Below the pieces are notes generated by a model. The model had not been told where the DNA came from. It saw nothing but the letters and a program-made list of their open reading frames with translations, and did not search any database. Source: Candidatus Anstonellaceae archaeon (GTDB lineage: Archaea; Micrarchaeota; Micrarchaeia; Anstonellales; Anstonellaceae). From it: DNA of 64,000 bases. Made by a program: the position numbers and the translations under genes. Below, piece after piece: positions 1 to 64,000 of the stretch. The stretch lies in assembly GCA_038891035.1 (NCBI GenBank), contig JAWAEW010000001.1, positions 7,262-71,261 of the forward strand, in the 5' to 3' direction. The first letter of the stretch is position 1. Each line of letters begins with the position of its first letter.

Positions 1-2
1 TT

Positions 3-914
3 GCAAAAGTTGACACCACTATACCTTATGTAATCAATGTGAGTTCACATAATGCGATATATAACATAAGTTCAGTATCACCTGTTGTGATGAAACTAAC
101 CTTTAGCGAATACGTTTCACAGCCTACTGTTATTATAGACAATGCAGTTCAACCCATTAACTCGTGTGGAGACAATGACAATTCTACCTATTGCTTTAAC
201 TACCAAATTCCAACAAACACAGAAGCAGTATTCACTCTTAATATCTTTGGGGCAACCGACTTGGCCGGAAACACAATGGACATGTCTGACCAATTTAGCT
301 TCACTGTAGGAACTAAAATACCATCAATTACTTCATCTTCTCCAAACGGCGTATCTTATAACTCTTCGTCCATTCCAATTTCTGTTACCACTAATATCAA
401 TGCAACCTGCAAGTATTCATTCGCAGATGTAGATTACTCCTATATGACCTACACGTTTGCCAATACAGGTTCAGTTACCCACAATAGCACAATAACAGTA
501 CAGGAATCCGGAACTTACACCGTATATGTGCGTTGCGCAAGCATATACGGAAGTCCAATGGCTTATTCAACAACACTTTCATTCACATATAATAAACCAA
601 ACAATTACGCATACTCTAAGCAATTGAATGTAGGCTGGAATGATGTATTCCTGCCACGCATAATTCTCTCGAACTTCACTGATTTCCAGGATGGTAACTT
701 CACTGTAGAAAACGTCCTTTCAAAAGGAGGAATTCAAGGCAAATACGATTTTGTCTACTATCGAAACGGTTCAGCATGTCCATCTCAAAATGGATCTTGC
801 TGGCTCTCGTACGATCCGAACGATGACATAAACTCTTTACAAGAATTCAATGACTGGGATAACTTACCTTTCTGGATTCACATGACCGAAAGTGGTTTAC
901 TTGCCTTCAATTAA
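3..914 (+). CDS. Secreted/surface protein, C-terminal part (Ig-like modules, C-terminal 'LxxGWN' domain); 5' end lies outside the window
   Basis: Frame is open from base 3 (AKVDTTIPYVINVSS...). Ser/Thr/Asn-rich beta-type sequence with DTTxP and 'DLAGN' Ig-like signatures and LNVGWNDVFLP...FWIHMT. T-rich tract follows the stop. Confidence 0.6.
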   Translation, partial: AKVDTTIPYVINVSSHNAIYNISSVSPVVMKLTFSEYVSQPTVIIDNAVQPINSCGDNDNSTYCFNYQIPTNTEAVFTLNIFGATDLAGNTMDMSDQFSFTVGTKIPSITSSSPNGVSYNSSSIPISVTTNINATCKYSFADVDYSYMTYTFANTGSVTHNSTITVQESGTYTVYVRCASIYGSPMAYSTTLSFTYNKPNNYAYSKQLNVGWNDVFLPRIILSNFTDFQDGNFTVENVLSKGGIQGKYDFVYYRNGSACPSQNGSCWLSYDPNDDINSLQEFNDWDNLPFWIHMTESGLLAFN

Positions 915-951
915 TTTTTTTTCTTTTTATTTATTTTTATAGAGGTGTGAT

Positions 952-2496
952 ATGAAGTACATCTATTTCCTCATTGCATTTCTGTTTTTAGCCCCCTTTT
1001 CTTTAGGATATGAAGGTCTGGGTGATTGGATTGGCCAGGTTTTAATAAACGATCAAATAGCTCCGGATGGGACTCAAATTTGTGCATATGTTAACGGTGT
1101 AGAAAATTCGAGAACTACAGTCGGAGCCTATGCTCCAGGCTATTACCTTATTACAGTTGTAGGAAAAACAGGTGATAATGTCACCTTTGCCGTATTTTGT
1201 GACTCAAAATTCTTAGTCAATAGCACTTTTTCATGGGCTCCCAGCCCTCCAAGACATAAGCTTAATCTTTCTATTCCGTATTCATCAACTGTTGGTGACA
1301 TCTCTTCAATAAATTATAATGGTAATCTTTCATCTGTACAAATAAACGGTTCTCCGCTTAGTCAAACACAATACTATAGCGATGTTCAGAACGTCTCAAT
1401 AGAAAGCAATGAAGGACCCCTTGTCATATTTCCATTCAATTTTACTGAAGATTATCTAAATCTTTCAAAAATAAACATTTCTACGGGTACATATGGCCAA
1501 AAGGCATACATATCTGTCAGCGGCATAAAAGCAGCAGGGAAAAAATCTCTATTTCTCTATAATGTTACTCAAAGCTATAATGGAATTTGTGTAAAGGATG
1601 CGGAAGGAGTTTCATACTTAGATATATCAGAGAGTTGTACAGGTTCAAATGAAACATTTGTCCCCTGTCCAGGCAGCACTAGTGGCATTATCTGTTCAAA
1701 ATCAGGCAACAGTCTTTCTGTATCAGGTCTTTCCAATTCAGCTGTTATTCAATTTAATATCCCCTCCTCATCTTCAGGTGGAGGATCTGGAAGCTCAGGT
1801 AGCAGCAGTTCAACCTCCAGTGGAGGAGGAGGCGGAGGAGGAGGCGGCGGAGTAGCAGGTCCTGCCTCTTCACGTCTTACTTCATCCCACGTTGTTGATA
1901 TAGGTATAGCAAACTGCACTATTCAGATAAGTAGAGAGATATCTTCAAGCAACACTTCCTCAGTGGTCAGCACAGTGCTGAAAAATACAGGTGATGAAAT
2001 CTGCGATTTGAAGGATTTCGTTTTTGCAGACACAATTCCAGCAAACTTTGCTGCGATCAACGAGATTTCGTTTACCCCGCAATATTCTTCCAGAGAAGGA
2101 TGGAAAGTCATATTTAGCTTCCCGTCATTCTCTCCTGGCGAGTCAAAAGCTATAGCTTACAAAGTGAATGGCTGGGTGCCGCCATCCAGACTGCAAAACT
2201 TCACAACAGTTGAAGTTTATGCAAAGAAAGTTGTAGCTTCACAACAGCCTCAAGAACAACCACAGCAGCCACAACCTCAACCACAGCCTCCTCAGCCGCA
2301 GCCAACACAACCACCAGCCCAAAAAGAAACAGGAGATGAAAAAGCTCAACAGTCCTCTGCACCACCAATCCCTCAGCCTCAATCACAGGAGCCTGATATA
2401 GTGCCGATTGCATTGGCAGCTTTCATAGTTTTTGCCGGAATTGCTGTAGCAGTAGCAGTGATTTACTTTACTGTAAAAAGAAAAATGAGACCGTAA
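952..2496 (+). CDS. Membrane-anchored surface glycoprotein
   Basis: RBS GAGGTG. Signal peptide, many N-x-S/T sequons, Ser/Gly linker, Pro/Gln-rich stalk, C-terminal TM helix plus KRKMRP. Confidence 0.7.
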   Translation: MKYIYFLIAFLFLAPFSLGYEGLGDWIGQVLINDQIAPDGTQICAYVNGVENSRTTVGAYAPGYYLITVVGKTGDNVTFAVFCDSKFLVNSTFSWAPSPPRHKLNLSIPYSSTVGDISSINYNGNLSSVQINGSPLSQTQYYSDVQNVSIESNEGPLVIFPFNFTEDYLNLSKINISTGTYGQKAYISVSGIKAAGKKSLFLYNVTQSYNGICVKDAEGVSYLDISESCTGSNETFVPCPGSTSGIICSKSGNSLSVSGLSNSAVIQFNIPSSSSGGGSGSSGSSSSTSSGGGGGGGGGGVAGPASSRLTSSHVVDIGIANCTIQISREISSSNTSSVVSTVLKNTGDEICDLKDFVFADTIPANFAAINEISFTPQYSSREGWKVIFSFPSFSPGESKAIAYKVNGWVPPSRLQNFTTVEVYAKKVVASQQPQEQPQQPQPQPQPPQPQPTQPPAQKETGDEKAQQSSAPPIPQPQSQEPDIVPIALAAFIVFAGIAVAVAVIYFTVKRKMRP

Positions 2497-2508
2497 AGTT
2501 GAGGCCTT

Positions 2509-3510
2509 ATGAAGCGGCTAGCCTTATTCCTTTTAGCTTTATTTTCATCATTTTTTGCGTTTAGTTTGGAGGATTTTGTCCCAGAAAACATGAGTTATAA
2601 AGTTGAAAATTTCACCTACGATCGCGCAGTTGTTCAAGCGGTAGTGGTGGAAGGTCAGCTTTATGCATTTCTGGAGAATGGCAACCCTGTCCTTGACATT
2701 CAAAAAATCCAAGAAATGCTGCGTTCGTATTTCATCTGGCAGGGATATTCCCCAACTTCAATTCTTGAGTTTGAAAAAATACACTCAGACATAGTGAAGA
2801 TAAAAGATGCAAGAAAGCCAGGTGAAAACCAATGCAGAGTATTTGTTGGCACAGACAGAAACCCCTGCACTAACTTCGACGAATGCCAAAAAGCTTGCTA
2901 TTCTGTCACTTCCATGTGCCAACCCATGGCTTTCGGAGGCGGAAAGCCATTTATTTATGCAATTTTGGACTTTGAAAATCAAACCAAGATGCTTGATGCT
3001 GCCTATGAAAAAGAGGAGCAGGCTTATCAACAGCTTTCCTCAAACCCAAGCCGCCAAACAGTTGAAGCATACCTTCTTTCCTTGCAGGAAATAAATAAGC
3101 AGGCAACAAAAGCATCTTCAAATCAGCTCTTTGATTATTATTTCTTCTGCTTTACACCTGATTATGCTTTACCTAACATCACAGCAGCTCAGCTTGCAGC
3201 ACAAAAGGCCTATGCAAATCTCTCGCGCTTTTTTGAAATAGAAAACATTTCAGCGCAAATCCTAAACCTCACCAAATACGGCATGATGAAGGTTGAATAT
3301 CTGCAAAGTCTGCGCCAGCCGCCACAAAACACATCTTTCGTCACTCAAAATTATACAACCAACATCACACAAAGCAAGCCAATGCAGTCAAAACTTGAAA
3401 CTGAAGAAAAATACCTAAACCCAGCCATCTTGATTGTTGCCTCAATCTTTGCTTTTGCCGTGGTGATTTTAGTAGTTTTTGCGTTTTTCAGGCTTCGCAG
3501 AAGGCTGTGA
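2509..3510 (+). CDS. Hypothetical exported protein with Cys cluster and C-terminal TM anchor
   Basis: Signal peptide, CRVFVGTDRNPCTNFDECQKACYSVTSMC cluster, TM helix plus RLRRRL. Confidence 0.6.
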   Translation: MKRLALFLLALFSSFFAFSLEDFVPENMSYKVENFTYDRAVVQAVVVEGQLYAFLENGNPVLDIQKIQEMLRSYFIWQGYSPTSILEFEKIHSDIVKIKDARKPGENQCRVFVGTDRNPCTNFDECQKACYSVTSMCQPMAFGGGKPFIYAILDFENQTKMLDAAYEKEEQAYQQLSSNPSRQTVEAYLLSLQEINKQATKASSNQLFDYYFFCFTPDYALPNITAAQLAAQKAYANLSRFFEIENISAQILNLTKYGMMKVEYLQSLRQPPQNTSFVTQNYTTNITQSKPMQSKLETEEKYLNPAILIVASIFAFAVVILVVFAFFRLRRRL

Positions 3511-3581
3511 ATTTTTGCTGAGAGGTCCTAATTAAAAATCTTGCTATTTTAATTTTTATATAATATTTTTTAGGTGTTATA

Positions 3582-4901
3582 ATGAAGCGAATCAAAATAA
3601 CCCCAAGCAAAGGCAAGCTAGGTGTTCTTTTGCCGGGCCTTGGCGCAGTTTCGACCACTTTTATTGCAGGAGTAATGCTTTGCAGAAAAGGGCTTGCCAA
3701 GCCTATTGGCAGCGTTTCCCAAATGCAGGCAATTAGGTTGGGAAGAAGAGATGAGAACAACTGCCCAAAAATAAATGACATCCTGCCTTTGGCAGGTCTT
3801 TCTGACTTGGAGTTTGCTTCATGGGACATCTTTCCTGACAATGCCTATCAGGCAGCCTGCAAAGCAGAAGTCCTATCAAGTCATCATCTTTCGCTTGTAA
3901 AGCAAGAGCTTGAGCAGGTTGTTCCAATGCCCGCAGTCTTCGACCCTTCTTATGTAAGTAACATAAGTGGACCTAATGTGAAACGTGCAAAAAGCAAGCT
4001 TGAGCTTGCAGAGATGCTAAGGCAAGACATACGAGAATTCAAGCGCAAATCCAAAGTTTCAAGGATGGTAATGATTTGGTGCGCAAGCACAGAGCGCTTT
4101 CAAGAGATTCAACCAATCCACCAATCCCTTGAGGAATTTGAGAGGGGATTGGAAGAAAATCATCCATCCATTTCGCCTTCCATGATTTATGCTTATGCTG
4201 CGCTTTGCGAGGGCGTGCCATATGTGAATGGCGCTCCCCACTTGACAGTTGATATACCTGCATTGGTTGAATTGGCAGAAAAGAAAAAAATTGCAATTGC
4301 AGGCAAGGACTTCAAAACAGGCCAAACTCTGCTTAAAACAGCAGTTGCCCCGATGTTCAAATACCGCATGCTTGGGCTTTCTGGGTGGTTTTCCACCAAT
4401 ATCTTAGGGAATCGCGACGGACTAGTGCTTTCCGATCAAGGCTCATTCAAAAGCAAGGAAGCCTCCAAAAAATCTGCGCTTGAATTTATTCTCCAGCCAC
4501 ACCTTTATCCCGAACTCTACAAAAACATGTACCATAAAGTTCGCATTGAGTATTATCCTCCAAAAAAAGATAACAAAGAAGCCTGGGATAGTATAGATCT
4601 ATTCGGATGGCTTGGATATCCAATGGAACTCAAGCTCAACTTTCTCTGTCGCGACAGCATACTTGCAGCACCAATTGTCCTTGATTTGGCATTGTTTATT
4701 GATCTTGCCCAGCGAGCAGGGATGAAAGGCATCCAAGAATGGCTTTCATTTTATTTCAAAGCCCCAATGCACGCACCCTCGGTCTATCCTGAACATGACT
4801 TAGCAATACAGCATCTAAAGCTGAAAAATACTTTGCGCTATTTGGCAGGTTATGAACCACTGACTCATCTTGGGCTGGAATATTACGATTACTGGGATTA
4901 G
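3582..4901 (+). CDS. ino1: myo-inositol-1-phosphate synthase
   Basis: GLGAVST Rossmann motif, NGAP, GKDFKTGQT, NILGNRDG, RDSILAAPIVLDL. Confidence 0.95.
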   Translation: MKRIKITPSKGKLGVLLPGLGAVSTTFIAGVMLCRKGLAKPIGSVSQMQAIRLGRRDENNCPKINDILPLAGLSDLEFASWDIFPDNAYQAACKAEVLSSHHLSLVKQELEQVVPMPAVFDPSYVSNISGPNVKRAKSKLELAEMLRQDIREFKRKSKVSRMVMIWCASTERFQEIQPIHQSLEEFERGLEENHPSISPSMIYAYAALCEGVPYVNGAPHLTVDIPALVELAEKKKIAIAGKDFKTGQTLLKTAVAPMFKYRMLGLSGWFSTNILGNRDGLVLSDQGSFKSKEASKKSALEFILQPHLYPELYKNMYHKVRIEYYPPKKDNKEAWDSIDLFGWLGYPMELKLNFLCRDSILAAPIVLDLALFIDLAQRAGMKGIQEWLSFYFKAPMHAPSVYPEHDLAIQHLKLKNTLRYLAGYEPLTHLGLEYYDYWD

Positions 4902-4902
4902 G

Positions 4903-5493
4903 ATGCTTAAAAGCAAGTTTGCAGCTCATTTCCAAAAAGTCGCAGATAGGCTAAGCTGGATTCCTTTTTCCCCAAACCAGTTAACCATGCTTTCTATAGG
5001 ATTGGCTTTAATTGGGTTTGCCCTCGCTTTCTTTGGCATATTTTTGGCTTCTCTTGCTTTTTTTGCAGCATCCGCTTTCATGGATGCTTTAGATGGCGCG
5101 CTTGCTCGAGCAAGAAAGCAGACAAGTGCAAAAGGGGCTTATTTAGATGGGATCGCAGATCGAATAGTGGAATTTTTGCTTGTGGCCTCATTTTTCTTTT
5201 TTGACTTGTCCTCCTTCCTAATCCCCATGCCGCTTGTTTTGTTTTCGATTCTGTTTTTTGGCTCCACTATGACTGCCTTTGCAACTGCATATGCACATCA
5301 TAGAAAAGTTGCAGATGAGAAAAAAATTCAAAATCAGCCTCGCCTGCTTGAAAGAGCAGAGCGCGTTCTTCTTTTGCTTTTCGCCTTTCTTTTAGCAATT
5401 TTTGTTCCACAGATTGCCTTTTTCATTCTTTTTGTCATTCTAATTCTATCATTTTTGACATTTTTTGCCAGAGTCATTTACTTTTACACTTAA
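4903..5493 (+). CDS. CDP-alcohol phosphatidyltransferase (probable archaetidylinositol-phosphate synthase)
   Basis: PNQLT and DALDGALAR...GAYLDGIADR signature. ATG 1 nt after the ino1 stop. Confidence 0.88.
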   Translation: MLKSKFAAHFQKVADRLSWIPFSPNQLTMLSIGLALIGFALAFFGIFLASLAFFAASAFMDALDGALARARKQTSAKGAYLDGIADRIVEFLLVASFFFFDLSSFLIPMPLVLFSILFFGSTMTAFATAYAHHRKVADEKKIQNQPRLLERAERVLLLLFAFLLAIFVPQIAFFILFVILILSFLTFFARVIYFYT

Positions 5494-5507
5494 TTCTTTG
5501 CCGTCTT

Positions 5508-5984
5508 TTATCCTTTATAGTTCTTCTCTTCATTTTTATCTTTCTCTTTAGTAGTCTCATCAACGGTATTTTTTATTGTTTGGGCTATATTTTGATCCAT
5601 TTGCCTGAGTAGTTCACTTATCCAGTCTCGCTTCTTCTTTTCTATGTTCACCTGTATAAAGATTGGTACAAAGATTTCATTTAACATTGAGTTTTCGAAT
5701 ACTCGTTTTAGGAATTCCTCTAATATACCATCACTTTTTAGGCGGTCAAAAAACTCCTTCATTTGTCGTTCGTCTGAGATGCTATAAGTTTTATCTCGGT
5801 ATGTAACAGTTCTATTCTTAAGCTTAACACAAATTTCTTCGCCTTTTACTCCAAGCCATAGTTCTGTTGATGTTAAAGACTGTTCTCTGTTCTCTAAATT
5901 TTTCCTTCCTCGTTCTAGAAACCCATCTTTCAATTCTTTATTCATTGGATTCTGCTGAATTTGAACCTTTCCCATCGTTTCCAT
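5508..5984 (-). CDS. Hypothetical protein
   Basis: 158-aa charged ORF. GGAGTGA RBS in the end of the upstream gene. Confidence 0.55.
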   Translation of the reverse strand: METMGKVQIQQNPMNKELKDGFLERGRKNLENREQSLTSTELWLGVKGEEICVKLKNRTVTYRDKTYSISDERQMKEFFDRLKSDGILEEFLKRVFENSMLNEIFVPIFIQVNIEKKKRDWISELLRQMDQNIAQTIKNTVDETTKEKDKNEEKNYKG

Positions 5985-6833
5985 TTACTTCACTCCTAAT
6001 TTTACTCCAATCGACATCCATTCCGGCATATTTTTATCTCTCACATACAAAAAGTTTGGATTATCTCTGTCGACCTCAAATTTTGGATTCTCTAATTCTA
6101 AAGGCACACCCCCACTTACTTTTTCATACAATACCGATGCAACACCTCCCTCGTCAAATCCGATTACCGCAGTGCGACTGGTTGCAAAAAGATAGCCATC
6201 CTCAGTTACTCCGATTTGATCTTTTCCAAGAAGAATTCGACTCTTGTCAGGTGTTCTGTTATAAGACATTCCAATCCTAGGCTCACCATCAGGTGTTTTT
6301 GTCGTTACCAAAACTGCCAAGACACTGTAATCAAATATCAAATATGCAACCTCTCCTACTTCCTTTACTCTTGCATAAAGAATCATCCTTATTTGTTCAT
6401 CTCTAAGTTTCTTTACCTCTTCTTTTTTTTCATTATTATACTTTTCTCCCATCGTCTCCAATAGATCAACTTTACCATATCTATATTCTCCTTTATAGTA
6501 ATAATTATGCATTGTTAGTTCTCCATTGTTCAGTTCTACATCAAAATACGGGTAGCCTCTGATTTCGCATTTGTATTTTGGCTTATATGGCTTTTTTTGT
6601 ACATCTTGGGCATAGGTCTTTGCTGGACCCATGTCAATCTGATAAGAGTTGAAATTGGGTGAAAAGAATGTCATAGCAACAATGGATGCGCCCAATAGAC
6701 CAAGCTTTAGTTTGCTTTTTGTCCTTTCAAATGCTTCCTTGAATTTGCGCCTCAAGGCAGATTCGCTTCTGGGCAGTGGCGATTTATGAACTCCCCTCAT
6801 TTCATTCATCTGCATGAAATCACCGATCGCCAT
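5985..6833 (-). CDS. Hypothetical protein with basic N-terminus and one hydrophobic segment (probably exported)
   Basis: 282-aa ORF. LRRKFK followed by LGLLGASIVAMTFF. Confidence 0.6.
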   Translation of the reverse strand: MAIGDFMQMNEMRGVHKSPLPRSESALRRKFKEAFERTKSKLKLGLLGASIVAMTFFSPNFNSYQIDMGPAKTYAQDVQKKPYKPKYKCEIRGYPYFDVELNNGELTMHNYYYKGEYRYGKVDLLETMGEKYNNEKKEEVKKLRDEQIRMILYARVKEVGEVAYLIFDYSVLAVLVTTKTPDGEPRIGMSYNRTPDKSRILLGKDQIGVTEDGYLFATSRTAVIGFDEGGVASVLYEKVSGGVPLELENPKFEVDRDNPNFLYVRDKNMPEWMSIGVKLGVK

Positions 6834-6874
6834 AATTTCTACAAACTACCAATATTTAATACTTCCGTTGAGGG

Positions 6875-7573
6875 TCATCCTGCTTTGCGAAGCAAAAGCT
6901 GCCGCCCTTTGCTTGTCAAGCGGTAAAAGACGAACTTTTTTCCAGGCCGTTCTATCCTTTCAACCATACCTTCCCGGACAAGCTCTTCAAGATGCTCAGT
7001 TATGGTGGATTTGCTTTTTCCCAGCCTAGCAGAAAGGTCGGTTGGGATTCTATCTGCTTCAAAAAGCTGTCGAAGTATTTCCGCCTTAGTCCCACTTTCA
7101 AAAGCCCGCTGAGGCTTCTGAAGAAGCGCAAACGCAATTGCAAAAATAAGAATCAACCCAGCAATGATTGGAAGCACATCGAATTCTTTTTCTTGTCTGG
7201 GTTCTGCCTTCTTTTGTACAAAAACTACAGCGGTCCTTTGCTGCAGCCCAGCACAGCTTTCATCCAGACAGCCCATCCACTGTCCCTCAGGACTACAATA
7301 ATACATTCTGAATCCTTCAGCTTTAGGAACGCAGGCGGTTGCAAGAATCCCTTTTCTTTTCAGAAGCAAAATCTCCTCAACTAATGCGGTTTCAGTTGCT
7401 TGCGGCCCGAAAACCTGCACAGTTATAGGATTGGCCGACACCATCACAGTATAGTTTCCAAAAGACCCCTGGTAAGAGATTTCCTGCACTGCAGCAGAGG
7501 ATTCATCTGAAAAATATGCGATATATGAAGTAGAAGTAACCGAAGCAAAAAGCAAGAATATCGCGGCTATCAT
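6875..7573 (-). CDS. Membrane-anchored ArsR/winged-helix transcription factor
   Basis: Signal-like N-terminus, extracellular domain, TM (VLPIIAGLILIFAIAFALL), C-terminal wHTH (TDLSARLGKSKSTITEHLEELVREG...FYRLT). Confidence 0.75.
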   Translation of the reverse strand: MIAAIFLLFASVTSTSYIAYFSDESSAAVQEISYQGSFGNYTVMVSANPITVQVFGPQATETALVEEILLLKRKGILATACVPKAEGFRMYYCSPEGQWMGCLDESCAGLQQRTAVVFVQKKAEPRQEKEFDVLPIIAGLILIFAIAFALLQKPQRAFESGTKAEILRQLFEADRIPTDLSARLGKSKSTITEHLEELVREGMVERIERPGKKFVFYRLTSKGRQLLLRKAG

Positions 7574-7604
7574 AATTTTTTGCTTTTCTTTCGTGTTTAA
7601 ATTC

Positions 7605-7621
7605 GTTCGGTTTTTGTTCGG
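7605..7621 (-). promoter_or_regulatory. Direct repeat CCGAAC-N5-CCGAAC just upstream of a TTTAAA box
   Basis: GTTCGG at 7605-7610 and 7616-7621 on +. TTTAAA at 7596-7601, about 25 nt before the ArsR-like start. Confidence 0.4.
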
Positions 7622-7819
7622 CTATGGCTTGGCAAGCCTTATGTCTGATGCAGTAACTGTTTTTCTGCCTGCATGTTTTGCAAATTTTATTGCCTTGACA
7701 GAAATTTCCAGGCCTATCTTTTCCAGTATCTCTGCAAGTTCAATAGCGGCGCTATTGCTTACCCTGTCTGCTCCAGCCTCCCTTATTATTTTTTCAACAG
7801 GAGCCTTCGGCAGTATCAT
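7622..7819 (-). CDS. Archaeal histone (HMf-like)
   Basis: [19 protein letters not shown]...[14 protein letters not shown]. Confidence 0.95.
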
Positions 7820-7871
7820 GGATGAATTTTATCTCATAACATAATTAAATACTACCTTTCAATTTCCTTGC

Positions 7872-9404
7872 GTGGCAGCATTTAACTTAAAAGACAGCAT
7901 TATTCCGCGCGCTTATCAGCTTGCAATAGCAAATTCTGCACTTTCTGCAAACACCTTAGTAGTTCTCCCGACAGGACTAGGAAAAACACTAATTGCCTTT
8001 CTTGTCATGCAAGAACAGCTCAAGAAAGGCAAAGTGTTCTTCCTTGCGCCCACCAAGCCGCTTGTGCTTCAACACCTGCAAAGCTTCCTTCAGGCAACTG
8101 ATTTTCCTCCAGAGCATGCTGCTGCAATAACAGGAGAAATCAGGCCAAAAGACCGAATTGCCCTCTGGCAAAAGCAAGTGTGTTTTTCTACCCCGCAGAC
8201 CCTTCAAAATGACATTATCGCAGGAAGGTGCAGCCCTATCTGTTCACTTTGTGTGATTGATGAAGCTCATCGTGCGGTTGGAAAATATGCATACACGTTT
8301 GTTGCCCAGGAATGCTCTAAACATGGGGCACTCATTTTAGGGCTAACTGCCTCGCCGGGTGGAGACAAAAAAAGGATTCAACAGATAGTGGACGCGTTGG
8401 GAATCAAAAACATAGAAATCCGCACCCACTCTGACCCAGATGTGTCCCCATATGTCAAGCCACTTGAAATATCATATATAAAAGTGCCTCTTGGCAAGAG
8501 ATTTTCAGAAGTACGAAGGCAGCTTGAGCTGATTCTTGCAGAACACGCAAAGCATCTTGCAAATATGGGTTTTCCCCCGCCTCTTCGCTCAAAAAAAGGA
8601 CTGCTTCAGCTGAGGGAAAAGATCCTTCAGTCTCCTTCGAAATCCAGATACTCTGCTCTTTCATATTATACAAGCATTTTCAACTTAGTACATATGCTTG
8701 AGCTTATCGAAACCCAGGGTCTTGCCACCTTCCTTTCATATGTTCAGAAATTGCAGCAGAAGGCAGAAAGTAGGGCGAAACGGAGGCTCTTTTCAGATGA
8801 AAGGTTCAAGATTGCACTTGAGCTTTGCCAATCGGCACAAGAGCACCCTAAGCTGGAGCGTCTCCTTCAGCTTGTCTCGCAGCGAAAAGGCGAAAAAATA
8901 CTGATCTTTGCCCAGTATAGAAAACAGGTTGAAACAATCGTGGAGGCTTTGCGCTCAAAAGGCATCCCAGCAGAACGCTTCCTTGGAAAGAAAGAAGGAG
9001 TGACATTTGAGGAGCAAAAGAAGACCCTGGAGAGGTTCAGAACCGGAGAATTTGATGTTCTGGTTGCTACCTCTATAGGTGAGGAAGGATTAGATATACC
9101 TTCAGTGGATACTGTAGTTTTCTTTGAGCCTATTCCATCGGAAATTCGCTCTATTCAAAGAAGAGGAAGAGCAGGCAGGTTGAAAATGGGCAGAGTCTTT
9201 GTGCTGATAACCGAAGGCACAAAAGACGAAGCCTCTTTCCGCTCATCAACAAAAAAAGAAGAAAATATGAAAAGGATTGTCCAGCGCCTTAAGGCAAGTG
9301 TGAAACAAGATAATCCTGCAGAAGCGTCTTCCATAGCAAAAAGGGAAGGCTCTCAGTCAAGGCCAAAGCGGCCTCCTCGCCAGATGAAGCTGACGGACTT
9401 TTAA
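7872..9404 (+). CDS. Hef/FANCM-like DEAH helicase without ERCC4 nuclease domain
   Basis: PRAYQ, PTGLGKT, DEAH, TASPG, EEGLDIP, QRRGRAGR. C-terminal PIP box QMKLTDF. Confidence 0.9.
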   Translation: MAAFNLKDSIIPRAYQLAIANSALSANTLVVLPTGLGKTLIAFLVMQEQLKKGKVFFLAPTKPLVLQHLQSFLQATDFPPEHAAAITGEIRPKDRIALWQKQVCFSTPQTLQNDIIAGRCSPICSLCVIDEAHRAVGKYAYTFVAQECSKHGALILGLTASPGGDKKRIQQIVDALGIKNIEIRTHSDPDVSPYVKPLEISYIKVPLGKRFSEVRRQLELILAEHAKHLANMGFPPPLRSKKGLLQLREKILQSPSKSRYSALSYYTSIFNLVHMLELIETQGLATFLSYVQKLQQKAESRAKRRLFSDERFKIALELCQSAQEHPKLERLLQLVSQRKGEKILIFAQYRKQVETIVEALRSKGIPAERFLGKKEGVTFEEQKKTLERFRTGEFDVLVATSIGEEGLDIPSVDTVVFFEPIPSEIRSIQRRGRAGRLKMGRVFVLITEGTKDEASFRSSTKKEENMKRIVQRLKASVKQDNPAEASSIAKREGSQSRPKRPPRQMKLTDF

Positions 9405-9430
9405 AAAGGCTTTCCTGTGTTATTAAGGGC

Positions 9431-12079
9431 ATGGGAGAGTGGCACTCCAAACCATTAGATAAGGTGATATCTGAACTTCAAACAAATCGGCGAGGCCTGT
9501 CTGAAGAAGAAGTCCAAAAACGGCTATCAATATATGGCAAAAACGAAATAATTGAAGCAAGAAAAGACCCATGGTTTATGCTTTTTTTGAAGCAGTTTTC
9601 CAGCCTACCAATTCTTCTTTTGCTTGCTGCTGCAACAATTTCTCTTGTAATTGGGCTTACAATTGATGATAAAAAGCTTCTGGATGCGGTGGCAATTCTT
9701 GCAGCAATACTTATAGCAGTCACCTTCAGCTTCATCCAAGAGTATCGCGCAGAAAAGGCAATCGAGGCATTAAAGAAGCTTGTTGTGATGCGAGTATTGG
9801 TCATCCGCAATGGCAAAGAGGAAATAGTGGATTCGGCTTACCTTGTCCCAGGGGATATAGTAGTGCTTGAGGAAGGAAGTAAGGTGCCTGCCGACATAAG
9901 GATAATTGAGGCAACTGGAAATCTGGCAGCAGAGCAGTCTGCTCTGACAGGAGAATCAGTGCCTTCTAATAAAAGGTCTGGCGTGCTTGCAAAAAACACA
10001 CCGATTTCTGACCAGCATAACATGCTTTTCGCAGGAACTACTATAGTGCGTGGAAACTGCAAAGGAGTGGTGGTAGAGACTGGAATGAATTCAGAATTTG
10101 GCAAACTTGCAGGCTATGTTGGGAAAGAAAAAGAAAAGGAAGTCAAGCTTCAACGTGACATAAATGAGCTTTCCAGGAAGCTTGGAATTGCCGGCATACT
10201 GCTTGCACTTGCATTTTTTGCAATCGGGCTTATCCGAGGGGAAAGCATAATAGATATGTTTGTTGTTGCAGTCACGCTTGCTGTTGCAGTGATTCCTGAA
10301 GGACTGCCAACCGTACTCGCAATCACCCTTGCAATTGGCGTCCAAAGGATGGCAAAGGAAAATGCGATCGTGCGCAAAATGCCTGCTGTTGAAACTTTAG
10401 GTTCTGCTACTATCATTTGCACTGACAAAACAGGAACCCTCACTCAAAACAAAATCTCTGTGGATAAACTGGTGCTTGCGCAAAACGAATATATTCCAGG
10501 CAAGCCGATTCATCCTAAAAACGCAGCCTTAAAGAGGGCAATAGAGGTGATGGTGCTTTGCAACAGAGCAGTGCACGCAAAGTCCGCAGGCAGTTCTGTA
10601 TTCAGCGGCGATCCTACAGAAACTGCACTTCTTCATGCCGCGGAGGAGTTCGGCGGCTCGACAACTAAACTAAGGCAGAAATACAAATCTATAGAAGAAA
10701 TTCCATTCGATTCTGGCAGGAAAATGATGAGCAGCATCCGCTCCTATAGAAAGGAAAGGTTTGCATTTGTCAAAGGAGCCCCTGAGCGCGTGCTTTCCTG
10801 TTCCTCTTCTGTTCTGATGGAATCTGGAAAGGTTTCAAGGCTTACCCAAAAGCAAAAGCACAGATTCATTACAATTGCCCATCAATTTGGACAGCAAGGT
10901 AAACGTGTGCTTGCGCTTGCATACCGCAATATAAGAAGACTGAAAGAATACTCTGCTCAGTCAGTGGAAAAGGACTTGATTTTTGTAGGCTTAGTCAGCA
11001 TGGAGGATCCTCCAAGGCCAGAGGCAGCAGAGGCAGTTTCGCTTTGTCAAATGGCAGGCATACGAGTAGTGATGATAACTGGAGATTCACTTCCTACTGC
11101 AAAAGCAATTGCAGCAAAGGTAGGCTTACTAAAAAGCGGTATGGATGCGGTGGAGGGAAGCCAACTGGAAGGAATTTCAGAGGCAGAATTCAGAAAGATA
11201 CTTTCAAAGGCGACTGTCTTTGCCCGCGTCACTCCAGAGCAGAAATACAAGATAGTATCGACCTTTATGAAGATGGGACACATAGTCGCAGTGACTGGGG
11301 ACGGAGTCAATGATGCCCCTGCAATAAAGAAGGCGGATATCGGAGTGGCAATGGGAATCACAGGGACAGATGTCACAAAAGAAGTAGCAGACATAGTCCT
11401 TACAGATGACAATTTCTATTCGATTGTAAATGCAGTCCGGTACGGGCGAACTATTTTCAACAATATAAAATCCTTTGTGCGCTACCAGATTTCCACTAAC
11501 GTTGCAGCTCTTTCACTTATGTTTTCTGCACCTGCCCTTTCATTCCCTCTACCTCTCTTCCCGCTTCAGCTTCTTTGGATAAACATAATGATCGACGGTC
11601 CGCCAGCACTTGCCTTGGGTGCAGAGCCACCATCTCATCATGAGATGAAGCGGCCCCCACGCAATCCGTCTGCCCCATTTTTGAGCAAAAACCTCATCTC
11701 CTCAATCGTCTTGCTTGGGTTGCTGATGGCAGCAATTTCCCTTTTGGTTTTCAACTATTACCTTGAGTTTTATCCCCAAAAGTCACACACAGCAGTCTTT
11801 ACTTTGTTTGTATTTCTGCAGCTTGCAAATGCACTCAATTGCCGCTCAAGTCACGAGTCAATCTTCGCAAGGCCTTTTGCAAACCCATACATTTATATTG
11901 CAATTTTTGCATCTCTTGTGCTTCATCTAACAATAATTTACTATCCTCCGCTTTCCCAAGTTTTCAAAACAGTGCCGCTCGATCTGGGAGATTTTTTGAT
12001 CTTATTTGCCTCAGCTTCAACTATCATTGTATTTGAAGAGATCAAAAAGAAATTTTTCAAGCATTTGACTTTGTACTAG
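9431..12079 (+). CDS. P-type (IIA, Ca2+-like) cation-transporting ATPase
   Basis: TGES, PEGL, DKTGTLT, KGAPE, TGD, GDGVNDAPA. Confidence 0.95.
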   Translation: MGEWHSKPLDKVISELQTNRRGLSEEEVQKRLSIYGKNEIIEARKDPWFMLFLKQFSSLPILLLLAAATISLVIGLTIDDKKLLDAVAILAAILIAVTFSFIQEYRAEKAIEALKKLVVMRVLVIRNGKEEIVDSAYLVPGDIVVLEEGSKVPADIRIIEATGNLAAEQSALTGESVPSNKRSGVLAKNTPISDQHNMLFAGTTIVRGNCKGVVVETGMNSEFGKLAGYVGKEKEKEVKLQRDINELSRKLGIAGILLALAFFAIGLIRGESIIDMFVVAVTLAVAVIPEGLPTVLAITLAIGVQRMAKENAIVRKMPAVETLGSATIICTDKTGTLTQNKISVDKLVLAQNEYIPGKPIHPKNAALKRAIEVMVLCNRAVHAKSAGSSVFSGDPTETALLHAAEEFGGSTTKLRQKYKSIEEIPFDSGRKMMSSIRSYRKERFAFVKGAPERVLSCSSSVLMESGKVSRLTQKQKHRFITIAHQFGQQGKRVLALAYRNIRRLKEYSAQSVEKDLIFVGLVSMEDPPRPEAAEAVSLCQMAGIRVVMITGDSLPTAKAIAAKVGLLKSGMDAVEGSQLEGISEAEFRKILSKATVFARVTPEQKYKIVSTFMKMGHIVAVTGDGVNDAPAIKKADIGVAMGITGTDVTKEVADIVLTDDNFYSIVNAVRYGRTIFNNIKSFVRYQISTNVAALSLMFSAPALSFPLPLFPLQLLWINIMIDGPPALALGAEPPSHHEMKRPPRNPSAPFLSKNLISSIVLLGLLMAAISLLVFNYYLEFYPQKSHTAVFTLFVFLQLANALNCRSSHESIFARPFANPYIYIAIFASLVLHLTIIYYPPLSQVFKTVPLDLGDFLILFASASTIIVFEEIKKKFFKHLTLY

Positions 12080-12088
12080 GCGGTTAGC

Positions 12089-12826
12089 TTGGAGCCTAAA
12101 AAGCATTTCCTCAAAATCAAACACTTCCTTGTTTCTTATTTTAAGAAGGCAAACAAAAAAGTTGCAGTGGTTGGGCTTTCTGGAGGACTTGATTCCTCAG
12201 TGACAGTTGCATTATGCGTGCACGCACTCGGGGCGCAAAGAGTCCTTGCCGTCCTTCTTCCTTCCTCTTCAACTCCTCCTCAGGATATGCAAGATGCCAA
12301 AATGCTTGCAAAGATGCTTTCGGTGCAAACAGTCTCTGTAAGCATTGACCCTATTTTGGAAAAATTTGAAAGCCTCAGTTTAAGTAAACTGGAAAAGGCA
12401 AACCTGTCTGCACGGATAAGAATGGCGCTACTTTATCTTTTTGCACAAAAGCAAAATGGACTAGTGGTTGGCACATCTGACAAGTCGGAGCTGATGCTGG
12501 GCTATTTTACAAAATACGGGGACGGGGCGGCAGACCTCTTGCCAATTGCAAGGCTTTACAAGTCTGAAGTAAAAGCTTTGGGGAAATTCTTGCAAATTCC
12601 GCAAAACATACTCTCAAAGCCACCCTCTCCTCAGCTTTGGAAAGGTCAGACTGCCCAAAACGAGCTTGGATTTTCATATGAAGAAGCAGATGCTGTGCTT
12701 ATGGAAATTGAAAAAAAAGCAAGCAAGCATGCTCTTTATAGGCGATTTGGAAAAAAACTGGTTGATTTGATCTTGGAAAGAATGAGACAAAACAGGCACA
12801 AGCTTCTTCTGCCCCCCTCACCTTAG
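12089..12826 (+). CDS. nadE: NH3-dependent NAD+ synthetase
   Basis: GLSGGLDS, ARIRM, GYFTKYGDG. Confidence 0.95.
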   Translation: MEPKKHFLKIKHFLVSYFKKANKKVAVVGLSGGLDSSVTVALCVHALGAQRVLAVLLPSSSTPPQDMQDAKMLAKMLSVQTVSVSIDPILEKFESLSLSKLEKANLSARIRMALLYLFAQKQNGLVVGTSDKSELMLGYFTKYGDGAADLLPIARLYKSEVKALGKFLQIPQNILSKPPSPQLWKGQTAQNELGFSYEEADAVLMEIEKKASKHALYRRFGKKLVDLILERMRQNRHKLLLPPSP

Positions 12827-13320
12827 ACTTTCTCCATCTGCAAAATTAGCTTTGTTGCAGTTTCTGCAATATTCGGGCCAAGCTCCACCATCACCATACC
12901 AACATTAGGCTGACCGTAAATCATTGTACCTGTCTTTGCTTGTGACATTACTACAAGCGCTGCAAGGTCCTCCTCACCAACCACCAAAACAAATCCTTTC
13001 CTTTGTGAAAGGACAGTCTTTATTGCCTCTATCAGCTGTTCTGTTATATGGCCTGGTGGTGAAAGCACTACAAATGCATCTTTCACAAAGCCTGCAAGCT
13101 TTTCCTTTATTTCCTGCCCCACTTCAACGCGCTGTATCTTGAAGTCAAAAATCGAAATGTCAGGAAGGATATTTGCATCTATCAGTTCTACCGTGCATTT
13201 GTCCCCAACTGATATAATAGGCCGAGGGGCATTTAGAAGCATTTCCAATTCACTATTCTGGATTATCCTTCCAAAAGGTCTCCTTACTTCTTCTCGCATA
13301 TTTTCTGGCAGTTTTAGCAT
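12823..13320 (-). CDS. GTP-dependent dephospho-CoA kinase (DUF359)
   Basis: SVGD, D-x-K-x-x-R, PPGHIT, GEEDL, YGQP. Confidence 0.88.
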   Translation of the reverse strand: MLKLPENMREEVRRPFGRIIQNSELEMLLNAPRPIISVGDKCTVELIDANILPDISIFDFKIQRVEVGQEIKEKLAGFVKDAFVVLSPPGHITEQLIEAIKTVLSQRKGFVLVVGEEDLAALVVMSQAKTGTMIYGQPNVGMVMVELGPNIAETATKLILQMEKV

Positions 13321-13973
13321 CTGATTACCTCACATTTTCCGTTTTCATGCCCAACCAAAACAACTGGTCTTTTTTTGGCAAATATCCCGCAATCCACCAC
13401 TCCAGCAATCAGCTTTATTTCTTCTTCAAGTTTTTGCGGTTTGCGCAGTTGCCCAAATTTTGCATGCAAGATGAAATTGCCATTGTCTGAAACGAATTTC
13501 TTTCCATTATCCATTCTCACTTGCACTTCTTCCGCGCCCAACCTTATCAAATCTTCCTTTACTGCTTCTTGTGCAAATGGAATTACCTCAACAGGAACTA
13601 TTCCGGAGAGGCGCTTTCTCAGCTTTTCAGGCCCAATAATTACTACAAATTTTTTTGCTCTATAATCTACTACCTTTTCTCGCACAAGCGCCCCACCCAG
13701 CCCCTTTATTAAATTTCCTTTAGGGTCAACTTGGTCTGCACCATCCACTGCCAAATCTACTTTGCTGGCTTGCTCAAACCCTATCAGCTTTAGACCTAGG
13801 GACTTTGCCTGCCTTTCAGATGCAAAAGAGGTAGGGATGCATTCCACAAAGATGCCTTGCTTTGCAAGAAGCTCTATGAATATTGAAGCAGTACTGCCTG
13901 TGCCAAGACCTACCACCATCCCTTCCTTAACCATCTTCACAGCAGCAGAAGCTGCAGCAAGTTTCGGGTCCAT
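13314..13973 (-). CDS. rpiA: Ribose-5-phosphate isomerase A
   Basis: GLGTGST, DGAD, KGLGGALVREK, DNGNFI. Confidence 0.95.
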   Translation of the reverse strand: MDPKLAAASAAVKMVKEGMVVGLGTGSTASIFIELLAKQGIFVECIPTSFASERQAKSLGLKLIGFEQASKVDLAVDGADQVDPKGNLIKGLGGALVREKVVDYRAKKFVVIIGPEKLRKRLSGIVPVEVIPFAQEAVKEDLIRLGAEEVQVRMDNGKKFVSDNGNFILHAKFGQLRKPQKLEEEIKLIAGVVDCGIFAKKRPVVLVGHENGKCEVIRC

Positions 13974-14009
13974 GAAAAAACAGGCAAACCAATGGTTAAA
14001 TCCTTTTTG

Positions 14010-14558
14010 CTAAAGCGTTTTGAGCAAATCCGCCTTTGTTATTATTCCAACTACCTCCCCTTTCTCGAGTACCAAAACCGCAGGATAATACTGCAGCAGC
14101 GGTACAATTGAAGAAATCGGGGCATCAGGCAGAACAGAAGGAAAAGCCTCATCCATCACATCTGCAACTTTTGCACCAGACAGGTTTTGCCCAGCAGAAA
14201 ACCTTTTGACTAGGCCTTGTTCGCTAATGCTTCCGATTATTTTCTTGCCATCGCTTACTGCAAGCTGCGAAATATTCTTTTTCCTCATCTTTGAAATAGC
14301 CTGATGAAGAGGCTGACTGACATAGGCAATCTCTACCCCACAATGCATAATGTCCTTTGCCTTCTTTTCTTTTTGGCGCTGCATCCCTCTTATTGCATGA
14401 ATTATCCTGAGTGCTTTGGAATATGTGGGCTCAACTTTACCTGCCTCTATCTTTGCAAGTAATGATTGGGATACACCTGCGGCCTTTGAAAGCTGCTGCT
14501 GAGTAATCCCAAGCTTCAGCCTCAGCTCTTTTATAAGTCTCAAATCTTCCATCGGCAT
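14010..14558 (-). CDS. XRE/Cro HTH transcriptional regulator with C-terminal CBS pair
   Basis: LRLKLGITQQQLSKAAGVSQSLLAKIEAGKVEP followed by two CBS domains (GSISE, GIITKADLL). Confidence 0.9.
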   Translation of the reverse strand: MPMEDLRLIKELRLKLGITQQQLSKAAGVSQSLLAKIEAGKVEPTYSKALRIIHAIRGMQRQKEKKAKDIMHCGVEIAYVSQPLHQAISKMRKKNISQLAVSDGKKIIGSISEQGLVKRFSAGQNLSGAKVADVMDEAFPSVLPDAPISSIVPLLQYYPAVLVLEKGEVVGIITKADLLKTL

Positions 14559-14583
14559 TAATCTCTCAAAGCCTGTTTTTATT

Positions 14584-14814
14584 TCATTGCATTCTGCCTT
14601 CAGAAAGCGGCCTTCGGCCGCCGAAGTCTCTGTTTTCCTGTTCTACTCTGCTTACATATTCTTCTGCCTTCTTTTTGTCATAGACTATGCCGCCTTGGAT
14701 AAAAGAGCTTATTTTGCCTTCAATTACTGATTTGCAGGCAAAATAAATGTGTGTTTTTTGCGGCAGATTGGCAGATCCACCTAAATTGCTTTGTTGGAGT
14801 GAGATCCACCTCAT
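14584..14814 (-). CDS. Small hypothetical protein
   Basis: Strong RBS GAGGGTGA 4 nt before the ATG. TATA-like AATATAAATA upstream. Confidence 0.55.
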   Translation of the reverse strand: MRWISLQQSNLGGSANLPQKTHIYFACKSVIEGKISSFIQGGIVYDKKKAEEYVSRVEQENRDFGGRRPLSEGRMQ

Positions 14815-14870
14815 CTTATCACCCTCTTTCTGCTGTGCCGCTTGCCCGTATTTATATTTGCTTGACCCAA

Positions 14871-14888
14871 TTATTCATATATGAATAA
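14871..14888. promoter_or_regulatory. Perfect palindrome TTATTCATATATGAATAA (candidate operator, copy 1)
   Basis: 18-bp perfect inverted repeat in intergenic DNA. The same core recurs at 31204-31219. Confidence 0.7.
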
Positions 14889-14930
14889 AGATATATTCAA
14901 AAATTCATTTTTGACTGCAAAGTGCAAAGG

Positions 14931-15109
14931 TGCCAAGGGCGTGATTTATTCCCCTCTAAAGGGTTTGAACACGCGACTTCCAGATTTCTCCTTCTGCCTG
15001 CAAACCTCTCTTTGCAGGGAATGCCATTTTATATCATCGCCATCTGGCTCATCACTCATAAGTATCAGCTTATGAGTCTGGCACTCTAACCAGGCTGAGT
15101 TACCTTGGC
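14931..15109 (-). tRNA. tRNA-Met(CAT), elongator type, with two introns (85 nt at 37/38: 14986-15070; 19 nt at 58/59: 14946-14964)
   Basis: Acceptor GCCAAGG/CCTTGGC, D stem ACTC/GAGT, anticodon stem CCAGA/TCTGG, CAT at 15074-15072, T stem GCGTG/CACGC. Loop TTCAAAT is restored after removing intron 2. Confidence 0.9.
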
Positions 15110-15163
15110 ACCAATTATTTGTTGGAGGGAAAGGGATTAAAAGCAGTTCATCGTTTGATTTAT

Positions 15164-15416
15164 GGAGCGGCGGGAGGACGGCTCACCGCCCCATTGCGCG
15201 GAGGAAGTTCTGCCCACCGGAAAGAGTCCAAATCGCTTAAGGCGATATCGGGAACAGAAACGCAAACCACTTCCTTCTATGAGAATGACGTAAGGAGAGA
15301 AGGAAAGTCGGGTTGAAACGGCCCGTGTTTGGCAATAGGATGCACGGTGCAAGGCCTGTTTGGCCGCTTAGTCAAATGCCGTCTGAAACAGAAGGCAGAC
15401 TACCACCTGCCGCTCC
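15164..15416 (+). ncRNA. rnpB: RNase P RNA (compact, type-M-like)
   Basis: P1 GGAGCGGCGGGAGG/CCACCTGCCGCTCC, P4 halves GAGGAAGTTCTGCC and AACAGAAGGCAGACTA, conserved ACAGAAAC and TGAAAC elements. Confidence 0.92.
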
Positions 15417-15426
15417 GCGTGGAAAA

Positions 15427-16419
15427 ATGAAGTTCTCAAACGAAGAAATAGAAAGCGAGGCAAAAAGACTTTACAGCAGCCTTGGCAGGCTTGGCTGGAG
15501 CATGGATTCTTGCAGGCTTAGCGCCCCACTTACTTTGGAAATCAACAAGCTCAAAAAGGAAAAAAATGCAATAGTGCTAGCGCACTCCTATCAAACTCCT
15601 GATATAATTTACGGCGTTGCAGATTACACCGGAGATTCGTTTGGTCTTTCAGTTCAGGCAAGCAAAACCCAAGCAGATATCATTGTCTTTGCAGGAGTCA
15701 AATTCATGGCTGAAACTGCAAAGCTTCTCAATCCGGAAAAGCGGGTGTTTTTGCCTTCTTTGGAAGCAGGCTGCTCGCTTGCAGATGGGATAAGTGCAGA
15801 AGATGTTCGAAATCTGAAAAGACAGCATCCGGACACGCCAGTGGTATGCTATATAAACACATCTGCAGAGGTAAAGGCAGAATCTGACGTATGCTGCACT
15901 AGTGCAAATGCTGCAAAAATCATCTCCTCTTTTCGTGAAAAGAAGCTGATTTTTGTGCCTGACCAGCATATGGCACAAAACCTTGCAAGACAGACCAAAA
16001 AAGAACTAATCAGCTGGCACGCCAAATGCATAGTGCATCAGGATTTCGATCAAAGAAAAATCCAGGCAATTCGAGAGGTTTTTAAAGACATAAAAGTTCT
16101 TGCCCATTCTGAATGTTCTCCTCAAGTTGCACTTGCAGCAGATTTGGTAGGGGGCACTTCTGACATGGAAAAATTTGTCGAATCTTCCGAAGCATCTTCG
16201 TTCATGCTCATTACAGAATGCGGTCTTTCTGACAGGCTTAGAGTTCGATTTCCACAAAAGCAATTCATTGGAATGTGTGCACTTTGTCCTTATATGAAGA
16301 AAAATTCTCTTCTTAGCATCTGGCAAGTCCTTTCAAAAGAGACAAATGAAATAAAAATAGATAAGCATATAGCGCAAAGGGCACAAAAGGCACTTCAAAA
16401 AATGCTGCAGCTTTCTTAG
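15427..16419 (+). CDS. nadA: Quinolinate synthase
   Basis: LAHSYQ, GDS, VKFMAETAK, AGCSLA, YINTSAEVKA, CIVH, AHSEC, CPYM. Start moved to ATG 15427 because the longer ORF overlaps the RNase P RNA. Confidence 0.93.
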   Translation: MKFSNEEIESEAKRLYSSLGRLGWSMDSCRLSAPLTLEINKLKKEKNAIVLAHSYQTPDIIYGVADYTGDSFGLSVQASKTQADIIVFAGVKFMAETAKLLNPEKRVFLPSLEAGCSLADGISAEDVRNLKRQHPDTPVVCYINTSAEVKAESDVCCTSANAAKIISSFREKKLIFVPDQHMAQNLARQTKKELISWHAKCIVHQDFDQRKIQAIREVFKDIKVLAHSECSPQVALAADLVGGTSDMEKFVESSEASSFMLITECGLSDRLRVRFPQKQFIGMCALCPYMKKNSLLSIWQVLSKETNEIKIDKHIAQRAQKALQKMLQLS

Positions 16420-16613
16420 TCTGATCCTTTATTAAGTTTGGAAAGTAGTATAAATACCATCACAGCCGCAATCAGGCCTGCAAGATAAGGAGCATATTCT
16501 TCTTCAAAAAAAGTTACATTCTCAGTCCACTGCCACCAAATCAAATACCCGACCACAAAAGAAAGCAGAGCCTTGGCAATCCCTATTGCAGCCTTAGTCT
16601 TGTCTGATCCCAT
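16416..16613 (-). CDS. Small two-TM membrane protein
   Basis: Two hydrophobic helices. Probable start MGSDK. Confidence 0.55.
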   Translation of the reverse strand: MGSDKTKAAIGIAKALLSFVVGYLIWWQWTENVTFFEEEYAPYLAGLIAAVMVFILLSKLNKGSD

Positions 16614-16739
16614 ACTAGCTGTTTCTTTAATAAATATTAAAACAGTTTCACTCAAATTTTACCTTGTCGAAAGGATTTAGTTTAAAACATTTTTCTTCTC
16701 TATCGTAAAGCTTCCATTTTTTTGGGAGGGTGAGTATAA

Positions 16740-16964
<225 letters not shown>

Positions 16965-16965
16965 A

Positions 16966-17051
16966 GGGCTTGTGGCGCAATGGTAGCGCGCCTGCATGGC
17001 ATGTTCTGCCCATAATGCAGGAGGCTGGGGGTTCGAATCCCCCCGAGTCCA
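16966..17051 (+). tRNA. tRNA-Ala(GGC) with 14-nt intron (17002-17015)
   Basis: Acceptor GGGCTTG/CGAGTCC with G3:U70, anticodon stem CCTGC/GCAGG, ATGG/CCAT central helix of the splice motif, TTCGAAT loop. Confidence 0.93.
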
Positions 17052-17222
17052 TCCCTAGGGGGCATTAATCTAATCCTTAGGACCCCCTGAGGGTTCACCC
17101 CCAAAGGGAAACCAAAGATAAGGTAGGAGATACTAAAAGAAACCCCAATATCTTCTCTTATGTAATTTCAATGAAGATATGGAGCATCAATGATATTTCC
17201 GCTTCTTTTCCATTCGACTTAT

Positions 17223-17408
17223 CTGGTGTTTGCCTTAGGGGTTGAGGAAAGGGGACAATAGAAACGCTGGTGTTCCCCTTTCCACTGGTGTTTGCCTTAG
17301 GGGTTGAGGAAAGGGGACAACAGAAACGCTGGTGTTCCCCTTTCCACTGGTGTTTGCCTTAGGGGTTGAGGAAAGGGGACTGCGGATATTCTGGTGTTCC
17401 CCTTTCCA
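17223..17408. repeat. Three tandem 62-bp repeats, each with a 10-bp stem and a variable 10-nt segment
   Basis: Units start at 17223, 17285 and 17347: CTGGTGTTTGCCTTAGGGGTTGAGGAAAGGGGAC-N10-CTGGTGTTCCCCTTTCCA. Confidence 0.95.
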
Positions 17409-17452
17409 AAGGATTTTAATTTTTCATTGGGGTTTGGATATAAGTTGGGAGG

Positions 17453-19063
17453 ATGGTTGAGCAATTTACAGAAAAGGAGAAAGAAATTCTGCTTCAGTTT
17501 TGCACTAACGTGGATAGTGACTGTTTTGCACTTATCAATCTGCCTGAAGTAGTGAAAGGAGCGCTTTTTTCGAGGTATTCACGTTCTTCTCTTTCTTTGA
17601 GAAGGCTTCTTTTGCAAGAGTTCATAAATAATCCTGAATCTGGCTTTGCTGATGTTGTGGCAAACAAGGCTGCAGCAGACCAACTCATTGCAACAAAAAA
17701 GGCAGAAGAATTTTATGACAGGGTTTTGATAGGCTACGGTGATGATTCGGTTGCTGAGCTTGGTGGGGCGCATTTGGCAGCTGAAAACATCTCAATTCTT
17801 CTTACAAAATATCTTCAAGACAGCAGAATAGGCATTTCTCCACTGGAAAAATCCACACGTTACGTCTTTTTTGACCAAAAGGAAAACGGAAGCTACAAAT
17901 ACCTGAAAGAAAAGAAAATCATGAACTCTGAGTTTGCAAACCAATATCAAAAAGTCTGTGATTTGCTTTTTGATACTTATTCCTCACTCATATCGCCCCT
18001 TTCAAAATTGGAAGAAGAAAAAAATCCACCTGCTCCTGATGTGTCGGAACGGGCCTACAGGGCCACAATTCGGGCAAAGGTATGCGATATTTTGCGCGGA
18101 ATACTCCCTGCCTCTACTCTTACAAATGCAGGATTTTTCGGGAATGGAAGAGCATTTGAGTATTTGCTTGCCAAGCTTTATGCATCGCCTCTTTCAGAGG
18201 CGCAGGAATTTGCCCAAAAGGCTCACCAAGAACTAAGTAAGGTTATACCCTCATTTGTGAAAAGAGCAAATGATAAATATGGTAAAGAGTTGCAACATTA
18301 CTTGGAGCAATGCCGCCAAGAGATAAGAAAAATAATCTTAGGCTTTCCTGAGCTGCAGCAGCAGGCCCACTCTGCATCGCAGGTTTTACTGATAGATTAT
18401 GACAAAGACGCGTATGACAAAGTGATTGCAGCAATCCTGTTTCCGCATTCTCATGTTTGCATGAATGAAATCCTTCAAAAATTTTCTAAGTTAAGCAAAG
18501 AAGAAAAACAAAAAATTCTTTCAGCCTATGTTGGCAGCCGAGGAAACCGAAGGCAAAAGCCAGGGAGGGCGTTTGAGATTCCTTACTACACTTTTTGCAT
18601 AACTGGCAATTTTGGGATGTATCGAGACTTGCATCGGCATAGGATTCTTACCCAAGAGCGCCAGATGCTTTCGACCAAGCATGGCTTTGATATGCCAAAA
18701 GAAATCATTGAAGCAGGATTTGAGGATAAAGTGCAAGCAGCTGTCCAGGCAGCAGATGAACTTTATTCAGAGATGTCCAATTCAATGCCTTACGAGGCAC
18801 AGTATGTTGTGCCTCTTGGATGCAGAATGCGATGGTACATAAGACTGAACTTGAGAGAAGCATATCATCTTTGCGAGCTTCGTTCCATGCGTCAGGGGCA
18901 TCGCGACTATCGGCAGGTAGCCCAAGAGATACATCGCTTAATTTCTAGCGTGCATCCTGAGCTTGCTGAAGGGATGAAATTTGTAGATTATCAAGATTAC
19001 GAACTTGAACGGCTAGAAGCAGAAAAAAAGCTGGATAAAAAGATGCAACAGCTAAAAAAGTGA
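17453..19063 (+). CDS. thyX: Flavin-dependent thymidylate synthase, tandem-domain form
   Basis: YGDDSVAELG, SPLEKSTRY, RDLHRHR, ELRS. 536 aa. Confidence 0.88.
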   Translation: MVEQFTEKEKEILLQFCTNVDSDCFALINLPEVVKGALFSRYSRSSLSLRRLLLQEFINNPESGFADVVANKAAADQLIATKKAEEFYDRVLIGYGDDSVAELGGAHLAAENISILLTKYLQDSRIGISPLEKSTRYVFFDQKENGSYKYLKEKKIMNSEFANQYQKVCDLLFDTYSSLISPLSKLEEEKNPPAPDVSERAYRATIRAKVCDILRGILPASTLTNAGFFGNGRAFEYLLAKLYASPLSEAQEFAQKAHQELSKVIPSFVKRANDKYGKELQHYLEQCRQEIRKIILGFPELQQQAHSASQVLLIDYDKDAYDKVIAAILFPHSHVCMNEILQKFSKLSKEEKQKILSAYVGSRGNRRQKPGRAFEIPYYTFCITGNFGMYRDLHRHRILTQERQMLSTKHGFDMPKEIIEAGFEDKVQAAVQAADELYSEMSNSMPYEAQYVVPLGCRMRWYIRLNLREAYHLCELRSMRQGHRDYRQVAQEIHRLISSVHPELAEGMKFVDYQDYELERLEAEKKLDKKMQQLKK

Positions 19064-19064
19064 T

Positions 19065-20252
19065 TCACTTAAGTACGCCCAGCTTTTTGCCTACTTTTTC
19101 GAATGCAGCAAGTGCATCGTTCAGGTCTTCTTTGGTATGTGCCGCGCTCATCATGGTTCTTATCCTTGCCCTGTCACGCGCAACCATCGGATAAACAATC
19201 GGCAGTGCAAATACTCCCTCTGCAAAAAGCTGCTTGGAAAATTCCTGCGCTAGCTTGGATTCACCTAGCATAACCGGAGTGATGGGTGTTTGGCTATTGC
19301 CTATATCAAAGCCTAGGCTGACGAGCTGGCTTTTCCAGTAGCGAGTATTTTTCCACAGTTTTCTGACAAGCCGGTCGTCTTTTTCGAGAAGCTCAATTGC
19401 TGCCTTGCAGGCTGCAACGGTTGCAGGCGGCGCAGAGCCTGAAAGCAAAAACGAGCGTGCCCTATTTTGCAAGAAGTCATATAATGCTTGGCTTCCTGCT
19501 ACATAGCCTCCAACCACCCCAAAGGCCTTTGAAAACGTTCCCATTTCAACTTCTATTTTGCCTTCCAGGTGAAAATGCGAGACAATCCCTCTACCGTGGT
19601 CTCCAAGTACCCCATCTCCATGGGCATCGTCTACGTAAACAAAGGCATCGTACTGGTGTGCAATCTTTTCTATTTGGTCAAGCGGAGCAATATCTCCATC
19701 CATGGAAAAAACCCCATCAGTAATCACCCATATTTTTTTGTAGGTGCCCTTTGCTCGAGCTTCCTTTAATATGCGCTCCAAATCTTGTATATCGCAGTGC
19801 TTGTAGATTGCGCGTTCTGCTTTGCTGAGTCTTACTCCGTCAATTATACTTCCGTGATTGAGTTCATCTGACACAAGCAAATCTCCTTCTGCTCCAAGCT
19901 GTGGTATTGAGCCTTGGTTTGCTGCAAAGCCGGTTTGGAAATAGAGAGCAGCTTGAGTATGCTTGAATTTTGCAATTGCCTTTTCAAGCTCCAAATGCAA
20001 GTCCATAGTGCCTGCAATTGCCCGCACTGAGCCTGAGCCAGCCCCATGTGTTCTGGTGGCCGCTATTGCCGCTTTTTTGAGCTTCGGATGAACGGAAAGA
20101 CCCAAATAGTTGTTTGAGCAAAGCATTATCACATCTTTACCATCCACATTGCATCTGGGCGTGCTTGGGCCTGAAAGCCTGCGAAGCTGCCAGTTCAACC
20201 CGCTTTGCTTTAATGCATCCACTTCAGCTTTAAGATAAGAATCCAGTTCCAT
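19065..20252 (-). CDS. kbl: Glycine C-acetyltransferase / 8-amino-7-oxononanoate synthase family PLP enzyme
   Basis: SNNYLGL, NHGSIIDG, DGVFSMDGD, DDAHG, GTFSKAFG. Confidence 0.85.
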   Translation of the reverse strand: MELDSYLKAEVDALKQSGLNWQLRRLSGPSTPRCNVDGKDVIMLCSNNYLGLSVHPKLKKAAIAATRTHGAGSGSVRAIAGTMDLHLELEKAIAKFKHTQAALYFQTGFAANQGSIPQLGAEGDLLVSDELNHGSIIDGVRLSKAERAIYKHCDIQDLERILKEARAKGTYKKIWVITDGVFSMDGDIAPLDQIEKIAHQYDAFVYVDDAHGDGVLGDHGRGIVSHFHLEGKIEVEMGTFSKAFGVVGGYVAGSQALYDFLQNRARSFLLSGSAPPATVAACKAAIELLEKDDRLVRKLWKNTRYWKSQLVSLGFDIGNSQTPITPVMLGESKLAQEFSKQLFAEGVFALPIVYPMVARDRARIRTMMSAAHTKEDLNDALAAFEKVGKKLGVLK

Positions 20253-20347
20253 TCTCTCACCGAAGTTTTGTTTACCCAGGCAAGCTTTTAATTTGAGCGG
20301 CATCCTGGCTTGTTCAAGCTTTTAAATAGAGGTGCATAAATAATCTT

Positions 20348-21130
20348 TTGATGCAACACTTTTTGCGCTTTTACTTTGGAGAAGGAAGACCTCAAATAAT
20401 TTTTCGAAATTTCGAGCAAGTAGGGTTGCTTGAGCTTGAGGCAGGAAAATATGCAGATTTGGATTTCAGCTCGCGCATCTGCTGCATAGGCTACAAAAGC
20501 CCTGATGGCTTTTGCCCCTGCCCAAACAGCGCAATCCATATTCGTCAATGCCCAACCTGCTCCTTTCGAGACATCTCACGAGCATACACAGTAGGGGATT
20601 TTTCTGCATATCCGCAGCTTTATGAAGAAGCAAAGCAGGAAGAATATTGTGTTTATCTTGCGCAGTTTGGTGCAAATATTACAAAGTGCGGAGTCACACG
20701 CACTCAGCGGTTTGAAAGCAGGATGCTTGAGCAAGGAGCAGATTTTGGCTGCATAATTGCAAGATTTATCGGCCCAGATCAGGTATATCAGGCGGAAGCA
20801 GAGATACAGTCGCGTTTTATGCTTGCAAACTCAGTAAGAATGTCTCAGAAATTGCGCCTGCTTTCATTTGATCGCCAAGAAGCAATAGAGCATCTGCGCC
20901 AGGCAGTAGAGCTGGTCCGTTCTTCCCAAATACTGCCCGATTTCGAGCCAAAGATTCAGGATTTTACCCAATTTTATCCAAAAATAAATGGGGTGCAGCT
21001 TGCAGATTCTATTCTGGGCAGAGTGCTTGGGGCAAAAGGAGAAATTTTGTTTTTCAGGTCTGATCTTGGAAGGGATTTTGCAGTCAATATGCGCCAAAAG
21101 GTAGGAACCTTTTTTGAGGTTCGTCAATAA
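20348..21130 (+). CDS. DUF2797-family Zn-binding protein
   Basis: CCIGY, QCPTC, VYLA...KCGVT...RMLEQGA. Confidence 0.75.
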   Translation: MMQHFLRFYFGEGRPQIIFRNFEQVGLLELEAGKYADLDFSSRICCIGYKSPDGFCPCPNSAIHIRQCPTCSFRDISRAYTVGDFSAYPQLYEEAKQEEYCVYLAQFGANITKCGVTRTQRFESRMLEQGADFGCIIARFIGPDQVYQAEAEIQSRFMLANSVRMSQKLRLLSFDRQEAIEHLRQAVELVRSSQILPDFEPKIQDFTQFYPKINGVQLADSILGRVLGAKGEILFFRSDLGRDFAVNMRQKVGTFFEVRQ

Positions 21131-21828
21131 AACCCTTCTGGTCTCAAAAGAAAATCTATGCCAATATTTTGCTGGGCAAGTTCAAGGAGGCTTTTTGTCC
21201 TCATCCTCAAATAAACCCCAAATGCCAAGCAAAATTTGCTTGCGGTCTTCTTGCGAATTTCAAATTCTTCCCCATAGTTTCGGTTCCTCAGCAGCTTGCC
21301 TCCGCGAAGCTCGTAAAAGCAAGCACCTCTCATCTGGGCAAAAATGCTGTAGTCTGCTTCAAACTGATCTGAGACGAGGTTTGCAAGCACAAGAGGTTCA
21401 GAACCAGGATTGATTGTCACATGGCCATAGCCTGGCGGAATCAGGATCTTTTCACCTTTTTTGGCAGATACCAAAACAGCATCCTGTACTCCCAAGCCGC
21501 TTACCTTTTGAAGCAAAAAATGTGCCTTTCCATCCAACACTTCATAAGCTTCCGACCAGGGTGTTCCTGAGGGTGACTTGGGGTGTGTATGCCCAAAAGT
21601 CTTGTTGTACTCGCCCCCCAAATCACAAGGAAGTATTCTTGTTATGTCGTATCTGAGGTGCCCAAATTTCCTCACGGCGCGGTACATAAAATATAGTGGA
21701 GAATCAGGTTCCATACTGACTCTCTCAGGATTGGCAAGCACAGGCAGCATCTGTGCAAAAGTGCGCACTGAAGCTGAGAACCTCTCTCCTTCATATATCA
21801 GTTCAGTCCTGTCAAACTCAATCTTCAT
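21124..21828 (-). CDS. Cupin-type glucose-6-phosphate isomerase
   Basis: LYFMYR, LRYDIT, KTFGHTH, EAYEV, IPPGYGHVTIN. Confidence 0.88.
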   Translation of the reverse strand: MKIEFDRTELIYEGERFSASVRTFAQMLPVLANPERVSMEPDSPLYFMYRAVRKFGHLRYDITRILPCDLGGEYNKTFGHTHPKSPSGTPWSEAYEVLDGKAHFLLQKVSGLGVQDAVLVSAKKGEKILIPPGYGHVTINPGSEPLVLANLVSDQFEADYSIFAQMRGACFYELRGGKLLRNRNYGEEFEIRKKTASKFCLAFGVYLRMRTKSLLELAQQNIGIDFLLRPEGFY

Positions 21829-22313
21829 TTCCTCCCCTTCCGCTTCTTTGGCAGCCTATTTTCACCTTTCTCTTTCAGGGCCAAAAGCTCATCCTTTATT
21901 GGGCACATTGAAGCAATTCCGCTTTGCCCTCCGTACTTTTCAAGTTTCTCTTTCTTCAGCTTTTCAATGATTATGTAAAGGAATGTAGAAAATTGGTGCA
22001 AATCGACATCGTATTCTTGCGCCACCTCCTCTGACTTCTGCAAAAGCTTCACCACATCCACCAATATCCGCGGAGGTATTTTGCCATCTTTGCGCGCGCG
22101 TATTTTTTCCAAAAGCAAAAGCCTTGCCATCTGAAGCTCCTTTATTATCTTGCGCAGCTTTTGGCTTTTGTGCTCCACTTTTATTTGAAAGTCAGAAGAA
22201 AGCTGGACCACGGTTTCCCATGATACTTCTCCGAGATTTTGACTTATCTGTGCAGGAAGGGAATACCTTGCCGAAAACGGCTCGTCTTGCTTTAATGCGC
22301 ACATCTTTCTCAT
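21825..22313 (-). CDS. Hypothetical protein
   Basis: 162-aa ORF with ATGA overlap into the isomerase gene. Confidence 0.55.
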   Translation of the reverse strand: MRKMCALKQDEPFSARYSLPAQISQNLGEVSWETVVQLSSDFQIKVEHKSQKLRKIIKELQMARLLLLEKIRARKDGKIPPRILVDVVKLLQKSEEVAQEYDVDLHQFSTFLYIIIEKLKKEKLEKYGGQSGIASMCPIKDELLALKEKGENRLPKKRKGRK

Positions 22314-22362
22314 TCTCTTCTCTCAGCTTCTCTTTAAAAGGTTACGCAAAAAACAACATCTG

Positions 22363-23877
22363 ATGCAAAAAGAGCTTGGGGTTGTGATTTCAACAGAGGA
22401 TGGCCCAACCACCTTAGGGTTTGAATTCGTAATTTCAGACCCTTCTGCAAGGAAAGGCCAATTCGTTTCAGTATCTTCTGTGCAAGGGCAGGTAATAGGT
22501 TCAATAACTGAAATAGCCAAAGCAAACCGATATTTCGAGCAGGCAGAATCTGTTGCAGGCTATGAAAAAAACAGCCCAATTTCTGAATCCTTCCCAGCGT
22601 CAGAGTGGGAATATAGCATTGCAAAAGTAGCGGTCCACGGTGTTTTTTCTGATGAAGGCACTATCCGCTCAACCTTTCCAGTCAGCCCAGGAAGCAAAGT
22701 CTTTGAGGCGGAGGAAGATACACTCAAGAAATTCCTCCAGCTTGATCCTTCTGGGCTTTATATAGGGACTCTGCAACACCACAACCTCCAAATAAAGCTT
22801 TCAATGTCCAAGCTTTTCCAGAAGCACCTTGCAATACTTGCCATGTCCGGCAGCGGCAAATCCTACTTAACTTCAGTACTTATTGAGGAGCTTTTGGACA
22901 GACCGCCCCAGCTTGGAAGGCTCGCGGTAGTGGTGATAGACAACCACGGCGAATACGTTGGATTCAAAAACACACAATATTCGCGCCAAACCCAAGTAGT
23001 CAAAGGCAGGCAGTTCAAAATTGCATATCGGAAGGTTTCTCCCCAAATGATCCATGAGTGGATACCCGAAATGTCTGTAACACAGTACCGTGAGCTGGTT
23101 CCGATTATGGCAGATCTAAAGCACCAAATGAAGCAGACTGGTCAATCGAGGAAGCTTAAGGACTTAATAGATGCTGTGCAGACCAGCCTAAATGACAAAA
23201 AGAAAGAAAACATCAAGCGCCCACTTATAAGTTGGCTTGCAGAGCTAGACTCCCTCAAAATAATTTCAGATTCTGACAGTCCAATTCTTGATAAGGCAGT
23301 AGAGCCAGGAAAGCTTTTTGTGCTTGATTTGTCGGACCTTGAAAACCAAAGAAAGAAGCAGATTATTGTGTCGTACCTTTGTAGAAGGCTGTTTAAGCTT
23401 CGCAAGAAGGAAAAAATCGCACCATTTTTGCTTGTGGTGGAGGAAGCCCACAATTTTGCTCCAGAAAAGGCAGAAAAGCACCATGCCCTTGCAAAAGCAC
23501 CGATAATCACAATTGCCCGCGAGGGAAGAAAATTCGGAGCCTGTCTCTGTCTCATTTCGCAGCGTCCTGTGCATCTTGCAACAAGTGCGCTTTCGCAATG
23601 CAATACCAATATTATCTTGAGGATGACTAATCCTTTCGATATAGAGCATGTGGGTGAATCCTGCGAAGGCATAGACCGTGGCATGTTGGATTCAATAACT
23701 ACCCTCAGAGTAGGTGAGGCCTTGCTGGTCGGGGAGGCAACAGGCTCACCCATATTTGTGAAAATAAGAAAAAGGAAAAGTGAATTTTCCGCAAAGGGCA
23801 AGGACCTTGAACTCCTTTCAAAAAGCTTTGAACAGGCACAGATACAAAAGAAGCAGGATGTGGAGGCGTTTTTGTGA
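22363..23877 (+). CDS. herA: HerA/FtsK-family ATPase (HAS barrel + DUF87)
   Basis: HLAILAMSGSGKS, IDNHGEY, VVEEAH, AREGRKFG, SQRP, SQCNT. Confidence 0.85.
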   Translation: MQKELGVVISTEDGPTTLGFEFVISDPSARKGQFVSVSSVQGQVIGSITEIAKANRYFEQAESVAGYEKNSPISESFPASEWEYSIAKVAVHGVFSDEGTIRSTFPVSPGSKVFEAEEDTLKKFLQLDPSGLYIGTLQHHNLQIKLSMSKLFQKHLAILAMSGSGKSYLTSVLIEELLDRPPQLGRLAVVVIDNHGEYVGFKNTQYSRQTQVVKGRQFKIAYRKVSPQMIHEWIPEMSVTQYRELVPIMADLKHQMKQTGQSRKLKDLIDAVQTSLNDKKKENIKRPLISWLAELDSLKIISDSDSPILDKAVEPGKLFVLDLSDLENQRKKQIIVSYLCRRLFKLRKKEKIAPFLLVVEEAHNFAPEKAEKHHALAKAPIITIAREGRKFGACLCLISQRPVHLATSALSQCNTNIILRMTNPFDIEHVGESCEGIDRGMLDSITTLRVGEALLVGEATGSPIFVKIRKRKSEFSAKGKDLELLSKSFEQAQIQKKQDVEAFL

Positions 23878-24803
23878 GAGAATCTATCCTCCAACCAAAT
23901 ATCCCATTTGCTTACAGGCTTTTTAACGAGTTTTTCAAACTCATCAAAGGCAACGCAAAAATCAAGCCAATTTTCACAGAGCACAACAGAACGCCTTTTT
24001 CAGATAATCCTTCCAAGCTAAGAAAATACAAGAATATCACTCAGAAAATTGCCCAGCAAGGGTTTAGAGAGAATGGAGCTTGGCTTTCTTTGACTGTTTC
24101 TGCAAAGATTGATCAGATGAAGAATCTTAAGGATGAGCAAGGAAAAAGTGCCTATGCCTATATTTTTGATGCAGCAAAGATTTTTGGCATAAAGCCTTCT
24201 GCCCTTCTTTCAATTGTTATGTGCGAAAACAGCAAGCTGGATTTGAACTTTGAAAATAGAAGGAACAACAAAGATTCTGATAAAGGGCTTATGCAAATTT
24301 CAGACGAAAACCGACTCTCTCTTAATCAGCCTGCAGTTGCGCAAAAGCTTGCCTCTTTACTTGGGCAAAAACAGCTGGAAGAACTTGGGAGGCTATTTGG
24401 GCTTGAATACAGCGGAGGAAGCCTAGAAAGATTTGCTTCAAGAATAGTAGAAAAGATAACAGGCTACAATTCTTTTTCAGGGCAGCTTTCTTCTGATACG
24501 GCTTTCAAGCTGAAGCACAATATTTTTGCAGCAGCAATCTATTTCTTTGTCAACCTCAAAGATTATGAAAACAATTACATCCTTGCCGCTTTCGCTTATC
24601 ATACTGGTAGGCGCAGGCTCAACAATTTCCTTGAAGGCAAAAAGACCAGCAACCCATCAAGACAGAAAGAGGCAGAAGAAAATGGAATAAACTATGCATC
24701 AAAATTTTGGAACTATTTTTGTGTTTTCGAATCTTATTTTGCAACGCAAAATCAACTCTTTTCAGCCTCGAAATCTCTTTTTGAATCGGTAAATAGGTTT
24801 TAA
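23874..24803 (+). CDS. Lytic transglycosylase (SLT/GH23-like) domain protein
   Basis: Motif I IVMCENS (catalytic Glu), motif II GLMQI, NIFAAAIYF, motif III AYHTG. Confidence 0.78.
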   Translation: MRESILQPNIPFAYRLFNEFFKLIKGNAKIKPIFTEHNRTPFSDNPSKLRKYKNITQKIAQQGFRENGAWLSLTVSAKIDQMKNLKDEQGKSAYAYIFDAAKIFGIKPSALLSIVMCENSKLDLNFENRRNNKDSDKGLMQISDENRLSLNQPAVAQKLASLLGQKQLEELGRLFGLEYSGGSLERFASRIVEKITGYNSFSGQLSSDTAFKLKHNIFAAAIYFFVNLKDYENNYILAAFAYHTGRRRLNNFLEGKKTSNPSRQKEAEENGINYASKFWNYFCVFESYFATQNQLFSASKSLFESVNRF

Positions 24804-24827
24804 AGCTGAAATGCAGAAAGTCAAAGT

Positions 24828-25739
24828 ATGACAAAAAAGAACCAGGTTCGAAAGGACTATCTGGGAAGACTGGTGGTGCTCACCCAAACCAGAAGCAGCA
24901 GGCCACATGATTTTCACCCCCAAAAGCCACAAAAACTTCAAAATCCGAAGAATTGCTTTTTTTGCCCAGGAAACGAGCACCTCACTCCACCTGAGCTTTT
25001 TAGGGTGGAAAAAGAAGGAAAATGGGAAGTGAGAATTTTCCCAAACAAATTTCCAGCATTTGAGCAGGAAAGCCGTTCTGCTTACGGGCGGCATGAAGTG
25101 ATTGTTGAAACTCCAAACCATTATGCCACTCTTTCAGAGCTTTCACAGCAGAACCTTTATGATTATCTTTGGGTGCTTTCGGCTCGTCTTGCTGATGCAA
25201 AAAAAGATAGTAGGCTCAAATACACCGCTATCTTCAAAAATGAAGGAAAAGAGGCTGGATGCTCTCTTGAGCATTCACACAGCCAGCTTGTTAGCATGGG
25301 GTTTGTCCCTCCTTTCATAAAAAAGCTTGCAAGACGCAGAACTGCATTTGCAAAACTGGTCTCAGAAAGAAAGCTTTGCTGGGCAGAAAATGAGCATTTT
25401 GTTGCCATTTGTCCAAAAGCTCCTCGCTTTCATCTTGAAACCCTCATAATCCCACGCATGCAGGCTGCTTCGATTGACTGCCTGGAGCAAGAGCAGCTGA
25501 AAAGCCTTGCAGAAATCCTCAAAAGGGTACTTGAGGCAATTGACAAGGCAGCAAACTTCCCTCCTTACAACATAATCTTTCACAATGCACCGCATCAAGT
25601 CCTTCAATTTCCTTTTCATCTTCAAATTGCACCACGCATTTCGACTTGGGCAGGATTTGAGCTGCAGACAGATATAGTGATGCTTTCAGAATTTCCTGAA
25701 GATTCCGCAAAAAGGTTAAGGGAAATTTGTAGACAATAA
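24828..25739 (+). CDS. galT: Galactose-1-phosphate uridylyltransferase (HIT family)
   Basis: RSSRP, CFFCPGNE, PNKFP, HEVIVE, GCSLEHSHSQ. Confidence 0.9.
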   Translation: MTKKNQVRKDYLGRLVVLTQTRSSRPHDFHPQKPQKLQNPKNCFFCPGNEHLTPPELFRVEKEGKWEVRIFPNKFPAFEQESRSAYGRHEVIVETPNHYATLSELSQQNLYDYLWVLSARLADAKKDSRLKYTAIFKNEGKEAGCSLEHSHSQLVSMGFVPPFIKKLARRRTAFAKLVSERKLCWAENEHFVAICPKAPRFHLETLIIPRMQAASIDCLEQEQLKSLAEILKRVLEAIDKAANFPPYNIIFHNAPHQVLQFPFHLQIAPRISTWAGFELQTDIVMLSEFPEDSAKRLREICRQ

Positions 25740-25819
25740 TGTACATTTTTGTTCATTGTTACACTTCTTTTTATAACCTTCTTATCAGAAAATTCCCAAG
25801 CTTTCTGTGGTGAGGGAGC

Positions 25820-26026
25820 ATGACTGTTTGGAATCGCACGCTTAGAGTGAATAACGCCCAAAAAAGCAATGCATTTGTCCAGATTTTTTACAAGGATTCA
25901 ATAGCAAAATTCATAGAAAAAATTGCTCCAAAAGTTTCACGGCTGCGATCCAGGCTATTGAAGGTGGAAAAAATCGACGTTTTTAGGCTAGGCAGAAAAA
26001 GAGTGACAAAAATTACATTTTCCTGA
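25820..26026 (+). CDS. Small basic hypothetical protein
   Basis: RBS GGTGAGGGAG. 68 aa. Followed by the next gene after 10 nt. Confidence 0.5.
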   Translation: MTVWNRTLRVNNAQKSNAFVQIFYKDSIAKFIEKIAPKVSRLRSRLLKVEKIDVFRLGRKRVTKITFS

Positions 26027-26036
26027 GGCTGGGAAA

Positions 26037-26681
26037 ATGAAGCGTTTTCTTGTTCTTGTAGAAGGTTTTGAGAGTCTAAGCTACCCTCTTGGAAAGGAAG
26101 AGCTGCCAGCCGAGTTTGAGTACAATAAGGAAAAATTCTTTCTCGTCAAAGTTGCAGATGAATTTGAAGCCCAGGCGCTTGTTGCAGCGGCAGAGGACTT
26201 AAAGCAGCACGCAGTACCAGCAGTTGGCTATGTTTTTTCAGAAGGAAAGTTTTACCTGGTTTGCATGAAGCAAGGCAAAAAGCCAAATGCAGCCGAGATG
26301 TCACCTCAGCAAAGACTCTCCTTCGCAATCCTTACAGTCCGCAGGCTTGCTGCAATACATTCCCAAGGACTTTGCTGTGGCGGGCTGCCATCAGATGCAA
26401 TTGAATTCTCAGGCAAACAAGTTTTATTAAGTCAGCCTAATCGGCTTTGCTCAGAGGTAGAAAATCACGAGATGTTTTTTGAAGCTGCGGCAACTCTGGG
26501 TTTGCTCAAAAGCAACCAATTTGTTTTGTATTCGCAGCTTAGACAGCTTGCATCAGAATATGTGTCATTCTCTCCAATTTGCCGCCATACAGTATATTCG
26601 TATGTTAAAGAAAAAGGTCTTTCCTTGTCACCCACAGAAGCACTAGCGCAGGCTGCCGCAAAGTATTCCTTGTTCTTTTAG
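26037..26681 (+). CDS. Hypothetical protein with degenerate kinase-like motifs
   Basis: LAAIHSQGLCCGGLPSDAI resembles LxxLHxxGxxHGDLxxxNI. Confidence 0.5.
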   Translation: MKRFLVLVEGFESLSYPLGKEELPAEFEYNKEKFFLVKVADEFEAQALVAAAEDLKQHAVPAVGYVFSEGKFYLVCMKQGKKPNAAEMSPQQRLSFAILTVRRLAAIHSQGLCCGGLPSDAIEFSGKQVLLSQPNRLCSEVENHEMFFEAAATLGLLKSNQFVLYSQLRQLASEYVSFSPICRHTVYSYVKEKGLSLSPTEALAQAAAKYSLFF

Positions 26682-28981
26682 GCAATTTGGCTTACTTGGG
26701 TTGGCTGGCCAGCTCCTTTGTCCCTCTCCAACTGCCAAACAGTGCCGTACGAGGCCTGTCCCAACGATGAATCGTGCGTTATAACGAAAGTTTGAGCAAC
26801 AATTTGAGGAATTTTGGTCTGTATTGCTTCTGAAAGAAGGGCAACTGCATCGCTGTCAAGGTTGTGTGTCGGCTCATCCAACACAAGCCAACCCAAATCA
26901 GGAGTAAGCACTGCAGCAAATGCAACCCGCAATGCAAGGCATAAGCAAGCCCGCTCTCCCCCAGATGCAATGCTTTCAACCTCTTTCCAACCATCTTTGT
27001 ACATCAGGATGCGATAGTCCTTTTCATCCGCCTCAAGCTTGACTTGCTTGTAGTCTGAGTAAGGATAAAGAGAAGACCAAATCTCTGCAAGTGCCGTATT
27101 TATCTCATCAATAAGACTGTTTCTAAGTTCCACCTGCGCTGCAGCAAGACAATTTTTGTAAATCTTGAGATTTTCTGCAGCATGTGAATATTTTTGCGCC
27201 TTCTCTTTTCTTTGCTTTATCTGAAAAATTTCGCCTTCGAGTGCGGCAGCCAGCTTTTCTAACATGAGAAGCTGCTCCTGCTTGCTTTTCAGCTTCTGGC
27301 GCAAATCTGCCCACTCCACCGAAATCAAGCTAACTCTCTTTTGCACCTCTGCATATTTTTCCTCACTGAAATTGATTTTCTCAAGTTCCGCCCTTATTTG
27401 CTCCAGCTTGCTTTCTGCTTTGGTTGCTTCCTGGAACGCTTCGGAGAGTTGTTGCAAATGCTGAATTTCCCTTTCGATTTCAGATTTGCTCTGCTGACAT
27501 TCCAACATATCTTTCTGCACCTGCTGTAGATTTTTTTGCAAGTCATCTTTTTGTTTTTTGAGAAGAGCCAACTCCGCTTCAAGATTACCCGTAGGCTGTT
27601 GTTTGGAAAGCGCCTCAATCTCAACAAAAAGCAAACGCACTTCGGATGCCGCTTGCTCAAGCTTTTGAATCTCTGCTTTCTTATCAGATATGCTTTTGCG
27701 CAGCTGAAGAGAGGAGCTTGCATATATTTTCTTTTCATTGCTTTTCTGCTCAAAAAGCGCTTTTGCATTTTCTTTTCCAAGGTGCGTACCACAAACCGGG
27801 CACTTCGCATCCACAGATGACAAGGCAAATAGCACTGCCTCAAGCTCCTTTTCTTTGGCCTCTGACTGTACAAGATCAGCCTCAAACTTTTGCAGCTGGT
27901 TTTTTGCAGCTTCAAGTTCTTGCTGTATCTGATTCAGCTTTTTTCCTTTTGTTATACTTAGCGCCTTTTGCATCAACCTTTCTGCATCTGTTTTCCTTAC
28001 CGCCGCAGCTTGAAGCTGGCTTTCAAGCACTGCAATCTTCGATGAAACCTCAGAAAATGCGCTCTGGCAGGATGCAAGCTCGCCTTTTTTTTGCTCTAGC
28101 TTTTTTTCTGCCTCTTCCAATTTTTTGCGAAGGAGATCCTCAGATTCTTTGCTTGGGATTTCTTTTCCTTCAAGTTCCTTTCTTAGCCTTTCAGAAATCG
28201 CCTCAAGCTTTTTCGCTTCGGCAAAAAGTGTAGCCCACCTTCTTCTTGCCTGCTCAAAAATAGCAACTTCATTTTCGGCTTCCTCCTTTTTCACAGTGGC
28301 CTTTTGTAGCTCAAACGACAGCCTGTCAATCTCTTGCAAGCACTCTGCCATAGCCTGCTTCTGCTGCTGCAATTGTCTACTGACTTCTTCCAGCCTGGCA
28401 TCGTCTTGAGGCAGTGAAAGTGCTTTTGCCTGCTGCTCCAGCTTGAAGCAGGTATTTTGCGTATTTTGCAAAGCCAAGTCAAACTGACCCAGTCCCAAAA
28501 GCCAATCTATCTCTTCTTTCCTTTGTCTTGGATTCAACGAGAGTAGGAAATCCATTCTATTTTGCTCAGAGTAGATTGCGCGAGTAAAAAGCTCATAATC
28601 TACTCCAAGGACCTCTTCAATATAAGATGTAACCTGTCTTGCTCCTTTTTGCACCAGCCTCCCTTCACAACGCACCTCTGCCTCTGAAATTCCCTTCCCC
28701 ACCTTTCGCAATACAGAATATTTCTTTCCCCCCTTTTCAAATTCCAGCTGTATTATTGCCGCAGAAGCTCCGCTTCCTAGTCTAACCAAGTCTTCAGTGC
28801 TCATATCACGCCGCGAAAGACGCGGAAATGTCCCATAAAGTGCAAAGCAAATGGCATCTAGCACAGAGGATTTTCCAGAACCCATCCTGCCAATCAAAAT
28901 ATTGGTCCCTTTTTTGAAACTCATCTGGGTGTGCATGTGCGATTTGAAGTTTTCAAGTATCAGCTTAGTTATCATGTGCAA
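26678..28981 (-). CDS. rad50: Rad50/SbcC SMC-family ATPase
   Basis: ENFKSH, GRMGSGKS, Q-loop, coiled coil with CPVC Zn hook, ASGGE, LDEPT, ITH. Confidence 0.92.
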   Translation of the reverse strand: MHMITKLILENFKSHMHTQMSFKKGTNILIGRMGSGKSSVLDAICFALYGTFPRLSRRDMSTEDLVRLGSGASAAIIQLEFEKGGKKYSVLRKVGKGISEAEVRCEGRLVQKGARQVTSYIEEVLGVDYELFTRAIYSEQNRMDFLLSLNPRQRKEEIDWLLGLGQFDLALQNTQNTCFKLEQQAKALSLPQDDARLEEVSRQLQQQKQAMAECLQEIDRLSFELQKATVKKEEAENEVAIFEQARRRWATLFAEAKKLEAISERLRKELEGKEIPSKESEDLLRKKLEEAEKKLEQKKGELASCQSAFSEVSSKIAVLESQLQAAAVRKTDAERLMQKALSITKGKKLNQIQQELEAAKNQLQKFEADLVQSEAKEKELEAVLFALSSVDAKCPVCGTHLGKENAKALFEQKSNEKKIYASSSLQLRKSISDKKAEIQKLEQAASEVRLLFVEIEALSKQQPTGNLEAELALLKKQKDDLQKNLQQVQKDMLECQQSKSEIEREIQHLQQLSEAFQEATKAESKLEQIRAELEKINFSEEKYAEVQKRVSLISVEWADLRQKLKSKQEQLLMLEKLAAALEGEIFQIKQRKEKAQKYSHAAENLKIYKNCLAAAQVELRNSLIDEINTALAEIWSSLYPYSDYKQVKLEADEKDYRILMYKDGWKEVESIASGGERACLCLALRVAFAAVLTPDLGWLVLDEPTHNLDSDAVALLSEAIQTKIPQIVAQTFVITHDSSLGQASYGTVWQLERDKGAGQPTQVSQIA

Positions 28982-28990
28982 ACCTTCCTT

Positions 28991-29245
28991 TTAAAATATC
29001 GCCTCGACAGCATCTGTCCTTGCCTTGTACACCTCTATAACTTTCCTGTAGCGTAAAAAAAACCTATCCGCAGCTGCCTCGTCTTCATCCTGCACCATTA
29101 TAACTGATTTGGTCCTCCAAGGGCAAGATGAAAGCCTACTTTTTTTCAAATCGTAATAAAAGCGCCTCTTGATGCGGTTGTACTCTTTTATTCCAGTTTT
29201 GAGGTCGTAAAAATAAAGTATCATGTATCTATAGGCACAAAACAT
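28991..29245 (-). CDS. Small Cas2/VapD-like protein (solo)
   Basis: ILYFYDL first strand, RRFYYDL helix, RTKSVI. Probable start 29224. Confidence 0.45.
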   Translation of the reverse strand: MFCAYRYMILYFYDLKTGIKEYNRIKRRFYYDLKKSRLSSCPWRTKSVIMVQDEDEAAADRFFLRYRKVIEVYKARTDAVEAIF

Positions 29246-29260
29246 CCTAAAATCCTTGCC

Positions 29261-29512
29261 CTACAGCCTATCTACAGATGTGATCTCCACACTTGAGACA
29301 TTCTCCAAACTCGAGGCCTTCTGCTCAAGCAGATCAGTTTCGCCTGCTTTGTCCTCAACTATAAAAACAGCCTTGAGTGCCACAATCCCAAATGCAAGAG
29401 GCTCTTCTTGCAGCTTGTAAGGCTTGAGGTCTTTTGCAATTTGCTCTTTTAGCACCTTAAAGCCTTCCATATCTTGCGGGACAATCCTTATGGTTACAGC
29501 AACCTGACCCAT
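29261..29512 (-). CDS. ef1b: Translation elongation factor 1-beta
   Basis: MGQVAVTIRIVP, EEPLAFGIVAL, VSSVEI. Confidence 0.92.
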   Translation of the reverse strand: MGQVAVTIRIVPQDMEGFKVLKEQIAKDLKPYKLQEEPLAFGIVALKAVFIVEDKAGETDLLEQKASSLENVSSVEITSVDRL

Positions 29513-29521
29513 AGCATCACT

Positions 29522-29674
29522 TCAAGGTCCGTTTCTACCACACGAAGGGCAAACATAAGGCAAACTTATCTCTCTGCAGTGCGGGCATCTTATAATAGGG
29601 TTGCCGCATTCTGCGCAAGGAAACTTTGCATAGTTTTTGGTCCTCTTCCCGCAAGTTGTACAGCTTTCCAACAT
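29522..29674 (-). CDS. Zn-ribbon protein (DUF1610/COG2888 family), not in the ORF track
   Basis: MLESCTTCGKRTKNYAKFPCAECGNPIIRCPHCREISLPYVCPSCGRNGP: four CxxC motifs, in the usual position upstream of EF-1beta, GGTGA RBS. Confidence 0.9.
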   Translation of the reverse strand: MLESCTTCGKRTKNYAKFPCAECGNPIIRCPHCREISLPYVCPSCGRNGP

Positions 29675-29719
29675 CCAAACTCACCTGCAGGCAGATTAAA
29701 AGCCAATAAAGTTTTAAGC

Positions 29720-29938
29720 TTACTTCTTTGGAAGGTACTCTAGCAGGCCCTCTGCCAAATCAGATACTGCCAAGAGCGCAGCTATAAACATTACAAATGG
29801 ATGGACACCTTTAAGGCTGATAAAGAATATGTTCACATTCAAATAAAGCGCCAGTACCAGCCCAATCAAGATATATGCACCTATCACAAGATGGACGGTG
29901 CCTAAAAATCTAGAAGCAGTTTCGGTGCCTTTCATCAA
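29720..29938 (-). CDS. Small two-TM membrane protein
   Basis: GGGTGA RBS, two hydrophobic segments. Confidence 0.55.
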   Translation of the reverse strand: MMKGTETASRFLGTVHLVIGAYILIGLVLALYLNVNIFFISLKGVHPFVMFIAALLAVSDLAEGLLEYLPKK

Positions 29939-29970
29939 ATCACCCTATGACCACTGTTTGTCTTTCAGCT

Positions 29971-31149
29971 TTATATTCCTGCTTCTTTCTTTAGCCTCTG
30001 AGCCTTATCGGTTCTTTCCCATGTGAATTCTTCCTCTTCCCTTCCAAAATGCCCATAAGCTGCAGTCTTTTTGTAAATTGGGCGCCTCAGTTTCAAATCA
30101 GAAATTATATGTCCAACCTTCAGCCTGAAATTCTCCTTTATAAGCTGGACAATTCTGTCATTTGGTATTTTTCCTGTCCCAAAAGTCTCCACAAAAATAG
30201 AAATCGGATCAGAAACTCCTATCACATATGCAAGTTGAACCTCGCACCTTTGCGCAATTCCAGCAGCAACCAGGTTTTTTGCAATATACCTTGCCATATA
30301 ACAAGCCGAGCGGTCCACTTTAGTTGGGTCCTTACCAGAAAAGCAGCCCCCACCATGGGCAGCCATCCCTCCATAAGTATCCACAATTATCTTCCTGCCA
30401 GTAAGTCCAGTATCTGCCGCTGGGCCTCCAAGCACAAACCTGCCTGTGCCATTTACAATTACTTCGGTGTCGTGCTTGAAATATTCCCCTAGCACTGGTT
30501 CTACTACATACTTTTGCAAATCCCTCTTTATCATTTCCCTATCCACACTTTTTCCTTGGTATTGCTCATCGTGCTGGGCAGCAATTACAACTGTGGTTGC
30601 CTTTATGGGGCGGTTGTCTTGGTCGTATTCTACTGTTACTTGCGTCTTTCCGTCCGGCCTCAGATAAGGAACAATTCCTTCCTTTCTTACCTTGGCAAGC
30701 TGAAACGAAAGTCTATTTGCAAGCATTATAGGTAAAGGCATAAGCTGAGGGGTTTCATTCACTGCATATCCAAACATTATACCTTGGTCCCCTGCCCCAA
30801 GCTGCTCCAAATCCTCCTCCTTTACACCACGAGCAATATCAGGTGATTGGGCGTGGATAGAGGAGAGCACGCCCACACTTTTGCTGTCAAAATGATACTC
30901 TGGCTTGGTATAGCCTATGTCTTCCAGCACTTTTCTTACCATACCATCAATGTCGCAGTAGCCTTCAGTAGTTATCTCACCCGCAACCACCACAAGGCCC
31001 GTAGTTGCAAGTGCTTCCACTGCCACATGCGAGCGAGGATCCTGAGCAATCAAATCGTCCAAGATTGCATCGGCGATCTGGTCGCAAACCTTGTCTGGAT
31101 GGCCTTCAGTGACTGATTCAGATGTGAATAAATAATTTTTTTTGCTCAT
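29971..31149 (-). CDS. metK: S-adenosylmethionine synthetase, bacterial/eukaryotic type
   Basis: [61 protein letters not shown] before MSKK. Confidence 0.96.
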
Positions 31150-31203
31150 CGGATCACCTGTTGTGAATTTTTCTTTCATTATTATATTTTCTTTTGCATC
31201 ATT

Positions 31204-31219
31204 TATTCATATATGAATA
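31204..31219. promoter_or_regulatory. Perfect palindrome TATTCATATATGAATA (candidate operator, copy 2)
   Basis: Identical to the core at 14872-14887. Lies between divergent metK and the PHP gene. Confidence 0.7.
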
Positions 31220-31281
31220 TCATCTTTGCTCTCTAAGACGCAAGTTTTTTAAAGTGGTTATAGCTGAAATATAGTGGTTTT

Positions 31282-32940
31282 ATGGCATATATTTTAGTCC
31301 CTTCAAAAAAGAACATTTCGCATGCGCACCGAATGCTGGCAGAAGCCCTCGCATCAAACGGCTTTTTCGCATCAAAGGGAGTGCTTGCTGACCGATATTA
31401 CAAAAAAGGAGAGCCATCTTCTCAAACTTTCTTTGTGTATGGCCGTTCATTTGAGCCTGACGGCAGCACAAACCAAAAGTCCGCATTCAACATCTGCGTG
31501 CTTGATACTGGAAGAAGGCTGAGAGTGTGGTTTTCAAGCACAGAATCCTCACCTCAGGCAACTCAATTCGGATACCACCAATACATTCACTTTTTCTCCT
31601 TTTCAGCAGGCAACCTCTCCAAGTTCATTGCGCAAGTTGTAGATGAAGCCATAAAGGCTTCATGGTGCAAGCCAGAATCTTCTTACAGGATTTTTATCCA
31701 TAATCATCTTGCAGAACTTGGTGGAGTGAGCTTGAACAACACACTTCAAATGTACGACGACGGCCGTTCTTCCTCAGCGGCACTGCTTTACAATTTGGTG
31801 CTTTCGCATGCTGATTTTGTGGCAATTACACATCACAACCACTTCCTGCTTGCACCTTGGAAACGCTTTGAGGAGCAGGCATCTCAATATTCCGTGAGTC
31901 TAATTGCAGGCTTTGAAGCAACTTTACCTATTTTCCAGTTTGAGCCATGGTTTGCAGGTACACCAGAAGGCAAGGTACACAATCCAAACGGCCCACATAT
32001 TGTGCTTCTTTTTGATAGTCCTGCTCTTGCTTCTGAATTTTGGGGCAGATACTTTTCTGGCAGGCCACAATACAAATACGCTCCAACCGCATCAGCAGGG
32101 GTTGAGCTTTTTGCAATCTCTGACGAAATAGACAAGAAATACAGTGGCAGAATTGCAAAGCTTATCGCCCACCCTGTTTGCGATGTTTCCTTACCTGATG
32201 TAGGACTAGTAAATCGCGTAGCAAAAGGAGAAATTTCAGTCTCAGAAATGCTTCAGCTTATCAATCGCTCCTCAGGGATTGCAGTATTCAACCTTTCTTT
32301 GAACGATAAACCTATCGATTTTGGCCTGTATGCTTATCAAGTAAAGGAATGTTCGTATTTTTCAAAGGAAGAAAAGCAGCGCAGACTAAAGAATATCGCT
32401 GAAGCAGAAGAATACTTCAACAGTATTGTCAAAGCAGCAGGGCTTGAAGGCCTCACACCAAACAACATCAACTTTGCTCTATCTTTGCAGTTCGACAAGA
32501 CACTAATTCCTTTTGTTGATACTGACGCACACAATTTTGACTGGGGATATACTAATCTTGGCCCTTTCCATTGGATGATTCGCTCTATGGGACTTTTTGC
32601 AGCAGGCCACAATACACTTTCATTTGATGTTTTGCCTGCTGTCAAGCCCTCCCCAGCAGAAGTAGTCTATTTCATTGAAAAGAAAGGCAAAACGGAAGGA
32701 TGCCATTGGTCTTTCACTTTATTTTCCGAGATAAAAGACGGTCACCTTCAAATAACTCTAAAAAGAAGGGAGTCCGCCTGGTCGCAAAAAATATTCAATC
32801 TGCTTGAAAAGGCATACTATTATGTAAAGCAAGTGACCATATTGGGTTCTGATACTGCTCAGGCCATGGCAGATCAGGGCTCACTTCACGAGCCTTTAGT
32901 AATGCTTCGCGGCTCAATACCAGGTTCCATACCAAAATAG
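31282..32940 (+). CDS. PHP-superfamily metal-dependent phosphoesterase-like protein with N-terminal extension
   Basis: IHNH, DFVAITHHN, IAGFEA, GPHIV, IAHP, DTDAH in canonical PHP order. Confidence 0.7.
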   Translation: MAYILVPSKKNISHAHRMLAEALASNGFFASKGVLADRYYKKGEPSSQTFFVYGRSFEPDGSTNQKSAFNICVLDTGRRLRVWFSSTESSPQATQFGYHQYIHFFSFSAGNLSKFIAQVVDEAIKASWCKPESSYRIFIHNHLAELGGVSLNNTLQMYDDGRSSSAALLYNLVLSHADFVAITHHNHFLLAPWKRFEEQASQYSVSLIAGFEATLPIFQFEPWFAGTPEGKVHNPNGPHIVLLFDSPALASEFWGRYFSGRPQYKYAPTASAGVELFAISDEIDKKYSGRIAKLIAHPVCDVSLPDVGLVNRVAKGEISVSEMLQLINRSSGIAVFNLSLNDKPIDFGLYAYQVKECSYFSKEEKQRRLKNIAEAEEYFNSIVKAAGLEGLTPNNINFALSLQFDKTLIPFVDTDAHNFDWGYTNLGPFHWMIRSMGLFAAGHNTLSFDVLPAVKPSPAEVVYFIEKKGKTEGCHWSFTLFSEIKDGHLQITLKRRESAWSQKIFNLLEKAYYYVKQVTILGSDTAQAMADQGSLHEPLVMLRGSIPGSIPK

Positions 32941-33207
32941 CTAGCATATTACAATCGTCTCTACTCCTGGCTGAATTCTTCTTATAAAACGGTCTATCTT
33001 AGTTGCAATTCTGAGAGCTTCGACATCAGGGTATTCTTTCCTAAGCTCTTCCTTCAACTTATACGCCAAAGCAATTTTTTCATCTATCTTTCCATCCGGA
33101 AGACTTTCAAGAATCTTTAATGCAGATTCTGCTATCTTTTTTTTGTAAGGCTGATACTTTGGCCTTGATGCGCATTCAACCAGCCTTTCAGCAGCTTTGA
33201 TCCCCAT
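32941..33207 (-). CDS. Small hypothetical protein
   Basis: GGGGTGA RBS, 88 aa. Confidence 0.55.
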   Translation of the reverse strand: MGIKAAERLVECASRPKYQPYKKKIAESALKILESLPDGKIDEKIALAYKLKEELRKEYPDVEALRIATKIDRFIRRIQPGVETIVIC

Positions 33208-33327
33208 TTAATCACCCCACTTTTTTCCCACCAAACATTTTATAAACCAATAACTCCTGCCGCATTTTCTTCTTTCATCAAGCCAAACTGCATAATTTTT
33301 AATTTTTGGCCATAGAAATCGAAATTT

Positions 33328-34122
33328 ATGTTTCGAAGTTTGTTTTCAATCATTTCACTTCTTTTTTTGCTCTTCCTTTTTGGCTGCTATAGCCAGCAGC
33401 CCGCACCACCTTCATCAACTGAGAACCCGTCACCTCAATTGACGCCTTCTCTTCGTGCTGAGATCTGCAATAAAATTTCTGACGGAGACACAAAAAATTT
33501 TTGCTTAGGAATGCTTACAAAAAATTTAGAATACTGCGACAAAATTACGAACAATGAAAACAAAAGACAAATGTGTTATTCTGATATTGCAATCGACATG
33601 CAGGATCCTTCTGTTTGCTATAAAATAAATGAGCCGGGAGCATTTCAAAATTGTTTTGCTCTTGCTTCTAGGAACGTTTCACAATGTCTCTTAGACCCTC
33701 CTTACGGATTCAATCCGATAAAAAACACCTGCATTTCAAATTTTGCAGCACTTGTAAATGACGATAGCATCTGTGTTTACTCTCAATACAAAGAAGTCTG
33801 CTTCCTCAGAGTTGCAATATCAAATAACAATGCTGCATTATGTGAGTCTGCTGGCCCAGGGCGTGATTCCTGTTATTTTGAGATCGCATCTTCGACTTCG
33901 GATGCATCCCTTTGCAAAAATTTATCCCAAGATGTTTTCCAACAGGCATGTACTGCAATAATTTTTCAGAAGCTTTCCGATTGCCCTGCCGATTTGAAGC
34001 ACATTTGCTTGATGAGAATTATCTTAAAAACAGGAGATTATTCGCAGTGTGAAAGCATTCAGGATATAACTCGAGATGAGTGCTTGGTAGCCGTGGCATT
34101 AGCCGGAATCTTGAAAATATAG
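33328..34122 (+). CDS. Cys-rich repeat lipoprotein
   Basis: LFLFGC lipobox-like signal, Pro/Ser linker, nine Cys pairs in roughly 25-aa repeats. Confidence 0.7.
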   Translation: MFRSLFSIISLLFLLFLFGCYSQQPAPPSSTENPSPQLTPSLRAEICNKISDGDTKNFCLGMLTKNLEYCDKITNNENKRQMCYSDIAIDMQDPSVCYKINEPGAFQNCFALASRNVSQCLLDPPYGFNPIKNTCISNFAALVNDDSICVYSQYKEVCFLRVAISNNNAALCESAGPGRDSCYFEIASSTSDASLCKNLSQDVFQQACTAIIFQKLSDCPADLKHICLMRIILKTGDYSQCESIQDITRDECLVAVALAGILKI

Positions 34123-34137
34123 TTGATGAGTGAATAG

Positions 34138-34788
34138 ATGGATTCAGGGACAATTATCATTTCAATTAGGAAAAATTTAGCATACCTTGACACTCCTATA
34201 TTGATTTCAGCTAAAGATGGAATAACAACTGCAGAATGGAATAATTACCGCCTTTTAGGTTCTTTCTTTATGCTTCTGTGCGGTGCAATAGGGTATTCAG
34301 TGCTCGGATCAATACTGATTATATCAGTCTCATCTTTGACATATATCCTCACAAATCGTTGGCTTTTTGAGTTATTGCCCGCTCCTTGGTCTGAATTAGA
34401 TCTGCTTTTGCTGTTAGCACTTATCTTTTCAGTTTTTCCATTCACCAAGACATGGCCAACGATTTTTTCTCAGTTGAAATCAAATCCGCGCAAGATAATT
34501 AGCACCCAAGATACAATTACCTATAATGAGCAAGGGAAAGAATATATGCTACACAAAGCAAAAACAAGAGTAACTTACCAAGCTTCCAATCTATTTGGAA
34601 TCTTACCTTTCAAAGTCGTCACATTCTATTTTGAATCCGACGGAACAAAACTTCCTTTCTACAAAGTTTTGTTGTCTTTAAGTTTTGTAAAAAATGAAAA
34701 TTATCAAAACATACACTGCGATGAATTTGTCAAGGTTATGGAACGCACTTTTGGATTAGCCGGAAAGAGTACTCCATCAGCCCAGTAG
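34138..34788 (+). CDS. Hypothetical membrane protein
   Basis: Two to three hydrophobic segments followed by a soluble beta-rich domain. Confidence 0.55.
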   Translation: MDSGTIIISIRKNLAYLDTPILISAKDGITTAEWNNYRLLGSFFMLLCGAIGYSVLGSILIISVSSLTYILTNRWLFELLPAPWSELDLLLLLALIFSVFPFTKTWPTIFSQLKSNPRKIISTQDTITYNEQGKEYMLHKAKTRVTYQASNLFGILPFKVVTFYFESDGTKLPFYKVLLSLSFVKNENYQNIHCDEFVKVMERTFGLAGKSTPSAQ

Positions 34789-34843
34789 CAATCTAAGACT
34801 ATTCTCAAAGCGCTTCACATTTTTTCTCACCTATCGGTTTTCT

Positions 34844-35233
34844 TTAGATGAGTTTTGCAGAAATCAGCTTTGCATTGCATTTCTCAAGCTCTGACTTTAT
34901 CATCTTGACAGAATTTGCTGAAGGATTGCATTCCACAATCCATAAAGCAGCCTCTCCTCTCCTTGTAGAATGAGAATGACTTGATACCAAATCTACTCCA
35001 AGATTTGCAAGCGTTAATGCAGCAGAAGCAAGAGCACCGGGCTTGTCTGAGAGTGCTATAGTGAGCCTCAGGATCTTTTTCTCTCGAGCAGGCTCAATAG
35101 TTATCTTCCAAGTTTTCTCATCCAAGCCAACAATCAATCTGTCATCTGCCATTATTCCAGCAGCTTCGCGCAAGTGCTGTGGGATAAGCACTCTCCCTTT
35201 TGAGTCCAATTTGCATATCTCTCTTAAAGCCAT
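34844..35233 (-). CDS. AbrB/MraZ-type DNA-binding domain + ACT domain regulator
   Basis: KLDSKGRVLIPQHLREAAGI and LSDKPGALASAALTLANLGVDL. Confidence 0.8.
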   Translation of the reverse strand: MALREICKLDSKGRVLIPQHLREAAGIMADDRLIVGLDEKTWKITIEPAREKKILRLTIALSDKPGALASAALTLANLGVDLVSSHSHSTRRGEAALWIVECNPSANSVKMIKSELEKCNAKLISAKLI

Positions 35234-35322
35234 CTGGGCCCTCTTCACAAACTTTTTGCAAAAATCCTTACTATTTCTTGTAAGCCTCAAGGTTTTTGAA
35301 TGCTTCCAACTATTAGCTTTTT

Positions 35323-35396
35323 GCCCTCGTGGTATAACTTGGATAGCATGCGAGCTTGCGGAGCTTGAGATCCGCGTTCAAATCGCGGCGAGGGCG
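35323..35396 (+). tRNA. tRNA-Arg(GCG)
   Basis: Acceptor GCCCTCG/CGAGGGC, anticodon arm CGAGC-TTGCGGA-GCTTG, T arm CCGCG-TTCAAAT-CGCGG. Confidence 0.92.
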
Positions 35397-35487
35397 CTTA
35401 ATTCCAAAAGGTGAGACAGATGAGGAAAGGAAAAAGGTCAGCAGTCAGGAGGCAATCAAGAAAAAGGGCAAAATCAAACTGAGTTTT

Positions 35488-36311
35488 ATGGACACCATAA
35501 AGCAAGATTTTCAGGAGTGCAAAGCGGTTCTTCAAAAAGGCTCAAAAACATTCTTCTTCTCCTCAAAAATATTGCCAAAGGAAAAGAAGAAGGCTTTTTG
35601 GGCAGTCTATGCCTTTTGCCGCAAAACTGACGACATTGTTGATGAAGGCTACGGCGATCATGCAAGCAAGGCAAAGAAGCTTTCTTTGTGGAAAAAGAAC
35701 TTTTACGGGCGCTTTCAGGCAAAGGAAGCAGCGAGCCGATAATTAGGGCATTTGCTGCAGTAGCTTTGCAGCACAAGATACCAAAAGCTTACCCTCTTAT
35801 TCTTATCAAAGGTGTAGGTGCAGATTTACACAAACAAAAGTTTCGCACACTCAGTCAATTGCGCGCATACTGTTATTCGGTTGCCTCGGTAGTCGGCCTA
35901 ATGCTTCTTCATGTGATGTGAGTAACTTCTGCAACTGCAAAAAAGAAAGCAATTGCACTTGGTATTGCAATGCAACTTACAAATATTCTGCGGGATGTGG
36001 CAGAAGATAAAGCTGCAGGAAGAATATACTTACCCACAAAAGATTTACAGTCCTTCAATCTATCTCGGTCTGATATTAGACCCAATTTGCCTAAAGCCAA
36101 AAGAGAAGCTTTCCGCAAGTTGATTGAGTTTGAATGCAAAAGAGCACAGCGCTATTACAACCAAGCAGCCTCAGGAATTTTGCTTTTGCCGAAGAATTTG
36201 CAGATTGCGATAGCTACTGCATCCAGTCTTTACTCTAGCATACTTCAAAAGCTAAAAAGAGCAAATTATGATGTATGGAGAACTGCCAGACTCTCAAACA
36301 GATTTACCTAG
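35488..36311 (+). pseudogene. crtB: Phytoene synthase pseudogene
   Basis: SKTF, VYAFCRKTDDIVD, YCYSVASVVG and QLTNILRDV..GRIYLP are split by a frameshift near 35690 and an in-frame TGA at 35919-35921. Confidence 0.88.
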
Positions 36312-36572
36312 TTCCCAGAATGCCACTGTAGCAAACATAAGTGCAAGCCCGAAGGCAAGGTTTTCAATTGGAATGAACGGAAGCCAAATGCCCAATACCT
36401 GGCCAGGATCAAAAATCCAAAGCCCAGCCCACGTCATCAAGTTGTCAAAAATAAGCTGGAAAAAAATGCAAACTGAAGCTGCTATTGCAAGCTTTCGTGC
36501 ATTAGGTCTTGCTTTTACTACCAAATAAACTGAAGCACCCAGCCACAACAATGACAGAAGCGTGTATCCCAT
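36294..36572 (-). CDS. Lycopene cyclase domain subunit (CrtYc/Yd-like), apparently intact
   Basis: FDNLMTWAGLW...PIEN in a hydrophobic 92-aa protein. Confidence 0.75.
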   Translation of the reverse strand: MGYTLLSLLWLGASVYLVVKARPNARKLAIAASVCIFFQLIFDNLMTWAGLWIFDPGQVLGIWLPFIPIENLAFGLALMFATVAFWELGKSV

Positions 36573-36573
36573 T

Positions 36574-36871
36574 TCAACACTTCTTTTTTACTACTTCCCA
36601 TATTACGATGTAAAACAAAGGTATAATAAGAAAAAACAAAACTTCTTCTATCGGCTGGTTTGCCACCGTTATTCCCAGCATATTATTTTAAGTCAAATTT
36701 CCAGTGTCCTCTTTCTACTGCAAAGATATCCCAGCCAAGAAAAATCAAAGCAACAGGGACAATTGCAAAGGCACACTTTCGAAAGTCAATTTTGACATTT
36801 GCAATCCAAGCTATTAGTAGTGATGAGAATAGAACCGCCGCCAGATACAAAGGATAATAATACCAACTCAT
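36574..36871 (-). pseudogene. Lycopene cyclase domain subunit, frameshifted
   Basis: WDIFAVERGHW then TAA. Continuation MLGITVANQPIEEVLFF is in another frame. Confidence 0.75.
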
Positions 36872-38343
36872 AGGCCAAAATCCCTCTTGAACCTCTCTTC
36901 AATCAGCTGCGCCGAAAGCAAAACTATCGGAATCCCACTTCCAGGATGGGTGCTTGCCCCTACAAAATAAAGCCTTTTTATCTTTTTGTCCTTGTTTGGA
37001 GGTCTAAATCCTGCTGACTGAAGCAGGGTAGGTGAAAGACCAAATGTGGCGCCATCTTCTAAGTTGAATGCTTCTTTCCAATCAAGAGGAGTAAATATCT
37101 TTTCCATAACAATTCTTTCCCTCAAACCAGCAAGTCCGGATTTTTCAAGCTTTTCCAAAATTTTTTCCTTCAGCTTCGGGGCCTCAGTTTTCCAATCTAT
37201 ATTTGAGGATAGATTTGGCACAGAAACCAAGATGTAAATTATGCTTTTTCCAGCAGGAGCAATTGTGTTATCATGAACACATGGATTAGCAACGTAAATT
37301 CCTGGATTTTTCGGCATCACCTTCCTGTCAAAAATATCCTCGAAAGTCTCAAGATAATCCTCTGGAAGGAAAAAAGAATGATGAGGAATCTCCATCTTAC
37401 CTTCAATTCCAAGGTATATCATAAAAGCAGAGCAAGAAGCCTTCAAAGATCTAACCTTCCAATCTGGCATATGTGGCCTTTCCTTTTCATCTATCAATTT
37501 CAAGTAAGTATAAGGCAAATCTGCGTTTGAAATTACTGCATCAGCCTCAACCTCTTTTCCATCTTGCAGTAAAACTCACTTTGCAACGCCTTCTTTGATG
37601 AGTATTTTTTTTACTGCGCACGATGTATGTACCTTTACTCCAAGCTCACCGCAAAGCCTCTCCATTACCTCTGCATCGAATAAAGTCCGTCTTGAGGATA
37701 CCAAACTCCTTCTGTGAATTCTACATACGGAATAGCCCATATACTGCAGGAAGTTTAGTTGGGGCTGCTCCAATATAGACAGATTGTAATGAAAAAGCAA
37801 TCCTTATTTTTGGGTTGGAAAAATACTCCCACGTCTTTGCATAAACGCTTTTCAATGCCCCGGAAGATAAAAGAGCAGAAATCCTGCGAAAACTGAGCAT
37901 ATCATAAGGCGAATCAAAATTTTTCTCGATAAATTCCTTCAGTGCAATTTCATAGTATTTTTTGTAATCCGCAAGATAGCGCGAATATCTTTCAGCATCT
38001 GTTTTTGAGTATTTTTCAATTTCTGCAATCATTTTTCTTGTATCGGTGTCCGGACAAAACTCACTTCCATCTTCATATCTTATCCTGTAAGTAGGATGCA
38101 ACTGCTGTTTTTTGATGTAGTTTTGCATCTTCCTGCCCAAATCTTCAAAGAACTTATTAAGAACCCAAGGCATCAGAAGTAGCGTAGGGCCTGCATCTAC
38201 CTTGGATCCATCTTTTTGGAAATTTGAAAGTCTGCCTCCTACCTTCTCATTTTTTCGTATATCTCTACCCGACAGCCCAGCTTTGCAAGCCTGCATGCTG
38301 CTGCCATGCCGCCTACTCCTGCTCCTATAATCGCGACTTTCAT
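36868..38343 (-). pseudogene. crtI: Phytoene desaturase pseudogene
   Basis: MKVAIIGAGVGG, EKVGGR, DAGPT, GVWYP, EADAVISNAD and YFVGASTHPGSGIP are spread over several frames. In-frame TGA at 37576-37578. Confidence 0.9.
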
Positions 38344-38421
38344 AATATCTCCTACGTCAATTGTGGAAAATAACCTTTATTAATTAGATTACAGACGATT
38401 ATAGGGCTTTAAGGGAAGTTT

Positions 38422-40173
38422 ATGGAGCAAATAAATTTTGTGAATTGCAAAATTGGTGGGCCTGCAGGTTCAGGGGTTGCAACCATGGGAGCCCTTTTTG
38501 CAAAATGTCTTCAACGCTGCGGGCTTTATGTAGTTGGGACCAACGACTATCCCTCACTTATTAAGGGAGGACACAACACTTACAAGATTCGCGCAGCTCC
38601 GCATCCAATTACTGCAATTGTAGGCAAGTATGATTTGCTTGTTGCATTAGACAAGCTTACTATACAGCTTCATGCTTCTGAACTTTCTTCTGGAGGAGCT
38701 ATAATTTATGATTCAAACAAAGTCAAAGATGCCGAGCAGATTGTAGCAAGGAAGGACATCCACCTTATTGGAATGCCTCTTACTCAAATGGCTGCAGCTG
38801 CAGGCGGGGAAATAATGTTCAACAGCGTTGCATTAGGAGCAGCCATGGGCCTGATGCAGATTGATTTTGAAATCATAAGAAATATGATGCAGAAGATTTG
38901 GGCAAGGAAAGGTCAAAAGGTAGTAGAGGCAAACATTGCAGCTGCTCTTGCAGGCCACCAAGCCTCAAAGTCTGCCCTCTCGCATCCTTTCAAGGTGAAG
39001 ATAGAATTTATCAAAAGAGAAAAGACATTATTTATGAACGGAAATGAAGCCTCTGTGGCAGGAGCAATAAAGGCAGGATGCAAATTTGTGGCAGAATATC
39101 CAATGTCTCCGTCCTCATCTATTTTACACCTTATGGCAGGGCATGAATGGGACTATGGCATCATCGTCAAGCAAACAGAAGACGAAATTGCAGCTGCAAA
39201 TATGATTTGCGGAGCTGCTTTCGCCGGAGTGCGGGCGATGACTGCTACTTCAGGCGGAGGATTCTCGCTAATGGTTGAGGCACTGGGGCTGATGGGAATA
39301 AGCGAAACGCCGTGCGTTATTTTCGAATCACAGCGTTGCGGCCCATCCACTGGTCTGCCTACCTATACCGAACAGGCAGATTTGCAATTTGTCCTTCACG
39401 CCTCTCAAGGGGAATTCCCAAGAGTAGTAATCGCACCTGGGGATCCACTCGAATGCTATATCGAGGCTATCAATGCATTCAACATTGCAGAGATAGCTCA
39501 AACCCCAGTGATCGTACTTTTGGACAAATTCCTCTCAGAGACTTCGATTACCATGGAAGATATCAGAAAAATAGAAGTGAAAATCGATAGGGGCAAACTC
39601 ATGTCTGACCAGCAAATGCAAAATGAAAACTCATTCAAGCGCTATCAAATTACCTCAGATGGAATTTCGCCGCGCTGCCTTCCTGGCCAGCCAAACGGCC
39701 TTCACGTATGTTCCTCATACGAGCATGATGAAACTGGCTACACTTCCGAGGCCCCAGATGTGCGCGTGGCTATGATAAACAAAAGGGCTAAAAAATTGGC
39801 AGCGATTCCAGAAAGCATAATAGCACCTTCATTTCACGGATCTCCTAGGCAAGAGGCAGAAGTAGTTGCAGTATGCTGGGGCTCCACAAAAATGCCAATG
39901 CTTGAAGCGCTCAAACTGCTTGCTTCAGAGGGGAAAAAGGTAAGGGCAATGCACATAAGGTACGCTTCTCCTTTCCCTTCTAAGGCAGTTTTAGAAGAGC
40001 TGAAAGCAGCAAAAAACGTCATCATTTTTGAAGGAAATTCAGGAGCCCAAATGCGATCATTGATTTTTGAAAAGACAGGTTTTTACATTCAAAAAGCTTA
40101 TCTTCGCTACGATGGAAGGCCATTTAAGCCTGAGGAAATTGCAGATGCAATAAAGAGGGAATTCTATGGTTAG
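38422..40173 (+). CDS. korA: 2-oxoacid:ferredoxin oxidoreductase alpha subunit
   Basis: GGPAGSG, YPSLIKGGH, YPMSP, EDEIAA, TSGGG, GPSTGLPT. Confidence 0.93.
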   Translation: MEQINFVNCKIGGPAGSGVATMGALFAKCLQRCGLYVVGTNDYPSLIKGGHNTYKIRAAPHPITAIVGKYDLLVALDKLTIQLHASELSSGGAIIYDSNKVKDAEQIVARKDIHLIGMPLTQMAAAAGGEIMFNSVALGAAMGLMQIDFEIIRNMMQKIWARKGQKVVEANIAAALAGHQASKSALSHPFKVKIEFIKREKTLFMNGNEASVAGAIKAGCKFVAEYPMSPSSSILHLMAGHEWDYGIIVKQTEDEIAAANMICGAAFAGVRAMTATSGGGFSLMVEALGLMGISETPCVIFESQRCGPSTGLPTYTEQADLQFVLHASQGEFPRVVIAPGDPLECYIEAINAFNIAEIAQTPVIVLLDKFLSETSITMEDIRKIEVKIDRGKLMSDQQMQNENSFKRYQITSDGISPRCLPGQPNGLHVCSSYEHDETGYTSEAPDVRVAMINKRAKKLAAIPESIIAPSFHGSPRQEAEVVAVCWGSTKMPMLEALKLLASEGKKVRAMHIRYASPFPSKAVLEELKAAKNVIIFEGNSGAQMRSLIFEKTGFYIQKAYLRYDGRPFKPEEIADAIKREFYG

Positions 40174-41020
40174 TGTAGCTGAATTCAATTCGCCTCACCA
40201 AATAACTTGGTGCCCTGGATGCGGCGATTTTGGAATATTAATCGCCCTTAAAGGGGCACTTGCAAAGCTGGGCATTCCGCCACATCAGGCAGTAGTGGTT
40301 TCTGGCATAGGATGCGGTGGCAAAATCCCACATTTCATCAGAACATATGGATTTGAAGGAATCCACGGAAGGGCGCTTCCTGCAGCAACCGGCATCCACC
40401 TTTCAAACGACCGGCTTACTGTCGTTGCAATTGGAGGGGATGGGGACGGCTGCGGAATTGGATTGGGCCACTTCATGCACACTATGAGAAGGAATTTGGA
40501 TATAACTTATATCATTCAAGATAATGAAATCTACGGCCTTACAGTAGGGCAAGCCTCACCTACCACTAAAAAAGGCGTGATTACTAAAAGCACCCCACAT
40601 GGCACCCCTGAAGACCCAATCAATCCCCCACTTATGGCACTTGCAGCAGGAGCAACTTTTGTTGCCCGCGGTTTTTCAGGCGACATACCTCATCTTACAG
40701 ACTTGATTGCAAAAGGGATTGCCCACCGCGGAGTAGCATTTATTGACGTTTTTCAGCCTTGCGTTACGTGGAGAAAAGATTTACCCTATGAGCTTTACCA
40801 AAAGAAAATCTACAAGCTAGAAGCTGAAGGCCATGATCCTTCAGATTGGCACGCTGCAGTAGCTCGCGCATGTGAAACCGAGCGCTGGCCGATAGGCGTA
40901 TTTTATCAGGTGCAAAAGCCAATTTACACTGACCAAATTCCCTTCATCAAGGAAAAGCCACTGGTCTCACATGACATCTCTAACATTGATATTTCAAAGT
41001 ACGTAGAAGAATTCATGTGA
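40166..41020 (+). CDS. korB: 2-oxoacid:ferredoxin oxidoreductase beta subunit
   Basis: WCPGCGD, SGIGC, HGR, GGDGD, YGLTxGQASPT. Confidence 0.93.
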   Translation: MVSVAEFNSPHQITWCPGCGDFGILIALKGALAKLGIPPHQAVVVSGIGCGGKIPHFIRTYGFEGIHGRALPAATGIHLSNDRLTVVAIGGDGDGCGIGLGHFMHTMRRNLDITYIIQDNEIYGLTVGQASPTTKKGVITKSTPHGTPEDPINPPLMALAAGATFVARGFSGDIPHLTDLIAKGIAHRGVAFIDVFQPCVTWRKDLPYELYQKKIYKLEAEGHDPSDWHAAVARACETERWPIGVFYQVQKPIYTDQIPFIKEKPLVSHDISNIDISKYVEEFM

Positions 41021-42098
41021 GCTTTTCCATCGCAGACTTTACTCTTTCTTTTGCTATTTGCAGGGCCGCTTGCCGAACATCAAAGCTGTCCTTTTGCAAC
41101 ACCAGCCTAGTGTTTGTAACTATTTTTTCTTTTACAGTTGCAAACATCTCCTGCTCGCTTCCGCCGATATATTCTACGTATGAAGAAATTACCCCACCTG
41201 CATTTGCAACAAAATCAGGAATAATCAAAACACCACTTTTTGCCAGCTGAAGCTCAATTTCATGTGTCATAGGGATGTTTGCAGCCTCCACAATAACCCG
41301 TGCTTTGACCTTTTGGACATTTTCCTGGTTTATTACATTTGGTCTTGCACCCGGAATTAGTACATCGCATTTGAGCTCAAAAAGCTGGGCAGCTGCAAGA
41401 ACAGTTGCTCCAGGATAATGCACCACACTTCCCTTTTCTTTTTTAGTCTCCATCAACTTCTCATAATTCAGTCCGCTTTCAAGGTAGGCGGTCCCCTTTG
41501 AGTCAGAAACCGCTATTATTTTTGCACCTTTTTGGCTGAGGAATTTTGCAGTAAATGTTCCAACATTTCCAAAACCTTCTATTGCTACTTTTGCATCTTC
41601 AAGTGGAATTTTTGCATGCTCAAGTGCGACTTCAGTTGCAAGTGCCACTCCAAATCCAGTTGAGCCAAGCTCGTGCGGCAATCCGCCCATGCTCTTTGGC
41701 TTGCCAGTAGCTGCTTTTGGAGTACCTATAGTTTTTGCAATTATCTCCATTTCATGCTCTCCCATATTCATGTCTGGGCCTGCAATGTAGTATGAAGGAA
41801 CTAATGGTGCTATTTTGGAGGCAAATGCAGCAACAATCTTGTCCTTGTTTGGGGCATTGCCATTTGCCTTTATCCCTGCCTTTGCCCCACCAAAAGGTAT
41901 TCCGGCAAGGGCATTTTTCCAAGTCATTGCCCTTGCAAGGCCAAACACCTCCTCCACTGTAATATCTGGCACCATACGTACTCCGCCTTTTCCAGGACCA
42001 AGCGCAGTGTTGTCCACTACGACGATCCCTTGCATCTTTGTGGCAGGGTCATAAACCTGAAGTATTCTTTCAGGTCCAAATTCGTCTTCGAATGGCAT
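41013..42098 (-). CDS. gdhA: Glu/Leu/Phe/Val dehydrogenase (probable glutamate dehydrogenase)
   Basis: GPGKGGVR, MTWK, GGAKAG, GFGNVG, EAAN, PDFVANAGGV. Confidence 0.85.
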   Translation of the reverse strand: MPFEDEFGPERILQVYDPATKMQGIVVVDNTALGPGKGGVRMVPDITVEEVFGLARAMTWKNALAGIPFGGAKAGIKANGNAPNKDKIVAAFASKIAPLVPSYYIAGPDMNMGEHEMEIIAKTIGTPKAATGKPKSMGGLPHELGSTGFGVALATEVALEHAKIPLEDAKVAIEGFGNVGTFTAKFLSQKGAKIIAVSDSKGTAYLESGLNYEKLMETKKEKGSVVHYPGATVLAAAQLFELKCDVLIPGARPNVINQENVQKVKARVIVEAANIPMTHEIELQLAKSGVLIIPDFVANAGGVISSYVEYIGGSEQEMFATVKEKIVTNTRLVLQKDSFDVRQAALQIAKERVKSAMEKLT

Positions 42099-42138
42099 AC
42101 ACTCACTCTCCTTCAAGTTTGCAAAATTTTGTTTTCGA

Positions 42139-43158
42139 TCAGGCACCTTTGCATCGATGTGTGGTCGGATCACAGAATTGATTTGGCGGGCAGTCTTCAT
42201 GCCTTGTGCAAATTATCTTCACGCAGCGGTAGGCATTTACAGAATAAGTGTCAGTTTCGCATCTTTCATCGTATGCACAGTGGGCAGAAGAGGTGCAATA
42301 GCCTGCCTTAAGTATGCATCTATGCTCCTTGGGGTCGCATTTTTGGTAAAATGTGCATTCGGCATCAGATGAACAGTAACCAGGCCTTGAGATGCAGCGT
42401 CGGCTTCCGATATCACAAATTTGCCAAGCTTCGCATTCTGCATTTGAGCCGCAAAGTCCGCGCTTGGCTTCGCACCTGTGGGTTTTTTGGTTGCAAAGCT
42501 GCCAGGAAGTGCACTGTTCATCATTTTCACAGAATCCTGCCGCGGCCACACACCTTCTAATTACAGGATCACAAGTTTGCCATTCTGCACAATCCAAATC
42601 GTTATTACAGAAGCCTTCCCTAAGTACGCACCTGTTGGTTGTAGTGTTGCAAAGCTGCCATTCCTTACAGTCTATATTTGTAGAACATCTCCCAGGCAGA
42701 GGCACGCACTTCCCAGTTGTCAGATTGCAAGTCTGATACGCCTCGCAGTCATAGTGGTCCCTGCAGAGGCCAGGCTTAGGGACACACACATGCTTTATTG
42801 AGCTGCATACTTCTGTTTCTTGGTTGCAATATTCGTCGCGGTCGCAAAAGCCAGCTTTAGGCCTGCAAGTGTTGTTCCCACTCACATCGCATACTTGCCA
42901 GGCTTCACAATCTACATCTGATCTGCATTTTCCCTTTATATAGGTGCATTTATGAGATATAGCATCACAAACTTTCAAGGTGTCATTACAGTCAGCATCC
43001 ACATTACAATATCCAGGGCGAAGTACACATACCTTCTTTGCAGTGTCGCAATATTGCCAAGCTTTGCAGCTCTTGTCGCTACTGCATCCTCCAGAAGTGC
43101 AGCCATGGAGGATAAAAAGAGTGGCCAATGCCAGTAAAGCAAAAAGCCTGACCTTCAA
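42139..43158 (-). CDS. Lipoprotein made of 12 tandem four-Cys repeats
   Basis: ILHGC lipobox-like signal, then C-x2-D-x2-C-x2-WQ-x-C-x6-C-x4-G-x repeats. Confidence 0.8.
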   Translation of the reverse strand: MKVRLFALLALATLFILHGCTSGGCSSDKSCKAWQYCDTAKKVCVLRPGYCNVDADCNDTLKVCDAISHKCTYIKGKCRSDVDCEAWQVCDVSGNNTCRPKAGFCDRDEYCNQETEVCSSIKHVCVPKPGLCRDHYDCEAYQTCNLTTGKCVPLPGRCSTNIDCKEWQLCNTTTNRCVLREGFCNNDLDCAEWQTCDPVIRRCVAAAGFCENDEQCTSWQLCNQKTHRCEAKRGLCGSNAECEAWQICDIGSRRCISRPGYCSSDAECTFYQKCDPKEHRCILKAGYCTSSAHCAYDERCETDTYSVNAYRCVKIICTRHEDCPPNQFCDPTTHRCKGA

Positions 43159-43256
43159 CCAATCACCGTAAGATTTTCAGCTGATAAATTATTAAAAATC
43201 ATTAAGTGCAGGACTCAACGAATAGATTTTTAATCTTTCAAAGCACAAGATGCGAT

Positions 43257-44063
43257 ATGGATTTTAGGGCTTTTTTCATGTTTGTGCTGCTCGTTTTGCC
43301 GGCCTTTTCAGTAAAAGTCCTTTATCCAGTGGTTACAGATATAAGTCAGCAAAGCCAAATTGAAATTGGCACCGTAGGGCCTGGCCAAACCTTTGCAGTT
43401 GCAGTTGATCCTAAAGTCTATACCGGGGGCAAATACGGGCTGGGCGGTGCTTATGATCTGCTTGTAGCAGCCAAGCTTCCAGAAGGATGGAGCTCAACGC
43501 CTTCCAAGCTTTATTCCAATCCCTTGCAGGCCGAGGTGACGGTTTCAAAAGATGCAGCAGATGGGGAATATGAAGTAGAGTTTATTTTGTGGGATGAGGC
43601 AGGAAGCGAAGGGTTGGGAGAAAATGTAACCTTTGTGGCAAAGGTATTTGTAAGCCATGACATAGTTGATATGAAAGTTGAGCCGCCTTTTCTTTCTGTT
43701 GGTGCCGGACAACCTGCACGCTATAGCATCAAAGTGCTCAACAAGGGCATTGCAAACGACATTTTTACCATAAGCTCATCTGGAGTGAGCAATTGGGCGT
43801 TTCAGCGAAGCATATATATACCAGCAGGGACCAGTCGCACTATCTCATATGAAGTAGTTGGCAACGAAGAAGCATCCTATAGCGTGCGCATTAGCACGCG
43901 TTCTGTTTCAAGCGACAAAATATCTGCTTCATCTGTTGTCAAACTCGAAGTGCATACAAATTTGCTTTCTGACTGGAAAGCAATAAATAGAGGAGTCCTT
44001 CTTTTTCCCTTGACTCAAGCATCTTTGTATTTTGTTGCAGGACTGCTTTCGCTTCTGTTTTGA
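43257..44063 (+). CDS. Exported protein with Ig/CARDB-like domains and C-terminal hydrophobic anchor
   Basis: Signal peptide, beta-rich sequence, 'IKVLNKG..NDIF' motif. Confidence 0.6.
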   Translation: MDFRAFFMFVLLVLPAFSVKVLYPVVTDISQQSQIEIGTVGPGQTFAVAVDPKVYTGGKYGLGGAYDLLVAAKLPEGWSSTPSKLYSNPLQAEVTVSKDAADGEYEVEFILWDEAGSEGLGENVTFVAKVFVSHDIVDMKVEPPFLSVGAGQPARYSIKVLNKGIANDIFTISSSGVSNWAFQRSIYIPAGTSRTISYEVVGNEEASYSVRISTRSVSSDKISASSVVKLEVHTNLLSDWKAINRGVLLFPLTQASLYFVAGLLSLLF

Positions 44064-44072
44064 GGTGCTTTT

Positions 44073-45719
44073 GTGACCTATGCTTCAAAAGCTTATGATG
44101 CTGCCAGATTGCAAAAACTGCTTGGAAGAATTCCAGCTTACCGTCCAGCTTCTACATCATCCAAACAAGACGCTCTTCGTCTAAAGGCTGCAAAAGAAGC
44201 AGCAAACCTAATTTTGAAAAAGAAATTTGGAATCGAGGATGCCAAGAGAGCGGTCGCAGAAAAATACCGACTCCATTTTTTGAAAAATTCAGAAATTTTG
44301 AAATTTGTACCTTCTTCATTTTCTGAATTGAGAGAACGCCTTGTCAAATCACCTACGCGAACTCTTTCTGGGGTTTCCCCGATTGCAATAATGCCGCCTC
44401 CTGCCCCGTGTGGAGGAAGCTGCATTTATTGTCCAAAAGGAGAAGGTGCCCCGCAATCTTACACCGGCTTTGAGCCAACCACGATGAGGGCAATCCAGAA
44501 TGGCTATTCTGCAAGCAGACAAATAGCTGCAAGAATTTCACAGTATATTTCACAGGGTCATAAAGTAGATAAATGCCATCTTATCGTAATGGGTGGAACT
44601 TTTCTTTATGGGTTTGACTTTGCAGCCAGGCACTCATTCATGAAAGAAGCGTTTGAAACTCTCAATAAAAAGAAAGCCCAAAATCTCAAAGAAGCAATTG
44701 ATCAAAACGAATTCGCCCCACACAAAGCAGTAGGTGTTACGTTTGAGACTCGCCCTGATTTCGGTCTGCAGCCTCATGCAGATGAGATGCTTTTAATGGG
44801 TGGCACTCAAGTTGAACTCGGGGTGCAAGCACTTTCAGATAGAGTATATAGAATCGTAAAAAGAGGCCACAAACTTTCAGACGTAGTTGCTTCCACCCAA
44901 GCACTCAAAGACAGTGGATTTAAAGTGTGCTATCACATGATGCCAGGCCTTTTTTCCACTCCCGCCCAAGACATCGGCTACTTTCGAAAGCTTTTTTCCA
45001 GCCAGGATTTTCAGCCAGATATGCTCAAAATATATCCTACCCTTGTTTTACGTGGGACCGAGCTTTACCAGCTTTGGAAACAAGGCAAATTCTTGCCATA
45101 TGATACTTTGAAAGCGGCAGAAGTAATTTCACAAGCGACAAAATTCATACCTCCCTACGCAAGAGTAATGAGAATACAGCGCGACATCCCATCGCCTTTG
45201 GTGGAAGCCGGAGTAAAGAATTCGAATTTGGCACAAATAGTTGAAGAGAAATTAAGACAGATGGGACAAAAGTGCAGATGCATCCGCTGCAGAGAGGCAG
45301 GAAGCGCCCAGAGAAAAAGCCGCACTCTTAAGCCGCTTAAGCTGACGCTACAAAGGATAGATTACAAAGCTTCCAAAGGGAAAGAGGTTTTCCTATCGTT
45401 TGAAGATACTAATCAGGATGTGCTTGTCGGTTTTATCCGGCTTCGCATGCCTTACAGGCCACATAGGGCAGAGCTTGAAGATGCATGCGTAGTGAGAGAA
45501 CTTCATGTGTATGGACAGGAGGTGGCTGTCGGAGAGCATGAAGAGGGCAAACTTCAGCACAAAGGTATCGGCAGCCTTCTGCTTTCTGCAGCAGAGGAAA
45601 TTGCAAAAAAAGAATTCGGCGTTTCAAAGCTTTGCGTGATTTCCGGGCCAGGTGCCAGGGGCTATTACCGAAAGAAAGGATATATTTTGTTTGGCCCTTA
45701 TATGGCAAAAAGCCTTTGA
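44073..45719 (+). CDS. elp3: Elp3 tRNA U34 acetyltransferase (radical SAM + GNAT)
   Basis: RTLSGV, CGGSCIYCP, PQSYTG, ETRPD, KIYPT, RELHVYG, QHKGIG. Confidence 0.95.
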   Translation: MTYASKAYDAARLQKLLGRIPAYRPASTSSKQDALRLKAAKEAANLILKKKFGIEDAKRAVAEKYRLHFLKNSEILKFVPSSFSELRERLVKSPTRTLSGVSPIAIMPPPAPCGGSCIYCPKGEGAPQSYTGFEPTTMRAIQNGYSASRQIAARISQYISQGHKVDKCHLIVMGGTFLYGFDFAARHSFMKEAFETLNKKKAQNLKEAIDQNEFAPHKAVGVTFETRPDFGLQPHADEMLLMGGTQVELGVQALSDRVYRIVKRGHKLSDVVASTQALKDSGFKVCYHMMPGLFSTPAQDIGYFRKLFSSQDFQPDMLKIYPTLVLRGTELYQLWKQGKFLPYDTLKAAEVISQATKFIPPYARVMRIQRDIPSPLVEAGVKNSNLAQIVEEKLRQMGQKCRCIRCREAGSAQRKSRTLKPLKLTLQRIDYKASKGKEVFLSFEDTNQDVLVGFIRLRMPYRPHRAELEDACVVRELHVYGQEVAVGEHEEGKLQHKGIGSLLLSAAEEIAKKEFGVSKLCVISGPGARGYYRKKGYILFGPYMAKSL

Positions 45720-45746
45720 ATGTCTCAGCTTTGTTTTTAAATTTCA

Positions 45747-47033
45747 ATGCAGCCACTTTCTGTGGGTGTTTTCTTGTCCAAGATTGTCCGTGTGCATGCC
45801 AGGCAGGTTTTAGATTCCCGCGGCAATCCCACTATACAAGCAGAAATATTTTCGCAGAAAGGCTTTGGTTCAGCCATTGCGCCTGCAGGTGCCTCTACAG
45901 GTTCACATGAAGCAGTTGAGCTTCGTGACGGTGGAAGCCGGTTTAACGGCAAGGGAGTGCAAAATGCAGTTGCTTTAATAAAAAGTGAAATTCACTCAGC
46001 GCTTAGAGGCAAAGAGGTTTCAAACCAAAAAGCAATTGACAGCATCTTGTGCAAGTTGGACGGCACAAAAAATAAATCCCGTCTTGGGGCAAATTCAACA
46101 ACTGCAGTTTCAATTTCTGCTGCAAAATGCGCTGCTTCAGAAAAAAAAGTCAGTCTTTATCGCATTCTTGGAAAATCCTTCCTATTACCCTGCCCTTTCC
46201 TTAATGTAATAAATGGGGGGAAGCACTCTGGAAGCGGGATTTCAATTCAGGAGTTTATGCTGGTTCCAGCAGGATTCAGCAGCTTCTCCGAGGCTTTGTA
46301 TGCAGCAGCAGAGGTATATCATGGATTGGGAACAATGATTTCGCAAAAATACGGCCGCATTTTCCTTGGGGTTGGGGACGAAGGAGGCTTTACCCCACCT
46401 TGCAAAAGCGCATACGAGGTTCTTACCTTGCTTGAAGATGCAGTTTCAGAATGCGGCTTTGTCGGCAAAATCAAGTTTGCAATTGACGCTGCAGCTTCTT
46501 CATTCTTCCAGTCGCATACAAAAGCCTATCTGCTGGATGGAAAGTTGCTTTCAGCCGGTCAGCTTCTGGATTTTTATTCAGACCTTGCGTCTTCATTTCC
46601 TATTGTTTCAATTGAAGATCCTTTTGAAGAAGACTCGTTTTGGGATTTTGCACTGCTTCGCAAAAAGCTTTCTGGCAAAGTCCAAATAGTAGGGGACGAC
46701 TTGTTTGTCACTAGCATTTCAAGGATACAGCAAGGTATCAGGGCATCTTCTGCATCTGCTTTGCTTTTGAAGGTCAATCAGATTGGAACATTAAGCGAGG
46801 CGTTGGAGGCAGTCGCCCTCTGCCGAAAACACAATATGGCTGTGATGGTCTCCCACCGCTCAGGTGACAGCGAAGATTCGGCAATCTCGGACATTGCAGT
46901 TGGGATTGGATGTGGGCAAATAAAAGCAGGTGCCCCTGCTCGCTCAGAAAGGACTGCAAAATACAACCGTCTCATTCAAATCGAAGAGGAGCTTAGTGGC
47001 AAATTTGCCCAAGACAAAGCATTTAGATTCTAG
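45747..47033 (+). CDS. eno: Enolase (start may be TTG 45774)
   Basis: LDSRGNPT, GASTG, GDEGG, EDPF, GDDL, LLKVNQIG, SHRSG, RSERTAKYN. Confidence 0.95.
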   Translation: MQPLSVGVFLSKIVRVHARQVLDSRGNPTIQAEIFSQKGFGSAIAPAGASTGSHEAVELRDGGSRFNGKGVQNAVALIKSEIHSALRGKEVSNQKAIDSILCKLDGTKNKSRLGANSTTAVSISAAKCAASEKKVSLYRILGKSFLLPCPFLNVINGGKHSGSGISIQEFMLVPAGFSSFSEALYAAAEVYHGLGTMISQKYGRIFLGVGDEGGFTPPCKSAYEVLTLLEDAVSECGFVGKIKFAIDAAASSFFQSHTKAYLLDGKLLSAGQLLDFYSDLASSFPIVSIEDPFEEDSFWDFALLRKKLSGKVQIVGDDLFVTSISRIQQGIRASSASALLLKVNQIGTLSEALEAVALCRKHNMAVMVSHRSGDSEDSAISDIAVGIGCGQIKAGAPARSERTAKYNRLIQIEEELSGKFAQDKAFRF

Positions 47034-47347
47034 ATAAGCCCATACTTTTTCTTTATTCCAAATTCAGGATGGTTTGCAACATCACTTAGCTGATCCACCA
47101 AATAAGAAACAAGCCTCTTTGCAACTTCTGCCTCCTCATTGCTCATATTTGCGTAATTGCTTTGAATGTTGCTTCGCCATTCCCACTGCGCAGCTATCTT
47201 GCTTTTGTTTCCTTCCCTTCCAATTTCATGCAAGCCAATGATTACAAGCAAATAAGGCCTGCCTTCGTTTTGCTCCAAAAGCTTTGCATCTGTTTCATCT
47301 GCAATCTTGCGCAAAGTCTGTTCTGCTTCTTTTAAGTCAGCTTCCAT
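47030..47347 (-). CDS. Hypothetical protein
   Basis: 105-aa ORF filling the gap between eno and the nitroreductase. Confidence 0.55.
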   Translation of the reverse strand: MEADLKEAEQTLRKIADETDAKLLEQNEGRPYLLVIIGLHEIGREGNKSKIAAQWEWRSNIQSNYANMSNEEAEVAKRLVSYLVDQLSDVANHPEFGIKKKYGLI

Positions 47348-47381
47348 AAATAAAATCCATCAAGCCAATTTTTAAGTATAT

Positions 47382-47918
47382 TTGAAAAAGGTGGTTGGGT
47401 TGGACTTTTTCGAGGTTGTTGAAAAAAGAGTTTCCGTAAGAGATTTTCTGCAAAAGCCAATTGAGCCTGACAAGCTCAAAAAAATACTCTCTTCGGCTCT
47501 TCTTGCCCCTTCGGCAGGAAATCTCCAATCTTACCGGATAGTTGTAATAAAAGACGCAACTCTGAAGGAAAAACTTGCTTGCGCATGTTTCGCGCAAGAG
47601 TTCGTTTCGCAAGCGCCTGTTGTGCTTGTTTTCTTAGCAGACAGTATGCGCTCACAAGCAAAATACGGCACTCGCGGCGCAAGCCTTTATTGCGTCCAAG
47701 ACGCAACAATTGCAGCAGCCTACTGCCAGCTTGCAGCAGCAGCACTTGGGTTGGGAAGCGTATGGGTAGGGGCATTTGAAGATGAAGAAGTTTCATCTCT
47801 TGTGAAAGCAAAACAGCATGAGATGCCAGTTGCAGTATTGCCAATCGGATATGCGGCCTGTCAGCAGATAAGACCAAGAAGGCAATCAATCACAAAAAAA
47901 GTATCAGTTGTCCCATAA
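47382..47918 (+). CDS. Nitroreductase family protein
   Basis: RVSVRDF, APSAGNLQ, QDATIA, GLGSVWVGAF. Confidence 0.9.
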   Translation: MKKVVGLDFFEVVEKRVSVRDFLQKPIEPDKLKKILSSALLAPSAGNLQSYRIVVIKDATLKEKLACACFAQEFVSQAPVVLVFLADSMRSQAKYGTRGASLYCVQDATIAAAYCQLAAAALGLGSVWVGAFEDEEVSSLVKAKQHEMPVAVLPIGYAACQQIRPRRQSITKKVSVVP

Positions 47919-47962
47919 ATTCTTTGGATATGCAGTTTAGTTTTCTTATTTTTGTGAAGAAG

Positions 47963-48035
47963 CGCCCCGGGCAGGACTTGAACCTGCGACCTGTGGATTA
48001 ACAGTCCACCGCTCTACCAACTGAGCTACCGAGGC
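47963..48035 (-). tRNA. tRNA-Asn(GTT)
   Basis: GCCTCGG/CCGGGGC acceptor, GTGGA-CTGTTAA-TCCAC, GCAGG-TTCAAGT-CCTGC. Confidence 0.95.
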
Positions 48036-48037
48036 AA

Positions 48038-48130
48038 TGCCACAGGCCGGATTTGAACCAGCAACACATCGGTTTCAGATCTCATTTTGAGTCTTCAGCC
48101 GATTGCTCTCCCAGGTTGAGCTACTGTGGC
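48038..48130 (-). tRNA. tRNA-Phe(GAA) with 19-nt intron (48074-48092)
   Basis: GCCACAG/CTGTGGC acceptor, ATCGG/CCGAT anticodon stem, intron hairpin CTCA-AAA-TGAG. Confidence 0.92.
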
Positions 48131-48212
48131 ACAGTTGCATGTTTGTGCAGTGGTGATTATAAAAGATTAGCCTTTTCAAAGCGATTTTATTGTTTGTGCA
48201 AGAAAGATTTGC

Positions 48213-48638
48213 ATGGTTTGGAAAATCGATGAAGTGGATCGCCAAATCCTGCAGATTTTACAAGCTGATGCCAGCATCACAAACGAAGAGATCGGCAAAA
48301 AAGTAGGGCTTTCTGAACCTGCTGTTAGACGCAGAGTAAAAAATTTAGTTAAGCAAGGGATAATAAGGCGTTTCACAATCGACATTTCAGAAAGCTGGAG
48401 TGTGAGTGCCTTAGTGCTGGTTTCGACTTCACCTGAAGCCAACCAAGAAAAGCTGATGAAATTGATCTGCTTGCAGGAATGGGTCAAATCCGCATGGGAA
48501 ATTTCTGGCGAGATGGATATTGCAGTGATGGTTTGCGCGCCAGACCTTGAATCGCTCAACAGATGTATAGATGAAATAAGGAAAATAAGCGGCGTAGTAA
48601 AGACCCAAACCCACATTATAATGAAAAAAAGGAAATAG
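48213..48638 (+). CDS. Lrp/AsnC family transcriptional regulator
   Basis: IDEVDRQILQILQADA...GLSEPAVRRRVKNL..GII, SGEMD, GVVKTQT. Confidence 0.93.
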   Translation: MVWKIDEVDRQILQILQADASITNEEIGKKVGLSEPAVRRRVKNLVKQGIIRRFTIDISESWSVSALVLVSTSPEANQEKLMKLICLQEWVKSAWEISGEMDIAVMVCAPDLESLNRCIDEIRKISGVVKTQTHIIMKKRK

Positions 48639-49778
48639 CTAATTTCTCATCAAATCCGAAAATATCCTGACCAGCTGCAAATAGCTTTTCTTTGTTATCC
48701 ATTCATTTGCAGAGTGCTCATTTGCACCAAGCGGTCCAACACTTATCACAGGCACCTCAAGCAAAGCAAGGACGTTTTCATCTGCGACAGATGCTCCATA
48801 AGCATAAACAGGCTTGCCAGCATGCTTTTTTACTGCAGCCTCAACCAGCTTTACGGTAGGGCTTTTTTTGGGAGTAAGATAAGGCGAAAGATATGGGGTT
48901 TTGCGCGGCTTTAGGTGCACTTGGATGCGCTTTCTGTTTATTTCTCTAAATTCACCTCTAGCATAAAGGGATCTGATAAAAGCCTTGGTTTGCAGAAGTG
49001 CAGTCTTAGGGGTTTGCGGTGGGACGAGATGGCGGTCAAGCTCAATAATTGCCTCTTGCGGAACAGAAAGTGAGGTGCTTTCTGCACAGATTCTTCTGAC
49101 AAATTGGGTGGGCGGAGGGAGAAGCGGATGCGAGCCAAGCTGTGCATTCATCTTATTCAGATGCATCACCAGTCGGCAAGCTTCATCTATCGCATTTATC
49201 CCCTTTTGGGCATGCGCACCGTGGGCAGAAGTACCAGGCACAAAGATTTCAAGCACGCATCTTCCTCGTCTGCCCAAAGTTATCTGCCTTGGCCCAAGAC
49301 ATCTGCCTAATGCAGACGCAATCTCCCCAGTAATTACTGCCTCCACGTCATTTGCGAATCCGCTTTTCAGTAAAGCAAAAGCACCCTCAGAGATGTTTTC
49401 CTCATCAACACAAAATGCAACCTTTATTCTTCTTTCAGTAGTCTGTTTGCAGGCGCAAATAGTTGCAGCTATCCCCGCTTTCATGTCAAATACTCCAAGC
49501 CCATAAAGCCTTCCATCCTTTTGCGTGAGGCAAAATGGATCATGACTCCATTTCCCATATGGTGGTACAGTATCCATATGTCCATAGAAAAGTAGAGGCT
49601 TATCTTGACTTCCTCTTTCCCCAACCACGTTGAACCTTCCATCAGGCAGCCAAATTCTTTTGGTGGCAAAGCCTGCTTGCTGGAGCTGTTTTTCGAGGAA
49701 TTCGGCCAATTTCTTCTCGTTTCCAGTTATTGAATTGATAGAAACAATCTTCTTCAAAAGAGAAACTTCGTCCATCAA
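48639..49778 (-). CDS. M20 family metallohydrolase (ArgE/DapE-like deacylase)
   Basis: GHMDTVP, GLGVFDMKAG, DEE, AHG, EHSANE. Confidence 0.9.
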   Translation of the reverse strand: MMDEVSLLKKIVSINSITGNEKKLAEFLEKQLQQAGFATKRIWLPDGRFNVVGERGSQDKPLLFYGHMDTVPPYGKWSHDPFCLTQKDGRLYGLGVFDMKAGIAATICACKQTTERRIKVAFCVDEENISEGAFALLKSGFANDVEAVITGEIASALGRCLGPRQITLGRRGRCVLEIFVPGTSAHGAHAQKGINAIDEACRLVMHLNKMNAQLGSHPLLPPPTQFVRRICAESTSLSVPQEAIIELDRHLVPPQTPKTALLQTKAFIRSLYARGEFREINRKRIQVHLKPRKTPYLSPYLTPKKSPTVKLVEAAVKKHAGKPVYAYGASVADENVLALLEVPVISVGPLGANEHSANEWITKKSYLQLVRIFSDLMRN

Positions 49779-49783
49779 ACCAC

Positions 49784-50743
49784 CTATTTTGCATAAAATA
49801 CCTGAAGAGATTCATAGTCGTGGTTTTGTTGGTAATCAAAATTGCGGTCGCTTACTAGCATGCAATGGAAAGGAAGTCTACCACCATATTCCATCCCGGC
49901 TTCTCGAGAAGATTTAAGTACAGGAAGCCATGGTGCCCTATCTTCTGCGTAAATTAATGCGTCAGGATAGATACTGCGGATAAGCTTTATGGCAGCAACT
50001 TGCAAAGCGGTAATCAGGCCCTTGCCCCTTTCTGCTTTGAAGGTTGCAAAATCAGAAAGCTCAAAAAGCCTTACTAACTGTCCATCCACTTCAAAGCTGC
50101 ACCTCTCTGCAATAAGCACGGAGGCAATTTTGCCCTCGGCATTCCTTGCTAGAACTACTCTATTTCCATTGTTAAGCATATAATTTATGGCGTCCTCATT
50201 TATCTCAAAGGTGTACTTTGCATAAGCTTCTGAATACAAATTAAGCAAAGTTTGAATATCCTCCCTGCCTTTTGTGGAAAAGCAAATCCGATACCCTGCT
50301 CTTTCCACCCTTTCTAATGCCTTTTCTTCGGGGATAGGTTTTATCGTAGAAAGCACACGCTGTATATTTTCCATCTCATTTTTTGTGGTTTCAGCATCAG
50401 GAATCCTTCCTTGTCTGTTTGCACCAAAATAGACAAAATCAAACCCTTCAATTGCTCTGTCTGCAGGAATTTTTGCTTCCACTTCAAACTTTGTTCCCCT
50501 CATTATTTCTTCAATTAGGCCTTTTTTCACAAATGCCCGCACCGTAGTTCTGCTTGCGGAAGGATGCCTGCCTTCAAAATCGCTTATCTTGCAGAAAAAC
50601 TCTTCCAGATCTTCTCTTTTGCAAATCAGCTTTCCGCAAATTCCTTTTATCCTGCTGTTTCTCTCATCATAATAAAGTCCCACAGAGCCTATGCTGCCTA
50701 CCTTCGGATTCTTTGTATAAGCAACTGCCTGCTCAAGCGCCAT
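49784..50743 (-). CDS. GNAT acetyltransferase, resembling beta-lysine N-acetyltransferase (AblB/YodP)
   Basis: YYDERNSRIK N-terminus, ELSDFATFKAERGKGL acetyl-CoA motif, GMEYGGRL. Confidence 0.6.
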   Translation of the reverse strand: MALEQAVAYTKNPKVGSIGSVGLYYDERNSRIKGICGKLICKREDLEEFFCKISDFEGRHPSASRTTVRAFVKKGLIEEIMRGTKFEVEAKIPADRAIEGFDFVYFGANRQGRIPDAETTKNEMENIQRVLSTIKPIPEEKALERVERAGYRICFSTKGREDIQTLLNLYSEAYAKYTFEINEDAINYMLNNGNRVVLARNAEGKIASVLIAERCSFEVDGQLVRLFELSDFATFKAERGKGLITALQVAAIKLIRSIYPDALIYAEDRAPWLPVLKSSREAGMEYGGRLPFHCMLVSDRNFDYQQNHDYESLQVFYAK

Positions 50744-50846
50744 TTTTATCGCATGTTCTTTTGCCCGAAGTTTTTATAAATATAACTTTTTTCGTTTTTT
50801 ATTTTTTTAAAATTATAATCTTTTAGAAAATTTTTAACGAAATTAG

Positions 50847-51308
50847 TTAATTTTCAGATTTCAGCTTCATATGCTCCTTCATCATGCATCTGTCCATGAC
50901 AAAAAGCATCCCAGCTTTTTTTGCTATCGCTTCAGCCTCCTGGCTTATCACCCCCTCCTGAAGCCAGACTGCCTTTACACCCAATCTTGCTGCTTCCTGC
51001 ACCACCGAAGGTACTACTTCCGGCTTGCGAAACACGTCTACTACATCTATCTTATCTGGAATTGATGCAAGATCAGGATAGCATTTTTTACCTCTCCATT
51101 CTTGCAAATTCGGATTTACAGGTACTATGTCGTATCCTTGGCTTGCAAGATACTCTGCTACGTGAAAACTTGGCCGATCTTGTTTGTCAGAAATTCCAAC
51201 AATCGCAATTCTTTTCATGTCCAATATTTTTCTAATAGTCTCTTTCTCACCGGAAAGATAATCTTTCGGAAGGCAAACGTTAGGAGGTTTTTGCATCTCC
51301 CTCACCAC
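50847..51308 (-). CDS. CoA-binding domain protein (YccU-like)
   Basis: IAIVGIS..DRPS, VPVNP, DVVDVFR, VWLQEG, DRC. Confidence 0.9.
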   Translation of the reverse strand: MVREMQKPPNVCLPKDYLSGEKETIRKILDMKRIAIVGISDKQDRPSFHVAEYLASQGYDIVPVNPNLQEWRGKKCYPDLASIPDKIDVVDVFRKPEVVPSVVQEAARLGVKAVWLQEGVISQEAEAIAKKAGMLFVMDRCMMKEHMKLKSEN

Positions 51309-52392
51309 CGTTCATTATCTTTTTTACTACATCAATAGGCGCATTGGTTCTTACAGCAGTTGGGCAAAAGTGCGTTCTTGATGCAGCAAACCCTTCTGCT
51401 TGCAAAGATGATATCATTTCGTTTATCGGAATAATCCTATGCTTTGTTTTAGATGCAACGTTATGCAAATCATAATAGCCATATCCCCCTATTTCACACT
51501 CCTGCCGCATCAGCAGCAGCAATCGATTGATTTGTTCTTTTTCCTGATAATTTCTGCTTTGATTTAGCTGAATCATATCTTGGATAGTACTTTTTTCCCA
51601 AAGCGGACCCATCCATAAAGGGCCTGCCCATGAGATCTTCGAGCCGCAAGAAGAGCAAACAAGAGCCTGAGGCATCCTTTCTGCAAATCTGGCCAAGCAA
51701 GCGGGGCAATAAAGCCCAAATCCTATGCTTTTAACGGCTTCTACTGCTCTTTTTGCTCCAGTGCGCATTTTGAAGATAACCTTTATGTAATGCTGGTGCG
51801 ATAGCGTAAGTATAGGAATCGCCTCGAGATTGAATTGGGCAGAGCAAAGCACAGTTTTTGCTATCAGTATCCTTGCGGCATTTTCATGGCACATATCGTT
51901 GTTTGCAGGCACTGCACCATAGTTTTTTATGCAAGCAGAATAATGGGCCCCACAAAGAACCGCGGTGTCAGTTGCAGTTAAAGATAGGAATCCTTCCTTT
52001 TTTCTAGCAAGGCATTTGCATGCGTCGAACAAGAACAAAGCAGGCGACCCAAAAGGGTCAAGCTCTACGAAGTCAAACTCACCTTCCTGAAAAAACAATG
52101 AGGCATCCTGCCTTTTCACAGAACATCTGATTTTATTTGCCTTTGCATTTTTTCTTGCACATTGCGTGGCAATCTTGCTCCGGTCGCACAGTGTCAATAC
52201 CCCTACATTTTCATTTTCCTTTTTGTAGCGTAGCCCCCTCACTCCACTTGCGCACATTACATCGGCAACCGATATTTCCTTTCTGACCGCCCCCACAGCA
52301 AGACTACATATACTTCTGCAAAGCTTCATTTGCGGATTGTAAAATACTCCTTTTGGGACGGAAAGCTTAACTAAACCTTCAACTATTTGCAT
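51280..52392 (-). CDS. trm1: tRNA (guanine-26-N2)-dimethyltransferase
   Basis: VFYNP, ASGVRGLRY, LDPFGSP, TATDTAVLCG, GPLW, SRTHF. Confidence 0.93.
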   Translation of the reverse strand: MQIVEGLVKLSVPKGVFYNPQMKLCRSICSLAVGAVRKEISVADVMCASGVRGLRYKKENENVGVLTLCDRSKIATQCARKNAKANKIRCSVKRQDASLFFQEGEFDFVELDPFGSPALFLFDACKCLARKKEGFLSLTATDTAVLCGAHYSACIKNYGAVPANNDMCHENAARILIAKTVLCSAQFNLEAIPILTLSHQHYIKVIFKMRTGAKRAVEAVKSIGFGLYCPACLARFAERMPQALVCSSCGSKISWAGPLWMGPLWEKSTIQDMIQLNQSRNYQEKEQINRLLLLMRQECEIGGYGYYDLHNVASKTKHRIIPINEMISSLQAEGFAASRTHFCPTAVRTNAPIDVVKKIMNGGEGDAKTS

Positions 52393-52443
52393 GCTTCACT
52401 TCACTTCAGCAAGTGATAAAAAACATTATTGGAAAAGAGGCTT

Positions 52444-53685
52444 ATGCAAGTTGAAATACGGCGCTCGATAATTTCAGGCAGGCGGCCTGCCCCACCTTCT
52501 GTTGCAGTTGCGCATCGTGCAATAATTGCAGCATCATTTGCAGATGGACAAAGTTTAGTCTGGCCAGTTTTTCCTTCAGCTTCACTGGATGCCACCATCT
52601 CGATTTGCAATCAGATTGGAGCAGACATAATGGTTGGAGATGGAGTAGCAGACATAATCGGGGGAGGGGAAATAGTCCCAAAAGATATTCTGGATTGTGC
52701 AGAAAGCAACACTACACTCAAGCTTTTCATGGGAATATTTTCCCATCTTCCAGTAGAAGTGCGTTTTGTAGGCAAAGGAAAGCTTTTGGAAACGAATCTC
52801 CGCCCATTTACATATTTTATCGACTATTATTCAGGCTACACTTTCAACCCCTCTTCCTCCTTGCCGCTTCAGCTTCGGGGCCCGATTCAAAATGAGGAAA
52901 TAAAATACCCTCCTTTGCTTGGCACTCAGTTTCTTTCTGGGCTTATCTTAGGCGCACCACTCAATCCTCAAACTACAGGCATTGCAATTGATGGGACTTT
53001 CAAAGACCCACATTGCCTGCACGAAACCATAAGAATAATGAAGCAGGCAGGAATTGATTTTGTTGCTGATTATGATGATTTGATTGTTATACAAGGTGGG
53101 CAAGGCTTTCTGCCTCTTGGAGACTTTGAAGTCCCAAAAAACAAGAAAGCAGCATCTTACTTGCTTTTGGCAGGTGCGGTTGCAGGAAAATGTACTGTAG
53201 AAGGAATCTCCGATTATCCTCGGCTTGAAGCAGTGCTGTCGCATTTTGGTGCAGTGGTAAAATCAGAAGAATCTTCGATTTCAGCAAGTACTTCTTTTCT
53301 GAAAGGCTCGGATTTTGACTTAAGCACTGCCAAAGAGCTTGCATGCCATGTTTTGGTTCTTGCTTGCTTGGCCGAAGGTCAAAGCAGGCTGCTTGGCTTT
53401 CAAAAGCTACCATTTCACATTCAAGAGAGACTTAAGCGCCTGAAGTTTGAGCTGTCAAAGATGGGTGCTTCAATAATCGAAATCCCCGAAGGTTTCCTGG
53501 TAGAAGGTGCAACGCTTCATGGCGCTGATTTGGACTGTAGCAAAGACCCAAATATTGCAATGTCCTGTGCTGCAGCTGCCTTATGCGCCCAAGGCCCTAC
53601 AACCATTAATAATGCAGAGTGGGCAGAGAAAATTTTCCCCGGATTTTTCCGCGAGCTTGCGCTACTTGGCGCAATAATTCGCTAA
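52444..53685 (+). CDS. EPSP synthase (AroA)-fold protein with degenerate active site
   Basis: AroA length and motif spacing, but [31 protein letters not shown] and DPNIAM replace the catalytic motifs. Confidence 0.75.
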
Positions 53686-53795
53686 ATTTCACCTACTCTT
53701 CTTTTGAGTTTGCGTTTGAGTCTTTTGCGCCTTTTTTTGAGCCATTTCCAGCGCATTCTTCCCTTCTTTTTCCATTTCCTTGGTCTTGCTCCCAA
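53682..53795 (-). CDS. rpl41e: Ribosomal protein eL41 (L41e)
   Basis: TTG start after AAGGTGA. (M)[36 protein letters not shown] matches the Thermococcales-type L41e pattern. Confidence 0.85.
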
Positions 53796-53839
53796 GCAGT
53801 TCACCTTCAACTTTTTTAACTTAGATAGAATTAAAAAAC

Positions 53840-54055
53840 TCAACCCTTTTTCCAGGGCTTTCTGTAGGCATCCAAAAGCCCGTGTGCATAATTTATGCAT
53901 CCAAACGCAGTAAGAAAGTCTTTTTTCTCAAGAAAATACTTCGCATCTTGGCAATACTTTTCTGCAAGCTCTATCACATCTTTATTGTGTCTTGTGCGCT
54001 TCATTTGCTTTAGGTTTTCATAAAACTGCGCAATATCAGATTCAATCCTCTCCAT
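53840..54055 (-). CDS. DUF357 domain protein
   Basis: [16 protein letters not shown]...[10 protein letters not shown]. Confidence 0.85.
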
Positions 54056-54630
54056 CAGATCCTCTCCATATACCTTGCTCTGCTTTCTATCTTTATTGCA
54101 GCCTCAACAACGTTTCGGCTGCCTTTTGCGCTAAGGTAATGCCTGACAAATCCTTCCCCCAAACTGCCAAGCGCATGCTTCATGGTTACTAAATCAGTTG
54201 CCTTATCTTCAACATCTTGGCTTATGAATGACAGCCCAAAATCAATAACTGCCATTCCTTCAGAAGTCACCATCAAGTTTGCAGGGGTGTAGTCACCATG
54301 GATTATATCATATTCGTGAAGCTTTGCAAGAATTTTTGCAGCCTCCTTTATGTGCTTAGATGTAATCTTTCCTGTTTGAAGCATTCGATGAAGCATTTTT
54401 CCTTCAATAAATTTCATTAAAATTGAAAATTCATCAACATAATAAACAACAGGGCAGATAATTCCCGCTTGCTTTGCGCGGGCAAGCACTCTGGCCTCTC
54501 TTTTTGTCCGGCTTTCGCGTATTGCCAAATCTAGCTGCCTATTTCTGTAAGTCTTCGGGGTTCTTATTTTTCGGACTGCTTTGCACCCAAGAAATGTAGA
54601 TTTCCTTATTATTGCCTCTGCACCCCTCAT
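54055..54630 (-). CDS. bud32: KEOPS kinase Bud32
   Basis: GAEA, KxRxxKxYR, RTKREAR, IIHGD, IDFGL, EDKATDL. Confidence 0.9.
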   Translation of the reverse strand: MRGAEAIIRKSTFLGCKAVRKIRTPKTYRNRQLDLAIRESRTKREARVLARAKQAGIICPVVYYVDEFSILMKFIEGKMLHRMLQTGKITSKHIKEAAKILAKLHEYDIIHGDYTPANLMVTSEGMAVIDFGLSFISQDVEDKATDLVTMKHALGSLGEGFVRHYLSAKGSRNVVEAAIKIESRARYMERI

Positions 54631-54635
54631 GCAAA

Positions 54636-55262
54636 TCAGCGCAACAGTCCAGGCAAAAAGGCAAGCCCTCCAAAGCTTATCAGCACAGATACAAGCCAGA
54701 CTTTCACATCCCAGTGAAGAACTTTGCTTCCGTCAAGCGGATAGATTGGGAGTAAGTTGAAAAGCGCAAGAGAGAAGTTTATTCTGAAACCCAACATGCT
54801 AACTACGTGGATTATTTGATTTGAAGAAAATATTGCTGCAAGCGCAAGGAAAATTATTCCAACCACCCAATTGGTAGCAGGGCCAGCAAGCGAAATTATT
54901 CCATTCTCCTTTGCAGTTATCCTTCTCATAGAATAAATGTATACCGCACCAGGAGCTATGAAAAATATCGGCAGCCAACCTAAAATTTGAGGCACGATTA
55001 CAAGACCCAAAGCCAGCGCAAGCCCAAGCGGCCATGCTTTGAAGGCAGCCCTTGCACCATACCTTATAGCAAAATATTTATGGGCAAGTTCATGAAGCAC
55101 AAAACCACTTCCAAGCGTTACAATTGCTGCTGCCATAGAAAAAATGAATACTGATGGTGAAATCGAAAGGCCAGAATCATAAAAAGTAAACACTAGTGCA
55201 ATCGTTAAGATTGAAACTATTATTTCCAGTGCCTCTTGCCGCCCGACATAAAAGTCATTCAC
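54636..55262 (-). CDS. Site-2 (M50) intramembrane metalloprotease
   Basis: HELAH, APGAV, AGP, NLLPIYPLDG. Probable GTG start. Confidence 0.9.
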   Translation of the reverse strand: MNDFYVGRQEALEIIVSILTIALVFTFYDSGLSISPSVFIFSMAAAIVTLGSGFVLHELAHKYFAIRYGARAAFKAWPLGLALALGLVIVPQILGWLPIFFIAPGAVYIYSMRRITAKENGIISLAGPATNWVVGIIFLALAAIFSSNQIIHVVSMLGFRINFSLALFNLLPIYPLDGSKVLHWDVKVWLVSVLISFGGLAFLPGLLR

Positions 55263-55266
55263 ATAC

Positions 55267-57420
55267 TCACCTATACATTGTATTGTGCTCCCCTCTTGCA
55301 AACTTCTTTATTCTTTCTACGTAAGCTTTGGTAACTGAAGGCTTGACCACCTTCAGAGCATCTTCGAAATCCTCAGAGGTAACTTCCTTTGCGTCTATGT
55401 TTTTTCTTATGGCGTTCATCCCGGCCTCGCGGCACAGGTTCTCCAAGTCAGCCCCAGTGTAACCTTCAGTTTTTCTGGCAATCTCCTGCAGATCCACATT
55501 CTTTGCTATCGGCATATTTCTGGTGTGAACTTTAAGTATATCGACTCTTGTCTTTTCATCAGGCACAGGTATCTCAATTATTCTGTCAAACCTGCCGCTT
55601 CGCAACAAGGCAGAATCTAATATATCTGGCCTATTAGTGGCGGCAATCACCACAACATTTTTCAACCCAGTAAGACCATCCATCTCGGTCAGTAGGGTAT
55701 CAACTACTCTTTCTGTTACGCGATGCGATTCATCCATCCCTCTTTGAGGTGCAATTGCATCAATTTCATCAAAGAATATCACGCACGGCGTTGCCATGCG
55801 GGCCTTTCTGAAAGTTTCGCGAACAGCTTTTTCTGATTCGCCAACCCATTTTGAAAGCACCTCTGGACCTTTGACTGATATGAAATTGGCTTCGGTTTCA
55901 GTTGCAACGGCCTTTGCAAAGAGGGTTTTGCCTGTTCCAGGTAATCCGACAAGCAATATGCCTTTTACTGGGCGGATGCCCATTCTCGCAAACACTTCTG
56001 GTCTCTTGAGAGGAAGCTCTACAGCTTCCTTAAGCTCCCTTTTGACTTCCTCCAGTCCGCCAATATCTGACCAGCGCACATTTGGCTTTTCCACAAAAAC
56101 CTCGCGAAGTGCAGAAGGTCTTACCTCCCGTAATGCATTGAAAAAGTCTTCACGAGTCACCTGCAGATTGTCCAATATCTCAGAAGGTATGAAGTCTTGC
56201 GCCAAGTCAATCTTCGGCAATATCCTTCTGAGAACTTTCATTGCGGCCTCTTTTGTCAAAGAAGAAATATCTGCTCCAGTATATCCATGAGTTAATGCGG
56301 CAAGTTCATCTATATTTACATCTGATGCAAGCGGCATGTTACGTGTGTGAATTTGCAAAATTTCCTTTCTTCCTTGCTGGTCTGGAACACCTATTTCAAT
56401 TTCTCTATCAAACCTCCCTGGCCTGCGCAAGGCAGGGTCAATGCTGTTCGGCCTATTGGTTGCCCCAATTACAATTACCTGCCCACGGGCTTTCAGCCCA
56501 TCCATCAATGTCAAAAGCTGCGAGACCATCCTGCGCTCTACCTCACCCGTCGCCTCTTCTCTCTTTGGAGCAATTGCATCAATTTCATCCATGAATATTA
56601 TCGATGGAGCGTTTTCCTGTGCTTCTTTGAATATCTGGCGCAATTTTTCTTCTGATTCTCCTACAAATTTGCTTACCAGTTCAGGGCCTCCGATATGGAT
56701 GAAGTTTGCCTCACTTTCAGAAGCAACTGCCCTTGCAAGTAAAGTTTTGCCTGTTCCAGGAGGGCCATAAATCAGCACGCCTTTTGGAGCCTCAATACCA
56801 AGCCTCTCAAAAAGCTCGGGATGACGCATAGGAAGCTCTACCATCTCTCTTATTTTCTGCACCTCCTCCTTCAGCCCACCGATATCTTCATATGAGATGG
56901 TTGCAACCTGCCCTCCTTCTTTCTCAGGCATCTCTTTGAGTAGAACTTCTGTGTTTTCATTCACAAGCACGATGCCTGCTGGCTGAACAATGGTTGCAAT
57001 AAGGGGGAAAGAAGTCCCAAATATCCCAACAAAAATAGTATCCCCTCGATTTATAGCCCTTCCAATAAGCTTCTTTTTGACAAACTGGTCAAAGCCAGGA
57101 GAGTATTTCATGGGCTGTGTTGGGGTAAGCACAATCTTTTTTGCCTCTTTTAGCTCAGCTTTTTTGACTATTATCTTGTCCCCAAGCGCTACCCCAGTGT
57201 TTTGGCGCAGGTATCCATCCATTCTGATTATATTCAATCCCTCATCCTGTGGATGAGCCTGCCACACCAATGCAGCGGTGCTTCTTTTTCCCTTCAGCTC
57301 AACAATGTCGCCAGTAGAAACATCAAGTTCCTTTCTTGCTTTTGAGTCTATCCTAACCAGCCCGCGCCCAACATCATTTTGCAGTGCTTCTGCAACTTTC
57401 AGCTCGATTGCCTTGCCCAT
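55267..57420 (-). CDS. cdc48: CDC48/VAT AAA+ ATPase
   Basis: N-domain plus two AAA modules ([26 protein letters not shown]). Confidence 0.96.
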
Positions 57421-57474
57421 ACAAACCCCTTCTTAAAAGTAGCCTAACTTTTATAAAAGAAGAAGCCTGAAAAT

Positions 57475-58704
57475 TTAAAATTCCTCCAGCGTTGTCTGGC
57501 TTTCTTTCTTCTGCGAAAATATTATTATTTGCCCATACTCCCCATCAAACCCCGCAATTTTTCTCACCTTGCCCTCCCGTACCATCTTTATGCCTTCAGC
57601 CAGCCTTTTGCCTGCATGGCGAGCAATAAGCTCATATGGTGCATGAAGCGCAGCAAGTTCGCTGCCAAATATCTTTACCAAGTGGAAATATTCTCTTTCC
57701 ACGCTTTTTGAAATTAGGTTTTTCCCCATCGCTTGCGCAATTATCTCTTTAAGCGGCACCAGATTTTCGAACGGAACTGCATTTCTTGGCACAAAACCTT
57801 CAGGTCGGTCTGCAAGCTGTTCCACTCTGTTTAACACTCCTATAGTCAGAGGCTTTCTGCAGACCGGGCATATCCCGCCGTGTTTCTTTGTCTCTTCTGG
57901 TGAAAAGCTCACTTTGCAGTTGCGGTGCCCATCAAAATGGTATTTGCCCTCCTCTGGGTAAAACTCAAAGGTGCAGGCAATCTTTCTTTTCTCCTTGTAT
58001 CTTATAGCTTCGTAAAGCTCATCATAAGTAAGCCGATCCAACTCAAAAACAGTAGCTTCCCTACCTATTTTTTCAGGTGAGTGGGAATCAGAATTCGAAA
58101 GAAGCTGCACTCGGTCAAGCTGCGAAAGCCTCCAATTCATTGCCGGATCAGAAGAAAGTCCGGTTTCAATTGCATATATTTTATTTTCATATTCGGCAAA
58201 GCACTCTTTTAGCGAGTCAAAGCCGCTTTTTGACCCAAAGACCGAAAACCACGGAGTCCATGCGTGCGCAGGGATAATAAGGTTTTTTTGTGAAATCTCA
58301 AACACAATTTCACAAAGTTCAACAGCGCTGAGTAAGAGAGTAGGCCGTCCGTCTGCAAGAAGGTTCCCATACTTTGCCAATGACTCGTTTATTTGGCGAG
58401 CAACTTCAATTGAAGGGCACAAGAGCACAAGATGTACTTTGCGCATTTTGGCCTGTTGTTCATACACGCATGAGATTTCAGCGGAAAGGCAAAATCGTGT
58501 ATCTTTGTACTGCAAAAACCCGCAATCAAGGCAAATCGCTTTGCTTTCAATCTCATCAAGCCATTTTGGATTGGTGAAGTCTCCGCTTCCAAGCAGGTCT
58601 ATACCCTTGATTTTTGCCCACTCAGAAAGGCTTTCCAGCCCCATTTCAGCAGAAGTTGCCCTTGAGTACTTTGAGTGAAGGTGCAAATCCGCAACTACTT
58701 TCAT
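57475..58704 (-). CDS. endoQ: Endonuclease Q
   Basis: DLHLHSKYSRATS, PAHAWTP, ETGLSSD, NSDSHS, GKYH..GHRNC, CPVC. C-terminal PIP box QTTLEEF. Confidence 0.88.
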   Translation of the reverse strand: MKVVADLHLHSKYSRATSAEMGLESLSEWAKIKGIDLLGSGDFTNPKWLDEIESKAICLDCGFLQYKDTRFCLSAEISCVYEQQAKMRKVHLVLLCPSIEVARQINESLAKYGNLLADGRPTLLLSAVELCEIVFEISQKNLIIPAHAWTPWFSVFGSKSGFDSLKECFAEYENKIYAIETGLSSDPAMNWRLSQLDRVQLLSNSDSHSPEKIGREATVFELDRLTYDELYEAIRYKEKRKIACTFEFYPEEGKYHFDGHRNCKVSFSPEETKKHGGICPVCRKPLTIGVLNRVEQLADRPEGFVPRNAVPFENLVPLKEIIAQAMGKNLISKSVEREYFHLVKIFGSELAALHAPYELIARHAGKRLAEGIKMVREGKVRKIAGFDGEYGQIIIFSQKKESQTTLEEF

Positions 58705-58787
58705 TTACCCCCTATCCTCTTTTGACGCTGAGCTTTTTAATTGATGGCTGCACTACTGATTTTAAAGCCCTCTTTCTACCTTTTATT

Positions 58788-59855
58788 ATGGCAAATATCT
58801 TTTCATCAATTGCAGGAAAAGATAGAATATTCAAAAATGAGGCAGCACTGCTTCCTGATTTTCTTCCTCAGCAACTGCCTGGAAGAGAAAAAGAAATTAG
58901 GCAGCTTGCATATTGCCTTCTTCCGGTTTCGCAAAATCGCCAGCCTCAGCATGCCCTCTTAATAGGGCCTCCCGGAACTGGCAAGACTTCAGTTGCCAAA
59001 TGGGTGCTTCAGCAGCTTGAGCAATACACAGCCTACGCCTGCCCACTTTACCTAAATTGCTGGGAATATTCCTCGCGCTTTTCTGTCCTTTCTGCACTTG
59101 CAGACGCTCTAAAAGAGCCCATGCCTAGAAGAGGGATTGCAGCGGATGAAGTTTTCAGCAGGGTTGTTGAGATTGCAAAAAAGGAAAAAAAGATTCCTGT
59201 AGTGGTTTTGGACGAGGTGGATCGGCTTCATGCATCTTCAGAAGGCGTGCAGGTCCTTTATGATCTGTGTCGAGCAGTAGAAGCCTACCAATTAAAGGCA
59301 GCAGTCATTGCAATTACCAACGATGAAGATTTTCATGCCAAACTGGATGCCAGAATTCGCTCATCTTTTGTGCAGAATACCATGATTTTTTCTCCATATA
59401 CGGTTGCTCAGCTCAAAGAAATACTTGCAAGTCGCGCCCAGCTTGCATTTGACCCACTTGCAATAGATCAAGAAGTGGTTGCATTGTGTGCAGCAATTGC
59501 TTTCAAAAGAGGAGGCGACGCAAGGGTTGCACTCTCGCTGTTACACCGAGCAGGTCAGCATGCCGAACGCGAAGGAGCATCAAAAGTCAGCATAACCCAT
59601 GTAAGGCAAGCCGAAGCTTCGCTTCATGCTTCAAAAGCAGAAAGGAAATTTGAAGAGCTGGACGAGCTTGAAAAAAGGATAGTAGAAGCGGCAAAAGAAG
59701 GAATCCTGTCGGGGGAGCTTTATACCAAACTCTCTGCGATTGCGCAAGAGAGGGCAATAAGAAACAGGATAGAAAAGCTTGTCAAGAGTGGCATACTTGT
59801 CACAGAAGAGGTTAGAATTGGCAAAGGAAAGACAAGAAAGATAAAAATAGCTTAA
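58788..59855 (+). CDS. cdc6: Cdc6/Orc1 replication initiator
   Basis: [40 protein letters not shown]. Confidence 0.9.
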   Translation: MANIFSSIAGKDRIFKNEAALLPDFLPQQLPGREKEIRQLAYCLLPVSQNRQPQHALLIGPPGTGKTSVAKWVLQQLEQYTAYACPLYLNCWEYSSRFSVLSALADALKEPMPRRGIAADEVFSRVVEIAKKEKKIPVVVLDEVDRLHASSEGVQVLYDLCRAVEAYQLKAAVIAITNDEDFHAKLDARIRSSFVQNTMIFSPYTVAQLKEILASRAQLAFDPLAIDQEVVALCAAIAFKRGGDARVALSLLHRAGQHAEREGASKVSITHVRQAEASLHASKAERKFEELDELEKRIVEAAKEGILSGELYTKLSAIAQERAIRNRIEKLVKSGILVTEEVRIGKGKTRKIKIA

Positions 59856-61090
59856 TGTCCTTTTATCTTCTTTACTGCAAGGTCTAAGCTTACCGTTTCT
59901 TCTTTGCCGCTTTCAAGTTCCCTCAAAGTTATCGTCCTAGTCTGTTCTTCTCGTTGCCCCAAAATTGCAGCCCACTTGCAGTAGCTTGCAGCATACTCAA
60001 GCTGCTTTGCAAGGTTCCGCTCATTTAAATCAGTTTGTGCAGAAATGCCTGCTGCTCTAAGTGCAGAAGCGACTTTTATTGCGTAAGGATAAACTTCTGG
60101 CTTGGCAGTTGCAACAAATACCCCGTTTTTGGGAAGCTGCTTGTCCTTCATCAGCCAAAGCAAACGCTCCAAACCCAAGGATATACCAACTGCAAAATCT
60201 CCTTGCCCATAAAAAGAAAGAAGACTGTCGTATCTTCCGCCTCCTCCAACTGAACCTATCTGGTCAGAAAGTTTTATTTCAAATATCGGGCCAGTATAGT
60301 AATCTAATCCCCTTGCAAGGGAAAGGTCAATTTCAACATTTATGTCTTTTGAGTAATAAGCAACCAGCTCAATTATCTTTTCAAGGTCGGCCGCAGCTTT
60401 TTTGTCATATTGTTGTGCCAACTTGAGTTTTTCTTGCGTGCTTGAACTTGCCGTAAGCGTTTCAACAAGCTCTTTTGCAGATTGTCCAGATACTCCAAGC
60501 CCCATCAACATCCTCAAAATTTCATGCTTGCCCACCTTATCTTTCTTGTCCAGCACTCTAAGAACTTGGGTCTCCTTTTGTGGAAGAATGCTTTTTGCAA
60601 TTGCAGATATCACCCTTCTGTCATTCAAAAGCACTCTGGGCCCAGAAAACCCCAATGCCTCAATTGCAGTGCATGCTGCAGCAATAAGCTCTGCCTCTGC
60701 TCTCATGCTGGCGCATCCGATAATATCTGCATCTGCCTGATAAAATTCTCTGAATCTACCTTTTTGAGGCTCTTCTTTCCTCCAAACAGGTCCAATACAA
60801 TACCTTTTTAGTGGCTTTTTGAAAGTATTTGTGGAAGCAATTCTTGCAAGTGGAACCGTAAGGTCAAACCTGAGGGCAAGTTTTCCGTCGTCTATCCTGA
60901 AAAGCTGACCCTTTATCTCCTCCCCGCACTTTTTTTCAAGGGTTTCTACATTCTCAAGTGCAGGGCTGTCCATAGGGACAAAGCCAAAAGAGCGGTAAAC
61001 TGACTTTATCGTCTCTATTGCCCACTCGCGCTTGACCATCTCCTGCGGAAGAAAATCCCTCATGCCTTTTGGGGCAGAGTAATCCATCAT
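59852..61090 (-). CDS. hisS: Histidyl-tRNA synthetase
   Basis: PKGMRDF, LRFDLT, PQKGRFREFYQ, RGLDYYTG, GGGRYD. Confidence 0.96.
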   Translation of the reverse strand: MMDYSAPKGMRDFLPQEMVKREWAIETIKSVYRSFGFVPMDSPALENVETLEKKCGEEIKGQLFRIDDGKLALRFDLTVPLARIASTNTFKKPLKRYCIGPVWRKEEPQKGRFREFYQADADIIGCASMRAEAELIAAACTAIEALGFSGPRVLLNDRRVISAIAKSILPQKETQVLRVLDKKDKVGKHEILRMLMGLGVSGQSAKELVETLTASSSTQEKLKLAQQYDKKAAADLEKIIELVAYYSKDINVEIDLSLARGLDYYTGPIFEIKLSDQIGSVGGGGRYDSLLSFYGQGDFAVGISLGLERLLWLMKDKQLPKNGVFVATAKPEVYPYAIKVASALRAAGISAQTDLNERNLAKQLEYAASYCKWAAILGQREEQTRTITLRELESGKEETVSLDLAVKKIKGH

Positions 61091-61091
61091 C

Positions 61092-61400
61092 TCACTTCAA
61101 GTTGGACAAAATCCAGCCTTTTAAGGTTTCTTTAGTTGCTGCTCCAACACGACTTGCAACGATTTTGCCGTCCTTTAAAAGCACAAGAGTTGGTATGGAT
61201 GAAATTCCAAAACTTTCAGCAAGCTCTGGTTCCTCATCTACATTCACTTTTCCAAACTTGACTTCCTTCATCTCGGCAGAAAGTGCTTCAAGAATAGGCG
61301 CAACCATCCTGCAAGGGCCGCACCATGGCGCCCAAAAATCAACAAGCACAGCCCCACTCTTGGTCTCATTTTCAAAATTTTTCTTGCCAAGTTCAAGCAT
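61092..61400 (-). CDS. trxA: Thioredoxin
   Basis: WAPWCGPC, SIPT. Confidence 0.96.
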   Translation of the reverse strand: MLELGKKNFENETKSGAVLVDFWAPWCGPCRMVAPILEALSAEMKEVKFGKVNVDEEPELAESFGISSIPTLVLLKDGKIVASRVGAATKETLKGWILSNLK

Positions 61401-61433
61401 TTAAACACCCACAAACTTTTGAAAGCTCATATT

Positions 61434-61937
61434 TTATTTTGCTTTGCCTGCTTCAGCCAATTCACCCTGGCTTATGCCAAAATATGCTTTGAATTTTTCA
61501 GTAGTAAAAAGTGCCCGACTTCTTCCTTCCTTCTTTTGAACTAAAAAGCCTTTGGAAGAAAGCTCTGCCACATCTTTATATATTCCTGAGCCAAGTCTGG
61601 CTGCAAGAACTGATTTTTTTATCCCTTCGTTTTTTGCAATATACGCAAGCGTGCGCAAGGCATGTCTGCTGATTTCTCCTTCTTTTGCAACATCTTTGAC
61701 AAATCCAACATAAGCAGGCCTCAGCCTCATTATGTACTTACCTTCTTCAACTGCAATTTCAATTGCGCTTCCACTTTCGGTGTACCTTTTAGCAAGCGAA
61801 TCCAATTTCTCTGCTATATAACCTGGAGCAGCCACCCCAACTAATTTGGAAAGCTCTGCAATCGAAAGCGGGCGGCTGCTCATGAAGAGCGCAGCCTCGA
61901 TTATCCTCTCAGCCTCCTTTTCATCCATTTCAACCAC
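61434..61937 (-). CDS. scpB: Segregation/condensation protein B
   Basis: IEAALF, LRTLAYIA, TTEKFKAYFG. Confidence 0.9.
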   Translation of the reverse strand: MVEMDEKEAERIIEAALFMSSRPLSIAELSKLVGVAAPGYIAEKLDSLAKRYTESGSAIEIAVEEGKYIMRLRPAYVGFVKDVAKEGEISRHALRTLAYIAKNEGIKKSVLAARLGSGIYKDVAELSSKGFLVQKKEGRSRALFTTEKFKAYFGISQGELAEAGKAK

Positions 61938-62682
61938 CGCCTTCCCCTTCCACCACTTTTATAAAAATCTCACCAAAAAACTTTTCCTGAAAAAGTAGCA
62001 CTTTTCCTGCTTGTGCCAAATGAAGCAAAGGGAGCAGAACTGATACTATCTCCACTGGAGTCTTTTCAGAAAGCAACGAAGAAAAAGTTGCCCGACCTTC
62101 AGAGTCTTTTTCTTTCAAAATTCTCTGAAATATCTCATCCATTTTTTGCTCTATGTTGAATTCCGGAAGCTGAAGATTTATCACAGGTTGAATTTCTAAT
62201 CTTTTTGCCTTTTCCTCTCTCTTTTTTTGCTCCTCAAATGCCTGCTCCATTGCAACCAAAAGCTCATCTAGTGTAACCATCCTTTTTGGAGGGATTCTGG
62301 TTTTCAGCTCAAGCACAGGTATTACTTCAGGTTCAGTCTCCCCTCCAACATAAGTTTCTTCCACAGCCTCCTGAGCTTCTTCCTCGAACTTCAATGCGTA
62401 GGCTTTGAACCGCACCAAAATTGCAGCAGCCAAAATCAGGTTTGCAGGGACGCGCAAATCCAAAAGTTCCATGTTTTTTATTCTTTCAATGTAACTGCCA
62501 GTTATCTCAACAATATCAATATTCCAAGGATCAAGTTTCTTTGCAGCCACAAGTTCGATTAGAAGCTCTCTCCAGGTTGGCAAAGCAACAATCTTTTCCA
62601 GCTTTATATCTTGGGTCTCAAAAGAGGAAGTAGATACGTCCTCATGCTCTTCTTCTATTTCCTCTTCCTCCGATTTGCCCAT
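61930..62682 (-). CDS. scpA: Segregation/condensation protein A (kleisin)
   Basis: LDPWNIDI, AAILVRFKA, VTLDELL, LPLLHLA..Q..FFGEI. Confidence 0.9.
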   Translation of the reverse strand: MGKSEEEEIEEEHEDVSTSSFETQDIKLEKIVALPTWRELLIELVAAKKLDPWNIDIVEITGSYIERIKNMELLDLRVPANLILAAAILVRFKAYALKFEEEAQEAVEETYVGGETEPEVIPVLELKTRIPPKRMVTLDELLVAMEQAFEEQKKREEKAKRLEIQPVINLQLPEFNIEQKMDEIFQRILKEKDSEGRATFSSLLSEKTPVEIVSVLLPLLHLAQAGKVLLFQEKFFGEIFIKVVEGEGGG

Positions 62683-62774
62683 GCAACAAATAAAGCGCTT
62701 TTGCTTATATTTTTTTGGCAAACAATATAGGTGGGCTTAAAAATTAGCCCTATGCAGTATTCAGCAGTGGTTGA

Positions 62775-63263
62775 ATGGCAGAAAAATCATTTGAGGAGCT
62801 CAAAGAGCAGACACTCAAAGAAGGAGGGTTTTACTGCATCCTTTATTTTGACTTACATGCGCAAAGCGCAGAGGCGGTGAAGAACCTGATGGTAGGCTTC
62901 ATAAGCAAGCTTACGGCAGAACCAGGAGTCATATACGCAGTAGGTGAAATAGACCAGCCGATGCAAAAAGAGAACCTTTTTTCCACCTGGGCAGAAGTCA
63001 AGCTGCTTGCAAGGGACTTTTCTTCCATAGTTAAGATTTGTACTCTCTATTCCCCTATCGGAGTCGAAATTTTAGAGCCCCATCAAGTTAGGCTTTCGCT
63101 TGCAGAGGCCCAAAGTATTCTGCTTGACATATCACAAACAAGCTTGGGCTTCACCAAAATGATAATGGAAAGAGTGCTCTCAAAGGAAGAGCTTGAACAA
63201 TACAAAAAGAAAATTGAGCAAAGGGCAGAGCTTGGGAAAAAACTTTTGCAGCAAAAGAAGTAG
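62775..63263 (+). CDS. Conserved-looking hypothetical protein
   Basis: 162 aa, YSPIGVEILEP motif, coiled C-terminus. Confidence 0.6.
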   Translation: MAEKSFEELKEQTLKEGGFYCILYFDLHAQSAEAVKNLMVGFISKLTAEPGVIYAVGEIDQPMQKENLFSTWAEVKLLARDFSSIVKICTLYSPIGVEILEPHQVRLSLAEAQSILLDISQTSLGFTKMIMERVLSKEELEQYKKKIEQRAELGKKLLQQKK

Positions 63264-63271
63264 GTGTAATT

Positions 63272-63979
63272 ATGGAAGCATCAAAAGTCAAATCCGGGAT
63301 TCCTGGCCTAGACAAGATGCTTGGCGGCGGTTTCCCAAAAAACAGCGTAATTGCAGTTTCAGGTGGCACTGGCTCGGGCAGAACCACTTTTGTATTTCAA
63401 TTCCTTGCTGCAGGAGCGCTTGAGTATGATGAGCCAGGGTTGTTTTTGTCATTCGATGAGCAGAAAGGCTCAATATATTCGCACTTGGCTTCTTTTGGCT
63501 GGGATTTGATGGAGCTTGAAAAAAAGCAGCAGGTAATCTTCATCGAATACCCTCAAAATGAGCTTTCCTCATTTGTGGAGCAAGAAGGAGCCCTGCGCGA
63601 CCTAATAGAAACTCTTGGAATCAAGCGCGTCGCAATTGATTCAATCACACCTTATGCGATGCTTTATACCAACCCCGAAGAGCGTCGTACAAACACTTTG
63701 AAACTCGTTTCCGCAATAAGAGGATGGAAAACGGTTTCTTTGATCTCTGCAGAAGATGTGCCAGGCTCAGCCGCAGTTTTCCCCCACACAATTTCAGGGG
63801 TGGAATCATTTGCAGACGGGTTTATCCACATCTCTTTCCTTAGAGAAGGAAAAGTAAGGCACAGGACAGTAGAAGTAATAAAAATGAGGGGATGCAAGCA
63901 CGAGCACGAGGTCCGCCTTGCATGGATTACAGAAAAAGGTTTCGTGATTGCAGATGAAGAGAAAAAAAGGAGAGCTTAA
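63272..63979 (+). CDS. KaiC/RecA-superfamily ATPase (single domain)
   Basis: SGIPGLDKMLGGG, GGTGSGRT, IDS, ADG, IKMRG. Confidence 0.9.
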   Translation: MEASKVKSGIPGLDKMLGGGFPKNSVIAVSGGTGSGRTTFVFQFLAAGALEYDEPGLFLSFDEQKGSIYSHLASFGWDLMELEKKQQVIFIEYPQNELSSFVEQEGALRDLIETLGIKRVAIDSITPYAMLYTNPEERRTNTLKLVSAIRGWKTVSLISAEDVPGSAAVFPHTISGVESFADGFIHISFLREGKVRHRTVEVIKMRGCKHEHEVRLAWITEKGFVIADEEKKRRA

Positions 63980-64000
63980 ATGGCAGGAAATCAAATAGAT

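Follow-up and report, generated by a model that had tools for sequence, protein, structure and literature searches.

A conserved palindrome before an HTH-CBS regulator operon and metK: a probable operator linking an archaeal regulator to SAM synthetase in Micrarchaeota

In bacteria, the metabolism of S-adenosylmethionine (SAM) and methionine is controlled by MetJ, by SahR and by SAM riboswitches. MetJ of Escherichia coli, the SAM-corepressed methionine repressor, has a ribbon-helix-helix fold, binds SAM directly, contains no CBS domain and recognizes 8-bp metboxes; it controls metK and the methionine genes as well as its own gene, which often lies divergent from a met gene. SahR is built as an ArsR protein with a methyltransferase-like domain. 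CcpN of Bacillus subtilis, composed of an N-terminal HTH and two CBS domains, senses adenine nucleotides and controls gluconeogenic genes.

As described in the accessible part of its report, SahR is the SAH-responsive SAM-cycle regulator of Proteobacteria, a member of the ArsR family with metK among its targets (PMC4239095). For archaea, binding of SAM and MTA by a CBS pair is established for MJ0100, according to the accessible part of the source (PMC13381585; PDB 3KPB, 3KPC and 3KPD). HhpR of Pyrococcus yayanosii is a transcriptional activator with four CBS domains that functions in the response to hydrostatic pressure, and the accessible part of the same report mentions HTH+CBS proteins in Thermococcales without a function (PMC11705074). 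A full-text search, with subscription-only papers and supplements outside its scope, returned no description of an archaeal HTH-CBS regulator of methionine or SAM genes, nor, within the same scope, any archaeal counterpart of MetJ, SahR or the SAM riboswitches in the regulation of archaeal methionine and SAM metabolism. Regulators that combine an XRE-HTH with a CBS pair carry no annotation beyond 'CBS domain-containing protein' or 'predicted transcriptional regulator'.

The stretch of DNA analysed here (64,000 nucleotides, hereafter the window) contains two exact copies of TATTCATATATGAATA, a perfect 16-bp palindrome, at 14872..14887 and 31204..31219. The original prediction had taken them for a shared operator placed before an HTH-CBS operon and metK, each followed on the minus strand by one and the same short sequence, and all of these sequences were recovered as exact matches. 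The short sequence, a TATA-like box AAATATAA, lies 12 nt downstream of copy 1 (14852..14859, minus strand; spacer ATTGGGTCAAGC) and 14 nt downstream of copy 2, where it belongs to metK (31182..31189, minus strand; spacer AATGATGCAAAAGA); both boxes were read from the sequence, and the position of the first is kept in relatives. Downstream of both boxes stands a Shine-Dalgarno-like GGTGAT followed by ATG. Conservation, co-occurrence and gene neighbourhood all support the proposed regulon, and we consider the palindrome to be, with good probability, the operator of the HTH-CBS regulator, through which it would control its own operon and SAM synthetase.

Operator copy 1, with the core ATTC-N6-GAAT, is located upstream of a minus-strand operon. 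The first gene past it is a small ORF of 76 aa (14584..14814, minus) without a Pfam or NCBIfam family; homologues were found in G004, G010, G008, G014 and G018, and the slot is occupied by unrelated small genes in other relatives. The next gene encodes the proposed operator binder, a transcription regulator of 182 aa with an XRE-type HTH (HTH_3) and a CBS pair (14010..14558, minus). Co-directional with it and 36 nt behind is the gene for ribose-5-phosphate isomerase A, rpiA (13314..13973, minus; Pfam Rib_5-P_isom_A, 4.4e-54), whose stop is overlapped by a gene of the DUF359/GTP-dependent dephospho-CoA kinase (DPCK) family (12823..13320, minus; Pfam DUF359, 2.5e-26); the DUF359 protein matched NCBIfam NF041125 at 3e-24, under the equivalog cut-off. 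About 16 kb from this operon, copy 2 occupies the divergent region between metK and a gene for a 552-aa protein. The metK gene (29971..31149, minus), preceded by AGGTGATCC, encodes a SAM synthetase of the bacterial type (Pfam S-AdoMet_synt N, M and C domains, 4e-41 to 1e-67), and its start was placed at 31149 from an alignment with relatives. Pfam and NCBIfam agreed with the identities originally assigned to the HTH-CBS, rpiA, dephospho-CoA kinase and metK genes.

The divergent 552-aa gene (31282..32940, plus) is syntenic with metK in G004, G010, G019 and G013 and partly in G011, and is possibly a further target of the regulon. Its product gave no hit in Pfam or NCBIfam. Assignment as a PHP-domain protein was rejected, the protein-atlas lead being weak (0.85) and below a usable level.

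On the other side of copy 1, the end of a tRNA-Met(CAT) gene lies approximately 45 nt upstream of the operator (14932..15109, minus). The tRNA-Met that had been reported beside this copy is real and contains two introns (15069-14985 and 14963-14945), one of 85 nt at position 37/38 and one of 19 nt in the T-loop. The unspliced region was missed by ARAGORN, with intron options too, and by Rfam at E up to 1; the gene was found by manual reading, and ARAGORN called tRNA-Met(CAT) only after in-script excision of the 85-nt and 19-nt inserts. An archaeal RNase P RNA was detected nearby by Rfam. Across the whole window, Rfam at its gathering thresholds yielded this RNA and four tRNAs only, with no SAM riboswitch in the metK leader or elsewhere in the window, and the metK leader from TATA to ATG measures about 30 nt. 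Among the RNA runs listed, none covered the metK promoter region.

Domain analysis of the regulator revealed an N-terminal HTH_3 domain of the Cro/C1 type (residues 9-55, E=1e-12) and a C-terminal CBS pair, or Bateman module, matched in two stretches (E=3.5e-18). In Pfam it was matched by HTH_3-clan and CBS families alone, which places it outside the ribbon-helix-helix family of MetJ, and no CcpN model was among the 23 NCBIfam families matched. Its closest public homologue bears the label Candidatus Anstonellaceae, Micrarchaeota. The AF2 model (pLDDT 90.7) displays three short helices and a long linker helix in the HTH part, and Foldseek with this model matched CBS pairs at E of about 1e-11. 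Sequence and fold searches of the PDB returned only generic CBS pairs, including the AMP/ADP/ATP-binding AcuB and the c-di-AMP-binding OpuCA, and small HTH proteins; there was no full-length template among them, and the ligand is therefore not readable from structure. Comparison with the SAM/MTA-binding CBS pair of the HcyBio/MJ0100 type gave 21% identity at E=0.004, which is too weak for the ligand to be transferred from that type. The homodimer prediction scored 0.00, a value that counts neither for nor against a dimer.

A profile scan with one genome per species identified at least 583 loci with relatives of the regulator, of which the best 80 were kept; as labelled, they derive from Micrarchaeota, Bathyarchaeia, Woesearchaeota, Nanoarchaeia, Aenigmatarchaeota, Thermoproteota and Nitrososphaerota MAGs. 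The proteins of these best 80 loci are 41-56% identical to the regulator over the full length, and neither the recognition-helix residues S28, Q29, S30, A33, K34 and E36 nor the CBS2 motif GIITKAD vary in 18 diverse sequences. The exact core was present within 200 nt upstream of the regulator gene at 62 of the best 80 loci, at a density of 4.1 per kb in those 200 nt versus 0.056 per kb elsewhere in the loci; many of the remaining 18 have a one-mismatch core at the same place, and the site consensus over the best 80 is TATTCCAAAAAGAATATA. When the 3-kb flanks were searched by tblastn, a methionine/SAM gene was found at 39 of the best 80 loci, namely 13 bacterial-type MetK and 10 archaeal-type MAT (together 23 SAM synthetases of two types), 10 HcyBio (COG1900 plus CBS, MJ0100 family; divergent neighbours of the regulator), 3 Cys/Met PLP enzymes and 3 MetRS. 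Neighbours of this kind, where upstream, are all divergent from the regulator, and three downstream MAT genes are on the same strand. In other phyla, SAM synthetase or homocysteine-biosynthesis genes stand back-to-back with the regulator and the core lies between them. Pfam, applied to neighbour ORFs (47 of the 77 upstream, 65 of the 75 downstream), agreed with tblastn; because the ORFs tested with Pfam had been chosen by length, the unbiased count is that from tblastn.

The targets are not the same everywhere. In three Bathyarchaeia genomes with the SAM synthetase (MAT) gene elsewhere, no core was present within 600 nt of it, and on a further Micrarchaeota chromosome the site lies 55 nt upstream of metK and the regulator adjoins MetRS. 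Within the order of the present genome, G038 is without bacterial-type MetK; upstream of its archaeal-type SAM synthetase, at a distance of 66 nt, it carries ATTCCTTTAGGAATA. Its MAT promoter is the one of three readable ones with a core, which is absent from those of G039 and G046 (that of G048 is cut at a contig end). The Bathyarchaeia MATs, together with the single positive among these three promoters, indicate that the target set differs between lineages.

The alternative that survives best retains both the regulator and the operator and assigns to the CBS pair a different signal, adenylates or energy charge (ATP/ADP/AMP) or a ribose or nucleotide signal instead of SAM, by which it would coordinate ATP-consuming cofactor supply (SAM, CoA and ribose-5-phosphate). 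We regard it as rather unlikely. In its favour stands the operon itself, where rpiA and the dephospho-CoA kinase gene would be as compatible with an adenylate or ribose signal as with SAM; the order regulator-rpiA-DPCK was found at 20 of 21 genus loci, the exception being G009, where the sequenced locus stops inside rpiA. Linkage of rpiA to the regulator is, however, confined to Micrarchaeota loci, and the neighbours across phyla are specifically methionine/SAM genes, as counted above, with no recurring gene of nucleotide metabolism (CTP synthase and 5'-nucleotidase were each seen once). AcuB and OpuCA among the nearest solved folds and the low identity to the HcyBio/MJ0100 pair likewise leave room for a nucleotide ligand. 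SAM is the natural candidate, because the targets are SAM synthetase and its precursor pathway and because the CBS pair of MJ0100 binds SAM and MTA. We give SAM about an even chance of being the ligand; SAH or MTA would be a lesser possibility, and adenylates or other ligands, taken together, a comparably minor one.

To follow the site among close relatives, 60 genomes of the order were searched for the regulator and for MetK, and the upstream DNA was read. Footprinting of the metK and HTH-CBS orthologues had been named as a check of the original prediction, which it passed with cores at 31 of 50 metK loci and 23 of 30 regulator loci. The metK loci comprise a set of 30, of which 17 have the core ATTC-N6-GAAT within 200 nt upstream (20 sites in 6.0 kb versus 5 in 113 kb elsewhere, all five of the latter in LFTSES codons), and 20 further upstream regions, of which 14 have it and one is just 96 nt long. 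At the 30 regulator loci, where the core was scored within 700 nt upstream, there were 34 cores in the 21.0 kb of upstream DNA versus none in the remaining 82.8 kb of the same loci. The half-sites are fixed across relatives and the spacer is variable, and the arrangement of site, 11-14 nt and TATA is kept both at metK and at a distal promoter of the regulator operon. This distal site, orthologous to operator copy 1 with equal site-to-TATA geometry, was found in 17 relatives; a second, proximal site (GAATATAAA) overlapping the regulator gene's own TATA box was likewise found in 17 relatives, and the present genome has the distal type only. Extra full palindromes were seen in five relatives, before genes for GAPDH, agmatinase/UbiA or DUF932, before unknown genes or inside ORFs. 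In three Bathyarchaeia genomes and one further Micrarchaeota genome, no recurring target of extra sites was found.

Presence of the regulator, defined as a full-length match with E of 1e-20 or better, coincides with presence of the motif at metK: the motif was found in 30 of the 32 genomes that have the regulator and in 1 of the 15 that do not, a table that overstates independence because the genomes are kin, even though it includes within-genus contrasts. G018 has lost the regulator: rpiA comes directly after the small ORF, the conserved slot between them is empty, and the motif is missing both here and at metK. The same contrast was observed in another genus, where G051 differs from G043 and G057 in having neither the regulator nor the metK motif. 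The two genomes with a regulator match and a motif-free metK are G055 and G041, and the match in G041 holds a TAA. The reverse exception, G007, has the motif and no detected regulator; the contig with its rpiA opens with a TnpB-like gene, so an assembly fault is possible and the regulator gene perhaps unassembled. Genus g2 carries a divergent regulator (27-30% identical) immediately upstream of metK and in the same orientation, preceded by the palindrome TATTCC-N5-GGAATA. An insertion of 5 residues in the HTH of this regulator, together with an altered recognition helix, fits a half-site spacing one base wider.

These observations bear on a second alternative, in which some other factor, for instance of the ArsR or Lrp type, binds the palindrome and the HTH-CBS gene is merely one of its targets. 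Against it stand the 32/15 comparison, the co-loss in G018 and G051, the site placed directly before the regulator gene at 62 of the best 80 loci in several phyla, and the changed HTH that accompanies the changed half-site spacing in genus g2. ArsR-like and Lrp binders are disfavoured because of this pattern of co-occurrence and autoregulation, and we hold binding by another factor to be very improbable. The palindrome, as far as comparison of genomes can tell, is a conserved operator tied to this regulator family, with predicted autoregulation, and SAM synthetase is its predicted main target in Micrarchaeota.

The regulon in the present genome appears to be small. The genome comprises 810,053 bp in 17 contigs and is 99% complete, and with up to 2 mismatches TATTCATATATGAATA occurs in it only at the two places described, the reversed control pattern giving no match. 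A genome-wide scan, which the original prediction had called for, showed that the motif is not scattered: with a PWM built from 52 sites, all from other genomes, the two palindromes ranked at the top with 21.6 bits, more than 4 bits ahead of the runner-up, which scored 17.2 bits and lies within an ORF. The loose core ATTC-N6-GAAT showed no enrichment over the genome as a whole (25 sites versus 24 for an inverted-arm control), and the regulon here is therefore small. The expectation that sahH and methylation genes would be among the targets was not borne out, as no third target (sahH, methyltransferases) was found among the PWM matches of this genome. Weaker PWM hits were rejected as targets, being located within ORFs or before unrelated or unknown genes; the rejected sites are C9:2940, C5:516, C3:66524 and C6:21558.

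A near-copy with 3 mismatches, GATTCAGATGTGAATA, is found at 31115..31130 in codons 7-12 of metK, where it encodes LFTSES. It was rejected as a second metK operator and is most likely a coding by-product: the same in-frame core is present at 5 of 30 metK loci, among them that of G030, which is without the regulator. To the reading of the two exact copies as a chance repeat, or as a small mobile or recombination repeat without regulatory role, we give practically no credence: AT-rich intergenic DNA favours short palindromes and the copies number only two, but none of 100 dinucleotide shuffles of the window reached the observed count of 3 (mean 0.37 matches; the observed three include the 3-mismatch one), there are no copies elsewhere in the genome, and orthologous sites keep half-sites and TATA distance while spacer and flanks diverge.

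In the operator model that we prefer, a dimer of the HTH(XRE)-CBS protein would bind the palindrome and read the half-sites ATTC and GAAT, whose centres are 10 bp apart, equal to one helical turn. The regulon in this genome would consist of two promoters, that of the regulator's own operon (small ORF, regulator, rpiA and dephospho-CoA kinase) and that of metK. At both, the distance of 12-14 bp from the site to the TATA box downstream would put the site centre near -50, the usual seat of archaeal activators. The proximal site that overlaps the TATA box of the regulator gene in most relatives implies, for its part, autorepression. The CBS pair would serve as the sensor: an adenosyl ligand would alter DNA binding, and the output of SAM synthetase would in this way track the methyl-donor pool. 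As to the direction of the response, we slightly favour a mode in which the ligand-free protein activates metK from -50 and represses itself and the ligand releases it, over a MetJ-like co-repressor mode.

A wider reading, which we put forward tentatively and rate at somewhat below even, is that the regulator represents an ancient SAM-sensing XRE-HTH/CBS factor spread over many archaeal phyla, an archaeal counterpart of MetJ and the SAM riboswitches. As parts of the same tentative reading, the operator (TATTCC-N4-GGAATA-like) would have been retained and the targets swapped by lineage among bacterial-type MetK, archaeal MAT, the homocysteine enzyme and MetRS; the factor would work in two modes, activation from about -50 and repression at the TATA box; and the genome-reduced Micrarchaeota might also couple the supply of ribose-5-phosphate and CoA to the methyl-donor pool.

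The analysis supplies a named protein, a site of 14-16 bp and a short list of candidate ligands, and with these the question of SAM regulation in archaea becomes directly testable. Where the regulator has been deleted in nature the site is lost as well, which comes close to a genetic test. Beyond the cases with divergent genes, the present window adds an operator that would act in trans on metK 16 kb away, and the system may serve as a protein-based SAM-responsive switch.

Compared with the described systems, the regulator is functionally like MetJ and SahR and CcpN-like in build, and it is a member of none of these families. With MetJ it would share protein-based feedback on metK through repeated or palindromic operators and control of its own gene; unlike MetJ, it combines an XRE-type HTH with a CBS pair and has its ATTC-N6-GAAT sites at archaeal TATA promoters, and it would thus be a functional analogue and not a relative. 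CcpN, likened here by description only, has the same general build of HTH and CBS pair acting at promoters, with gluconeogenic targets, whereas the targets here are methionine/SAM genes. SahR, as presented in the accessible part of its report, resembles it as a palindrome-binding regulator defined by comparative genomics that controls SAM-cycle genes through an adenosyl metabolite, and differs in being bacterial, in having SAH as effector and in its fold and sensor (PMC4239095). HhpR, in the part of its report that is accessible, is likewise an archaeal CBS-domain transcription factor acting upstream of a promoter, and is distinguished by having no HTH, by responding to pressure and by its other targets (PMC11705074). 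MJ0100/HcyBio (COG1900), as far as the accessible part of the source describes it, provides the parallel of an archaeal CBS pair as a SAM/MTA sensor in methionine metabolism; it is an allosterically regulated enzyme and not a DNA-binding protein, with a CBS pair 21% identical to that of the regulator (PMC13381585).

The regulator operon is bordered by nadE, encoding NAD synthase (positions 12089-12826, plus strand), and nadA, encoding quinolinate synthase (longest ORF 15313-16419, plus strand). The same flanks are found in many relatives of the genus, and four genes related to adenosyl cofactors are thus clustered at the operon. The start of the longest nadA ORF falls within an archaeal RNase P RNA gene (15166-15414, plus strand, 100 bits), so that the real nadA start is probably downstream of the one called; within the ORF, homology to Pfam NadA sets in at residue 76.

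Beside the operator of the regulator operon lies a minus-strand tRNA-Met(CAT) gene (14932-15109) interrupted by two introns: the one at the canonical position is 85 nt long, the one in the T-loop 19 nt. ARAGORN and Rfam, run on the genomic DNA, did not detect this tRNA at 14932-15109. The sequence of its T-arm was also found just 5′ of the distal operator, the site ahead of the whole operon, in most relatives of the genus.

The first gene of the operon, a 76-aa ORF (14584-14814, minus strand), belongs to a small conserved family with the motif YFQCKSV..G..PF..G, whose members were found at loci L004, L005, L018, L022 and L088 of relatives. Other relatives have unrelated genes, e.g. one for a TPR-like protein, in this place, where the distal operator lies on one side and the proximal operator on the other. 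In genome G007, a TnpB/IS200-IS605-like gene of 369 aa (L087, G007:C66:177-1286) lies directly upstream of rpiA, the position held by the regulator gene in all other members of the genus.

The bacterial-type MetK of the window is encoded at 29971-31149 (minus strand), and the MetK proteins of the genus fall into two clades with 72-81% and 60-64% identity to it. The relatives G002, G007 and G016 have, in addition, a divergent gene for a MetK-like protein (28-32% identical; loci L040, L042 and L043), which shares the intergenic region that carries the motif; two sites are present there. Divergent from the window's metK, and syntenic with it in five relatives, is a gene for a 552-aa protein with no Pfam or NCBIfam match (31282-32940, plus strand). 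A conserved promoter element that belongs to this gene, TTTTTAAAGTGG (31244-31255, plus strand), sits ~30 nt ahead of the ATG, so that the mRNA looks leaderless.

At locus L184, from a Micrarchaeota MAG, a bacterial-type metK (410-2734, minus strand) is split by an intein carrying a LAGLIDADG endonuclease domain, and the regulator gene is divergent from it. In the Bathyarchaeia loci L120, L127, L129, L141, L163 and L176, the regulator gene is divergent from that of the homocysteine enzyme HcyBio and is followed on the same strand by an ABC-transporter ATPase gene; the ATPase gene also follows the regulator gene at L179, whose 124 nt of upstream sequence are too short to show a divergent homocysteine enzyme. 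The transporter may be a methionine-related uptake system.

Follow-up and report, generated by a model that had tools for sequence, protein, structure and literature searches.

A predicted half-size box C/D guide in an archaeal tRNA-Met intron, with C34 of its own precursor as the likely target

The 85-nt intron of a tRNA-Met gene in a 64,000-nt stretch of an archaeal contig (the window) is probably a half-size box C/D guide that methylates C34 of its own precursor in cis, before splicing. We place the probability of this reading at about 0.7; that the intron has some guide role for C34, whatever the mode, is very probable. Judged by sequence comparison, the guide-bearing tRNA-Met intron is real and conserved, and the element fails as a canonical four-box sRNA yet would probably work like a C/D guide.

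We take the tRNA(CAT) in the window, from archaeal tRNA features, to be elongator Met and not Ile2 or initiator. The gene has two introns (Table 1), and removal of the 19-nt one restores a normal T loop. Neither ARAGORN, also with introns allowed, nor Rfam called a tRNA-Met gene at this place, probably because there are two introns, the second in the T loop. The 37/38 junction shows the archaeal bulge-helix-bulge arrangement (central 4-bp helix, 3-nt bulges) in relaxed form, and all four helix pairs can form in 77 of the 172 introns compared below. At the place of the 19-nt intron many relatives carry T-loop insertions that vary in length, and D-loop insertions are apparently also present in the tRNA-Met of several.

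Table 1. Features of the tRNA-Met gene and its introns (positions in the window)
Feature	Position	Strand	Basis or remark
Elongator tRNA-Met(CAT) gene, two introns	14931..15109	-	sequence
tRNA-Met exons	15109-15071, 14985-14965, 14945-14931	-	C34 = 15074
Canonical 37/38 intron, 85 nt	14986..15070	-	between A37 and A38
Predicted 5' cap hairpin, 2 bp and 6-nt loop here, usually 3 bp	15061..15070	-	minimum-free-energy fold
Predicted guide, antisense to tRNA 31-37 and 2 intron bases	15054..15062	-	sequence, relatives
Predicted box D', ATGA	15049..15052	-	GA in all 12 variants seen
Predicted kink-turn stem I hairpin, 3 bp and loop	15039..15048	-	comparison of relatives
Predicted 3-nt bulge (15038-15036) and box C' ATGATAT (15037-15031)	15031..15038	-	sheared GA 15035-15034
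Second antisense element TGGCATTC, complementary to exon 22-29 (15086-15079)	15019..15026	-	minimum-free-energy fold
Variable 8-bp hairpin	14997..15018	-	absent from minimal introns; flanks join to TTCCAGA
3' strand of bulge-helix-bulge splice motif and 3' bulge	14985..14991	-	GGAG, 3/4 pairs with 32-35
Second intron, 19 nt, T loop 58/59	14946..14964	-	relaxed bulge-helix-bulge by eye

The guide CTTATGAGT is the exact complement of ACTCATAAG, which consists of exon positions 31-37 and two intron bases. G15057, the fifth base upstream of the ATGA, pairs with C34, which is the D'+5 register. The first-pass annotation of this DNA had described an 85-nt intron in which 9 nt are perfectly complementary to the anticodon and exon-intron junction, and this is exact in the sequence; its choice of ATGA as D', with G15057 on C34, is upheld by 172 of the 173 introns that have the guide, where GA occupies D' positions 3-4 in the same register. 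The first two positions of D' take 12 forms (ATGA in 94 and CTGA in 39 of the 172 introns), and base -1 varies. Shuffling the intron produced a 9-mer complement in 60 of 200000 trials and a 5-mer core with NNGA in register in 2372 of 200000. The exon-guide hairpin lies within the minimum-free-energy fold of the precursor (z = -5.6). The guide-target duplex is 9 bp in the window's precursor and 8 bp with the mature tRNA.

The D' box is followed by what is predicted to be a kink-turn. The first pair of the stem I hairpin is standard in 167 of 172 introns, at least 2 bp form in 163, and RTGA is present after the hairpin in all 172. At sequence level the parts of an internal C'/D' kink-turn (stem, 3-nt bulge, tandem GA) are present, with a degenerate stem II: D'1 is A in 102 of 172 introns, where it mostly faces A or G and leaves stem II mismatched (A.A in the window), and where D'1 is not A it forms a standard pair with C'6 in 50 of 70.

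Two further pairings surround this core. In 100 of 116 introns the cap hairpin has 3 bp or more, where shuffles would give 34.2, and its first pair varies (T-A in 40, A-T in 33 and G-C in 16 introns). It continues the exon-guide helix in the precursor, that is, in cis. Of the 83 longer introns, 63 (15.8 expected) pair the second antisense element with exon 22-29 through 5 bp or more; the pairing has no room in 89 of 172 and is missing from the minimal ones. The first-pass annotation had passed over this pairing, as it had the 19-nt intron. At position 25 this pairing uses C-G in 31 introns, U-A in 25 and U-G in 7, with single compensatory changes at 26 and 28; the kin behind the covariation counts are not independent, and the switch at position 25 may represent only a few events.

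tRNA(CAT) genes of relatives were gathered by a whole-gene query, which gave matches in 40 of 41 genomes, and by exon-only patterns, which matched 162 of 201 genomes of the window's phylum; part of these matches was fetched. Exon patterns were also applied to the phyla of G226, G223, G227, G378 and G379. In two phyla they matched few genomes (13 of 151 and 14 of 101), with many chance matches in one search, and the distribution there is incomplete. Methanobacteriota, Thermococci, Thermoplasmatota and Asgard lie outside the sample. A script returned 224 distinct candidates; a stricter filter kept 192 of these, including 3 without an intron. The 32 rows dropped before counting were chance matches, G31 genes of Ile2/initiator type and mis-split exons; among them the element is present in L005 and L082 and, by eye, absent from L403, L405 and L407. 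A scan of contigs with a weak pattern gave at least 121 loci, mostly chance, and among the matches listed 10 were tRNA-Met by eye or filter. The kin compared are not independent, seven of the 172 introns came from a scan that required the motif, and the G at D-5 is present by construction.

In the window's phylum, 121 of the 123 introns scored carry a guide to 31-36 and after it NNGA, with C34 placed at D+5. The same register recurs in all 16 introns from the phylum of G226 (likely Nanoarchaeota), in 10 of 10 Aenigmarchaeota-like introns, in 24 of 26 Hadarchaeota-like introns and in one that is unplaced. Comparison of relatives, a check that the first-pass annotation had proposed, thus showed the guide and NNGA register to be conserved, though not all of the boxes it had named. 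The exon and intron type of L158, L165, L218 and L251, which are named Micrarchaeota records, is that of the sample from the window's phylum, which makes Micrarchaeota the likely phylum of the window's genome. At L267 an exon G31 is matched by a guide C, a compensatory change. The shortest intron that keeps the core has 36 nt, and introns of 36-50 nt contain little beyond cap hairpin, guide, D', hairpin, C' and splice strand.

In two control phyla, guide and NNGA were absent from the 4 entries scored in the phylum of G379 and from the 9 scored in that of G378, which is centred on a halophile record, and the latter introns differ in this from the window's type; by eye L445, which is counted in these 9, is not a tRNA. 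The Haloferax volcanii guide for Cm34 is reportedly a separate RNA. The guide was likewise found in none of 8 introns from tRNA(CAT) genes that we take to be of Ile2 type. Four tRNA-Met genes (L092, L080, L392 and L260; L080 is outside the counted set) have another intron or none and are without the element. Their genomes, which may have a separate guide or no Cm34, keep fibrillarin; it was found in G082, G198, G539 and G237, where the element or the intron is absent, as well as in element-carrying G471. The tRNA-Met intron of L016 is expanded to 292 nt by long hairpins inserted within its 5' segment and stem I, and its core is intact.

In the proposed mechanism the nascent pre-tRNA would fold with exon 31-37 on the guide, capped by the 5' hairpin of the intron, and exon 22-29 would pair with the element after C', opening the D and anticodon stems. 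L7Ae would bind the predicted kink-turn and recruit Nop5-fibrillarin, C34 would be 2'-O-methylated, and the RNA would then refold to the bulge-helix-bulge and be spliced. The guide and the splice strand are alternative partners of C32-A35, which cannot pair with both at once, so methylation would precede splicing. Competition between the guide fold and an imperfect splice motif had been anticipated in the first-pass annotation, and the shared C32-A35 and the incomplete splice helix agree with it. The ensemble energy in the window is -68.4 kcal/mol for the guide fold and -59.8 for the splice fold, and the guide fold is the lower in 165 of 172 introns; kink-turn, tertiary and protein terms are ignored in both comparisons. 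With the mature tRNA the duplex is at most 7 bp in 95 of 172 introns and becomes longer only through the cis cap helix; typical guides have 10-12 nt (PMC4644070). Action in cis is favored because of these short mature-tRNA duplexes, because the cap hairpin covaries and because the guide fold is lower in nearly all introns. Genes for fibrillarin, Nop5 and L7Ae are present in the window's genome (G000), all over the cut-off and without internal stops. A strict four-box scan of G000 revealed no separate sRNA aimed at C34, and degenerate ones would escape such a scan. The reading as a cis half guide is weakened because stem II is weak, D'1 being so often A, and because the extra pairing lacks room in about half of the introns. 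Hardin and Batey found single-site C/D RNPs to be active and not site-specific (PMC1635284).

Three other explanations were weighed. The first-pass annotation had assembled a full C-D'-C'-D sRNA from AAGCTGA as box C, the D' box, GCGATGA as C' and a split second guide, TTCCAGA, to 39-45, which would give the intron two targets. Every one of these strings is present in the window, and its C/D-type guide, D' box and C34 target all stand; the terminal box C/D is unconserved. AAGCTGA does lie 12 nt upstream, and it occurs at spacer 12 in 2 of 172 introns, without the GA pair; a box C-like 7-mer with a GA core (at least 5/7, spacer 9-14) upstream of the guide was found in 4 of 172. GCGATGA is found at 15040-15034 in a register that is off by 3 nt: read as C', it has GA at positions 3-4 in 92 of 172 introns and a valid first stem pair in 84, against 167 for the register 3 nt downstream. 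The 8-bp hairpin and its joined flanks are real, no D box stands in register with the resulting guide, and the TTC-hairpin-CAGR arrangement is confined to 6 of the 172 introns, all of the window's genus. Only 83 of the 172 have space for both a second guide and a D box; of these, 22 have a downstream CTGA, which in 17 cases overlaps the splice strand. The intron also differs from sR50, the tRNA-Trp intron guide that we take to have all four boxes, in that two guides, to 34 and 39, in a four-box intron are not found, the guide to 39-45 being unconserved. We consider the four-box model highly improbable. The alternative that GTGATGA (15055-15049) is box C was abandoned, since GA is not kept in relatives: it stands at positions 3-4 in 81 of 172 introns and in none of 24 Hadarchaeota-like ones.

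The same half guide could serve the same target in trans, the excised intron (circular or linear) or another pre-tRNA directing methylation of C34. The entire kink-turn lies inside the intron, the window's guide forms 8 bp with the mature tRNA plus 8 bp of extra pairing, the intron of Nanoarchaeum equitans is stable and abundant (coverage 31500), and the guide in the tRNA-Trp intron acts in trans (PMC7994747). Against this, the mature-tRNA duplex is so often below the typical guide length, the cap hairpin would block extension of the helix in trans and lengthens it in cis, and the cis fold is the one of minimum free energy; we regard action in trans as rather unlikely. Alternatively the kink-turn may be a folding or splicing switch under the control of L7Ae, with the antisense keeping the anticodon loop off the splice fold and no methylation taking place. 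Positions 32-35 are indeed contested by guide and splice strands, 65 of 172 introns have a C' 7-mer that runs into the splice strand, and there is no second motif from which a standard RNP could be built. A switch would leave unexplained why C34, a known C/D target, is held at D'+5 almost without exception among guide-bearing introns and why Ile2-type introns are without the element, and it appears quite improbable. The preferred reading remains that of a half guide acting in cis.

The closest known system is the elongator tRNA-Met intron of N. equitans. Its RNA was described as a potential C/D sRNA with "no prediction" of a target (Randau 2012, PMC3491384). The printed sequence of 63 nt is from the same host tRNA and the same site as the window's intron, and shares with it the 5' cap hairpin, a segment complementary to its own positions 31-37, a further hairpin and C34 at D+5, with CTGA and a GATGA motif. 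The letters of the L267 intron equal this printed sequence and parse exactly like the window's. Randau 2012 seems to place box C in the register that the first-pass annotation used (T-to-G change), and in the available part of that paper the intron is treated without a one-kink-turn guide, conservation or extra pairing, unlike the reading given here. The Nanoarchaeum precedent named in the first-pass annotation is real for N. equitans, with no target assigned in that part of Randau 2012. Its statement that Cm34 of archaeal elongator tRNA-Met is C/D-guided is supported by PMC6601510, citing Joardar 2011. The Haloferax volcanii guide (Joardar 2011) and human SNORD97/SCARNA97 (PMC6601510) have the same predicted target, C34 of elongator tRNA-Met, reached through a C/D RNP; SNORD97/SCARNA97 is a separate guide RNA, unlike the own-intron guide proposed here.

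In euryarchaeal pre-tRNA-Trp the intron guide sR50 is, like the element described here, intron-encoded and directed to Cm34 of its own host tRNA (PMC7994747, PMC6313347). Action in cis was claimed for it at first, and action in trans was shown later (PMC7994747); it guides two sites, Cm34 and Um39, whereas the window's intron has one guide and one kink-turn. Engineered half-mers (MMG4/MMG5, BMG1) with one kink-turn and one guide methylate specifically with L7Ae; these are synthetic and act in trans, whereas the window's intron is natural (PMC9670817). The pairing with exon 22-29 resembles the "extra base-pairing" of snoRNAs next to the target, which increases methylation as much as five-fold, accompanies short guides and assists in opening structured targets; that pairing is eukaryotic and on rRNA, not of an intron on its own exon (PMC3116282).

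In the literature searched (including the available parts of PMC6313347, PMC7668247 and PMC6239191) neither the self-target nor the half-guide layout nor the spread of the element is described; most subscription papers were outside the scope of the search, and Richter 2013 or Tripp 2017 may name the N. equitans target. The proposal varies an established chemistry on an established target and does not amount to a new system. Descriptions of archaeal C/D guides present them as bipartite, and in vitro work disagrees on whether a single motif is specific (PMC1635284 against PMC9670817). A predicted natural half guide of as little as 36 nt, in four phyla, makes that specificity directly testable. 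If the intron is a half guide, this would supply a target for the N. equitans intron RNA and a reason for retention of the tRNA-Met intron, and would reopen the question of cis or trans action, which for tRNA-Trp was answered in favor of trans. A bolder version, which we advance tentatively and at somewhat less than even odds, is that self-targeting guides with one kink-turn form a widespread natural class in DPANN-type archaea and Hadarchaeota. These would act strictly in cis, the precursor being both guide and substrate, with the exon 22-29 helix in place of the terminal C/D and the mutually exclusive folds turning Cm34 formation into a checkpoint before splicing.

Some further observations concern other RNAs. 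The four-box scan gave two C/D sRNA candidates in G000 with near-consensus boxes, C3 near 58401 (-) and C16 near 9007 (-). Neither is aimed at C34, and five shuffled G000 genomes yielded no candidate. A perfect complement of one guide of the C3 candidate stands at C4:9003, roughly 100 nt beyond a match to a 23S-like motif. A search for RNA runs containing the stretch found none, and the one RNA run that was compared gave a single partial match of 34 nt, on an unrelated contig. A probable tRNA-Trp near 9397 (+) of G000:C15 is called tRNA-Gly by ARAGORN, and its short intron, unlike euryarchaeal tRNA-Trp introns, has no C/D boxes by eye. In the window an archaeal RNase P RNA gene (15166-15414, +) is divergent from the tRNA-Met gene at a distance of about 55 bp, and the ORF called at 15313-16419 overlaps its 3' end. 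At 16966-17051 (+) ARAGORN without introns reports tRNA-Cys and with introns allowed tRNA-Ala(GGC) with a 14-nt intron.
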